Assembly: GCA_964016885.1 (NCBI GenBank)
Contig: OZ024745.1
Span: forward strand, 101,680,001-101,744,000
DNA length: 64,000 nt
Direction: 5' to 3'
Source of the DNA: Eledone cirrhosa
Lineage: Eukaryota
Below are positions 1 to 64,000 of this stretch, in pieces. How positions within the stretch are numbered: the first letter of the stretch is position 1; each line of letters opens with the position of its first letter. Under the pieces are notes generated by a model that did no database searches, was not told the DNA's origin, and was given only the letters and a program-made list of their open reading frames with translations. Both the position numbers and the translations under genes were made by a program.

Positions 1-215
1 CCTCACGTTTTTGGTCCTCACGTTGTAGAACATGCTTGAACTTTCTTTCCTCTGCTTCCCTTCTTGCGAAGTACACTTGTCTCCTAGCTTCCCTCCTGGC
101 CACTTGATAGTCTTCTCTGCTTCCCCCATCCCGCCATACTTTCCAAGCCTGCTTTTTGGCCTTAATTGACCCCTCCACCTTACTGTTCCACCACCATGTT
201 ACTCTCCTCCTGCCT
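1..215 (-). mobile_element. RTE-type LINE fragment (endonuclease-RT linker)
   Basis: Minus strand reads RRVTWWWNSKVEGSIKAKKQAWKVW...YQVARREARRQV; TWWWN is typical of RTE ORFs. Confidence 0.75.
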
Positions 216-364
216 ACAGATATATATATATATACATATACATATAGACACAGACTGGAGATCCAAAAGAAACCACTGAACATTTTATTTTTTCAAAGTT
301 ATTTCTGTGTTGAATATTTGCAATTCTAGATGGTACAATAGTAGCTGCATTATATTTTCTAATA

Positions 365-560
365 GGGGCGGTGGATTGGCAGTATCGGTAGAGGGTCGGA
401 CGCCATGGTTTGAAGCATAGAGTTACCTCCCTTTATGATGTGAGTTCAAATCCCGCCGAGGTTAAACTTTGCCTTTCATCCTTACGGGCTCGATAAAATA
501 AAGTACCAGTAATGTACTGGGATAATTGCTGGCCTGGTGCCAGAAGTAGAAACCATTATA
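365..560 (+). mobile_element. tRNA-derived SINE family 1
   Basis: A-box-like TGGCAGTATCGG, B-box GAGTTCAAATCC, core CTTTCATCCTTACGGG..GATAAAATAAAGTACCAG, ATTAT tail; 16-bp TSD CATTATATTTTCTAAT at 348-363 and 554-569. Confidence 0.85.
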
Positions 561-818
561 TTTTCTAATTTCTGCCAGATTGACAGCAGTTTTTACATCT
601 TTATTAACTTTAGATTGAACAGTTTTGTCATAAAAGTATGAAATGAAATTGTCAACTTTTTTAAAAGATCGCAATTGATTCATGATAACTCAATAAAGCC
701 TTTCCTAATAGATATTGTATATTTATAACTTATTGATTGCCAGTATGTTTAAATATCCATTCATTGATAATCAGTTTGTTCATAACTCTGAATTTCATTT
801 TTTTTTTTCCTCTCTAAG

Positions 819-982
819 CTCAAGAGTTTACATCCCATGATAAAAATACTAGTATGCCCAGATTGAAACCAGAAAATAAAATTGCTAACGAATTTATCAA
901 ATTCCAACTACTTGGTAACTCTCATGATGCTGAACACAATCACAACCAGAATGAGAAGCAGTTGAGGAAACATCATAATCAG
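819..982 (+). CDS. KATNIP: KATNIP/KIAA0556-like gene, exon 1 of 10 in window (QEFTSHDK...RKHHNQ)
   Basis: T-tract + TAAG acceptor (AG 817-818), open frame, CAG|GTATAT donor. Ends phase 0, matching the next exon. Poorly conserved sequence, so the assignment rests on phase continuity. Confidence 0.6.
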
Positions 983-2072
983 GTATATATTTGTTTGATT
1001 ATATTGATTGGTTAAAGCTGTCTTTATGAACAGGTGAACAGAATCTCAGTGCAACTATAGGAAACAAGTTCCTAGTTACTTCTTTCAGTTCTTTGTTTAC
1101 TCTAGCTAATGGCTACTGGATTACAATGATTCATTTCTACTCCTCGTTACTAACCATTTGTTTTGATGATTTTTGTCTCTCTGTGTATGTGTATATTTCT
1201 CATTACATTACACTGCCAGTCTGTCCACCAGTCAGTCTATAGTAATAGTTGATGTTAAAAGTTATTGGGACAAGTAAAATGTAAAAAAAGAAAACAACCT
1301 TTCGGAAGTATCTATTGTTGCTATTATTAATGTTGTTGTAGTCTCCGATTTCAATAATATCTAATTATAGCTTACACTTGGCAACAGTCAATCCTGAGTT
1401 ACATCATCTATCTTTGTTGGTCTGAACAACATTAAACAAATATGCAATGTTTTCATTATTTGCTCTTGTGAAAGTGTAAATCACTGATTGTATGTTTTAA
1501 ACCTATGGACAGGTCATATGCATGGTTTCAAGTATTCATAATTCTAATCTTCTTAACAATGCTCAATGCAACTATTAAGTTTTTGTGCACTGAAACAGTT
1601 GTATGTAAATCTGTAGAAATCCTGACTTTTGGAGTTTGTTTTTTAAATGGATCAATGCAGCTTATTGTAAAAGAAGAGAACACTCAAATAAACACAAGAC
1701 ATTATTCTGCTAGTTTAATGTTCCTTACAGTTTTTATTTTTTGCCGCAATTCATTTTTAGCTATTTCATAATAGTAAGTATTAATAATTTAACCACTGTT
1801 TTATATAACTTATATTTTCTCTACCAGCTATCGTATTTCATCTATTTTGTTTTCTGTTATCGTTATTCAATTCAACAGAAACTTTATCCAGTAATCTATT
1901 TTTGATTTTAAAAAAGAAAAGTGATTAAAATCTAGTTTTCACTGTGAATAAGTCTTTTCTATTTTGAATTGCACTCAAGTCTGTATCAGTGTAATAGTTT
2001 ATTTTATTTGTTATGAAATTGTAACTTCACTTCAACATGTTCTTTCTTATCATCACTACAGCAATTGTCACT

Positions 2073-2186
2073 ATCATCATCATCATCATCACCATCACCA
2101 TCATCACCACCATCACCATCATCACCATCATCACCACCCTCACCATCATCACCACCATCACCATATTCATCATCATCATTGTCATC
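2073..2186. repeat. (CAT/CAC)n microsatellite
   Basis: Read directly; source of the poly-His and poly-Asp/Gly ORFs. Confidence 0.95.
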
Positions 2187-2284
2187 CTCTCCTGAATAAA
2201 ATGTTGTTCTAACTTTGTTATTGATGTAAGAGTCTATCAATATAATATTTTATATCGTAGTAAGTGCATATATAAGAATATTGA

Positions 2285-2286
<2 letters not shown>

Positions 2287-2349
<63 letters not shown>
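2287..2349. repeat. (TG)n microsatellite
   Basis: Read directly. Confidence 0.97.
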
Positions 2350-2351
<2 letters not shown>

Positions 2352-2626
2352 AGGCAGAAATTATTTTCTCCTATTTTCTTGAAGAATATCACTCTCATAC
2401 TTCAATTAATCTTTACATATGTTCTAATAATCATCATCATCATCACCGTTTAGCGTCCTAATATTCTATACTTATCTATTTATTCCCTCTATCATCTTCA
2501 CTCTCCGTTATTTTACCATATCAGTTTCTTAAATATCCTATCATTCGTTACCGTTTTCTTTATAGATTATGTATGAGATTAGAACAAGTAAATCTTTAAG
2601 AAGCCTGTAAAATAGGTGCTGTTCTT

Positions 2627-2664
2627 TATGTATGTATGTATATGTGTGTATGTATATATGTATG

Positions 2665-2706
<42 letters not shown>

Positions 2707-3001
2707 TATATATATATGTATATATATATACATACATACACACATATACACACACATGTGGATATACACATATATATATATATATATATGTATGTATATA
2801 TATATATATATATGTGTGTGTATATCTGTGTGTGGATATACATATATATATATATATATGTATGTATATATATATATGTGTGTATGTGTGTGTGTGTGTG
2901 TATCTGTGTGTGGATATACATATATATATATGCACACACACACATATATATGTGTTTATATACATATGTGTGTGTATGTCTATATACATATATATATACA
3001 C

Positions 3002-3043
<42 letters not shown>

Positions 3044-3075
3044 ATACATACTTAAACATATATGTGCATATATAT
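2627..3075. repeat. Compound (TA)n/(TG)n/(CA)n microsatellite field
   Basis: Read directly; produces six spurious Y/I/V/C/H-rich ORFs. Confidence 0.95.
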
Positions 3076-3380
3076 TCAATATGAATTATTATTTGTTGTT
3101 GTATTTTCTTATTTGGTTTCTTGTTTGAATTTCATAGAATTATTGTAAACAAGGTTTTCTGCACTGAGTTAACGAAATATTAAATCTGAGAAAAATGTAT
3201 ATATTTTATTTTATTTTATTATTTATTAAATAAAATGTATTTTTAAATATTTTCAGACTTGTAAGACCACATCTATTTTAAACAAAATTTTGTCAGAGCC
3301 AATGAGAGAGCTTCATCATACTCACTTGATATGCTAAAAATAAAAGACAAATCTCACTCAAATCATATGATACCATTTAA

Positions 3381-3596
3381 CCCTTTAGCATTTAAACCAG
3401 CTGTATCCAGCCAGAATTCTCTCACCTTTTTCTGTTCAAACCAGCTGTAACTGGCTGCCTATACTGATGTTAAGTTATTGTTCTCAAAATAAGTAGTATC
3501 AGAATCTCATAGATTCGATATTATGTGAAATAATTATGTAAAGCCTTTACCATTAAAATATAATTGTAAATATAGAGTTATGTTAATGCTAAAGGG
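3381..3596. mobile_element. piggyBac-like MITE
   Basis: TIRs CCCTTTAGCATT / AATGCTAAAGGG with TTAA on both sides; related copies at 49353-49566 and 53813-53901. Confidence 0.8.
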
Positions 3597-3825
3597 TTAA
3601 AAAAAGAAAGGTTATATTACATTAGATAGTATTGACCTAGATATATTATCCCTGAAAAAAGAAAACATAGAAGAGATCTTGAGGGCTAGAAAACCTTAAT
3701 GCCTTTTGTGTTAGTTCTGCTCAATCATATATGACCTGGGGCTAAAGAACACTAACTAAAACGTTCACGTATTTTATATGTATCCCTAATAAAGCCATGT
3801 CCATGTTGACTTTCTGCTCTTTCAG

Positions 3826-3902
3826 TTTGAATCACTTTCTGGAACCCTAACCGAACAGGAAGTCAACTTAATCACAAAAAATGTCCTGAGAATGAGACCA
3901 CG
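3826..3902 (+). CDS. KATNIP: KATNIP-like exon 2 (FESLSGTLTEQEVNLITKNVLRMRP-R)
   Basis: tttctgctctttcag acceptor, CG|GTAAGA donor; phase 0 in, phase 2 out, fitting both neighbours. Confidence 0.75.
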
Positions 3903-4086
3903 GTAAGAAAAATATTTCCTAACAAATGAATATTTTCTACAAAAACAAACAAAAAGACTAAGAAGACATGGTTTCGGGTTCTGTCCGACCGTGGAGTACC
4001 TTGGGCAAGTGTTTTCTACTATAGCCTTGGATTGACCAATACCTTGTGAGTGGAATTTGGCAGGCAGAGATTTTGAGAAGTATATA

Positions 4087-4123
<37 letters not shown>

Positions 4124-4269
4124 TACTCTCTTACCTGTTCCAGCCATCCGGCTGAGGCCAGACTGGGGCACCTATATATATTTTTAAAAAGTAAGAGGAA
4201 AGCACAAACGGGAGACAATCCCTTCATCAGTTGTCTGCTGGAGATCAGACATTTCAATGAAATGTCCCT

Positions 4270-6640
4270 TTGTGTTTTCCTCTTATTTTTAAATACACTT
4301 TATCAAGTAACCAGAACAACCTGCCATCCACTACACACCATCATAAACTGCAAGCAGGGTACAAATTGTTGTCCTTAAATGCTCGCAGTTTATGCAACAA
4401 GATACATCTGTTTAACTCCTACATCAGAAGCATCGACCCTGACGTCATCACAGTCACGGAAACATGGGCACATTCCTTACTCTGTGATGGGGTTTTCAGC
4501 ATTACTGGGTACAACCTGTTCCACAAGGACCGCATTAATCGCCGTGGTGGTGGTGTGATGGTCTACGTTCGTTCAAATTTATTGGTAATTCCTTGCGTTG
4601 ATTGGAACGAATCACAAGAAGTTTTTTTCTGTGACATACGTATGACCATGTCAACACTTCTGCTTGATGTTGTTTATCGCCCCCCCCCCCCCCCCCCCCC
4701 CCCAACATAAAAACTACCATCAGGACACACAGCTTTGCGATATCCTCAGAGCTGCTGCCAGGAAAACAGCTACTTATGTGTTTATTGCAGGTGACTTCAA
4801 TCATCCTGAGATCGATTGGGAAACCTTTCGTTGGCCACAAAGTGCAAACGATTTCCTTGAGCTAGTGCTGGACTCAAACTGGTCACAAGTAGTCACCTCT
4901 CCAACAAGAGGTGACAACACTTTGGACCTGCTCTTCACCACTACCCCTGAAGTGGTTATCAGTTGTACTACTGAGGAACATCTAGGCGACTCTGATCATG
5001 CTATGATCATTGCCAATCTGGCTCTTGCGGGCAGCAACAAAAACCAGAACCATCTCCAATCTGCTTGCTTTGATTGGAAGAAAGCAGATTGGAACTTGTA
5101 CTGCACTGAGCTACAGCGCCCAACCTGGCATGAGTTCTATAACTTTGGAGATGTGAACACTATACTCCAGAGCATCCTGGATTCAATATGGATGGCATGT
5201 GCAGCATCAGTGCCACGTAAGCAGAAAAATAACCACTGCAAAAGTGCAATTTGGGAAACTTCAGCGATCTGAAGTACCAGGAAAGAACGTCGGAATGCTG
5301 AACGGGAATATAAACTGCATAAATCAGATGCCAACAGAAAAAAGCGGAATAAATCTTCCAACCATCTCAAGCAAGTGACAAAGAAGGCAGTGCTTGAATT
5401 TGAACAGTGCATAGCAACCAATCCTGACAGTCAGGTGCTCTGGAAATATGTACATTCAAAGCAGAGACCTCACTCTCCAGTTGGACCTCTTCGCAATCCC
5501 CACACAAACCAGATCACTGACGATCCCAAAGAATGCGCAGAACTTGTTGCTGAGTGCTATTCAAGCATTTTTACTGTTGAAAACCAAAATGTACCATCTC
5601 CACCATCTCTAACATTAAATTCCATAACAACTATGGAATTTACACCTGCAATGCTGCGACGTCACCTTAAGAATAAGCGCAACTATGCCTCCCCTGGTCT
5701 TGATGGTGTTACATACCTGCTTCTCAAACGTGGCGGGTACTTCCTTTTGCACCAGCTTTCTTTCTTCTTTCAATACTGTCTCAACAATGGTGCTACTCCG
5801 GAGCAGTGGAAAACTGCCAGTGTCATTCCCCTGTTCAAAAAGGGCGACCGCACGTCACCTGTCAACTACCGTCCAGTGAGTTTTACTAGTTCTATTGCCA
5901 AACTGATGGAATCCTGTGTCAGGGAAACACTTTGGAACTTCTGGAGCTCTCACAGCCTCATCCGGCCCTCGCAATTTGGATTTATCCCTAACTCCAGCTG
6001 CTGTAATCAGCTTATCGAGTTCCTTGAAGACATTACTCGGATCACTGACAACGGCTCATGGATGTTGTTTACCTTGACTTCGCTAAGGCTTTTAATTCTG
6101 TGTCACACAACAAACTTATGGCAAAACTCTCTACAATGGGTGTGAAGGATGATCTTTTTAACTGGTTGAAATCCTTCATTTTCAGCCGAAAAGAGGTAGT
6201 CACGGTTCTAGGACTGCATTCTTCACCATATGAGATGTCATCTGTGTACCACAGGATCTCTTCTTGGTCCCTTTTTGTTTGTTGCATATATTAATGACAT
6301 AGATGCCAACTTAAAGAATGCCACGGTACTGAAATATGCGGATGACATCAAGCTGTACCTTGAAATCAAAAGGACAGATCCCGAAATCTATAACTCTTTC
6401 CTACAATCAGACCTGGACACAATGCAGCAATGAATCACAGACTGGCAACTGAAGCTGGCTGTTGACAAGTGTACCACCATGCATTTTTGGAGGAAAAATC
6501 CAGCGTCCACATACTCCCTCCACAACACTGATATCAAGAAGTCCTCTTGTGAACGTGACCTGGGCATTACTGTCAGCAGCGATTTGCGTTGGATAAAGGA
6601 CATCTCTAAAATTCTCAAGAAGGCTGAGGGTGTCCCCCTT
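4270..6640 (+). mobile_element. Decayed CR1/jockey-group LINE ORF2 (AP endonuclease + RT)
   Basis: LNARSL.NK, TETW, GGGV, GDFN, PTRGDNTLDL, SDH (APE); PLFKKGD..NYRPVS, YLDFAKAF, YADD, ERDLG (RT); split by frameshifts and stops. Confidence 0.92.
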
Positions 6641-6827
6641 CCATACACATGCACACATGTGTATATCATGACTAATGCACTGTTCATTTTCCTGACGTTT
6701 GTACATTACCCTATGTACTATACATACACTTTTGATGAGTTGTAGTGCACCTGAGCACTGTACACAATATTTTCATTATTATTATAACCACACAACTCCG
6801 TTTCTTCCAAAATTTATATATATATAT

Positions 6828-7161
6828 ATCATCATCATCATCATTTTACGTCCGCTTTTTCATGCTTGCAAGGGTAGGACGGGAACTGATTCTGGGTTGA
6901 TTTCTACAACTGGATGCCCTTCCTAACACCAACTTCATTTACAGTGAGTGCTGAGTGCTTTTTTGCCGTGGCACTTCCACGACCACTTTGCAGTGGAATG
7001 ATATGGACCCCAGTCCCTATCATCTCATTTCTACAGCTGAGTAAACTGGAGCAATGTGAAATAAAGTGTCTTGCTCAAAGAAACAGCACATCACCCGGTC
7101 TGAGAATTGAACTCACAACCTTTCGATTGCAAGGCCAATGCTCTAACCACTAAGCCATGTG

Positions 7162-7165
<4 letters not shown>
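6828..7165 (-). mobile_element. tRNA-derived SINE family 2 with LINE-derived tail
   Basis: Reverse complement of 32049-32380; A/B boxes and a (GAT)n end. Confidence 0.85.
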
Positions 7166-7211
<46 letters not shown>

Positions 7212-7235
7212 CGCACGCACGCACGCACGCACGCA

Positions 7236-7288
<53 letters not shown>

Positions 7289-7292
<4 letters not shown>

Positions 7293-8750
7293 AAAGGGGA
7301 TGCTTGGAGAGGAGCAATTATAAAACTGATAGATCAGGTTATGAAAGTGACAGAAAGGATTTTAGCACAACTAATTAGAGAAAGGTTCAAACTAGATGAG
7401 ATGCAGTTTGGTTTTGTGCCTGGGAAGAGTACAACAGATGCCCTCTTCTTGGTGAGACAATTGCCAGAGAGGTTCTTAGAGAAGAATAAGCCACTATACT
7501 TAGCCTTTGTTGACCTAGAGAAGGCCTTTGATAGGGTACCCCGATCTGTCATCTGGTTGTCCCTAAGGAAGCTAGGTGTTGAGTAATGGCTTGTGAGGAC
7601 AGTGCAAACTTTGTACAGAGGTACTCTCAGTAAAGTCAGGGTAGGAATGGAGTTTAGTGAGGAATTCCAGATACAAGTAGGAGTACATCAGGGTTCGGTC
7701 CTCAGCCCGCTCTTGTTCATTATAGTCCTCCAAGCCATAACAGAGGAGTTTAAGACTGGCTGTCCATGGGAACTTCTCTATGCTGACGATCTGGTTCTTA
7801 TAGCAGAATCAGCAGAAGAGCTAGAGAATAAATTTTGGCTATGGAAACAGCAGTTGGAAGCAAGAGGACTGAGAGTGAATCTAGCAAAGACAAAAGTGTT
7901 GATGAGTAGAAAAGAGGACAAAACCCTGATTCCATCAGGGAAATGGCCATGTTCGATATGCAGAAAAGGAACTGGCATAAATTCTATAAAATGCACACAA
8001 TGCAGATCCTGGGTACACAAGAGATGTAGCGGGATAGCAGGCAAACTAACAGGTAGGGAGAAATATGTATGCAGTAGATGTACAGGGAAATTAGACAGTA
8101 GAAGTCGCACTGATAGACACATTTTTCAAATGCAAGAGGGCGCTATAGAAGTGGTGGATAGCTTCCGGTACCTAGGAGATCAGATTAGCATGGGAGGAGG
8201 GTGTTCCGAGGCCATAGTATCTAGAATAAGGACGGGTTGGAAGAAGTTTAGGGAGCTGCTTCCTCTGTTGACGAAGAAGGGTTTCTCCCTGCGTACGAAA
8301 GGCCGGTTGTATGATGCCTGTGTGAGAAACGTGATGCTGCATGGTAGTGAGACATGGGCAGCAACTGCAGAGGATATGCGACGGCTGGAGAGAAATGAGG
8401 CAAGCATGCTCCGTTGGATGTGCAGTGTAAATGTGCGTGAACGACCCAGCATAAATGTGTTGCGAGAGAAACTGTGTCTGAGAGGGATAGAATGTAGTGT
8501 ACGGGAGAGGAGACAGGTGGTATGGACATGTGATGCGCATGGAGGATGACCGATGGGTGAAGAAGTGCCAGGAATTGCCAGTTGAAGGAAGACGTGGTAG
8601 AGGTAGAACATTGGCGGAGGTGGTGAGAACAGAACTCAGATCATTGAAGCTCACGGTGGAGATGACGAGGGACCGTGACGAGTGGAGAGATGCTGTGCTG
8701 AATAAGACCCGTCCCACCCTTGCAAGCAGGGAAAAGCGGACGTAAAATGA
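7289..8750 (+). mobile_element. RTE-type LINE subfamily A, 5'-truncated, with PHD finger in the RT C-terminus
   Basis: QFGF.PG.STTDA, FVDLEKAFDRVP, GVHQGSVLSP, LLYADDL, FRYLG, HGSETW, RWYGHV.R; the ORF runs almost to the 3' end (GCGGACGTAAAATGA). Confidence 0.93.
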
Positions 8751-10095
8751 GTACGGCCACTACTTTATATCCATGTTAGGAGAACCCCTACCGATGCGCT
8801 GAACGAGTGTGACTTTTTAGTCCAGCCAGCGACTTGAAAACTCTGGTAGAAACACTATACTTGTGACAATTATTGGCACATAGTGCTGGGCCCATGTTAT
8901 CATGTGACGACAAGTGCAGAGAGATCTCCAGATATAAAGCAATGCCTGTGCCGTGAAGCTTTTATAGTAAGCAAAGGCACTGCACAAAGCCAGTCCCACT
9001 CTCTTAACCAAGATGATATTTACCAAAAAGAACAACAAGTCAACATCATTGGATACCATCAGGGTTGCAGGTGTTATATCAGAGTTTTCCTTCTCCTAGA
9101 ATTCTGCCTTGACAAAGGCTAAGGAGTCATCTCTCCCGGTGATTTTGGATGGCCATTGACTCTTAAGAGCTCCTTTGCCCTTTGACAGGTTTTGTTTTTA
9201 GTCCTGCAGGATGTCCAAAGTCACCCACCTCACCAAGAAACCTTGGTGGGGTTGCCAGTATAGTCGCCAACGACCCGACCATGAGACAGGTTGTACTGGG
9301 ATACATGTTACCAGTAGCACCAACTGGTGACCTGACATACATACATACATACATACATACATACATACATACATGTGTGTGTGTGTTTCCATACCTATGG
9401 TTACATCTACTATTTATGTGCTATATGTTAGAGGCTCAATAAATAGATACAGGTATAAAGATAGTATAAGTATTAGAGGTGATATGATAACTAAACATCC
9501 CTTGAATTAGTGCCCCAGTGTAATGACTAAAACTAGTAAAACCAATCATAAATAAATGTAAGACCTTGCAAGCTTTCAGTGCATAATTGTTGTGATATCT
9601 TTGGCATGAGGTGTGGGTTGTTGATTTGATTTCCTTATTAAATGTAAATACCAGTAGTGTCATTGTTGCCATAACGATTATTTCATTGCTGGCTCCAAAA
9701 ATAAGCATTTCATATTGATGATAAATTGATTGGTTTTGCTTTTGATATTGTTGCTGCTACTGTTTCTCTATTAAAGCAGATATCCTACTGTTTGTGTGCA
9801 TGTGTACCAGTATGTATGTGTGTGTGTGTGTGTTCACGGATGTTTGTGTGTATGTGCATGTGTACAATGTATATATGAGTGTATTTCTGCATGTGTGTAT
9901 TCGTGTGTATATATATATATGTTCATGGATGTGAATGAATACATTTATGTGTGAATGTGTACCAGTATATATACGAGTCCATGGATGTGTATGGATACAA
10001 TTGCATGTATGTGTGTATGTTTGTGTAGTAGTGTATATGTTCATGGATGTGTATGAATCACTTGTATGTGTGTGTGTGTATGTGTAAAAGAGATA

Positions 10096-10409
10096 CAGTG
10101 GAACTTCGGTTCACGAACAAATCAACTTACAAATAATTTATCCAAACATAAAACGTCTTGGTTCGTGAATGGTGTCTTGATTAATGAACAGTTGGGTCGG
10201 CAACAACAGTTGGCAGCATGCTTGGGTTATCAGCAGGAAAACATCAGTTGCTGTGTAGTTAGTTACTATGGTGATATCTATCTGTCTTTCACACACAGTC
10301 TCTCTCTCTCTCAACATTTAGTATGGGAAAAATAGCTTCAGTTTACAAACATTTTGCATGGCGAACGGTCTTCAGGAATGAACTAACTTTGTGAACCACA
10401 GTTCCACTG
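10096..10409. mobile_element. Tc1/mariner (Tigger/pogo-like) MITE
   Basis: Imperfect TIRs CAGTGGAACTTCGGTTCAC / GTGAACCACAGTTCCACTG flanked by TA. Confidence 0.8.
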
Positions 10410-10554
10410 TATATTAAATCAACAAAGTAAGAGAACATAAGGGTCTTAATGTTTTGGATACTCATACTGCATTCCCTAATACAACAAAACTTGAATTAAA
10501 AGCACAACTAGAAGGTGAGCATCTATAACAATAATATGGGTGGAGGTTGGGAGA

Positions 10555-10688
10555 GCTGTCCTTCAGGTTGCTGAAGCTCACAGAGGAGATGACGAAGTGT
10601 CATGACAAATGGAGAGATGCTATGCTGAAGAGGACTTATCCCACCCTTGCAAGCAGGAAAAAGCGGACATAAAATGATGATGATGATG
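10555..10688 (+). mobile_element. RTE subfamily A 3' end fragment
   Basis: Matches 8640-8750; ends in (GAT)n. Confidence 0.8.
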
Positions 10689-12299
10689 AAAGCTATTAAT
10701 TCAGTGAAAGAGAAAACATATTTCTTTTATAGTTATGTATGATGAGCAGTTGTTCTAGAATTCAGTGTAACATCCACAGAATTTGTTCATAGTTTACATT
10801 TTTATTATCAAAGGAAAAAATTATTCTCAAATATCAAAGAAAGATCTCACAATACAGCCTGTAAATATTTCTCATATGTATGTGCATACTTTGCAAGAGA
10901 TGCAAGAATTTAAAGTGTCTAGTATAGTTTGATTAGAAGTGGTGGCAAGTTATTTGTCAAATGCTGGACTGTACATGTTCTGGCATTTGTAGAAATTGGA
11001 AAGTAGGTGATAGTAAGATATACATGTTTCTTTCTTGCTGACATTGGTTGGGTAAAGAATGTGAGTTGGGGATATAGACAAACAAATATACAATCAGCTA
11101 CAAACAGGCAAAATACTGGAAATAAAGATAAATGAACACCTAAATACTGTATATTATAAATACAAAGGCAGCAAATTGGCACAGTCATTAAGGCATTGTA
11201 TTAAATGGCTCAGTATTTGTTCCAGTTCACTGCATCCTGAGTTTAAATCCAGCTGAAGTCAACTTTGCCTGTCTTCTTTTTAAAGTCGATAAATATTTCA
11301 CTGGTTCAGTGATGGAGCTGATTCTCTTTCTTTCTTTATCTCCATCTCTCTGGAAGAAATTGGCTATGTTCAGACCTGGAGAGAGATTGGCTCCTCCAGG
11401 TTTAGAATGTCCAAGACACACCATGTGTCAGAATAGCACTCCTCTGGTTCCATCAGTTGTTACAGGCCCTTTCCATTTCCCTTAAATACTGTATATAACT
11501 AGGTAACTAACAATAACATGTTTGATAGATGGCATAAGAACTTTATAGCTAAGTTACCCTCCTATGGGCTCCATATCTCTCTCCTCTCTTGATCAAATGT
11601 CTCCCATGAGATTGATCATTGCATTGGATGGGTTCTTTTTGTTCCACATTCTATCAACTAAGTCCATCAAGCCAATGAGACATCTTCTATGCAGACACTT
11701 GACCTACTAACATTAGTAGCCAAATCTCCCCTCCCTCATATCACAGATCATCTTAAAATGAAAGACCACATTGAATGAATAATGTCATAGATATCCTATT
11801 CTTAAAACCAAAAAAAAAACAGCAACAAAATATTTTTCAAAATAACCGTGTGGATGGTCACAGCTGGAAAGTCTTTGACCATATAGCTACTAATTCATGG
11901 CTGCCATTATCTGCAGCAACTTTATTCAACAGCAAGTTTATCTATAATTCAGAACAGTGTTTAACATTTTGTCACCATATTCTAAGCCAGAATAGATACT
12001 GCTTATGTGTTTGAATTAATCTTAATATGAATCAAGAGTCAAGTATCTGAAGGGGCTTAGTAAAATATATTGTACCTTTTCTTTTTTTTTTATATACATA
12101 CTGTTATCTTTTTACATATTAAATCTCAGTAGGCTCAGATTGCTTTTGGAAAATCTTATTTCAAATATATATATATAATGTGTGTGTGTGTGTGCACGTG
12201 TGTTGATACACAAAAAAATAAATATATGTAAATGAAACTTCATCATTTTTCTTAATATATATATATGTGTGTGTATGTGTATATATATACATAGACAAG

Positions 12300-12332
<33 letters not shown>

Positions 12333-13339
12333 ATAGTTATTTCCTGGGAGTTCATTTCTTACATTTTCATTCATGTAATAATGAGATTTTGATGGTGACA
12401 TATTGACGTGCATCTCTTTAGATTTCTCACACATGTATATCCATGTGTTTCCCAACCCAACTTGTACATGCAATGTATGCAATGAATTTTTTCATCAGTT
12501 AACCTTTATAATCTCATCCTCCTCCTTGTTTTTCTTTCTTTCTTTTTCTCCTTTTCTCTAACAATCTTTTCTTATGGCATGTTGCCTTTCTCCCTCAACT
12601 TCACCTCACTGTCCCCTTCACTTAGCTGTTGTATTATGTTGCTGATCAGGTCTGTGGGTGGAGCAACAGTCCAAGCAAAACAGGAAGTGATGTGCTGGTG
12701 GAATGACTGTAGAATGTGCCATAAAACAAAGAGGCAGGTCTGGAAATATAGGGACAAAAGAAAGCAATACCAAAATGTTGGAAAAGCAACTAAGAAACTA
12801 AGTATACTTAGCAAGGGTAAAAGCAGAAAAAAAAAATACTAACACATTCTATATTGTAAAAATTAAAGTTATGAAGTTTTCTGGGTTGTGAGACAGTGTG
12901 TCAGAAAAACTCGGATCACGACTGAAGAAAAGTGTGTCTGAAATGATAGTGCAGTACTTGCCCTGCCTGATGCTGAGAAAAAGAATGTATGGGGGGGGGG
13001 GGGGGGGGGCTTATTACAAGAGGCTTTTGAATAAAAACAATAAATGGGAAAGTAAGAGCTTACCCCATGCAGATCCAACTGAAGGACAATTCATAAAAGT
13101 TGCTAGACAAGTGGCAGAAATCATTTTTCAGCCTCATTCTGACATTTAGCCATGTTTTTTCTTGATCTTTCTTTTTTCTAGTTTTCAATTTCTTTCTTCT
13201 TCCCATATAACAATACTCTTTTCTTTCTGTGTTTTCTGGTCTGGAGAAGGTCTAGAATTCGAGACATTAAGATATTTTATTACTTCATTTTAGCATTAAA
13301 CTAATATACTGTTATTGTATGTTTTAATTTTTGTACTTG

Positions 13340-13420
<81 letters not shown>

Positions 13421-13724
13421 CTCATGCATAAATATATGTATCATCATCATCATCACTGATTAACGTCCATTTTTCCATGTTGACATGGGTTAGACAAGTT
13501 ATGTACCATCGTGAGACAAGCCAGGTCAGGTGACCATGTCTTGCTCATATAGAATTGATTTGGGCTTGGTTTCTATAGTTGGATGCCTTTCCTAATGCCA
13601 AACACATTTACATTATGTACTGGGTGCTTTTTTTTTTTGTTGTGACACGTATATGTGTGTGTACACATACACACGCATTCAGGCACACACAAATATGTCA
13701 TACTAAGTTTTAAAAAAAGGCCCA

Positions 13725-14510
13725 TTTTCCCTCAGGAAAGTAGCCTTGCTCACTTTACAGTAATGGAGTAGATAGAAATTTCATTCTTATGAAACAAAAT
13801 GTAAACTTTGGGCACACAAGAGTTGTAGTGGGGTCTCTGGCAGGCAGGTAAAGAATGTAGGCTTTGTATGCAACTGATGCACTGAAACAGTGAGCACAAG
13901 AGCTCACCCTGGATCAAGCCCTATTAAATGCTCAGATGGCCCTCTAGAGGTAGTTGACAGCTTCTGCTATCTGGAGGAACAAATTAACAGTAGAGGTTGT
14001 TGTTCTGGAAGTAGAGTAGTCAGAGTGAGCAATGGATCGAAAAAGCTTTGGGAGCTACTACAACTGCTGGCTACAAAAGACTTCTTTTTCATAGTGAAAA
14101 GCAGATTGTTTGATGCTTGTGTGCAAACAGCAGTGCTGCATGGAAGTGAAACTTGTTAAAAAAATTAGGTGAGCATGCCCCAATGGATATGTAATAGTAG
14201 CGTAGGTGAATGATGAAGCATCAATGAACTGATAGAAAAATTGTGCAGGGATCAAATGCAGTGCATAGGAGAAGAAACTGCATTGGTATGGACATGTGGT
14301 GCATATGGAGGATGATAGCTGTATAAAGAAATGCAGAGCACTTGAAGTCATTGGAACCTATCGAAGGGAATACCTCGGAAAATGATGCTGCGTATGGCTG
14401 ACTACACACTGCTGCTGAAACTCACGAAGGAGATAATTGAGGATTAAGCTGACTGGTGACATGTCATACTGCAAAATACTCACCTACCCACTCTAGTGTG
14501 ATCAAACAAG
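13725..14510 (+). mobile_element. Old degenerate RTE (PHD type) fragment
   Basis: LEVVDSFCYL, RLFDACV..VLHGSET and WYGHV remnants. Confidence 0.75.
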
Positions 14511-15109
14511 AATTGAAAAGATGCTCCTACCTGCCAGTATAGTTCCAACTCCTCTCTCACCCACCTTTCCTCACCTTAAACCTGAAGAAACAGAGATGGG
14601 TAATATTTAGGTCCATGCCAGCCAATGTACTCCCAATTTCCTCCATCTGAAATGCCTTCCTCCTCCTAGTGTCAATAAATAAAGCACTAGTCTAGAAGGG
14701 CCATGGAATGGCAGTTGTCAGAACATCAGATAAGATGTCTTTCCATTCTTAATTCAAATGTCATCATTGCCTATTTTGATAGTAGACTTAATTAGTTGCC
14801 CAGCTTAGTACCATCACCTGAGTATTTTTAAGTCTATTCTTTTGTAGGCATTCAGGCTAGATCTCTGATTTGAGGATACTTTTTCTCACTTTCTCTAGCA
14901 TTCTTTGATGCCATGAAAAGAGCCATGAGGACTGCCCTACCTCCAGAGTAAGCAAAAAAAACAAAGAAAAACCTGTTATATTTCTTATGGCATTACGAGT
15001 GGCATGAAAATTACAATTTCTCATTTTCTTTTTGTTATAAAACAAATTTTTGAGCTTTGTACTTAAGAAAGAAAGAAATTATCTAGTTTTTTCTTCAATT
15101 TTTTTGCAG

Positions 15110-15212
15110 GCAACAAGTAAATCTGATGAAAATGCTGGGTAAACTGGAAGAAGCAGCAGATACAGAAATTTCTGAAAGGCATCAAGAAACTGGGAGAGAA
15201 CATCAGAATCTT
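15110..15212 (+). CDS. KATNIP: KATNIP-like exon 3 (R-QQVNLMKMLGKLEEAAD...HQNL)
   Basis: ttttttgcag acceptor, CTT|GTAAGT donor; CG+G completes Arg. Resembles, from memory, the QQKLLKVLQAVE helix before the first DUF4457 repeat of vertebrate KATNIP. Confidence 0.8.
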
Positions 15213-17584
15213 GTAAGTTGTTTCTGGGAACTATTTTCAGCCCTAAGAAGAAATTGAAATTTTGAATATATTTAGGTGCAGGTTTGGCATGGCTGTGTGG
15301 GTAGGAACTTTCCTTCACAACTAATTGGTTTAGAGTTCTATCCCATTTTGGGCAAGTATCTTAAACTATAGCCACTGACTGACCATTGCTTTGCAAGTGA
15401 ATTTGTTAGATGGAAACTATAAGGTAGTCCATCAGTTGTGTATGTGCAGCAGGGTTTCAACCATCAGTTAACTTAGACATTAGTTGTTTGTAATATGTAA
15501 ATATCTTTAGCTTTAGTTGATACTTTCAGAATTAGCAAAATAGAATATTTTTAGCAAAATATCTTTGTGTGTGTAAGATAGAGAAAGAGAGAAATAATAT
15601 GTGTGCATCTTTGGTAGCACTATACCTTATTTATTTCTGGAAAATCACAGGAACTACTCTCGGGAAATTATATTTGCTTTGAAAGTTTGTTTCATGCTAT
15701 ATCCATTGTTTCATTCTGTTATTGTTTGATTTCACTGTGTGTGCGTGTGAAGAACACTCTGTTTTGAAAACTTACCCAAGGGAGTTCTATTGAAATCTCA
15801 AGACAATGCCTATTTAGTCATAAGTTTGCTAGCTACTACCATTTCTGTTTTAGATTTGCATTTTTGGTCGAGCTGAAACAAATTATCAGGATGGGAATGA
15901 AAAATATTTATTTAGTTCATACACAAACATGTAAAAATTGATGGACAAACAGCAGTGATGATAAACAAAACCTTTTTGTTTATATAACGATAAAGAAAAG
16001 TTTCTCTTTATACTAGGATAATATAAAGACAAATCATGGAAGATGGTGAAGTTAAGGTGTTGCAGTACTAACCAAATAGTCAAGTGTTCAGATCTTACAT
16101 AAGCTTGTACCCCTGAGCAATACACTTTTTCAATTTCTTTATTTAGTAGGAAAGATGACAAATTGGCAAAGTCGTTAGAGCACTGAATCAAATGTTTTGA
16201 AGTATATGTTACCACTCTATGTATTCTGAGTTCAAATTTTGCCACGGTCAACTTGGCCTTTCGTTCTTTTAAGACAGATAAAGCACAACATTCTCGGGCA
16301 TTTGATTGGCAGAATTTCAGTAGTGCTTTGTGGTACCTTTTTCAGCCCTTTGCATTCTGAGTTTGCCTCCAATAACACTGGTGCTAAGCTGTATCAGCTT
16401 TTGGACAACATCAGTGACATGAAGAGGGGAAGAGATGGATGTATGGATGTCTGCTAATTTTCCCTAAGATTACCTTGTTCAGACCTGCTAGCGTGGAGAG
16501 GAACTTTCTGGAGACAGTTCTTAACCCATGGTCAAGAAGAGCATGATCTTCATACATCATGTTTCACTGATGAGATCAATACAGTTGATATTGGAAGTGG
16601 TATTGGATACATGTGTGTTTATCAGCAGCATCTCTGACATGTCAGTAGTACTCTAATCTGGACTTTTTAGTGGTCAGTAAATGATTAAAGATGAAATATT
16701 TTTGTTCAAGAAGAGAAATGCTAACTTTCGTTATGCAGCTTTTACATTTGTAATTGCTATGGAAGATTGCAAAATCTAGCATTTTATTTGGGTGCAGAGA
16801 TTTTTGTTTGGCAGACAAAATGCCTTTCAGTGTGTCTTCTAGGTCTCTGCACTTTGAGTGCAAATCCTGCTGACTTTCACTTTGCTGTTCATCCTTTCAC
16901 AATCATCTTTTAACATCTGCTTTCCCTGCTAGCAATGGTTAGACAGGACTTCACTGACCATGTCAGTACTGACCTGCCAGACAGGTTGGGAGCTGGCATC
17001 CTGCTTACATACAGTTCCACATTCTACCATGGGCATATTTGACACATATATTCAACACAACTGAAGGTCCTCCCAAACCGTTGTATGGCAGGTTTTCTCT
17101 GGCTGGATGCCTTTCCTATCACCAACCACTTTACAGTGTGTACTGGGTGCATTTATCATGTAGATACCAACACTAGGGAAATTGTTAGGTCTTTGAAACA
17201 ACTGAAGGATCCTTCCAAACCTTCATTTGGCAAGCTTTCTATAGCTGAATGCCCTTCCTATTGCCAACAACCACTTTCTGATGAATTTATCTTGTAGATC
17301 ACTAACACTAGAGAGGTTGTCACACCATTGACACAACTGAAGAGTCCCCTCAACCCTTTAAAGCATGGTGCCCTGCTTGTTGCTAATAAAACTAGGACCA
17401 GTCCAGGGTGGAGTATTGGCAGAAGTATTAGTGTTGGACAAGATGCCTTACAGTATTTGTCCTGGTGCTTTACATTCTGAGTTCAAATCCCAATTGTCTA
17501 TCTGCATAGTAGATTTAATCCATTGCCAAGTTTAACATTACCACTTGGCCATAGGAATGTAATGATGCATCCTAATACAACTTT

Positions 17585-17955
17585 CACCATCACCATTTAA
17601 TGTACATTTTTCCATGCTGGCATGGGTTATATGAGTTATCCTGTTGTGAACATTGCCGGGTTAGGTGACTATGTCTTGCTCATACAGAACTGTTTTGGGC
17701 TTGGTTTCTACAGCTGGATGCTCTTACTAGTGACAACCTCATTTACAGTGAGTACTGGGTGCTTTTTGTTGTGACACCCACACAACCACTTTACAGTGTG
17801 GGCTGGACACGTTTTGTTGTGATGCCTACACGACCACTTTACAGTCTGGACTGGATGCTTTTTGTTGTGTTACCTATTTGACCACTTTATAGTGTGGGCT
17901 GGGTGTTTTTTATTGTCTCACCTATATGACCACTTTACAGTTTGAGCTGGGCATT
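17585..17955 (-). mobile_element. RTE subfamily C-type 3' UTR copy with ~5 internal ~40-bp repeats
   Basis: Similar to 57003-57371; repeated CCACTTTACAGTGTGG.CTGG unit. Confidence 0.7.
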
Positions 17956-18827
17956 ATTTGCCACTTAATTTATTTTCTATTTTGTTACCCTTACTATCTC
18001 ACCAACTATTTAAATTTTGGAACTCATTATTTTTGTCATAAATGTAAATATTTTGTATTACAATGTGCATGAGGTACAGATTATGCCCAACACATTTTCT
18101 AGGAAATCATACAAGCATTTGTTGACAGCCATCAGCTGTTTTATTTCATTTTCTTTTTTTTAAATCTATTTCTTCTCTTAATCATAATAACTCTCTTCAG
18201 TGTGATCAAACTCACTTATTCCATGTTTACTTTCACAAACTTGTGTTTTTTTACAAACTATCCAACATAGTTTTCAATATCACTTCTCACTTCTTCATTT
18301 CTTATAAACAACACCTGATGCCTTTTATTCAAGTATTTTCTTAGCTTTCCAGAACTCACAGAATTCAGTGTCAACATATAAATTAAACTTTGTTTATTGC
18401 TTGTTTTATATCCTTTTTTTAAATTTTTTTTTTTTTTTATTTTTTATTTTTTTTTTTTTAACCTTTTGGAAATCTACTGTGTTCTCTATAATGGCTTTTT
18501 GCTATACAATATGGATATTCCTGGCACATCTGAAACTTACAAATATATTTTTTTATATATAATTAAAGAATTCTATAATATCCTCCTTCATTATCTTTCT
18601 ATTTATCACTCTATCCATCAGTTGTCTTCTTTCCCAATGCTCTTGTGCCTAGAAAATTGCATACGCAATATGAAACTAAATAGTAATGATGATGATGATA
18701 GTAAAATACATTTACTTTTCAATTGGAAATACATATTTTGTAGGCTCCATTTGTTGTTGTTTTTTTTATGATGGTATATCTCACTTTGTTTAGATTGCCT
18801 TTGTCAAATCTTTTTTTCTTTTTCCAG

Positions 18828-19022
18828 GTACTTCATCCCCATCGAAAGGTTCGTTTGGAACTTTTGTCAAACTGGGGTCACAATAAAAGGATTGGGCTCA
18901 CTGAAATTCAGCTTTATGATACATCTGGCAAAATCATCCCTGTTCTTCCTGAAAATGTAACTGTTAAAAATGCTAGCAATCCATCGAATTCAATTTTGGT
19001 TATTTTCAATGGAAAAGCAAAG
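18828..19022 (+). CDS. KATNIP: KATNIP-like exon 4, start of a DUF4457 repeat (VRLELLSNWGHNKRIGLTEIQLYD...IFNGKAK)
   Basis: tttttccag acceptor, AAG|GTATCT donor, 65 codons. The LSNWG..IGLTEI motif is the KATNIP repeat signature. Confidence 0.92.
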
Positions 19023-19099
19023 GTATCTAGTTAAACTCAATTACTTTTTTTTAAATGTTGGATTAGCAAGTGTATTAAGACCATTTTATAAATCATAAC

Positions 19100-19560
19100 A
19101 AGCTTCTCCATTTTGTCCTAACCTATGCATCCCTCCTCACCAACTTTCATTTCCTCTACTCCATTATACATTCATTTCCACCACTTGTCTCACACAGTCA
19201 CTTTCATTCTTCTTTAACACATCACTCAACCATCTCACACCATTTCCTTTCACAACATCCATCATAGGCTCTAATCCTCTCACCCAATAACATTCATCCT
19301 TCCTCAACACATTACCCAACCATCTCACACCATTTCCTTTCACAACATCCATCATAGGCTCTAATCCTCTCACCTAATAACATTCATCCTTACTCAACAC
19401 ATTACCCAACCATCTCACACCATTTCCTTTCACAACATCCATCATAGGCTCTAATCCTCTCACCCAATAACATTCATCCTTCTTCAACACATGGCTCAAC
19501 CATCTACCGCCATTTCTCTCCACAACATACATTACTGTCTCTATTCCCATCCGCCTTTCA
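19100..19560 (-). mobile_element. RTE thumb-region fragment with a 90-bp tandem triplication
   Basis: CATCTCACAC recurs at 19231, 19321 and 19411; minus strand reads GVRWLGNVLRKDE, like RTE RWxGHVxR. Confidence 0.75.
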
Positions 19561-20949
19561 TTGTTAATCTGAGGATTATTTATTTTCCTTTATGTTTATT
19601 TAATATAATAGATTTATTTATAGAAACAAAACTAGAAACATTATTTGGTATTTAATTTTAAGTTGTTAATTTATGAAGTATGTTTTTTATTTGATAGTTT
19701 CAATAACAAGTAACTAACTAGATGAGATGAGTGAGGTTCTTATCAAATGGAAGAAATTTATTGTGCAGTGTTGTTTTTTTAAGAATGTTGTTTTTTTAAG
19801 AATGGTTAAAAGTGCTGAGATAGCTTAGAGCTCATGAGTTCAAAAGTATAATTAAAGAAACAGTAAGATGACCAGTCTTGATGTAGTGTTTGTGAGTTTG
19901 CCTTTAGATACTTTGAATGCTCAGAAGTTGTTGAGAAAGAAAGTGAGTTAGTAAAACAAATTGAAATATTCACAGTAGCTTGTGTTTCCCTGTAGGCCAG
20001 TTTTATTTTGTTTTTGAAGTTTCCCAGTCAAAATTCTCTCCATGCATATTACTTCTAGCAAACACAAGTGCATATGTGTACAAAGGCCAATAAAACAGAT
20101 ACTTCTTAGTTAAAAGAATAAGAATTTGAAAGAGTCTTATTCGTGCAAGAATTATGATCTGTTGGGGGTAAAATAGCTATCTTAGTGATTAGTTTCCTCT
20201 TCAGACACAAGGTAGACAGCATTACTTAATGAATCTCATGCTAAATACACTCGTAAACTTTATTGATGTCTCATGTATCCATGTCTCTTTTGCTGATGTA
20301 TAGTTATTGGTTAAAAGCACACAAGTACAGAATATAAAGTGTAGGCTGTAACTGAATCAGAGATTTTGTAAGCAACATAGGAGTTAATATATTTTTGGAA
20401 GATAGAGAAAATAAGTGATTGATGAAAGAAAAAAACAGAAGAAATATTTTGGATGTCATTACATTTTCCATACTAGTACCATTGTACACTCTTTTGTTTA
20501 TATTTTATTATTTATGTTGTTTATGTTAATGAAGTTCAGTGTGGATCATTGAGTTCAAATTCTAATTGAAAATCCTCCTCCGTTTTATGAAGGCTTATAA
20601 AATTGATCCATATTCTCCCTCTACTTTTATAACACTGACACTGGCACCAGTATGAGACTGTTTTGTAATTGGAATTTAGGAAAGGTGTTAGATAAATTGA
20701 TGTAAATGCTTATTATTTGTTTCGTATGTTCAGTAAATCTACACTGAAGTATAAAATATTTGATATAATCACCACATCTTTATGATAAAAAGGGAAGGGA
20801 ATGAGAATTATCTCTGCAGTTTCATGTTTTCTCATTTCATATATGAAAACAAGCAAAAATACAAAACAACACAAAACATTTTTCTAATGAAATGTCAAGT
20901 CTATAAACCCAGAATAAAAATGGTATTTTATAGCTGGACACTCTACATA

Positions 20950-21160
20950 ATGATTTCTACCATAGGCACAAGGCCAGCAATTTTTGGGGAAGGGAGAAAA
21001 GTTAAATTGACCCCAGTATAGTACTGGTACTTTATTTTATCAACCCGTAAGGATGAAAGGCAAAGCTAATCTGAGCAGGATTTGAACTCAGAATATAAAG
21101 GGCCGCAACTCTGCTGCGAAGCAAGGTATCTGATGCTCCACTGATGCCACTAATCCACTC
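20950..21160 (-). mobile_element. SINE family 1 variant
   Basis: Core and B-box on minus; 16-bp TSD CACTCTACATAATGAT at 20939-20954 and 21156-21171. Confidence 0.8.
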
Positions 21161-22289
21161 TACATAATGATAATATTTCAGCCATGGTATAGACAGTAAT
21201 TATTTCCCCATCCATTGATTCCATTCTACCTTAAGTTGAAGGCCAACAATACAGCATATCAACATTCTTCTAAGTGCTTTTTGCAAAAAAAAAAACATAA
21301 AAGAATGCGAGGCTTCACAAAAGTTGATTCATTCTACTGATTATATTTATGTGAATGTTTTCATTAATTTTTCAATTGCTATATTATCTACAGCAATATT
21401 GTTTTCAATGCTGAACTTTCTATTAAGAAAGAATTTTTTTCTTGTATTATAAAAAAAGAAAAAATATATATAATTCCATTGTATGATTAAATATTGAACG
21501 CAAAAAACTTTCAACAGTTTACTTTTAAAAAATGTTTCTCTCAGGTAAAACTTTTGAATTTATACTTCAAGACAAAAAAGTATACTTCATAATTTATATT
21601 CCTACTTGTCTCCACACAAAAGCTGTATGTATTGGTCAAATTTTGGGCATATTTTATTCGAAGCTACACTTATATTTTCTAAACAATTCAGCCTCATAAA
21701 GTATATGTACAAAGGCAAGTATTCAGGCAAAAATTCTACTTGCAATTTTGTTATAGCACACAGTTCTTTGAATACTATATACATAAAAGTAAATGACCCA
21801 TTATAGGTTAGTGTGGATTTATGTTTGGCAGATATGTTAGAAATATAGATAATAATTTGGCTTCCAAATTTAATTGTTGCTTGGATATCAGGAATAATAA
21901 AGCATGTAAATGGAGAAAACTGAAAGACATTTTAGCTTTTGATTTCATAGAAATCTGCAGTTTTATCAAATGTTTTTATGCTGTAATTGAATTCTAATTG
22001 TAATTCCCTACCTGCAAATTTCATAATATTTGCTGAAAAGTTCATGCTAAACCGTATCCTATTGAACATTACAGCTTAATCTCTCCAGTTATTGATTTAT
22101 CAACTGTATCAAATCATTCATCCTAGATATATCAGCATGTATGATTTTTTTTATTATTATTATTATTTTCTCAGTTGATTCTAACCAATTCGATTGTCTA
22201 TTTCACAATAAATGCAGTCAGTATAAAATCTGATAATCCTAACAGATTCACTGAGATGTGACCCAGAGGTTTTCTTTTAGATATACTCT

Positions 22290-22346
<57 letters not shown>

Positions 22347-22699
22347 TTATGTTTTGCTGTCAGTTTCTTCCATTCTGAAGGAATGCTATCATCATCAAGT
22401 TAACTTGATTAGGCAAGAAAATATTTTATATATAAATGCTATTGAATTTTATTCACCACATTTTTTGAATTAACTATTTCTAGAATAGAAATAAACTTCT
22501 CTATTTTCTATTGAGCTACAATTTGTTAAAACATTCAAAACAGTTCCTTCTAAAACTGATTTGTTATTTTTTTCTATCAGCATTCTGAGAATATGAATAA
22601 TATGAAATAGATATTGTTTCTTTCATAGAACAAATATGGAAAAGAATATTCAATTACATTTGGATTATATTATAATAAATCACAAAATTACACACATAG

Positions 22700-22860
22700 T
22701 AGGCACAAGGATGGCTGTGTGGTTAAGGAGTTTGCTTCACAACAACATGGTTTTGTGTTCAGTCCTACTGTGTGCCACCTGGGGCGTCTTCTATATCCTT
22801 CGGTTGACCAATGTTTTGGGAGTGAAATTTAGTAGAGGGAAACTGCAGAAGCCCATCAGT
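22700..22860 (+). mobile_element. Older tRNA-derived SINE family 3 (other copies ~3960-4080, 15285-15440, 39800-39940, 48020-48120)
   Basis: Shared TGGCTGTGTGGTTAAG...GTTCAGTCC...CCTTGGGCAAGT...GACCAA...GGAAACTG consensus. Confidence 0.7.
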
Positions 22861-25371
22861 TGGGACACCTCCATCCTGCCATGGTGGTTGTTCGTCATAT
22901 TCATTGAAATCAATGTTCCCAAATCTGTTTTTTGTAGTATGCACCCAGACTACTCTATAAATTTATGGTGTTGGTGCCAGTTCATCCTGTATGGTGTTAG
23001 TGCTGCTGCCATGTTAAGATGCTCCAGGTACAAACTTAATATAACTGGCAATAGAAAGGGCATCTAGACATAGAAACCAACAACATATGAACAAGATATG
23101 TCACCTTACCAGTCTAGCCTCAGAATATGGTAACCTATATGTCTAAATCATGGCAGCATAGAAAATAGATGTTGAACAGTGAGGAGTATAATGATGTGTG
23201 TGGGAGGGCTGACAAAAAGGGATCAAGAAAATAAGTATCAAACTTGAATAAAAAGTACAGGCATCGATATGATTGACTAAATCTCTTCACGGTAGTGTTC
23301 CAGAATGACTGAAATCAGTAAAAGTGGTTGTTGAGTGGATGTGTGTTTGTATGTATGTAGCTGATCTTGGATATGATCTTTTATTTGTTGTTGATCGGGC
23401 AAGAAATGGCTTGTTACCTTTAATACATCTAAGACTATACTTTAATGACCATAGAGAATCGCTTTTGCCTTCCATTAGTATGGTTAATCATATCCTCCAT
23501 GAGAGCATCTCTATATGTAGATATCACAGTAGAGCTCTGAGAATGGGCGACAAGCACAGTTTGACCACACAAAAATCCACTTTTTGCTTAATCATTTTCA
23601 TGTCAAAATAGATTTTTTTTTTTGTATGGATAATTGCATATAATTTGAAAGTTCTGGATGTGAACTTTCTTCTCATATTCATTTGATGAAAATCTGACAC
23701 ATATCATACCCGATCCTCTAAATTACCCTTATATTTCCACATATTTACAACTTTTGTCCTGTTTTCGTTTTTGACTGCTGAATGGTAGTGATAATTCTAG
23801 TTGAAGTGCTGGAGGACTATAACTAGATGTGTATTGAAAATGAAGAAGACTTATTTTGCTTTATTTTCATATAAAAATCAATGGGGGTAGGTCAGATTAT
23901 CTTTATAAAATATAAAGATGAACATTTTATCATTAATTTTCACTTAGAAAAGAACATTTTCTTAAAGATTTTTATACCATAAGAAAGAAAAATTTCTTGA
24001 AAATTCAATATGGACATTGCTGATTCTAGTCATGAGATGGCACAAAAGTACAGTCAATAAAAAGGTGAATACCATGGATGTTCATAATGCATGTTGATGC
24101 TATTTGTTGAAATGGCATATTCCCAAGTGGCGTGAGCTGAAATTGAACACAAATCCAAGGTTTCAAATATCGAGTTTGAGTCAGAATTTCAATAAATGGA
24201 TGAATTAATTATTAAGTAAACATATATTTTTCGGACAAAATGCACTAATTTGAGCCATATAAGTAGAGCCCAAAGTTAGAATGGAAATGTCATATTGAGA
24301 ATGTTGTTTATTTCCTCTCTGTTTTAACATGTGGAGAGTGAGGTCAGAATTTTCAATTTTCTTTGAGAAATATGGTCAAATTTTGCCAATAAAAATTATA
24401 CTGTGCAATGAATGTTATTTTGTAAACAATTAAAGTCCGATTTGATGTTTTCTTTTCTTTTCCAATTTTGAATACAGTTGGATAATTTGTTGTGTTTACA
24501 TTTCCACAAGTAGCACCAATTCATTTTTTTTCTCTCTGTCAATAAAAAAAAGTATCAGTCCATTACTAGTGTTGATTCTTCCTCCATATCTCTTTCTCAC
24601 TTCCAATCTTTCACTTTCTATTCTTCTCTGGAAGAAATCTACTGGAGAGGAGGTTTTAAAATGCCCTAGAAACATTGTATGTCAATATGGCACCCCTACA
24701 ATTCCCTCGTGTGTTACAAGTTAAGAAGATGGTATCTATTAAGGCAAACAAAATATATACTTGATTCATTTGCATTCTCCTGTTCAGTGCTGTTACAAGA
24801 GAATATGTGGCAACCTTTGTCATACATACAGAACTCACCACTACTGATGTCTGTTAAATAAAGGGATTCCTTTTTTCTACAAGTATATAGAGATGTCAGT
24901 TGGATAATATCTGTAAAATACACTTTCCAGTTGATATCATGAACAGATCTGCATGATGTTGGCTTGTTACAAAATCTTCATGAATAAACTCAGGAGTTGA
25001 GTTATGTTAAAGCTGAGTATGTATTAAATGTTCATACTTGCAAACACATCAAAATACTATAGCAACTTTTTGATATGTAACATTCTAACATTTCTTTCTG
25101 ATGATTGGATGAGACAATATTTGTTTCCTTTATAAAACAATACATATTTTCAAGTATTTTGTGGTATACCTGAAAGCTTTCCTTTGAACATGTTCACCTA
25201 GCATGAAATGTCATACCCCTTCTTAGAACTCGGTGAAAATCAAGAACTGATTGTCAGGATTGTTCTAACTACTGAGAGTAGAGAGAAAAACTTTCAATAA
25301 TATATATATTTTTTATTTGAAATAAGTATTTATGTGTCTGTAAGTATATATATATATATATGTGTGTGTGC

Positions 25372-25783
25372 GAGAAGACCCGCCTTACCTAAATACATAG
25401 TAAAACCTACTACAGCCAGTAGGCATCTCTAACAAAATACCCCCCCCCCCCCCCGTCCCGCCACCCCCACCCCATCCACACCACCCCGTTCTATGTAAAG
25501 TTATGTTGGTGCCACACCATCCAGGCCGAAACAAATGAGATCGTGTAGGTGTCACGACAAAAAAACACACAGTCCACACTGTAATGTGGCCGTGTAGGCA
25601 ACACGGTAAAAACCTCCCAGGCCCACACTGTAAATGTGGTTGGTGTTAGGAAGGGCATCCAACTGTAGAAAACCTGCCAGACAGTCCTATGCGAGCAAGA
25701 CAATCACTCTTGCCTCAAGTGGGACTACCCCCGTCCAAACCCATGCAAGCGTGGAACACGGACGTTAAACGTTGATGATGATG
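25372..25783 (+). mobile_element. RTE subfamily B, 5'-truncated 3' UTR copy
   Basis: Near-identical to 29461-29863; (GAT)n end. Confidence 0.9.
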
Positions 25784-25877
25784 TGTGTAAGTATGTGTAT
25801 ATATACGTGTGTGTGTGTATAAATATATGTATATATGTGTCTAGGTATGTATATACACATATATTTATACTTACATA

Positions 25878-25910
<33 letters not shown>

Positions 25911-27223
25911 TTATTTATGGATATATATATATTTAAAAGAATAGAGGTGTAATACACGAGTTGTGATATATTGGTAAAAGGAAAAGAAAATGCTGACAAA
26001 TTTTTCCCAGTGAAAAATAGTTTAATTAGGAATAAGTAAAAATTAGTAATAAGTATTGGTTAGTATTCAGTTTTAGTTTTAAGTTTTTACCGGTTGCGCA
26101 TTTCTAATGCTTTTCAAAAATAATTTTGAGATAGAACGCTCGTGATGTTTGCTCTAATCTGATTAGTTTTGGAAATTCTACCTGTTTTATGTGAAAAAAG
26201 TGGCTCCAGAGGTATTAAAATAAGTTTTGTGGTCAAAACAATTTTGATTGGTTGGTAGAGGTCACGTGAATGTTAAAAATTGATTTTGCGCCAAATGTAG
26301 GTTTGTTGAAGAGTGTCCTTTTTCGCCTGATTGAGAAGTCACTGAAAAATAAGTCTTTTAAGACAAATGTGTGTGTGTGTGTGTGTGTGGAGTAAAGAGG
26401 TTCATTGTTGTGATAATGGTCAGTAGGGATGTGTCTGTGAATTGCAGTCATGTTGAAAGGTCAACAGTTCAGGTGCCTATTAAGACAAATATGTGTGTGT
26501 GTGTGTGTGTAGCAGAGTAATTCATGGTAGAGGGATCGGTCAGTAGGAATGTGTCTGTACGTGTGTGGCGGATATTTTAACATGTTGAAAGATATTTTTC
26601 AGCTCTTGTCTTATATGGAGAAGTGTGTGTGTGTATATGTCTCTTTGTATGTTAGTGTATGTGTGTGTGTGTGGGGGGGGGGGGGCAGTATTTTTGTGAT
26701 ACTGGTAAAAATGGTGTACATTATTCGATATTTGCAGTAAAAACGATTCTCTCAATAGAACATCAAAAACCTTAATAATAAAAGGTGTGAAATGATATAT
26801 AGTATTGTCATAACACCAAGGTGTGTGTGAGTGTCCAGATTGTATGTACTGCAAGGGGAATCCATTAGGCCCTGCCGTATTGGAATACTTGTGTACAAAT
26901 ATGTATGTGCCCATCAGGGTGCAATGCATGTGTGCGTATATGTATGTGTGTGTGTGTCGGCACGTTTATATCTATAGACATCAAAAGGTATGCAAATTTG
27001 TGTTGCACCATAGAACGTGTGTTTATATGTGGATAGAGATGTATGCTGATGTAGGTATGTATGTTGACGTGTGTATGTTGTTGGTTCGTCTTAGGGAGAA
27101 GTGTTTAGACGGGGTCCGTATTTGTTAGTAAAGTGAGATTCCTTGCTGATGCACTGGGTGTGGATGGCATTATATATATATATATATATATATATAGATA
27201 ATTTTTTAAAATTTTTATTGCAG

Positions 27224-27352
27224 ACAAGCAAACTGAAAAATATGTGGAGTTGTGACAAAAACGATGCAGCATCTGTTACTATCACAATACATCCTTTGGC
27301 TGAAAAGAGTTTGTCAAAAATAAAGTTATGGAATTATAATCACAGTCTGAAA
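27224..27352 (+). CDS. KATNIP: KATNIP-like exon 5 (TSKLKNMWSC...SKIKLWNYNHSLK)
   Basis: ttttattgcag acceptor, AAA|GTAAGT donor, 43 codons; MW.C and KIKLWNYN.S repeat motifs. Confidence 0.92.
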
Positions 27353-27680
27353 GTAAGTATTGCCTACTTGTGATAGCTTATACTTTAGTGCGATGTATGT
27401 AGAAAGTATTTAAATGTCAGTTTACTTTCAGTAGAATGATGTTGTTGAAGTTACTTATAGTATTTCAATCTGATTTCTGTTCCAGACATAAATCCTTACA
27501 GAAGACAGCTTTTCTTTTACACCGGAAATCTATTTATTTGACTGATGTTTCTAAACATACTTGAATAATTTTTTTTTTCTGTCTTTTTTTTTTTTTGTTC
27601 CATTTACTTTATGAAACAGTTCTATAAAATCTTAAATGCTTATGTGTTGAAAGGAAGAACTATAGATACTGCAATGCTAT

Positions 27681-29859
27681 AATGATGACGGCGTACTTGC
27701 CATCACCGACGCTGATAAAAAGGTAGCTTGGAAGTGTCACTATGAAAGGCTACTAAATGAGGAGAATAAATGGGAGAAAGACAGTCTCCCCCACATCGAC
27801 CCAATAGAGGGACCAGCAGTGTTAGTCGAGGGTAGTATAATAAGTAAGGCAATCAAGGATATGAAGACGGGTAAGGCGGCTGGGCCTTCGGAAATAGTTG
27901 CTGAGATGCTGAAGGCATCTGGCACGGTGGGACACACCATGGTCACCCGGATAGTTAACCAAGTCGTACAGAATGGGGTTGTTCCGAAGGACTGGCATAG
28001 CAGTATCATCGTTAACTGTTATAAGGGTAAAGGAGATGCCCTAGATAGGAGTAACTATAGAGGCATTAAATTAATCGACCAGGTCATGAAGGTCACGGAA
28101 AAAGTAATAGCGCAACTAATCAGAGAGAGAATTGACCTAGATGAAATGCAGTTCGGGGTTTGTGTCAGGCAAAAGTACCACAGACGCTCTTTTCATTGTA
28201 CGTCAACTACAGGAGAAGTACCTAGCTAAAGGTAAACCCCTCTACTTAGCTTTTGTCGACTTGGAGAAAGCCTTCGACAGAGTCCCCCGTTCCATTATCT
28301 GGTGGGCCCTTAGAAAACTAGGTGTCGACAAATGGCTTGTGAGAGCTATACAAGCCATGTATAAAGAAACAGTCAGCAAGGTTAGAATTAACAACGAATA
28401 TAGTGAAGAGTTTAGCGTAAAAGTTGGCGTCCATCAGGGCTCTTTTCTCAGCCCCCTACTATTTATTATTGCCCTTCAGGCTATAACAGAGGAGTTCAAG
28501 ACCGGCTGCCCATGGGAACTCCTATACGCAGACGACCTGACACTCACAGTTGAATCAATGGCCGAGCTAGAGAAGAAATTCCAAACATGGAAGCATGGCC
28601 TAGAATCAAAAGGCCTTAAAATTAACCTGGCTAAGACTAAAGTTCTAGTTTGTAGGAAAGAAAATAAGGCGGCGGTCCCTTCCGGGAAATGGCCATTCTC
28701 AGTGTGTAGGAAAGGCGTAGGTAGAAACTCCATTTTATGTCCCAAATGCAAAGTATGGGTGCATAAAAGATGTAGTGGGATCACAGGTAAACTAACTAAG
28801 AACTTAGCTTTTACATGTGGGCGGTGCTCTGGTGCAATAAGTAGCAGCGAGTGCCCACAAAATACTAGCTCTTACAACTGCGCAGAGGGCTCTATAGAAA
28901 TAGTGGACAGCTTCCGTTACCTGGGTGACAAAATCAGCAGTGGGGGAGGGTGCTCTGAAAGTACAGTAGCTAGAGTCAGAACTGGATGGAAAAAGTTCAG
29001 AGAGCTTATACCACTATTAGCCGCTAAAGGGTTCTCCCTAAAAATGAAAGGCAGGTTGTATGATGCCTGCATACGAACAGCAATGTTGCATGGCAGTGAA
29101 ACCTGGGCATTGTGTGCAGAGGATATACACAGACTAGAGAGGAACGAAGCTTGCATGCTCCGCTGGATGTGCAATAGTAATATACGTGAACGGCAAAGCA
29201 TAAACGAACTAAGGAAAAAATTAGAAATAAGAGGGATCAGATGTTGTTTACTCAAGAGAAGGCTACGTTGGTATGGACACGTGATGCGCATGAAAGTCGA
29301 TAGCTGTATAACAAAGTGCAGGGCAATAAAGATAGACGGTAGCCACGGAATAGGCAGACCTAGAAAATCCTGGGACGAGCTGATAAACTCCAACCTCACA
29401 CACTTACACCTCTCCAAGACAATGTCACTGGACCGAGACCTTTGGCGGTACTCAGTAATAGAGAAGACCCGCCTTACCTAAATGCATAGTAAAACCTACT
29501 ACAGCCAGTAGACATCTCTAACAAAATACACCCCCGTCCCACCATCCCCACCCCATCCACACCACCCCCTCCTATGTAAAGTTATGTTGGTGCCACACCA
29601 TCCAGGCCGAAACAAATGAGATTGTGTAGGTGTCACGACAAAAAAACACACAGTCCACGCTGTAATGTGGCCGTGTAGGCAACACGGTAAAAACCTCCCA
29701 GACCCACACTGTAAATGTGGCTGGTGTTAGGAAGGGCATCCAACTGTAGAAAACCTGCCAGACAGTCCTATGCGAGCAAGACAATCACTCTTGCCTCAAG
29801 TGGGAATACCCCCGTCCAAACCCATGCAAGCGTGGAACACGGACGTTAAACGTTGATGA

Positions 29860-29863
<4 letters not shown>
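27681..29863 (+). mobile_element. RTE-type LINE subfamily B, 5'-truncated: RT + PHD + ~380-bp 3' UTR
   Basis: ORFs 27819..28229 and 28141..29481 (one frameshift near 28155) with KAAGP, NYRGIKL, FVDLEKAFD, YADD; ends GTTGATGATGAT. Confidence 0.95.
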
Positions 29864-29903
<40 letters not shown>

Positions 29904-29955
29904 GAAGATAAATTAAATTTTGTTTATGTAGATGTTCCAGTTTTTCCTGGTACCA

Positions 29956-29987
<32 letters not shown>

Positions 29988-29990
<3 letters not shown>

Positions 29991-30262
29991 TCATCATCAT
30001 ACGTCTGCTTTTCCCTGCTTGCAAGAGTGGAACGGGTCCTATTCAGCACAGCATTTCTCCACTTGTCACGGTCCTTCATCATCTCCTCCGTGAGCTTCAG
30101 CGATCTGAGGTCTGCTCTCACCACCTCCGCCCATGTTTTTCGTGGTCTTCCTCTACTGCATCTTCCTTCTACTGGGATTTCTTGGCACTTCTTTACCCAG
30201 CGGTCATCCTCCATGTGCATCACATGTCCATACCATCTCAGTCTTCTCTCTCACACACCACA
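29988..30262 (-). mobile_element. RTE subfamily A 3' end (left part of an interrupted copy)
   Basis: ORF 29924..30223 closely matches ORF 8497..8745. Confidence 0.9.
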
Positions 30263-30279
30263 ACTTATCCATCAGATAA

Positions 30280-31291
30280 GCTTAATTAAGAATGGAAGCT
30301 TAATTAAGAATGTAGGCTTCACATGCAGCAGCTGTGCTGGGACAGCAAGCAGCAAACAGCCACAGGAAACAAGTACCACCAATCTCTGGGAGGGCTCTGT
30401 AGAAACAGTAGACAGCTTCTGCTACCTAGGTGACCGAATTAGCAGCGGAGGTGGGTGTTCAGAAAGTACAATAACTAGGGTAAGAACGGGATGGAAGAAG
30501 TTTAGGGAACTTCTATCACTGCTAGCTGCAAAAGGCTTTTCCCTCAAAATGAAAGGCAGACTGTATGATGCGTGTATCCGAACAGCGATGTTGCATGGTA
30601 GTGAGACCTGGGCGCTGAAGGTGGAAGACTTACGTAGATTTGAGAGAAACGAAGCCTGCATGCACCGATGGATGTGTAATAGTAATATACCCGAACGACA
30701 AGGCATAAATGAATTGAGAGAGAGACTGAGCATAAGATAAATCAATTGCTGTGTGCAGGAGAGGCGGTTGCGTTGGTATGGACATGTGATGCATATGAAG
30801 GATGACAGCTGCATAAAAAGGTGCAGAGCACTAGAAGTTGATGGAAACCGCGGAGTGGGGAGACCCAAAATGACCTGGGATGAGGTGATAAAAGCCGACC
30901 TTACCCAATTACACCTCTCAAAGGCGATGGCACACAACCGTGACCTCTGGCGTCGCGCAGTAATACAGAGTAACCGACCTCCCATGGGTACAAGCTGAAG
31001 CATATAGACAATACGCCCCCACACCCCCCACTGCAAGGTGGTCGTGGAGGTGCTACGGCAAAAAAGCACCCAGCCCACACTGTAAAGTGGACATGTAGGC
31101 GCCGCGAAAAAGCACCTAGCACTCACTGTAAATGAGGTTGGTGTTAGGAACGGCATCCAGCTGTAGAAATCAAGCCAAATCAGTTCCTGAATGAGCAAGG
31201 CATGGTCAGCCGACCAGACACTGCCCACAACAGGACAACCCTTCTAACCCATGCTAGCGTGGAAGAACGGACGTAAAACGGTGATGATGAT
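30280..31291 (+). mobile_element. RTE subfamily C, 5'-truncated, nested inside a subfamily A copy
   Basis: ETVDSFCYLGD...HGSETW...RWYGHV; 3' UTR ends ACGGTGATGATGAT. Confidence 0.9.
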
Positions 31292-31780
31292 TCTCTCTCA
31301 ACTCCTCTATGCTTGGTCGTTCATGCACATTGACATTGCACATCCAACGGAGCATGCTTGCTTCATTTCTCTCCAGCCGTCGCATATCTTCTGCAGTTGC
31401 TGCCCATGTCTCACTACAATAAAGCATTGCGCATCTCACACAGGCATCATATAACCAGGCTTTCGTACGCAAAGAGAAACCCTTCTTTGTCAACAGAAGA
31501 AGCAGCTCCCTAAACTTCTTCCAACCTATCCTTATTGTAGATACTATGGCCTTGGAACACCCCTCTCCCATGCTAATCTGATCACCTAGGTACCGGAAGC
31601 TATCGGCCACTTCTATAGAACCCACCTGCATTTGAAAAATGTGTCTATTACTGCAACTTCTTCTGTCAAATTTTCCTGTACATCTGCATACATAGTTTTC
31701 CCTACCTGTTAGTTTGCCTGCTATCCCACTACATCTCTTGTGTACCCAAGAGCTGCACTGTGTACATTTTATAGAGTTAT
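31292..31780 (-). mobile_element. RTE subfamily A internal part (right part of the interrupted copy)
   Basis: ORF 31254..31631 matches the corresponding part of ORF 7593..8549. Confidence 0.9.
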
Positions 31781-31867
31781 GCGTGGAAGATACACATGAT
31801 CTTTAGTGCTTTTTGCTTATTACACCATAGTCTGCTGATTGGAATGACTGGCTCACAAATATATATA

Positions 31868-32007
31868 TATATTTGAAAAAAAGGAAAAGAATGACTTCAC
31901 TTGTAGTTCTAAACAATTTGATTTAATTTTATATTATAATGTTATAAAATCAAATCAAATTGTTTAGAACTACAAGTGAAGTCATTGTTTTCCTTTTTTA
32001 AAATATA
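31868..32007. repeat. Near-perfect inverted repeat (arms ~65 bp)
   Basis: AATGACTTCACTTGTAGTTCTAAACAATTTGATTT is mirrored by AAATCAAATTGTTTAGAACTACAAGTGAAGTCATT. Confidence 0.9.
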
Positions 32008-32048
32008 CCTAACTTTACCAAGGATCTCACACATTTTCCTATATATAT

Positions 32049-32376
32049 GGAGGCACATGGCTCAGTGGTTAGAGCATTGGCCTTGCAATCGAAAGCTTGT
32101 GAGTTCAATTCTCAGACCGGGTGATGTGTTGTTTCCTTGAGCCAGACACTTTATTTCACATTGCTCCAGTTTACTCAGCTGTAGAAATGAGATGATAGGG
32201 ACTGGGGTCCATATCATTCCACTGCAAAGTGGTCGTGGAGGTGCCACGGCAAAATAGCACCCAGCACTCACTGTAAATGAGGTTGGTGTTAGGAAGGGCA
32301 TCCAGCTGTAGAAATTAAGGCAGAATCAATTCCCGTCCCACCCTTGCAAGCAGGGAAAAGCGGACATAAAATGAAA

Positions 32377-32380
<4 letters not shown>
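32049..32380 (+). mobile_element. tRNA-derived SINE family 2 with a chimeric RTE-derived tail
   Basis: A-box TGGCTCAGTGG, B-box GAGTTCAATTCTC, CCTTGAGC.AGACACTT core; tail matches LINE 3' ends in this window. Confidence 0.88.
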
Positions 32381-32468
<88 letters not shown>

Positions 32469-32779
32469 GTATAGGGGCAAGAAAAATTGTATCTGTAGTC
32501 AGTGGGGAAATAACAATTGAATGAGCTGAATGCAGTATACCACGTTGTTAGAATGTGCTGAATATAACAAGCTACTGGAGAAATTCATGCAAAATCAGAG
32601 ACGAGAATACATACTGAGGCATATCTGAGGATCTTTTGATTCCAGAGTCAGGTTTGATCAATGATAGATCGTTCCTTGAGCTGATCGTCAGTGAAACATA
32701 TGTAATATGTTATTAAATATGTTATGATGCAACACTGTCTCTTTGTTCCTTTATTCTTATACTATATATATATATATAG

Positions 32780-33573
32780 AAGTGGTTACACAAAAGTTAG
32801 TTCACCGGATCCTCAGCTCGTAATGGACATGGTTATATGGAACAGGAAGGACAACCGTACAAACGCGCATGCGCAGAAATGATCACTTCACACAGGCAAT
32901 ACTAAATTGCGTGCGAGAGGTGTGAGGGAGATAACTGCGAAGGTCCAAAAGTTTCTGGTTGATAAGAAAATTAGGATGTTGTTGTAATTCAATCCGGAGC
33001 TTTGTAGTTATGTAAGAGGTGTTTCCAGTTGTGAGGACAATGCGTGAAGAATTCATATCTTGTGTTTAGGCAATCACTATTGCGTAATCTCTTTAGAATA
33101 TTTATTCGTTCATAAATAAATAGTCCACACGACGGATTGCCCCTTGTGTATGGCTTGGACTTAGTGATGGCTTTCCATTGAATGGAGTAGTCTATACATG
33201 AGTCCTTGAGGGACCATACGTGGCTCGCGAGTTTCGTGGATGAACGTCTGTCCAGGTACCTAAAGGTTGATTGGTGGTTCAGGAAGCGTTCCTTAAATCA
33301 GTTCTCCGCCATACCCACATAGGATTTGACCTCCTGTGGTTGATTTGGTCGGTTGGACGTGACCACAGCTTCATAAACTACAGCAGGTGTGTTGCATTGC
33401 TGTTGAAGGGGACAAGCTTCGAGCTTACGGCAAGAGCACCCTGGTGGGGTGTTGCTCTTAGGGCTGTTGGTGATGTGGGCCTTCATGTTCTTAGCGCAGG
33501 AGTATCCTAGTTTTACTTTGTGTCGGTTAAAGATGGAGTGGTATTTATGACCTATGGGAAAGTGTCTATTGAA
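32780..33573 (-). mobile_element. Penelope-like element 3' part with C-terminal GIY-YIG endonuclease
   Basis: HSIFNRHKVKLGYSC..NM, CSC...CPL..C, VVYEA...YVGMAEN*FKERFLNH...TKLASHVWSLK...LNTRYE..HCPH; the frame continues to a stop at 32989. Confidence 0.85.
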
Positions 33574-34140
33574 CGTAGTCGATGGTGTTATGTAACATAA
33601 ATATCTTGATATTGTCCTACCCATGCTAGCGTGGAAGATGGATGCTAAACCATGATACATGATTGCGTCACTGAGTATGTTATATCCCATGTAACATACT
33701 CAGTGACACAAGGAGTATTCCACAAAGTAATATAATATAAACAGGATATCAGTAAAACTTAGGCAACATTTGTTGAAGTTCAAAGAAACATTTATTATAC
33801 AATAGAGTCTCTAACACATGTTTCAATACAGTTATGTAATCACCTTCCAAAGCTGAATTGCTACATAATCCGCTATCTTGCACTGCATTGTTAAATTCTG
33901 CATATCATCAGAGAGATTTGGAAGAAACTAAAGTTATGTGGATGAGTGGATGTGCGTATATAGTAAATTTATGCATGTATCCAGATATGAATTCCTCACC
34001 GATGTATCTATGGTCAAATATATTTGATAATTTACATGTAAATTTAAGCAAATATACATGCATGTGTACAAGCAAAACTGAAAGTTGCCAATAGACTGTG
34101 TTAGTGGGTCATTATAGGAAATAGGAGTGGATTGGCATTA

Positions 34141-34330
34141 GGCGGTGGATTGGCAGTATCGGTAGAGGATCGGACGCCATGCTTTCTAGCATAGTTACGT
34201 CCCTTTACGATCTGAGTTGAAATCCCGCCGAGGTTGACTTTGCCTTTCATCCTTACGGGGTCGATAAAATAAAGTACCAGTAATGCACTGGGTAATTGCT
34301 GGCCTTGTGCCTAAAGTAGAAACAATTATA
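34141..34330 (+). mobile_element. SINE family 1
   Basis: Full consensus; 20-bp TSD ATTATAGGAAATAGGAGTGG at 34111-34130 and 34325-34344. Confidence 0.9.
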
Positions 34331-34832
34331 GGAAATAGGAGTGGCAATAAGTACAAAAGTATAGTTTGATTGGTCAGTTGCTGCTTGTTGTGAAGCATAG
34401 TTCACTAGGGGTGTGGGCCTGTTCAAATAGGCTGGAGAGAGAATGTATTTTAGGGAGAGGTGTAAATTAGGGCAATATTTATTTATGGAGAAAAAAGAAA
34501 GGATCAGGACAGATAATAATAAGATAAAACAATTGTTATCTGTCATGTAGACTGGTTGATGGCGCCATTCAGGAGGAGGAAAAAGAAGTAGATTGTTGAC
34601 AGGTTGAAATAAAGATATATGACTAATAAAAGTGAGTTGATGTGGATGTGTATAGATACTGGGTTTATCCTAAAAATAGATGGAGATATTTGATCAAATC
34701 TGATATAGTTGGTGCTGTTTCTGATGAGAATATCTATTTAAAGTAACGCAGTGTTGTGTCTATTATCTAACCCTAACATCCTCGACGTAACCCTCAATGT
34801 CAACTCTGGTCTTTTCAGATTTTTCCATGAAA

Positions 34833-35023
34833 ATAATTGTTTCTACATTTGGCACAAGGCCAGCAATTATCCCAGTGCATTACTCGTGCTTTATGTTATC
34901 GACCCCGTAAGGATGAAAGGCAAAGTTAACCTCGGCGAGATTTGAACTCGGACCGTAAAAGCCCATAACTCTATGCTACTAAGCATGGCGTCCGACCCTC
35001 TACCAATACTGCCAATCCTCCGC
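34833..35023 (-). mobile_element. SINE family 1
   Basis: Reverse-complement copy; TSD TTCCATRAAAATAAT at 34823 and 35029. Confidence 0.88.
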
Positions 35024-35304
35024 TCTTCTTCCATAAAAATAATGACAAGCTCACATATATTGGCAGGCAACCTAACCACCCTCAATCCATCATCAACTCA
35101 ATTACAAATAATGTCTTTATGGATATCCCCACTATTCACATCCCAAACCACCTTTAATACACATGGGTGCTCTTATAATATGGCACTATGAAAGGTTTCT
35201 ATGGATCTTTTTGGGGATTGAAAAGGGAGTATATCACTAAGATTCTTACTATCAATTTTTTGAGCATCTATTAAATATAAAGTCTTTCTTTCCTGTTAGT
35301 ATGC

Positions 35305-35610
35305 TGCTATCTTGCTACACCTCTTGTGTACCCAAGATTTGCACTGTGTAGATAGTATAAAGTTTTTAGCTACTCCTTTCTGCATATCAAGCAAGCCCAT
35401 TTTCCTGATGGGATTAGACTCTTGTCTTCTTTCCTACTTTGGTTTTTGCTGAGATTAATCTTAGCCCCTTTGATTCTGTTTCAATGATGTGAATTTGTTC
35501 TCTGGTTCTTCTGCTGTTTTAGCTATAAGAATCAGATCATCAGCATACAGAAGTTCCCATGGACACCATGTCTTAAACTCACCTATTATGGCGTGAAAGA
35601 CTATAACACA
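35305..35610 (-). mobile_element. RTE (PHD type) internal fragment
   Basis: FKTWCPWELLYADDLILIA in ORF 35461..35700. Confidence 0.8.
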
Positions 35611-35847
35611 CATTCTCACACTGAACCTAGCACTATTAATTATTAGGTTCTGTGTGAGAATGTGCCACATATTCTGTTGTAACAGCAATGGCCAGAACAA
35701 TGCAATGAATCAAGTGTATATTTTCTTTGAAATTTTAAAATTACTAGAAATATATTTGAGTATCTTTTTTTTTTTTTACTAATTAAAAATTTATTTAGTA
35801 ATTTCAAACTTTTATTAAATTATAATCACTTCTCTTGTTTTTATCAG

Positions 35848-36466
35848 GATCTCAACATTGGAGTGAATCTCATTAAAGTTTTTATCAATGACAAGTTAAT
35901 GTACACTGGAAATGTTGAGAAAGGTTGTGGTAACCACATCTTTGATTTTAGTAGTAATATTGAAGTATCTGTCTCTTCTAATAATGATTCCTCTTCATCT
36001 TCTATGCAACCATCAACACCAGGCACCAACACTAATTCATTAACAAGACATAGTTCTACTAACTGTGATTTATCAAAACACTTACGTAAAAAAGATACTG
36101 CATCTTCAGCACCTGCTTCTCGATGTACATCCAGAGGTAGAAAAAGATCCATTTCTCTTTCTCCTTTATCTCCTCCACTCAGTGCTGGTCATCCTGTTTC
36201 TAGAAAACATCACCTTCCTTTAACTAATTCTCATGAAGAAATTATTGATAACAGCAAAGATCTCAGTTTCTCTCTGCTTGCATCAAAAGAATCTTGTTTT
36301 GTAAAAAGTAAATCTCCATGTCCATCGAGAAAAAACTGCTCTCCTCGAGATAAATTTGACATTTCTAACCAGAAGGAACCTTGGGATGTATTATTTTCTG
36401 AAAATGATCGAAATTCTCCTCAGGATACTTCACGAAAACTATCACTTGACAGCTATTCTCCCAATG
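35848..36466 (+). CDS. KATNIP: KATNIP-like exon 6 (DLNIGVNLIKVFINDKLMYTGNVEKGCGN, then Ser-rich linker)
   Basis: ttgtttttatcag acceptor, G|GTAAGT donor. DL.IG..KVF.N..G..EKGCGN completes the DUF4457 repeat; matches ORF 35863..36495. Confidence 0.92.
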
Positions 36467-36771
36467 GTAAGTACAGGAACTATTTTTTTTTATGATTTCT
36501 TTATCTAAGAGATAATGGCTGTTGAGATTGTCTAGATGGCTAAATACAAAACTAGCTTCTTATTTTCTTACCATATTTTTTAAAAACTAATTTCAAGCCA
36601 AAGTTGACTTTAAAGAAGAGTAAATAGAATATGTATAATATATCTTACTTAAATCTGACTATTGTATTATTCTCCCTCTATAATTTGTTTTGTGCTTTGT
36701 AATAGAAACTCATCATAATAGTAAATAGTAAGGCTATATTCTCAGGAGGAAAAGCAGTACCCATGACTCTT

Positions 36772-37990
36772 TTCAGTGGTTCTGGTGGTTGTGGTAGTAG
36801 TGATGGGAGTGATGGTGGTTCTGGTGGTAGTAATGGTGGTTGTTGTGGGTGTAATGGTTGTTATGATGGTTGTGGTGGTGGTTGTTGTGGGTGTAATGGT
36901 TGTTATGATGGTTGTGGTGGTGGTTGTGATGGTAGTGATGGTGGTTGTGGTGGTAGTGATGGGAGTGATGGTTGTGGTTGTGATGGTAGTGATGGTGGTA
37001 GTGGTGGTAGTGATGGGAGTGATGGTTGTGGTGGTTGTGATAGTAGTGATGGTGGTTGTTGTGGTTGTGATGGGAGTGATGGTGATTGTGATATTAGTGA
37101 TGGTGGTTGTGTTGGTGGTGATGGCGATGGTGGTTGGGGTGGTAGTGATGGTGGTGGTGGTAGTGATGGTAGTGATGGTGGTAGTGGTGGTAGTGATGGT
37201 GGTTGTAGTGGTAGTGGTAGTGATGGTAGTGATGGTGGTAGTGGTGGTAGTGATGGTGGTTGGGGTGGTAGTGATGGTAGGGATGGTGGTGGTGGTGGTG
37301 GTTGTGGTGGTAGTGATGGTAGTGATGGTGGTTGTGGTGGTAGTGATGGTGGTACTGATGGTGGTACTGATGGTGGTTGTAGTGGTAGTGATGGTGGTAG
37401 TGGTGGTAGTGATGGTGGTGGTGGTAGTGATGGTGGTGATAGTGGTGGTAGTGATGGTGGTTGTGGTGGTAGTGATGGTAGTGATGGTGGTTGTGGTGGT
37501 AGTGATGGTAGTGATGGTGGTAGTGATGGTGGTAGTGATGGTGGTTGTGGTGGTAGTGATGGTGGTAGTGATGGTGGTTGTGGTGGTAGTGGTGGTGGTT
37601 GTACTGGTGGTGATGGTGGTTGTGGTGGTAGTGATGGTGGTTGTGGTGGTAGTGATGGTGGTTGTGGTGGTAGTGATGGTGGTTGTGGTGGTGGTTGTGG
37701 TGGTGGTTGTGGTGGTTGTGGTGGTGGTTGTGGTGGTAGTGATGGTGGTTGTGGTGGTGGTTGTGGTGGTAGTGATGGTGCTAGTGGTGATGGTGGTTGT
37801 GGTAGTGGCGGTAGTGATGGTGGTTGTGATGTTAGTGATGGTGGTTGTGGTAGTGGTGGTAGAGATGGTGGTAGTGACAGTAGTGATGTGGTTGTGACAG
37901 TAGTGATGGTGGTTATGGTGGTTGTGACAGTAGTGATGGTGGTTGTGGTGGTAGTAATGGTGGTTGTGATGGTGGTAGTGATGATGGTGT
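36772..37990. repeat. 1.2-kb degenerate (GGT/GAT/AGT/TGT)n trinucleotide tract
   Basis: Read directly; source of the Thr-, Pro-, Val- and Gly-rich ORFs. Confidence 0.95.
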
Positions 37991-38381
37991 TTTTCAGATG
38001 ACAGATTAAAGTCACCATCCACATAGGTCCTGGTTGAATTTGAACTTAAAATGAAAGAAAATCTCGTACAAATACTCCCAAACATATTACCTTACACTTC
38101 AATGATTCTCTTTGTCCAACATTTTAGACAAGCTCTGTATTTATTGACTCTAGAAGGATGAATTTCAAAGTCAACATTAGTGAGATTTGAAATCAGAACA
38201 CCAGGATCTGTAATAAATACCACAAGGCATTTGTCCTTTGCTCTAATGCTACTGCCAAGTCACTGTCTACCATCTTTATCATCATAATCTTCATCTGCTT
38301 CCTTAACATTTGTATTTTGCTACTGTTCTTTTATTTAGCATGTTTATCCACATTTTGGATCATGTTTAGACATACTCACCC

Positions 38382-39232
38382 TCATCATCATCATCATCAT
38401 CATTGTTTTATGTTCATTCTTCCACACTAGCATGGGTTAGACGAGTTGTCCTGTTGTGAGCAATGCCAGGTCAGTTGACCGTGTCTTGCTAATACAGAAC
38501 TGGTTTTGACTTGGTTTCTACAGCTGGATGCCCTTCCTAACACCAACCTCATTTACAGTGAGTACTGGGTGCTTATTACTGTGGCACCTACACGACCTCT
38601 TTACAGTGTGGACTGGATGCTTTCTGTTGTATCACCAGCACAACCACTTTACAGTGTAGACTAGGTGCTTTCTGTTGTGGCACTTATATGACTACTTTAC
38701 AGTGTGGACTGGATGCTTTCTGTTGTATCACCAGCACGAACACTTTACAGTGTAGACTGGGTGCTTATTACTGTGTCACTTATATGACTACTTTACAGTG
38801 TGGACTGGATGCTTTTTGATGTATCACCAGCACGACCACTTTACAGTGTAGACTGGGTGCTTTCTGCTGTGGCACTTATATGACTACTGTACAGTGTGGA
38901 CTGGATGCTTTTTGTTGTATCACCAGCACGACCACTTTACAGTGTAGACTGGGTGCTTTCTGTTGTGGCACTTATATGACTACTTTACAGTGTGGACTGG
39001 ATGCTTTTTGTTGTAACACTTACACGACCACTTTACAGTGAGTACTGGGTGCTTTTTACCGTGGCACATCTACACAACCAGTTTACAGTGTGGACTGGGT
39101 GTTTTTTGTTGTGGCACCTACATGACCACTTTACAGTTTGGACTGAGTGTTTTTTTGTTGTGGCACTTACATGACCACTTTACAGTGGGAAAGAGGTGGG
39201 GGCATGCTGTATATATGCTTCAGCTTGTGTGT
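38382..39232 (-). mobile_element. RTE subfamily C-type 3' UTR with an expanded internal ~40-bp tandem array
   Basis: (CAT)n end, CCCTTCCTAACACCAACC motif, about 15 units of ACTTTACAGTGT..ACTGG.TGCTT. Confidence 0.8.
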
Positions 39233-40338
39233 CTGAGAATTATAGGCACATATTAATTTGGTGCAGAAGTTACCAAACTAATTCTAGAAGTCATGTTTAT
39301 TGTTTATTTGTGTCCTGTAACTTAGCAGTTTGACAAATAAAGATTGATAAAATATGTACAAGACTTGAAAAAAGCAGTTGGTTTGATATGATCAACTTAA
39401 TCGCTTCAAGATGGTACCCCAGTGAAAACTTGGGGATATAAAAACACTCTGATGCAGGACAACATTCAAACCTTATTGTTGTTTTTCACATCAAGACAAC
39501 ATTGTAGGGCAGAAAATATACCTTACCTTCTTATTTTTCTTACTGGTTTCATTCATTGGACTATGGTTATGATTGGGTATCTACACCTTTCAAGAGTTTT
39601 CATCAATTATATCAATTTCACGAAGGACAGGCAAGTTTACTTTGGCATAAAAGTATGTAACCTGGATATAACTAAATACCCTAAACTATGTCTATTCACA
39701 CCAATTTTTCTTCACCACACACTAATAGAAACGCACACAGACACACTCACATACTGACACTCACATATTGACACAAACGCACACTCTCATATACATCTGA
39801 TAGCATTCTACAGAGTTTCTATCTATCAAAGCTTTGGTTGACTTGAGTCTATGAGGGAAAACACTTTCCCTGGGTGCCATACAGTAGAATTGAACCTGTA
39901 ATAGTGGTGTGAACCAAACTTCTTAAACATATTACCATGCTTTAGCCCAAAATAGGAGTATGGTTTGAAGATGCTGTATTTTTATTGTTGTCTTTTTAAA
40001 ATAAATACTAAATAATTCATTATTGCTTCAACTGGTAAACTGGTAAGATGGTTTGTTTATTTCTAATTCTGGGGCAACTAGATATAGATATTGATTCAAC
40101 AGTTAATCTTCTTATTCATATATTGGAGCTTGGTTTTATGGACCACTGCATGTATAATTAATATTGAATGTTGAGTATGGTATATATATGGCATGTGAAC
40201 TTCAGAGATAGTCTGACCTACATTTAGAGATGATACATCAATAATAATATGAAGATGTTATGGCAATAGATGATGCATGCTAGCTGAAAGGAACGTATTT
40301 GTTGACATATAGAGACAGTTCTAAGAAGGCTAAGTTCA

Positions 40339-40527
40339 TAGATGTATACAGATGTATACAGCACAGGGATATCTTAGATGTATACAGATGTATACAGCAC
40401 AGGGATATCTTAGATGTATACAGATGTATACAGCACAGGGATATCTTAGATGTATACAGATGTATACAGCACAGGGATATCTTAGATGTATACAGATATA
40501 TACAGATGTATACAGCACAGGGATATC
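40339..40527. repeat. 36-bp minisatellite, about 5 copies
   Basis: Unit AGATGTATACAGATGTATACAGCACAGGGATATCTT. Confidence 0.95.
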
Positions 40528-40832
40528 ACAGAAGATCATACTATGTGGAATAACACTTTAATACTGATTCACTCAAATATATCGGCATTAAAGATCTGCA
40601 ATAAAACACTGATATAAAGGCTAATGTTCTAGAGATCAATCAGAAAAAACCTAAAACAAAGCAAATATACTAAGTGTTATTTAATTATGTATAATTGTAA
40701 CTTTAGTGATAAAAATATATCATAAACGTCAAGTTATAATCTTCATTGTTAGAAAATGGCTGAAGTATACAAAGGAAAGAATTGCATTTTCTTCCTGCCA
40801 TCAAACTTTCATCCTTTTGGGGTCTATAAGAT

Positions 40833-41018
40833 AATTGTTTCTACTTTTGGCACAAGGCCAGCAATTACTCAGTGCATTACTGGTACTTTATTTTATCGAC
40901 CCCGTAAGGATGAAAGGCAAAGTTAACCTCGGCGGGATTTGAACTCAGAATGGCAAGGGCCGTAACTCTATGTGTCAAAGCATGGCGTCCGACCCTCTAC
41001 CGATACTGCCAATCCACC
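40833..41018 (-). mobile_element. SINE family 1
   Basis: Reverse-complement consensus; TSD AAGATAATT at 40828 and 41019. Confidence 0.88.
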
Positions 41019-41099
41019 AAGATAATTATCAATAAAGTACTGGTTTTGATGCCATTGATTCCCTCCACCCACAGTGTGTGGCCTTGTACTTATATTAGA

Positions 41100-41232
41100 C
41101 TTCATTATTCTGAGTTCAAATCCTGCCGAGGTTAACTTACTTCGTCTTTCATCCTTACGGGGTCGATAAAATAAAGTACCAGTAATGCACTGGGTAATTG
41201 CTGGCCTTGTGCCAAAAGTAGATATAATTATT
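41100..41232 (+). mobile_element. SINE family 1, 3' part
   Basis: B-box, core and tail match the consensus. Confidence 0.8.
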
Positions 41233-41788
41233 ATGAGCACAAAAAGTGACTTTGAGTAGCATATTTATTTGAGTCTTTGAAAAAACTGCTTTGTAGCATT
41301 TGGCTACATTAAATCACATATTGAATTTGAATCCTATTAGATTCAGTTTTTTCTTTTGATAATCTGAGGGTAATGAAATAGATACCAGTCAATTACTGGG
41401 AAAGGGGGATCAATTAAGATAACTATACTCTTCTCCTAATGTATGGTTTTTAGCCTTTGTCAGAATTTATTAATATTAGCAGGAAAAAGAAAAATATTCA
41501 TTCCAGCTCTTTACACTGAGTACAAATCCTGCCAAGATCTTCATTGCCTTTCATCCTTCCAAGGTCAATAAAATAAAGTATCACTGAATTGTTGGCCTTG
41601 CGTCTAATTTGTAAATTTTATCATGAGCATGAAACAAACAGAAAACGCTTGCTATGAGAGGAGGGTGGGGCGTGTTATAAGTTGAAATATGAGATAATAT
41701 AGGACTGAGATGTGTAGAAACATGGGTATTTGTAGATATTGATTATGCAGTTCCCACCTACATAAATTTAGCTGGCCTCATACGAGTT

Positions 41789-42282
41789 TGTCACACACCC
41801 CGACCACTAGGTCACACACCCTAACCACTAGGTCACACACCCTAACCACTAGGTTACACACCCTAACCACTAGGTCACTCACCCTAACCACTAGGTCACA
41901 CACCCTAACGACTAGGTCACTCGCCCTGACCACTAGGTCACTCACCCTAACCACTAGGTCACTCACCCTAACCACTAGGTCACTCGTCCTGACCACTAGG
42001 TCACTCATCCTGACCACTAGGTCACTCACCCTAACCACTAGGTCACTCGTCCTGACCACTAGGTCACTCACCCTAACCACTAGGTCACTCACCCTAACCA
42101 CTAGGTCACTCACCCTAACCACTAGGTCACTCGCCCTGACCACTAGGTCACTCGCCCTGACCACTAGGTCACTCACCCTGACCACTAGGTCACTCACCCT
42201 GACCACTAGGTCACACACCCTAGTAAACTACGTCACACACCCTGACCACTAGGTCACACACCCTAACCACCAGGTCACACAC
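41789..42282. repeat. 21-bp minisatellite, about 23 copies
   Basis: Unit CAC(A/T)CACCCT(A/G)ACCACTAGGT. Confidence 0.97.
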
Positions 42283-42848
42283 CTTTACTTGGAGATGTAC
42301 AGACAGTGCAAACAAGCATTATGCATTAAAACAATGAGTGATAAGTTTTATGTAATAAATAAAGTGGAGAAGGCTCAAATGTTTTTCAGATTTATTTTTA
42401 ATTTTAAAGCTCTTCTTTGACAAATGAAATTTAGAAATATTGAATGATATAAAAAGTAGGTTTTCACAATTCATTTTATTCATTGTAGCTATATAACTTA
42501 CAACCTGTAAATTACATTTAAAAATATATAATATATAAATATCTATTCCTTATATTAACACATTGTTGTATTTGTCTACATATACTTATCATGAATCAAG
42601 TAGGGAGTCCCTACATGGTCACTTTACCAACTAGAAACAGCAACCCAGTCTATTTAAAATCATATCTAAAATATGTCTTTTAAAGAAGGAAGGACATATA
42701 GAGATAAACTCACTCTTTGAAAAGAAAGGATGGTCATGGCTAAACAACACACATATACCATACATTCCACACATACGTACATACATATACACATGCGCGC
42801 GCACACATACATACATTCACTCATACTAACATACATACATCCATATTT

Positions 42849-43172
42849 ACATACATACATAGGGACCATGGGATTTGCACTTAGAAAGTGCCTCTCCGAG
42901 GCACAAGTCCAGGCAAGGTTGCTTTGTGGAAGACCAGCAGTTGCCCATGCATACAAGTCTCCCCTCTCCTTGCCACCGATGATGACCAGGGGAAAGGCTA
43001 TGGCTGATACAGCTAGACACCAGTGATGTTGCAACTCATTTCTACAGCTGAGTGAACTGGAGCATCATGAAGTAAAGTGTCTTGCTTAAAGGCAATGCAT
43101 CACCTGATCTGAGAATCAAACTTACAAACTCTTGATTGTAAGTCCAATGCTCTAACCACTAAGCCATGTGTC

Positions 43173-43174
<2 letters not shown>
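42849..43174 (-). mobile_element. SINE family 2 head/core with a different tail ending in (TATG)n
   Basis: 43035-43172 matches 7023-7163; 42861-43034 is unrelated to the tails of the other two copies. Confidence 0.75.
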
Positions 43175-43204
<30 letters not shown>

Positions 43205-44329
43205 CTAACATACATACACACATACACGTATGTATCACAAGTACACTCATCTACATTTTATTATACTCTGTGGTCTCAATGAAAACAAGGTTTTGTTTTG
43301 TTTTGTTTTTTATCTAGTTTCATCTGTGTATCATGGCTCATAAAGTTTCATATCTAGACAAATGAAATTTTATTTATTATTATTGTTATTGTTTCTATTT
43401 ATTTATTGTTTATCATTTATTTCAAGAAGAAATTGATATCTATTATTTCATTCCAGCACAGATTCAGAAACATTCAATTTGAATGTTTTGTGTTATCCTA
43501 AAAGTTTTGGATATAAAATATTTTGTTGTTGTTGTCGACATGATTTATAACTGAAATTTAGTCAATTATATCTCTTAATACTTTAACCTTTTCTGCACCA
43601 ACCTGTCTGAAAATTTCTCTCATGTTTTCAAATTTGAATTCAAATCTTTGGCCGATATTTCACTACATGAAAGATAGTAATAGATTTCAATGGATCATCA
43701 TCATCTTTTAACATTCATTTTCCCTACTAGCAGAGGTTGGACAGGTTGTCACAAACCTAGTCAGTACTTAATCAAGGGTACTGACCTCTAAAACAGGCCA
43801 AGGGCCTGCATATTACTTATCTATTTCAACACGGAGATTTTCATGGAGATTTTCATGTCTTTGACATAACTGAAGAATCACCTCAACGTTTTGTTTGCCA
43901 CATTTTCTATTGATGGATGCCCTTCATTTCACTAACCACTTATGGAGTGTACTGAGTGTGTTTATTATGTAGTTTTTGAGTTTCCACATTTTAGAATGTA
44001 TATGGAAAGGAAACCTATTTCATAATTCACTGAACAATTCTGGTTTAAATTTCTACTCTTTGTGACTTTCATTTACTTCATTTCTTTTTTCTGCTGAAAT
44101 GCAAGCCTCCCTTTGGAACAGTGACACAGTTCTAATAATAGAATAATTTTATTAACCTCAAGGAAAGGAAATAAATATTTGAATATGTGATCAGCAATTA
44201 TTTTATCAAAGCTGATGAATAATGATTGAATTTCTTGCATAGTTTTACACTTTGAAAACCATTACTTTAATTTGTTGCAATATTTCAGAGTTTCTGTGGT
44301 GATAGGTCATCTGTATTATTATTATTATT

Positions 44330-44738
44330 TGGTAGAGTATCGGGCACTATGCTTTGCAGCATAGAGTTGTGGCCCTTTACATTCTTAGTTCAAATCCTGC
44401 TGAGGTTAGCTTTGCCTTCCATCCTTACGGGATTCAACAAAATAAAGTACCAGTCACGCACTGGACTGATTTAATCAACTTCCCCTCACTCCAAAAATTG
44501 CTGGCCTTGTGCCTGTATCAGAAACCAGGATTATTATTATTATTATAGTGGACAACTTGCTTTGTGGCATGGAGTTACTTCCCTTTATGTTCTGAGTTCA
44601 AATTCCATTAAAGTTAGCGTTGTCTTTCATCCTTACAAGTTCATTAAAGTAAAGAACCAGTAACATACTGGGGTCGATTTAATCAACTTTCCCCTCCCCA
44701 AAATTGTTGGCTTTGTGCCTAAAGTAGAAACAATTATT
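44330..44738 (+). mobile_element. Two tandem SINE family 1 copies directly upstream of exon 7
   Basis: Two B-box/core/tail sets separated by (ATT)n. Confidence 0.8.
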
Positions 44739-44750
44739 TTGTCATTTAAG

Positions 44751-44859
44751 ATGTACCAGTATTAACAAGGTCACCGAGATCACCGAGATCACCAAGGAAC
44801 CATCAAAACCCAGCCAATTTGAATTCTTTATCTGATGAAACCAGAACTGCTGGAAAGAA
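44751..44859 (+). CDS. KATNIP: KATNIP-like exon 7 (D-VPVLTRSPRSPRSPRNHQ...TAGK)
   Basis: TAAG acceptor, AA|GTATGT donor; phase 1 in, phase 2 out, exactly bridging exons 6 and 8. Confidence 0.7.
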
Positions 44860-45480
44860 GTATGTTAATTACATTGTATTTATTTTTGTATGTAATTATG
44901 CAATTCTTTGTGAAATTTCCCAATATTCTCTTGTATAATACATAGTTTTTTTGTTTGTTTTTTTGTTACGAGTTACACACAGCTAACATTTTGCAGGGGA
45001 TGTTTATAATCACTTTAATTGGTCCCTTTATATATACGTATATATATATATATATATATATTAATGGTACTGCTTTTATGAATCGAGAAATATAAACTGT
45101 ACAATAAATCCCAGTGGGGGTTTAAATGTAGAATATAGTAGGGATGGACCCCCCCCCCCCCAAAAAAAAAAAACACTTCATATTGTGAGGTATTTAGTTC
45201 ACTGTTTTGACATTTCCCTAAAATAATCTATTTAATAGCAAAAATAGGTGTAACAGTAGAGTGCTACAACTTTATATGTTGTGTTTAATGTGAGATATAC
45301 TGATATGTTAAGTTTGGTTAAATAAGAGAAATATACTCTCAGGTCTTGAATATTCACCCTCCCCACGTTATTAATTTTTCAGATTCTTTAACCCCCAAGC
45401 ACTTATTAAATTTTGCTAATCCTCTCTCTGGTGAAATTTTATAAGTGATTCATATTGATACAGCAGCTGGAGAAGCTAGT

Positions 45481-45665
45481 AATTGTTTCTACTTTTGGCA
45501 CAAGGCCAGCAATTACCCAGTGAATTACTGGTACTTTATTTTATCGACCCCGTAAGGATGAAAGGCAAAGTTAACCTTGGCGGGATTTGAACTCAGAATG
45601 GCAAGGGCCGTAACTCTATACGTCAAAGCATGGCATCTGACCCTCTACCGATACTACCAATCCAA
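45481..45665 (-). mobile_element. SINE family 1
   Basis: Near-identical to 40833-41018. Confidence 0.88.
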
Positions 45666-47004
45666 TCTAATAATAATTTTATTTTGCATTAAAAAAAACA
45701 TTATATATGACAAGCCCACCCTGTATGCTAACCTGACACCACAACAACAAAAACACCCAGTCTATCCTGTGAAGGGGTCATGTTGGTGACATGAGAAAAA
45801 AAAGCACCCAGTCCAATATGTGAAGGGGTCATGTTGGTAACATGAGAAAAAAAAGCACCCAGTCCACCTTGATAGATGGTAATTTTGGTGCCACAATGAA
45901 AAAGCACCCTGTCCACACTGTATAAATCAAGCCAAAATATAGATCTGTATGAGAAAGACATGAGTCACCTGACCTGCCTTGTCTCATAATGTGACAACCT
46001 GTCTAAACCATGCAAGTGTGGAATAATGATGATATCTATTTTCTCCGGTATCCCAGACGTGTGTGATAATTCAGTGGAGCAAAAGAACCAAAATGGGTAA
46101 ACCCTGAGAAGGTCGCCTGCTTCAAATACCTAGGCTCCTTAGTCACTGCCATGAGTCAGGGAAAAGTAGATATCAATGCCATCATTGACAGCACCCACCT
46201 TGCCTTCTGTCAGTATGCAGGTGATAGGGCAAAATGAAGAAGGCTTTAACAGGGAAAATGGCCTTTATTTGTGTTTTTATATTTTAAGAGTGTTATCTAT
46301 ATGTGAAACTTTTTGATTTATTTTATTTGTAAAATTCAATCAAAATACGTATTTACTGTATTTACATTAAATATTTACTGTTTTTCAATCTCCTAAGATT
46401 GATAAAATATTTGTACCTGTAATATACTGTTGTAAATTCAGTTAACTATATTCTTAGATAAAAAAGTTATTAATATCTTTATTGAATGATATCAATATTT
46501 ATTGATTCAATGCTGTATTGTTTTACAAATGTAGAAAGTGTCTCTTTTAAATTTTTTTAACCAACAGATCAATGGCATACTGTGTCTGGTCTGTTCAGTC
46601 CAATGACTGATTTCTTAAACCTTTAGTAAAATAATAGAATTAATTTATTTCTTCATGTTCAGACATGTTACAATAATTATAATAACCCAGCCAATGTAAC
46701 AAATTAGAAAATATATACTATATTTCAATTATTTATATTACTCTGTGTAGCTGGTTTAGAATGGGTACACCATACTTTTGCATGTCATAAGAGGCAACTA
46801 AAAGAGGTTGGCGATAGAAAAGGCATCTCCATGATTAATGAAGTGACTGTCATAGGATTTGCAAGGTTAAACTATGCTTTATTTAGCTAGGAAAATAACT
46901 TTAAAATACTTACTTGTGTTGTATTCCATTTATTTATATTAGTGAATTTTTTTCATAAAACATAATTTAGACTCTTTGGCAATTGTTTAAATGATGGTTT
47001 TGTT

Positions 47005-47643
47005 AGAACAGCAATGTTACATGGTAGTGGGACCTGGGCACTGTCTGTGGAAGACTTGCGTAGATTAGAAAGAAACGAAGCCTGCATGTTCCAATGGATG
47101 TGTAATAGTAATATACGCGAACGGCAAAACATAAATGAATTGAGAGAGAGACTGAGCATAAGAGGAATCAAATGCTGTGTGCAGGAGAGGTGGTTGCGTT
47201 GGTATGGACATGTGATGCGTATGAAGGATGAAAAGTGCAGAGCAGTAGAAGTTGATGGAAACCGCGGAGTGGGGAGACCCAAGAAGACATGGGATGAGGC
47301 GATAGAAGCCAACCTTACCCAATTACACATCTCAAAGGCGATGACACACGACCGTGACCTCTGGCGTCACACAGTAATACAGAAGACCCGACGCCCTACG
47401 AGTACAATATGCCCCCACACTGCAAAGTGGTCATGGAGGTGCCACGGAAAAAAGCACCCAGCACTCACTGTAAATGAGGTTGGTGTTAGGAAGGGCATCC
47501 AGCTGTAGAAATCAAGCCAGAATCAGTTACCGTATGAGCAAGACAAGGTCAACCAACCAGACACTGCCCACAACAGGACAACCCATCTAACCCATGCTAG
47601 CACGGCAGAACGGACGTAAAACGGTGATGATGATGATGATGAC
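47005..47643 (+). mobile_element. RTE subfamily C 3' fragment
   Basis: ORF 47014..47508 matches 30585-31000; (GAT)n end. Confidence 0.9.
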
Positions 47644-49352
47644 TGCTTATACCAACTACTCATCTAAGAAGGAAGAGACTTTTTCAATTCTTTCATGACC
47701 TGGTGTCTGATAAAATACAGTTTCAATTAATTTTGAAAATAAGCAATACTTTTGTGGGATTTAGTAAAATAAGTAAGCTTTTATTTATTTAGCAATCTGT
47801 AAAGTTGCTGGCAATAGGAAGGACATCCAGCCATAGAAATCTTGCCAAACAAAGGGTGAAGATGTCTCTTCAGTTATGCCATAAATAAGATAACCTCCTT
47901 ATTACAAGTGCTATGATAAAACACATCCAGTACACTTTGTAAAGTGTGGAAATGTATGTAAGCAAGATACAGCACCCCAGCCAATCTAATTAAGTATTGA
48001 CATGATCTGTAAACCCCCCCCCCCCTCCATGCTATGATAGAAGACACTTTTCACAGGTGCCACACAGTAGTACCAAAGCCAGAACCATGTGATTCCAAAG
48101 TGAACTTCATTACCACACTGTTTAAGAGCCCATATATTTCCGATAAAGGCATTTTCTTTTTATTATTTTGCATTGGAGATTTTCTGAACCTGATGGTATA
48201 TAATTGAATTAATTAAGATTTCCATCTAATTGTATTCCATTGTTTTTTGTTCTGCACATTGCTCAAATTTTCTCATATGTTACATTTATTACATTTTAAA
48301 TTGTTAATTTTTTTCTATGTGAGATCTAGCTTTTGGCTACAAATACTCTATGTAAACATTTTTTATATCAACCTACTTGAGACCTTTCACTTTTGGTTCA
48401 ATGATACAAAACTTCCTGTTCTAAAGCATTCGTATTTAAATTAAAACCTTCCATCTCAATATAATTTTTAAGAAAAAGAAGAAATTTGGCTAAGTTACAT
48501 TCCTAACATTGGGTTAATAAGGAAAAGGTTAACTATTTTATTGAATGCCTCGGTTCTCGATTATTTTTTAAATAAACTAAATCACACGAACACTATATTT
48601 CATTAGAAACATGGTGAGAAAAGAGTTATAGTAGTTGTGCTTCTAGCTAAAAAATTGAACTGCCTGTTGGAAAATTCTGTTTTACTTTTGTATTGCACTG
48701 GAGAGAGAATAATTCACAATGACTTGTTTTCAAAAGGGATTAAGCTGTTGTTAACAACAGACAACAAGGTTAGATTAATCATCAATCATCAGTAGAAAAT
48801 CACTGGAGGGCTAAATTCATCATCAGTAAAAAAAAAAAAAAGTAAAGTTACTATAATTAGAAGATTTCTAAGAATGCTCTCATTACTATTTTGCTGTTTC
48901 TAGACATTGGGCTGTGATCATAGGGGGCGATATTGTGATTAATTGTAATTGCTGGTAATTAGCAGAGCTCTCAATTAATTAATTACCTTACAATTAGTCT
49001 TTTATTATAAAATTGATGTTTTCTTTATTTATTTATTTGTTTGTTTCTGATGGGATTTCATTTTGTCATTGATTAACATTTTATAATGCAAAAGTTCTCA
49101 TCAATTTGTAATTTTCTCAATGCTTCATTGCTAATGTTTCATTATTTTTTAAACTATACATTACTCTGGGATAAATTAAATTATGGCGTTATCTGGATCA
49201 TTGCATGGTGCCAGAAATTGAAATGTCATAACTCTTCTGTATGAAGAAAAAAAACTCTTTGACTTCTCAGTCATTGTAATTTTTTTGTCACTAGAGAAAG
49301 AATAGCAACTGAAGAGTTGTTTGATTGACTAAACTCAACTTAGTATATTAAA

Positions 49353-49566
49353 CCCTTTAGCACTTAAACCGGCCATATCTGACCAGAATTCTCTCACTTC
49401 TTTCTGTTCAAACTGGCTGTAACATGTTGCTCATAATGATGTTAAGGTATTGTTCTCAAAATAAATATATCTCATAGATTTGATATTATGTGAGATAATT
49501 ATGTGAAATAAAGCCTTTACCATGAAAATACAATAGTAAATATAGAGTAATGTAAATGGTGAAGGG
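49353..49566. mobile_element. piggyBac-like MITE, second copy
   Basis: Colinear with 3381-3596. Confidence 0.75.
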
Positions 49567-49689
49567 TTAAGTAAGGGTCAACTCTCTGGCCAATTGGATC
49601 TCAAAACAAGGGAAGGATCAAACTAAATACTGTCAATAGTTTTACTCTGGTATTCTGTTATCTTTACTAGTTTACACCATTTCAATTGA

Positions 49690-50417
49690 ATTCTTCTTTT
49701 TCTTTGTTGTTTTTCTTCTGCCTCTTTTTCTTCATTTTTTTCTTTTTCCTCTCTTTTTTTTTTTTTTTTTTCTTTCTTTTTTCTTTTTTCCTTCTGCTTT
49801 TTTTTCTTCTGCTGCTTTTTTTCTTTTTTTCTTTTTTCTTTTTTCCTTCCATTAGTTTTCTTTTATTTCTTTTCTTTTTTCTTTTACTTTTTTCTTTTTC
49901 TTTTTTTCTCATTTTTCTTTTTTCTTTTTCTTTTCCTCTTTTTCCTTGTTTTTTTCCTCCTTTTTTATCTTTTTCTTTTTCTTTTTTCTTTCCTTTTCCT
50001 CTTTTTCCTTTTTTTCTTTTCTCTTTTTCTTTTTCCTTTTTTTTTCTATGTTTTCTTTTTCTTCTGCTTCTTTTCCTCTTTCTTCTTTTTTCTTTTTCTT
50101 TCTTTTTCCTTTTTTTCTTTTTCCTTTTTTTCTTTTTCCTTCTATTTTTTCTTCTGTTTCTTTTTTTTCTCCTGCTTCTTTTTCTTTTTTCTTTTTCTCC
50201 TTTTCTTTTTTCTTTTTCTTTTTTTCTTTTCCCTTTTTTTCTTTTTTTCTTTTTTTCTGCTTCTGCTTTTTCTTTCGCATTTTCTTTTTTTCTTTTTCTT
50301 TCCCCCTTTTTTCTTGTTTTTGTTTTTCCTTCTTTTTCTGATTTTTTTTCTTTTTTTCTTTTTTTTCCTTTTCCTCTTTTTTCTTTTTTTCCTTTTCCTC
50401 TTTTTCCTCCTCCTCCT
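49690..50417. repeat. ~730-bp polypyrimidine/polypurine low-complexity tract
   Basis: Almost only T/C on +; source of the poly-Phe and poly-Lys ORFs. Confidence 0.95.
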
Positions 50418-51246
50418 GGTCAGCCACTCTTGTTAAATGTCATCCAGGAGTCAAGGTGTGGACAGATTTCACTACACATAAACAGTCTTTCACAAATTCC
50501 CACAATAAAAAAAAATTACAAGCAGTAAGATTGGGTGACGTTGGCAGCCAGTTATGAAGGGCAAAATAGGTAGCATATTTATCAGTTGTAAACATTGTAA
50601 ATAAAACTTCATATTCAGATATGTATTGTACAAGTATCACATGGTGATATGTTCATTTGTTTAAAAAATATAGCTTTTTGAAATCAGGTGATTCTTTGAG
50701 TGTGTGTGTGGAAAATGGATGTTAAATGTTGATGATATATGTGTGTGTAAACTTATGAAATACTGAACATTAATAATTGAAAACAGTATTATTTAATGTG
50801 TGACAATGATAGTAATTCTAATAATTCTTCTAAATGGTTATGGGCTGGTGTGTTAATCAACAGATTATTTTTCAACAGATTATTTTTCAACACAGAAAGA
50901 ATCCTCTCTCTCCTCATAGTTTCATGTCTACATTTTCTTCGTGAATTTCTTTCAATAAGTGTGACAGAGTATAGGCTTTTCGGGCTACATTTGAACTCTT
51001 AACCACAGCTCAATAATCTAATGCAGTATCTACAAATGTATTAAGATTGCTAAATAAAAAGAGTATCTTTATTCCCTATAATACATAAAAACATAGCATT
51101 GTAGTTTCTGTTATTTATATTTTCTTAACACATTTACTTTAATATATGTGTTAAAATAAAAATTATGTATCAACCAAAGTTTTAAATCTTAACCATCTGC
51201 TTTGGAGTTTATTATTTCAGTTGTCAAAGCTACTGTATTTAATAAA

Positions 51247-51280
<34 letters not shown>

Positions 51281-51372
51281 ATGTATATATAATGTATTTT
51301 GCAATACACTTTATTAAAAGCATGTTGAAGACCGTAAGCTATTGTTTTAAAGTAGTGACAAATTCACTGACT

Positions 51373-51469
51373 TTGATCTCAGCAAACAGGGGAGATAAGC
51401 CGACATGACATGTTTCGCTTTTGTTGAAGCTTATCAAGGCCAACTACCCCGCCTGTCTACTGAGATCAA
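51373..51469 (-). ncRNA. Second identical hammerhead copy on the minus strand
   Basis: Exact reverse complement of 51722-51818. Confidence 0.72.
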
Positions 51470-51721
51470 TGATGTTATATTCTTATAGAAATCTAGTAAA
51501 TAATCAAGTGAATTTGTCACTACTTTAAAACAATAGCTTACGGTCTTCAAAATGCTTTTAATTAAGCATAAAGTGTATTGCAAAATACATTATATATACA
51601 TCCATATATATATTGCTATTTCAGAGCTCCAATTCTAATTTTTAATTTCTGCCTGACCAACAACCGCTCTGCATAATCAGCTCCTGATTATTTACTAGAT
51701 TTCTATAAGAATATAACATCA

Positions 51722-51818
51722 TTGATCTCAGTAGACAGGCGGGGTAGTTGGCCTTGATAAGCTTCAACAAAAGCGAAACATGTCATGTCGGCTTATCTCC
51801 CCTGTTTGCTGAGATCAA
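51722..51818 (+). ncRNA. Type I hammerhead ribozyme, U3-A8 core variant
   Basis: Long stem I; core TTGATAA (51754-60); stem II GCTT-CAACAA-AAGC; GAA; stem III ACAT-GTC-ATGT; GUC site with predicted cleavage after 51789. Confidence 0.75.
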
Positions 51819-52689
51819 AGTGAGTGAATTTGTCACTACTTTAAAACAATAGCTTACGGTCTTCAAAATGCTTTTAATTAAGCATAAAGTGTATTGCAAA
51901 ATACATTATATATACATCCATATATATATTGCTATTTCAGAGCTCCAATTCTATATATATATATAATTTAGCTCTGGTACTTACATAGAGCACTCTTCAC
52001 TCCTATGACTTTTTCAATTTTCAACGGAAACTTCAATACTTATATATATATATACACACACACATGCACACACATATGCCTCTATGCTGCAGAAAATGTG
52101 TATGACAGTGTCTGTTTGTCATATCTATAATAAATAGAAGCAAAATGAATTGACAGAAGCATTAGAAGATCAGTGAAAATGCCTTTTGGATATTAAGTTT
52201 CATTCTTTTATGTCTAGAATATTGGAAAGACGAAAGTGATGACTGGTGGTAAAGCATGTGGTTGTGTGCAGAAACAGCAATATTAAATGTACAATACATA
52301 TTGCATGGATACATAGAAAATGTAGCAGTGTGAGAGCTTATTAAATACTGTGACAGTTACATTTGAGTGTAAGTTATATGAGGGGAGATGCAGAACGTTG
52401 AGATGGATATAAAAAATGGCATGAAAACTGAAGATGTAAAAACGTTTTCTTATATATAAGATATGTTGAATGAAGAAATAGATTGGTCTCGGCAACAGTA
52501 GCTAGAATGAGGTGCATATCCATGTCTTCCCATCAAACACTGCAATTTACTGTTTGTCTTCATCTCTCTGTGATGCTTCACTCATTCATCAAACTATTCT
52601 TATTTCCATTCTTTCTAACCTTCTCTAATGCTCTGAGTCAATCATTTCCATGCATTGTTATAACAATGCATGGAAAATTAAACTTGATT

Positions 52690-53310
52690 CTTGTTGTTGT
52701 TGTTGTCGCCGTTGCTGCCGTTGCCGCTGCCGTTGCCGCCGTTGTCGTTGTTGAGTCATCTGGTGCCTTGAGGCATTGACAAAGTCCAAGCTCCAGAGTC
52801 CCCTGCCAACCATTGCAGCATGCAGGTCCATTCCTTTGAGGCCTGTATCCATCTTGATGATATATGGCCGGCCAACTTGTTTCTTTGCATCCAGAGTCCA
52901 AAGGAGCAATCTTCCTGCAGGTTCATCATGGCAAGTGACATGGTTGCCAAGGCCATATGATGGCACTTCACAACATCTGAGATGTGGGTCAGGGATCCAT
53001 ACAGAGACTTGTTTACTGGTTGACATCTCCAGGAGATGTTGTATGCCAAGCATAGCATTCTGGTGTATGTACCATTGAGTCTGTTGTGGTGAACAGCATT
53101 CAACGGCCACAATTCCAAACCATACAGAAGGAATGTTTGTATACAGGCCAGAAACACCCTTGTATTTTGTGTCCTTGTGGATGGCTGCCATCTTCGTTGT
53201 CTGCAAATAGTGTAGCACACTCTGACTGAGCAATCCTGACAACCATGTCATGACCAGGAGTCAGTGTAACCACTCAGTTACTTGAAATCACTCAGAAGTT
53301 CGATGTCAGA
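52690..53310 (-). mobile_element. RTE-type LINE 3' fragment (different family)
   Basis: RLNGTYTRML..AYNISW, LYGSL..IS, RLLLW...GRP...DTG; trinucleotide tail. Confidence 0.75.
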
Positions 53311-53405
53311 GCTATTCGATGTGTGCAGGCGATTATTGGTAGATGGATTATAAACACTATTTTTTATTTTCAACATAACCCTTTACTATTTACATTACTC
53401 TATAT

Positions 53406-53699
53406 CAGAGGTGTGCAACATATTTCATTGGCGGGCCACTCTGGAACATTGGAACAACTATTAGTGCCATTAATATTTATTAAGCACTATTCCAAAGATT
53501 CACCACAACTTCTTTCCATAACATGGAACTGGGAAATTATAACACACATAACCCTATCAGTGAAGCCCTTTAGTATAGGTCAACTATACAAATTATAAAT
53601 AAGCCTACAAGGTAAAAATTAAAAACGGTCACCGAGGGCCACTCTGACTGGTCTGATGGGCCGGATTGTGGCCTGTGGGCTGCTTGTTGCCTGCCCCTG
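53406..53699. mobile_element. hAT (Charlie-like) MITE
   Basis: TIRs CAGAGGTGTGCAAC / GTTGCCTGCCCCTG; exact 8-bp TSD CTCTATAT at 53398-53405 and 53700-53707. Confidence 0.85.
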
Positions 53700-54335
53700 C
53701 TCTATATGTACTATTGTATTTTGACTGTAAAGTCTTTACCTCACATAACCATCCCACATAATATCAAATGTACGAGATTTTAATATTATTTATTTAGAGA
53801 ACAATACCTTAACCTCAGTATAGGCGGCTACTTACCGCTGGTTTGAGCAGAAAGAGGTGAGAGAATTCTGGCCAGATACGGACGGTTTAAATGCTAAAGG
53901 GTTAATTGGAATCAACTAACAAAAGTGAATGTATTATTTTACAACTATTATCTTATTTATCTTATTTATTGCTATACTTAAAGTAAGAATTTATTCCGGC
54001 AAACAGTCTTTTATTTTTTATTGTTGGTTTCAGTAAGAATATCTGAAGCATTCAGTATGATATTCTCTAGAATTAATGGAACTCACTTATTAAATAAAAC
54101 AAATAACTCAAATCTTTCAGTAGATTTACTGACATGTTTTACATATTTTTTAATTGTATTTTTGTTCATATGTTCAATTCGTGTCTGTTGAAAGACTGAT
54201 AAATCTCAAATAGAAAATTCAAATATTGTTTTTATGATCTATGTAAGTGAATATAGTTCAACTGTGTATACTTAGAAATATACTTTATATTATTTTTTAT
54301 AGATCATTGTTTTATGTATTTTATATGCTTCTATA

Positions 54336-54893
54336 AAGCAATGAAAATTGATGGAAGTTACGGAGTAGGCAGACCCAGAAAACCCTGGGATGATCTGATA
54401 AATTCCAACCTTACACACTTACATCTCTCTAAGACAATGTCACTGGACCGAGATCTTTGGCGCTATGCAGTAATACAGAAGACCCGCCTTGCCTATGTAC
54501 AAAGCGAAACCTACAGTCACTAGGCACCTCTTAACCAAATATACACCCCCATCCCGCTACCCCTAATCCACCCCCACCACCATCAACACCACCTCTTTCT
54601 CTGTAAAGGTATGTTGGTACCACAACATCCAGTCCTAAATAAATGAGGTCATGTAGGTGTCACGACAAAAAACACACAGTCCACGCTGTAATGTGGCCGT
54701 GTAGGTAACACGGTAAAAACCTCTCAGTCCACACTGTAAACGTGGTTGATATTAGGAAGGGCATCCAGCCCGAGAAAACCTGCCAGACAGTCCTATATGA
54801 GCGAGACAACCAATCTTGCCTCGAGTGGGATGGGACAATTCCCATCTAAACCCATGCTAGCGTGGAAGATAGATGTTAAACAATGATGATGAT
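54336..54893 (+). mobile_element. RTE subfamily B 3' fragment
   Basis: KIDGSYGVGRPRKPWDDLINSNLTHL matches the end of ORF 28141..29481; same UTR and (GAT)n end. Confidence 0.9.
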
Positions 54894-55099
54894 AGCCATT
54901 TCTCAAGAGACTGAGTTTAGTGTAGCAAAATATTAAATGGAAAACATTGAATCTGCATTGAAAGTTTCTAGGGTGGAAATTGAATGGAATGAAATGGGAG
55001 AGAGTGGTCAAAGTTTATAACAATATCCAGATCAATTTAAATAGGGGTGATGTCTGAACGAGTATCCTCCAACAACAACTAACTTACCCTCCACCTCTA

Positions 55100-55430
55100 G
55101 GTCCTGGCCAACAATATGGAGAATGTATTGCCCCGGAGGACAGCGAGGAAGACGTGCTGAAACAGTCATTCCAACTCTGCTCCAATAGCAGTGACTAGGG
55201 ATGTGGTCTGGAGGCCAAGAACGCCAGAAGTCTCCACTGTTACGGGCTCTACCACGAACCTCTCCGCAAGCAGCCGATACTTGGAAAGTTTGCCTTCTTC
55301 GGCTTGGTGGGTAGTAGAGCCTGGGCTGGTAGCCAATTGCACCAGGTTGCCTCTTGAGTAGGTATCACAGCATGTGGTGTCCCAGATGAGGGGCCTACTC
55401 CCACGGAATGGGAAGATTGTCATGCCATAT
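55100..55430 (-). mobile_element. CRE/R2-group non-LTR fragment (restriction-like endonuclease)
   Basis: TIFPF..GRPLIWDTTCCDT...AEEGK.SKY..L...PVTVETSGVLG, the RLE signature of CRE-type elements. Confidence 0.75.
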
Positions 55431-55947
55431 TTGATGAAAATTTGCTAATATTTGATATGAACTGATTTCATTATGAGAAATCATTAAATAACTTGATAAT
55501 TACAAATTATTTTTTGGTTTTGTTTTACTTTTTTACATTTACTTTTTCCAAGCTGACATGGGTTGGATAAGATTTTTTCGATGCAGTTTTCCTATGGCTG
55601 GATGCCCTTCCTTATACCATGTTATATACTGCAGAATGTATTGTTTACATAGCACAGAAACAAATGCCACTGGCACGGTGAGGTAGAACCCAAAACCATG
55701 TGGTTGTGAAGTGAAATTCTTAACCACACAACTGTATACTTTAGAATATAATTTATATTATATTTGATTTCCCAAGATGCTGTGTCTTGTGTGCAGCCAA
55801 ACATTAGAAATAAAATCCAATTACCAATCTTAATATTACATTAAATAGTTTCTAAATCTTTCCATTGAAAATTTGCTGAAATTAGATATGAACTGTTTTC
55901 ATTACATAAATCATTAAATGACTTGATAATTATAAATTTTCTGGTGA

Positions 55948-56163
55948 TATCATCATCATCATTATTTTACGTCCGCTTTTCTCAGCTTACAGGAGTGGGA
56001 CGGGTCCTATTCAGCACTGCATCTCTCCATTTGTCATGGTCCTTCGTCATCTCCTCTGTGAGCTTCAGCAATCTGAGGTCAGCTCTCACCACCTCCGTCT
56101 GTGATTTTCGTGGTCTTCCTCTACTGCATGTTCCCACCACTGGAATTTCTTGGCACTTCTTTA
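55948..56163 (-). mobile_element. RTE subfamily A 3' end
   Basis: Matches 29988-30200. Confidence 0.85.
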
Positions 56164-56681
56164 TCCTGCAATCATAAAGAACATATTATTTAGATAATAT
56201 ATCTGAATAATGTTCTTTTTAAAATCTGCTTTAATCCTGCTTCTACAAGACCAGACTGCTTTTATTAAAGTGTTTATATTTATCTGAAAATCTTCCATCA
56301 TAATTGTATGTAAGAATCTTTGTTATGTTTCTAACATCTGCTCAGTAATGAGAAAGTCGGTTATATTGCTAAAACCCTCTGAATTCTGGATTATTTCCAA
56401 AATGATTTGATAATCAGAGGTAGTGTCTTTCTCTAGAAATATGGTAATGAAAGGGTTAATGAGATGCCATATTGTTAGAGTTATATCCCCAGAAGAAACT
56501 ATAACATTCTACAACTGATTGGAATGATTGACTATTTTTATTGGCTTGCTGGCACTATTTTTATTCAACTAAGGGAATTGTAATGTCCTTCGTCATTTAT
56601 TATATGGCGAATATAACTGTTTAAGTTAAGGGTCATATCAAATTAAACTTCATAAATTCCTGCAATATGATCATTATTTTC

Positions 56682-56867
56682 GTGGATTGGCAGTATCGGT
56701 AGAGGGTCGGGCGCCATGCTTTCCAGCATAGTTACGTCCCTTTACGATCTGAGTTCAAATTCCGCCGAGGTTGACTTTGCCTTTCATCCTTACGGGGTCG
56801 ATAAAATAAAGTACCAGTAATGCACTGGATAATTGCTGGCCTTGTGCCTAAAGTAGAAACAATTATT
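56682..56867 (+). mobile_element. SINE family 1
   Basis: Near-identical to 34141-34330; TSD ATTATTTTCG at 56673 and 56862. Confidence 0.9.
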
Positions 56868-57002
56868 TTCGAGTTCTGTAAAAGTTATTCATTTTCAAGC
56901 TAATTCTAATTTATCAACTGACATTTTAGAAAATATCTTCAGTATGCACTATTATATTATCAAACTGTCTTTCTTGTTACATATAAGGTTTTTGGATAAC
57001 TT

Positions 57003-57371
57003 CATCATCATCATAACTATTTTACGTCCGTTCTTCCATGCTAGCATGGGTTAGACGGGTCGTCCTGTTGTGAGCAGTGTCTGGTCGGCTGACCATGCCT
57101 TGCTCATACAGGAACTGATTTTGGCTCGATTTCTACAGCTGGATGCCCTTCCTAACACCAACCTCATTTACAGTGAGTGCTGGGTGCTTTTTTTCTGTGG
57201 CGCCTACACGTCCACTTTCCAGTGTGGGCTGGGTGCTTTTTTGCCATGGCACCTCCACGACCACTTTGCAGTGGGAGGGTGTGGGGGCATATTGTCTATA
57301 TGCTTCAGCTTGTACCCATGGGAGGTCGGGTACTCTGTATTACTGCGTGACGCCAGAGGTCACAGTCGGGA
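57003..57371 (-). mobile_element. RTE subfamily C 3' end
   Basis: Reverse complement of 30935-31291. Confidence 0.88.
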
Positions 57372-60047
57372 ATTTCTAACATTAATAGCTTTGATGTATA
57401 GTTATAGATATGAAAATAAACACCTATTGAATGGGTGACTCAAAGCAGTCAAACAAGTTTTACATAATCAACCAAGATAAATATGACATTATGATAATAA
57501 TGTCTAACATCAACTATAACTTCATATTGGAAATATTGATGAGCAACAATCTTACCTATTGGAAGTAAGAACTATGAGTTATTTCTTTTATAGTATTCAA
57601 AATAGAGGCCTAGTACAGAAATAAACATTTTGAAAGGGTAGTTACAATAACTATAGACAAAAGAATATGGCTGATTTTTTTAGCCAAAACTTTTAACGAT
57701 CCAGCTATCATGAATGGAGGTTTTCACTGGCTTTCATGCCAACTATATAATTTTTACTTTTTAACTTTTAATTCATAATGGATTGTATACTTCCAAAATA
57801 TTGTGGGATATGAGGATTGACCTGGGAGGAAGATTGGAGTTTCTTCCATTTGTCCAGATGAGGTTCTGTAGTCTGAAAAGTGAAGAAGATAATCCAGGTT
57901 GAGCTCAGTCCCATGGAAAGAAGTGTATAGCTATGCCTTTTAGTGAAAGAGTTCCAAGTATCAAGTCCTTGTGCAAGAGTACAGAGAGAACGGATAGCAG
58001 GCCTGGATATTTACAGTTGAGGTAGACTACAGAGTATTCATGGCTCAATTGGAAGAATACTCACTGATATTAGAATGACAGGAAATGAGAAAGTGGTTCA
58101 CAGGATGGGGGAATCAGGAGAAAGGACCTTTTGTTGGTTATGGAACAGGAGAGAAGAGATAAGCTAGAAACCAATAGGAGATAGACAGTGATATGGTTAC
58201 CATTGCTGCCCCACCAATGAGAGAGCATTACAATTAAGAGTTGAAACACTCCTAATGACATAAACTCTGCCTGGCCATATTCACTGAAGGGGAATGAATG
58301 TGAAGCAACTTTTGTAGGTGTAATTATGCTAATAATATCATATCTAGTTATTGAGGGGACCCAATTAGGATTAAGTACTTGCATTAAATCTGTTGAGACT
58401 TAATGCATGAACAAGTGTCATCTTCATTATGGATGTGCTGTCACTATATTTTGATTTTAGATGTATACTACCCATTTCAAAGGCAATAAAATGTCTGATG
58501 AGATATTTTAACTGCTAAATTGACAAGTTAAGTGTCTTTGTAGTCTGTCATTGGCTCAGAACTTATCTGAGACATCAGCTATTTTTATTAAGTGATATTT
58601 GGAAGAAAGCTTGTAAGCAATTCATCCAGAATTATCAATTTCCTGTTGAGTGAAGTGTAATGATACACTTTATTCTCAGTCACCTTGAAGACAAAAATAT
58701 ATAATTTATCGAAAATAGCAGAGCAGTTTCAAACATCACAATATGGTTATTTGGAAGCTTATGTTTTCTAACAGGAGCACAAGACCACTCATTAAGGGAA
58801 CTGAAATAGTGAATTAAATCAACCCCCAAATTTAACTGGTACTTTGTTTTATTAACTTCGGAAGTATAAAAGGCAAAAGAGACAATGGCAGCATTTCAAC
58901 TCCGAATTTAAAGAGTCATAACTAAAAACAGCGTATAGTTTGTCTGATGTTGTAATGTTACTGCTAAGCCACCACCTTCATAATGATGAGCAGTGTTAAG
59001 AATTTAACTCATCTAGTAGATAGTTGTTGAGCTCCAGCTTAGCCTTGATCAAGCAAATCAATAATCAAAGGAACTACAGCTGTAAATAAGCCCTTTTTTG
59101 TTTATTTTTGTTTTGTTTTTGTATCGGGGACTACATTGTTCAGTATGCTCTTTTTTAAGAGGATAATTTGTGATTTTTGGAAGATTCAAATCCTATTTCT
59201 GATATAGAGACTTCCTTGTTATCTAATAGACATCACTTACATAAATTTAGTGGGTGTATAAAAATAATGAATTTAGAATGTGTTAATAACCTTACTGTAC
59301 TGTTGTGTATGTTTTAGAAAGTAAATTACTGGCAATCATCAAATGTAGTACAGCTATGATTATCTTGTCTTTTTTGTATATGTATGGTTATATTAACTAC
59401 TGTGATCTTTTTATGAGGTAGGTTGTGATTTAAGACAACTTGGCTGCTATTTCTAGAATTCTAGGAAACCATGTATAAACCCATTTGAAATGTTTGATAC
59501 CTGTTTACATATGTTGGCGCACACAATTTTTTTAATAACTTTTAACTTTCTTTAAGATTTTTGACAACATTTTTACCTGGGGCTGCTTTGTTTCCTTGAA
59601 GAACTAAAAGGATATACTTGATTAATATTTCTTTGACAATGAAACAAAGGTTTATAAGAAAAGAATCAGATGTACATTATTCATATATTTAATATATGTT
59701 GATGTAAATTTTGGTGTGCTAAGAATATGATTATGAATTTAAGGCCCCAAAGTAGATAATACCTGAAGGAAAAACTGATAAGGGTATATAACATAACCAG
59801 GTAAACAAATACAATAAGCTGATTATTATAGAAATCTGTGAAGGAAAGCTGAAAAACACATGTAATATTCTTATTATATAAGAACTGCTCTAGTATAAAG
59901 AAAATATGATTGTATGTATTCCGCTGACTGCTGCCTCTTAGGGAAAAATACTGAATTGTAGATGCTAAAAGAATTGTAAACTGTGATGTAATTCAATTTG
60001 AGAAAGATAAATCACACAACTGTACTTTTTTTATTTTTTTATTTTAG

Positions 60048-60094
60048 AGAGAAGAAATCAAAACATTCTCTCGACTGGCTGGAAAATAATATTT
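60048..60094 (+). CDS. KATNIP: KATNIP-like exon 8 (K-EKKSKHSLDWLENNI)
   Basis: Strong T-tract + TAG acceptor, T|GTAAGT donor; phase 2 in, phase 1 out. Confidence 0.7.
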
Positions 60095-60954
60095 GTAAGT
60101 AAACCTACCTAAAACTTTGTGGGGCTTTTTATTTCTAGTTTCAATTTTGTTTTCCTTGTTCTTACTATTCAGCTATAGAAACCAATGTTGTCTTTGATAT
60201 CTGAAATATCTTTGATTTGTAAGAAAAGAAGAAAATGATTTCATACTTTGCTAACAATTTCTCTCCTGCTTGTTCTTATGTTTTTATTTCTTATTAAAGA
60301 GAGAATAGAATATAAGGAAAGTTTATTATATATTAGAAACAAGATATTAAACTGTGACAAAAACACAGACTTCACACAGACACACAGACACATATGTATA
60401 TATACAAGAATTATAGATATATTCCACTTGTTCTTTTGACAGTTATGTTAAGTTTGAAGACACTTTCTCAATTTCTTTATTAAATTCTTTTGATATTAGA
60501 ATTAGTAGATTTGTTTGATTTTCTAAGAAACTATTTATGTTAGTTATATTTTAGATATTGGGTTGATATAAATATTTTCAGAACATTTTGTAAGTTCTGT
60601 CAGTATTGTTTAATTTTGGTGAGAATTATATTGAATTTTTATTAATTCTTTGCTGTAACTGCAAGTATTTCTGAATTATTTTATCTTAGAAGAATTCAAG
60701 AAATGAGATTCATTTTACTATTTTACTTTTAAAACGATGCGTAAAATTTAAACTTTTGAATAGGATTTAAGTTGTTACTTTTCTGTATCTGTAAGTAAGG
60801 GTTTAGATGGACTAAACTTATTCCATCACTCAAATCCTGGTGATCCAACATCAACACATTATTATTAGTTACTACTGACTAAAGGCTTGAAACTGGACAT
60901 TAATTATGAGTAGCAGTATTTCTCAAAATTTGTTCCATGAAAAACTACTAGTGT

Positions 60955-61335
60955 CTTCTCTTTTCTTCTTCTTTGCCCACTTATTCCTGAGAAGCTTGTG
61001 GGGGCAGGGTCCTCAAACACTCCTTCCATTGGGTCCTGTCAGAAATAACCGCCTCCAACTGATCCGGTTGGATCCCCAAGCATGACCAGCTAAGCTCATG
61101 GATGTTATTACACTATCTTGCTCAGGATCTACTCCTGGGTCTCTTGCCAGTTGGTTTTGCCCTTAAAATCTGTCCAACGATTCTTTCCTGAGACATTCTA
61201 ACCACATGCCCTTAGTATCAGAGCTGTGATCTCTCAATTCGGAGAAGTAGTGACTCTCTGATCTCTGAGTTATGCATTTTGTCGCATAATGTTACTCCTA
61301 AGACCCTTCAGAGGAATCTCATTTCAGCTGTTTGT
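60955..61335 (-). mobile_element. Old RTE-type LINE 3' fragment
   Basis: Minus strand reads AEMRFL...LLRIERSQL..GHVVRM..ERIV.QIL.AKPTGKRPR; (GAA)n tail. Confidence 0.7.
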
Positions 61336-61603
61336 ATACTTGTGTCTTTTAATAAAATTTAAAACACATTTTTTTAATGATACTTTTATATGACTAAATT
61401 CTCTCTTTAAAACAATGTGGGAATTGTTTGTATAATATAGATATTTCTCTGATTTTTGAAAACTTGTATAAGGGTTCTGGAAACAATTGGTGTGTAGTAT
61501 TTCTAAGATATAGTTTATAATTTATCAATTTGAAAGATTTTTCATCTGAAGATTTTTCAGTCTTGAACTTCCTATTTTTTTTTATCAATGTTTACCCTTC
61601 AAG

Positions 61604-61925
61604 TACCCAAACATTTGCATTGCCATGAGAGCTATACTAGAAATTGTTCAAGAGGATCAAGCACTGAGGGGTCTTCAAATTATGAGGTGGATATTGTTGA
61701 TAGACTTGAAGAACCACTGAAAGACTTCCAGCTTTCTTCCTCCACCAAGAATGGTAAGTCCAATCTGTTTGATGGGCACTCTCTTGATGAAGAACTACAA
61801 ACAGCTCACCAGTCAACAATTAGATTAAGGAATATGTTGGATAAAATTGAAAAACAAGCAAGCCACTCAAGCAGATCAGGATCTATTCAAGAAAAAGAAG
61901 CACTGGAATCTTCATCACCACGCAG
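61604..61925 (+). CDS. KATNIP: KATNIP-like exon 9 (L-PKHLHCHES...LESSSPR)
   Basis: Within ORF 61588..61929; cccttcaag acceptor, AG|GTAAGT donor; phase 1 in, phase 2 out. Confidence 0.75.
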
Positions 61926-62157
61926 GTAAGTTCAGTATTAACCAACCAATATCCAATTAAAGTTGAAAATATTTTTTTTAAATTCTGTTTCAAATTATGG
62001 TATCACTTGATCTTAATATGAGACCCTCATATGTATTATGAAGAGCATTTCTAATGATATGTAATCATCTTAACATTAATATCTATGCATGAAGTGTGTG
62101 TGTGTAGTTTGAAATTTTTATATTTGTAATTTGGTTATACATTTCTTCTGGAACTAG

Positions 62158-62225
62158 TGTCTCCTCTCTTCACACTATACTTGATGAAGAATTTGAAAAA
62201 AGCAGCCTTACTGAAGAAATGCAAG
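62158..62225 (+). CDS. KATNIP: KATNIP-like exon 10 (S-VSSLHTILDEEFEKSSLTEEMQ); gene continues beyond the window
   Basis: CTAG acceptor, G|GTTTGT donor; phase 2 in matches exon 9. Confidence 0.65.
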
Positions 62226-62305
62226 GTTTGTAATAAAAATAGTTTTTCTCACTCTTTTCTTGTTAATTATTCTTGTTATTTACTTGTCAAGTGAGTAGTT
62301 CAATG

Positions 62306-62500
62306 ATGGTGTCCGACCCTCTACCGATACTGCCAAAAAACTCACCATGTTTTGCAGTGTAGAGTTACAGCCCTTTATGATCTGGGTTCAAATCCCACCG
62401 AGGTTAACTTTGCCTTTCATCCTTACGGGGTTGATAAAATAAAGCACCAGTAATGCACTGGGGTAATTGCTGGCCTTGTGCCAAAAGTAGAAACAATTAT
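62306..62500 (+). mobile_element. SINE family 1 with inverted 5' segment
   Basis: 62306-62336 is the reverse complement of the SINE head; the rest is forward. Confidence 0.75.
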
Positions 62501-62586
62501 ATTTATAATATGAAACAATGAAAGAATAATGACAAGGTGGAGTAGTTAGTTAACTATTGTTTAACATTATTTAGCTAACTCTATCA

Positions 62587-62776
62587 GGGCGGTGGATTGG
62601 CAGTATCGGTAGAGGGTTTGACGCCATGCTTTCCAGCATAGTTACGTCCCTTTACGATCTGAGTTCAAATTCCGCCGAGGTTGACTTTGCCTTTCATCCT
62701 TACGGGGTCGATAAAATAAAGTACCAGTAATGCACTGGGCAATTGCTGGCCTTGTGCCTAAAGTAGAAACAATTAT
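62587..62776 (+). mobile_element. SINE family 1, young copy
   Basis: 19-bp TSD ATTATTTAGCTAACTCTAT at 62566-62584 and 62772-62790. Confidence 0.92.
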
Positions 62777-64000
62777 TTAGCTAACTCTATAATTTTCAAT
62801 ACTCAATGATATACAGTGATATCCTGTTTCCACAACAACAAATTTTACTTTGTTTTAATTAGATATTTACATCAGCACTACATTCAGTTCTAAATTGGCT
62901 ATAAAACCTACCTTGGTTAGGTAGAACACTAATGAGTATATAGATATCATAATTTTTATGTTGGTGTTTCCATGCTGCCATGAGTTAGACAGAACTTTTT
63001 GAGGCTATGTATATATGTATCATCATTGTTTTTTATGTCTGCATTATATATATAAAGAGATAGTGTTGTAATTTGATTTCTGATGAGGTGATTTTATCTC
63101 AAAAATTAAGGTCATAATTGAATAAAGAACAGATAACACAGAGCAGCTTTGTTACCTTTTATCTTAAAAAATACCACACCTTTCACACTATGACAACCTT
63201 CAAATTACATACCTTCTTATAAACATACACATACACTCATACACAATATCGACACTAATACACACACACACACACACACACACTTCACCTTGCATTCCAA
63301 AATCATTACCAAGACTACCTAATGGTTTTGTCTTCTTTACTCTCTTTATTTTCGATTTTTCTTTCTTTACTTGGGCTAACTTTATTTTCTGTATCTATCC
63401 TTTGAGATTCTGTCTCTATTTGTACTCCTGAAGAAGGGCTGAAACCTGACATGTCGAACTTTCTTTCCCTTTTTCCATTTAAAGCGCGAAACTGATACGA
63501 CTGTTTGTTGTTTCCATCAACATTTAGGTTGAAAGAGAGGTCTAACTGGTCAATCAATAATTTACTGCTTTTTCAAGGTGAAATGGACAAGGGATTCATG
63601 TACTCATTTTTTTAATGTTTGTATTAGAGTGAATAATTACATCTAATGTAGTTGTAAATGTTGTGAATATGCACTCTAAATATGAGATTGCATTTGTTTC
63701 CAATAATATAGATTTTTGTATGATTTCTTATCTATTATTTTGATGAGCTCAATATTGTTAGGTGGACAAAAGAAGAATGTTAGTTGGTTAGGTATGAGAA
63801 ATATTTGGTAAAATCTGGAATCTGAAGAGGCTGGGATGTTGAATCAGAAACATGAGTCAATAAGAGAATTTAGCATGGAAGATGGACGTTAAACGATGAT
63901 GATATTATTAGTTGTCATGAGGAATATAGAATCAGATGTTTTGAGTTTTGTTCTTTGTCTCAGAATGCAGGATAGAAAAAAGTCAAGTGGCCAATCACTT

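Follow-up and report, generated by a model that had tools for sequence, protein, structure and literature searches.

Metazoan non-LTR retrozymes have been proposed to spread when a circular RNA is reverse transcribed into tandem cDNA in a target-primed reaction, probably helped by Penelope elements (Cervera and de la Pena 2020, PMC7229834). A later preprint describes retrozymes as non-autonomous Penelope derivatives and states that the mechanism of their mobilization awaits working out (bioRxiv 10.64898/2026.07.22.740005). For Penelope elements themselves, in vitro work on Poseidon from the green anole (Frangieh et al., PMC11167929) revealed two adjacent internal start sites for the reverse transcriptase (RT) that define a tail of 30-40 bp. 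In that system both target strands are cut and extended, targets are AT-rich, and uncleaved RNA is the main substrate. Penelope-like insertions often carry a tail at one end only (Craig et al., PMC8557442), and the Cercyon elements of Schistosoma (PMC4209133) contain U3-A8 hammerheads, among which opposite-strand ribozyme pairs 100-700 bp apart were noted. These accounts leave open which enzyme moves animal retrozymes, whether a circle serves as template, and how the inverted, tandem, and tailed insertions of Penelope elements originate.

The window analysed here is a stretch of 64,000 nucleotides from Eledone cirrhosa. Positions 51269-51953 of this window are one insertion of a young, non-coding repeat family whose unit of 316/317 bp has a GC content of 34.5% (Table 1). 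Like the metazoan non-LTR retrozymes (PMC7229834), the family combines a low-GC tandem unit in the range of 150-450 bp with a predicted type I hammerhead and no open reading frame (ORF). However, the retrozymes of coral, mussel, and axolotl in that report come with RNA data, whereas the 316-bp family is described here from genome sequence.

Much of the anatomy given in the original prediction was confirmed. The 131-bp direct repeats (51507-51637 and 51823-51953) are 100% identical and spaced 316 bp apart, and an inverted copy meets the direct arm at a joint that proves to be blunt, although this copy measures 238 bp rather than about 235 bp. As claimed, (AT)n runs lie outside both ends of the insertion, and no coding remnant is present, the longest stop-free stretch in a trimer of the unit being 46 aa. 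Ribozyme copies are predicted on both arms from Rfam HH9 matches below the gathering score on the plus and minus strands. The proposed monomer, 51507-51822, holds as to its 316-bp period but not as to its phase, which is merely where the junction fell in the window copy; a monomer start defined by the ribozyme would be 51790. Unit positions are nonetheless numbered here from 51507 (position 1), with 51507-51822 as the unit. This unit recurs letter for letter in four other collected loci, and the inverted arm departs from it by a 7-bp deletion (unit 55-61) and one substitution.

The 3′ ends of both window arms face outward. Because the window copy has only one ribozyme on each strand, no monomer can be released from it, and it represents a dead end. 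It had also been suggested that the two arms could fold back into double-stranded RNA that masks cleavage. In a predicted read-through transcript, 36 of 36 core positions would indeed pair with the inverted arm. Such pairing follows from the geometry of insertion and needs no function, and the inversion looks like a by-product of insertion rather than a device for masking.

Other repeats surround this insertion. It is enclosed by older inverted arms (49351-49572 and 53373-53903) that are 82-91% complementary and about 4 kb apart, one of them interrupted by an insert of approximately 290 bp. Elsewhere in the window are broken reading frames of LINE-type endonuclease/RT (4261-6145, 7587-8549, and 27666-29481).

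Table 1. Features of the insertion and of the Penelope fragment in the window (window coordinates; S and L denote the short and long end sites)
Feature	Position	Strand	Remarks
Hydra-like Penelope 3′ fragment	32780-33573	-	Family with 3592 first-look candidates
Left (AT)n target tract	51249..51268	.	AT run of 20 beyond arm end
Inverted S arm, 238 bp, unit 179-316 + 1-107	51269..51506	-	3′ end at short start site
Hammerhead, minus copy, extended stem I (predicted)	51373..51470	-	HH9 match 51381-51451; predicted cut 51402/51401
Head-to-head arm junction, blunt, unit 179 / unit 1	51506..51507	.	
Direct L arm, 447 bp, full 316-bp unit + unit 1-131	51507..51953	+	3′ end at long start site
Segment of 27 nt conserved in related families	51664..51690	+	Possibly an RT-binding element
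Type I hammerhead, extended stem I (predicted)	51721..51818	+	Predicted cut after C51789
(AT)5 within unit, short (S) end site	51920..51929	+	Could anneal to (AT)n target end
Tail, direct arm only, S to L site	51930..51953	+	24 nt here, usually 26-33
Right (TA)n target tract	51954..51965	.	AT run of 12

The Rfam scan of the window returned no match at the gathering score. The HH9 matches on the plus strand (51740-51810) and on the minus strand reach 30.4 bits (E = 1.7e-5), short of the gathering score of 52. The predicted hammerhead has a core (51754-51760) of the U3-A8 variant, a 4-bp stem II (51761-51774), a 4-bp stem III (51778-51788), and a GUC cut site. When 12 hammerheads were aligned, 94% of cells were paired and double changes occurred in 11 of 23 pairs, including all four pairs of stem II and an exchange of U3-A8 for C3-G8. 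None of 500 shuffles scored as high, and slid controls gave 26-45%. Since the alignment comprises the window hammerhead and 11 hand-picked, intact-looking relatives, which are kin sequences with a structure taken from one, these figures offer support and not a probability. Helices I-III and the 3-8 pair thus covary across older relatives in the manner of a type I hammerhead. The predicted active fold lies 5.4 kcal/mol above the minimum-energy rod, in the linear form and the circle alike. Covariation at the U3-A8 core is common to Cercyon and the 316-bp family, but Cercyon ribozymes are of the minimal, dimer type (PMC4209133), whereas the 4-bp stem III of the present family makes a monomer fold possible. 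We considered whether stem III arose from a duplication of 5 nt and dropped the idea, since the relatives show a series of substitutions. Stem/loop III also contains a mutation hot spot (unit 273-279, window 51779-51785), in which position 278 changed independently 12 times and position 273 six times among the loci of set 1, defined below.

The original prediction would have been refuted by a single-copy sequence, or by copies that were all termini of full-length Penelope elements with no monomer-sized RNA; neither genomic condition applied. A BLAST check of copy number revealed a sequence that is multi-copy, tandem, and non-coding, with a predicted type I hammerhead. The search covered a genome of 3.0 Gb in 1796 contigs, where the unit gave 135 matches of 95-100% identity (38 of 855 candidates scored). 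The exact ribozyme core has 486 genome matches, a large share of them inside one array, compared to 0 for a reversed-pattern control, and exact junctions between the long end and (AT)n number 412. Given that the commonest type of L end accounts for about half of long ends (28/50), we estimate that the genome holds roughly 700-1000 insertions, of which about 160 were read. Arms holding two ribozymes make up 37 of 107, and 31 of 59 loci have at least one such arm. In 193 collected records that contain unit-like sequence, no unit is immediately preceded by a Penelope ORF in the sense direction; the single Penelope ORF match near a unit is set apart from it by a 36-nt AT run. Nor do the repeats enclose or follow an ORF for RT plus GIY-YIG endonuclease, as they would in an autonomous Penelope element. 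Older relatives in the same genome (77-95% identity) are also pure unit tandems, and a degenerate motif of the conserved 27-nt segment has 2925 genome matches. We looked for an imprint of A-to-I editing in the copies and rejected it (18 A>G changes versus 22 T>C).

Several further observations concern related sequences. The family also occurs at high depth in contigs of one further run and as low-depth traces in three others, which were not weighed as evidence. The flanking DNA of the collected loci carries hammerhead motifs of many types, which suggests that Penelope-type ends are very abundant in this genome. A second tandem hammerhead repeat, unrelated to the first and with a period of 469 bp and a C3-G8 core (L168:193-1131, L097:3710-4180), is another retrozyme candidate. 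Further short hammerhead elements with two arms are E4, whose core is U3-A8, and E3 (L138:2541-2940 and L075:2682-3162), and their long ends terminate in the same five letters as the main L end of the 316-bp family.

Insertions of the family follow a strict rule of two inverted arms whose 3′ ends point outward into (AT)n, with one arm terminating at S and the other at L. S ends fall at unit 89-115 (mostly 107) and L ends at 120-142 (mostly 133), leaving a tail of 24-35 nt, usually 26-33 nt, to which up to 10 nt may be added as the S end sits in an AT run. Set 1 consists of 62 non-overlapping loci selected by their rank in BLAST or by an exact match to the core. The S/L combination was present in 49 of its 50 loci with both ends classifiable (one of these S/L loci is a segmental duplicate); the remainder are one S/S locus, classified through a spurious 26-bp arm, seven one-armed loci, and five with an unclassifiable end. 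Set 2 comprises 84 L-anchored ends from the first 100 of the 412 junctions, excluding loci already collected. There the far end is S in 62 of 63 classifiable pairs, one of the 62 being a doubtful 29-bp arm. The other far ends are one at position 127 that lacks an AT flank, seven truncated elsewhere, and 14 that are absent, including one at the edge of the collected sequence and one at an assembly gap. Choosing sites by coin flip would produce about half L/L, unlike the pairing observed. An AT run of at least 8 follows the L end in 47 of 48 cases, and such runs are present at both flanks in 38 of 48.

By analogy with described insertions, the S/L pattern is the footprint of a Penelope-type tail at one end, and the collected loci contain the Penelope-type combination of an inverted, 5′-truncated copy and a partial tandem. 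On the strength of this footprint, we classify the family as a non-LTR retrozyme that is likely to be moved in trans by a Penelope-type RT, which would prime from the two strands of the target. The coding Penelope families of the genome show the same two-end pattern, as in eight of nine two-armed loci of a family termed N1, judged by their ends, and in examples from the N2 and Hydra-like families.

Comparing the two arms of each locus provides information about the template. At nine diagnostic sites the arms agree in 48 of 50 loci, versus a fraction of 0.29 in shuffles. Divergence between arms is 1.2% within loci and 3.6% between them (91 loci, three of which exceed 4%), and private variants are present in both arms of loci L071, L281, and L291. 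Dominance of one source locus in a cell could explain this concordance of haplotypes, but not the pairing of S with L. The predicted cut site is crossed by 100 of 107 arms, and 3 of 109 arms have their 5′ end there, compared to 3.1 expected. We therefore reject a cleaved linear monomer as the template, because arms cross the cut site with no enrichment of stops at that point. Among 51 arm junctions, 28 have microhomology of at least 2 nt, 15 are blunt, and 8 contain inserts, some of them templated, a pattern such as would be expected from end-joining of two cDNAs.

The distribution of variants among units is less uniform. Lineage variants occur 382 times in all covering units, 19 times in some units, and 131 times as single-unit occurrences, and a 2069-bp arm in locus L044 carries one haplotype throughout its 6.5 units. 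For private variants the split is five in some units versus four in all, and for rare variants it is eight versus nine. In locus L042, two partially shared variants are in register in both arms. Variants confined to some units of a locus cannot come from a single monomer circle; their partial sharing needs multimer templates or later conversion. In addition, a ribozyme-less 163-bp derivative of an older relative forms a 3.7-unit tandem with an L-site end in (AT)n (L108:2384-3010). Weighing these data, along with the fact that only 37 of 107 arms contain two ribozymes and that the large array described below appears not to be the source, we lean slightly toward a circular template over an uncleaved multimer.

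The original prediction had invoked a Penelope RT for the mobilization of a small ribozyme RNA and had pointed to the Penelope fragment in the window. Although the Penelope-type insertion anatomy was found, the link to that fragment fails. It belongs to a Hydra-like family that has its own ribozyme, a tail of about 65 nt, and no similarity to the unit. The family, whose copies are 92-95% identical, includes a C-terminal endonuclease, a CxCX5C linker, a hammerhead with a C3-G8 core, and a (TA)n target, and its copy in the window is missing 27 bp of the hammerhead. Judged by sequence, the fragment's family is older than the 316-bp family and unrelated to it. Clade names such as Hydra-like and Neptune-like are given here from motifs compared with published descriptions, and Pfam gave no family for the Hydra-like or N1 ORFs. 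A profile of the unit searched against three coding Penelope families gave a best E value of 0.28 (positive control, 1.5e-53), and the genome holds further Penelope families beyond these three.

One of the coding families offers a lead to a helper. N1 is a young, Neptune-like family with (TA)n targets, a 56-nt tail, open frames of 1241 and 1180 aa, and full-length copies that are about 97% alike (L216:1774-5496, L212). Its 3′ end replaces the missing arm in two hybrid insertions, one of the young 316-bp family (L041, joint at 1797/1799) and one of an older family (L097, 2196-2267), whose joints are head-to-head with no AT run between. N1 copies are 94-98% identical to the N1 arm in these hybrids, and in L097 retrozyme fragments lie at the 5′ end of that arm. 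Further hybrids pair a retrozyme arm with N2 (L108, 2371-2407) or with another ribozyme element (L065, 1892-2225), while L246 is doubtful; three hybrids have L+L ends. These four or five hybrids indicate that two templates can end up in one insertion, although they could also arise when neighbouring elements in one (AT)n tract are fused by a deletion. N1 is thus a lead only, given that its 56-nt tail differs from the 26-33 nt of the 316-bp family, that the two have no sequence in common, and that N2 hybrids exist as well.

One large assemblage of units is a 54-kb array at about G000:C2:207686320-207740009 (L076, L046, L047, L077, L316, and L317). Its approximately 170 units alternate between 316 and 304 bp and include a recurring 183-bp insert. 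Both ends of the array lie in (AT)n, the first being an inverted L arm and the last an S end. This satellite therefore obeys the S/L rule and is a clear example of a single insertion giving rise to a 54-kb satellite. The possibility that the array is the source of the dispersed copies is not supported, since a deletion marker present in 65 of its units is absent from all other collected loci.

We propose, with a probability of roughly 0.78, that this is a young, non-coding hammerhead-repeat family mobilized in trans by a Penelope-like RT-endonuclease, through two cDNAs primed on one RNA at two sites. Arms with two ribozymes, which are observed, would be transcribed and would self-cleave to a monomer, and a host ligase would circularize it, as judged from other animal retrozymes. 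Within an (AT)n microsatellite the enzyme would cleave both strands. Base pairing of one target end with the (AU)5 of the unit would prime synthesis at the fixed S site, and from the other end synthesis would begin 26-33 nt further downstream, at the equally fixed L site, with a homology of 1-3 nt. Both RTs would then pass the cleavage site, as the continuity of the arms attests, and stop at the random points that the arm ends record. The two cDNA ends would be joined head-to-head, mostly at microhomology as seen in the junctions, by a presumed end-joining route. Rarely, one arm would later expand at the DNA level into a satellite, as in the single 54-kb case. A more specific version can be offered tentatively, with appreciably less confidence: the insertions would be a rolling-circle footprint, in which an RT dimer primes both strands of the cut (AT)n on a single 316-nt circle, both RTs roll, and the resulting concatemeric cDNAs are end-joined, with N1, to which the hybrid insertions point, as helper.

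An alternative that retains the same family and the two-site priming would replace the circle with an uncleaved linear multimer transcribed from tandem copies, leaving the ribozyme dispensable for insertion and circles as a side product. This is a serious contender, if on the unlikely side. Ribozyme mutants left insertion unaffected in the anole Penelope assay (PMC11167929), and both the ribozyme-less tandem with its L-site end and the variants partly shared among units, in register in both arms of L042, are as such a template would have them. However, 5′ truncation of a linear multimer would leave shorter arms after every round, and arms of 1.3-2.1 kb are nevertheless present. Almost all lineage variants are fixed across the units, the hammerhead has been kept by compensatory change across families, and the one large array examined, of 54 kb, is not the source. 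It is less probable still that an RT dimer held two separate RNAs and that each arm was copied from one of them, the haplotypes of the arms matching through a dominant source locus in the germ cell. The head-to-head hybrids with N1, N2, and another ribozyme element speak for this arrangement, as do the retrozyme fragments in the N1 arm of L097. Independent RNAs, however, give no reason for one S and one L end, and they sit poorly with private variants in both arms; moreover, the three L+L hybrids depart from the S+L pattern, and deletions within one (AT)n tract can account for hybrids.

If the copies were solo or partial pseudo-LTRs, that is, 5′-truncated ends of an unseen coding Penelope element, then their anatomy would be that of ordinary Penelope insertions (PMC8557442), as it is, and such an element might have escaped notice among the insertions beyond the approximately 160 read. 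We nevertheless regard this as very improbable, since long arms run into further units and never into an ORF, no upstream sense Penelope ORF was present in the 193 records, and the older relatives are likewise pure tandems of the unit. An ordinary satellite, with inversions and tandems produced by fold-back and unequal exchange at the DNA level and with a hammerhead-like motif present by chance, can draw on the higher-order expansion of the one 54-kb array and on the Rfam score below threshold. The S/L ends, fixed at (AT)n sites that are scattered over many contigs, the outward-facing 3′ ends, and the covarying helices make this reading scarcely credible, and even the array opens with an L arm and closes at an S end.

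The proposed two-site priming by a Penelope-like enzyme on one retrozyme RNA has points of contact with each of the described systems. With Poseidon (PMC11167929) the 316-bp family has in common two start sites, a tail, and AT-rich targets. However, Poseidon is autonomous and starts in an AC-rich loop that lacks homology to the target, whereas the present family is non-coding and its S site has 10 nt of (AT) homology. Among the non-autonomous elements Chlamys and MRC1 (PMC8557442), Chlamys elements share 3′ ends with their partners and are mostly devoid of hammerheads, in contrast to the 316-bp family, which has kept its predicted hammerhead and has no detected sequence in common with the families compared. 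The retrozymes of the preprint (bioRxiv 10.64898/2026.07.22.740005) resemble ours in their monomer, dimer, and multimer copies, their co-occurrence with Penelope elements, and the birth of satellites by later unequal crossover. There the link to Penelope was drawn from co-occurrence and from similarity of pseudo-LTRs across 35 species, with no mollusc among them, whereas here it consists of insertion anatomy and hybrids, and no pseudo-LTR similarity to the three coding families compared was found.

Neither the class of element, nor its U3-A8 core, nor a tail at one end only is new. The main text of PMC7229834 lacks the words "inverted," "microsatellite," and "rolling," and it contains no description of insertions with two arms in the S/L arrangement or of targeting to (AT)n. 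The main text of an Octopus vulgaris repeat paper likewise lacks "hammerhead," "ribozyme," and "retrozyme." In the literature searched, which excludes subscription papers and the supplements of PMC7229834 and the 2026 preprint, we found no cephalopod retrozyme and no two-armed retrozyme insertion. Nor did that literature yield a quantification of S/L pairing in a retrozyme, arms matched by haplotype, arms that read through the cut site, a satellite derived from one insertion, or hybrids.

The family is young, short, and abundant enough that a mechanism can be read off hundreds of insertions, and the S/L rule, the haplotypes of the arms, and read-through of the cleavage site are all measurable in it. 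A candidate helper with an open ORF resides in the same genome and an in vitro assay has been published, which makes directly testable both the question of the enzyme and circular template of retrozymes and that of how the inverted, tandem, and tailed Penelope insertions are made. If the rolling-circle reading is true, then one event can seed a satellite, and a helper would share no sequence with its parasite.
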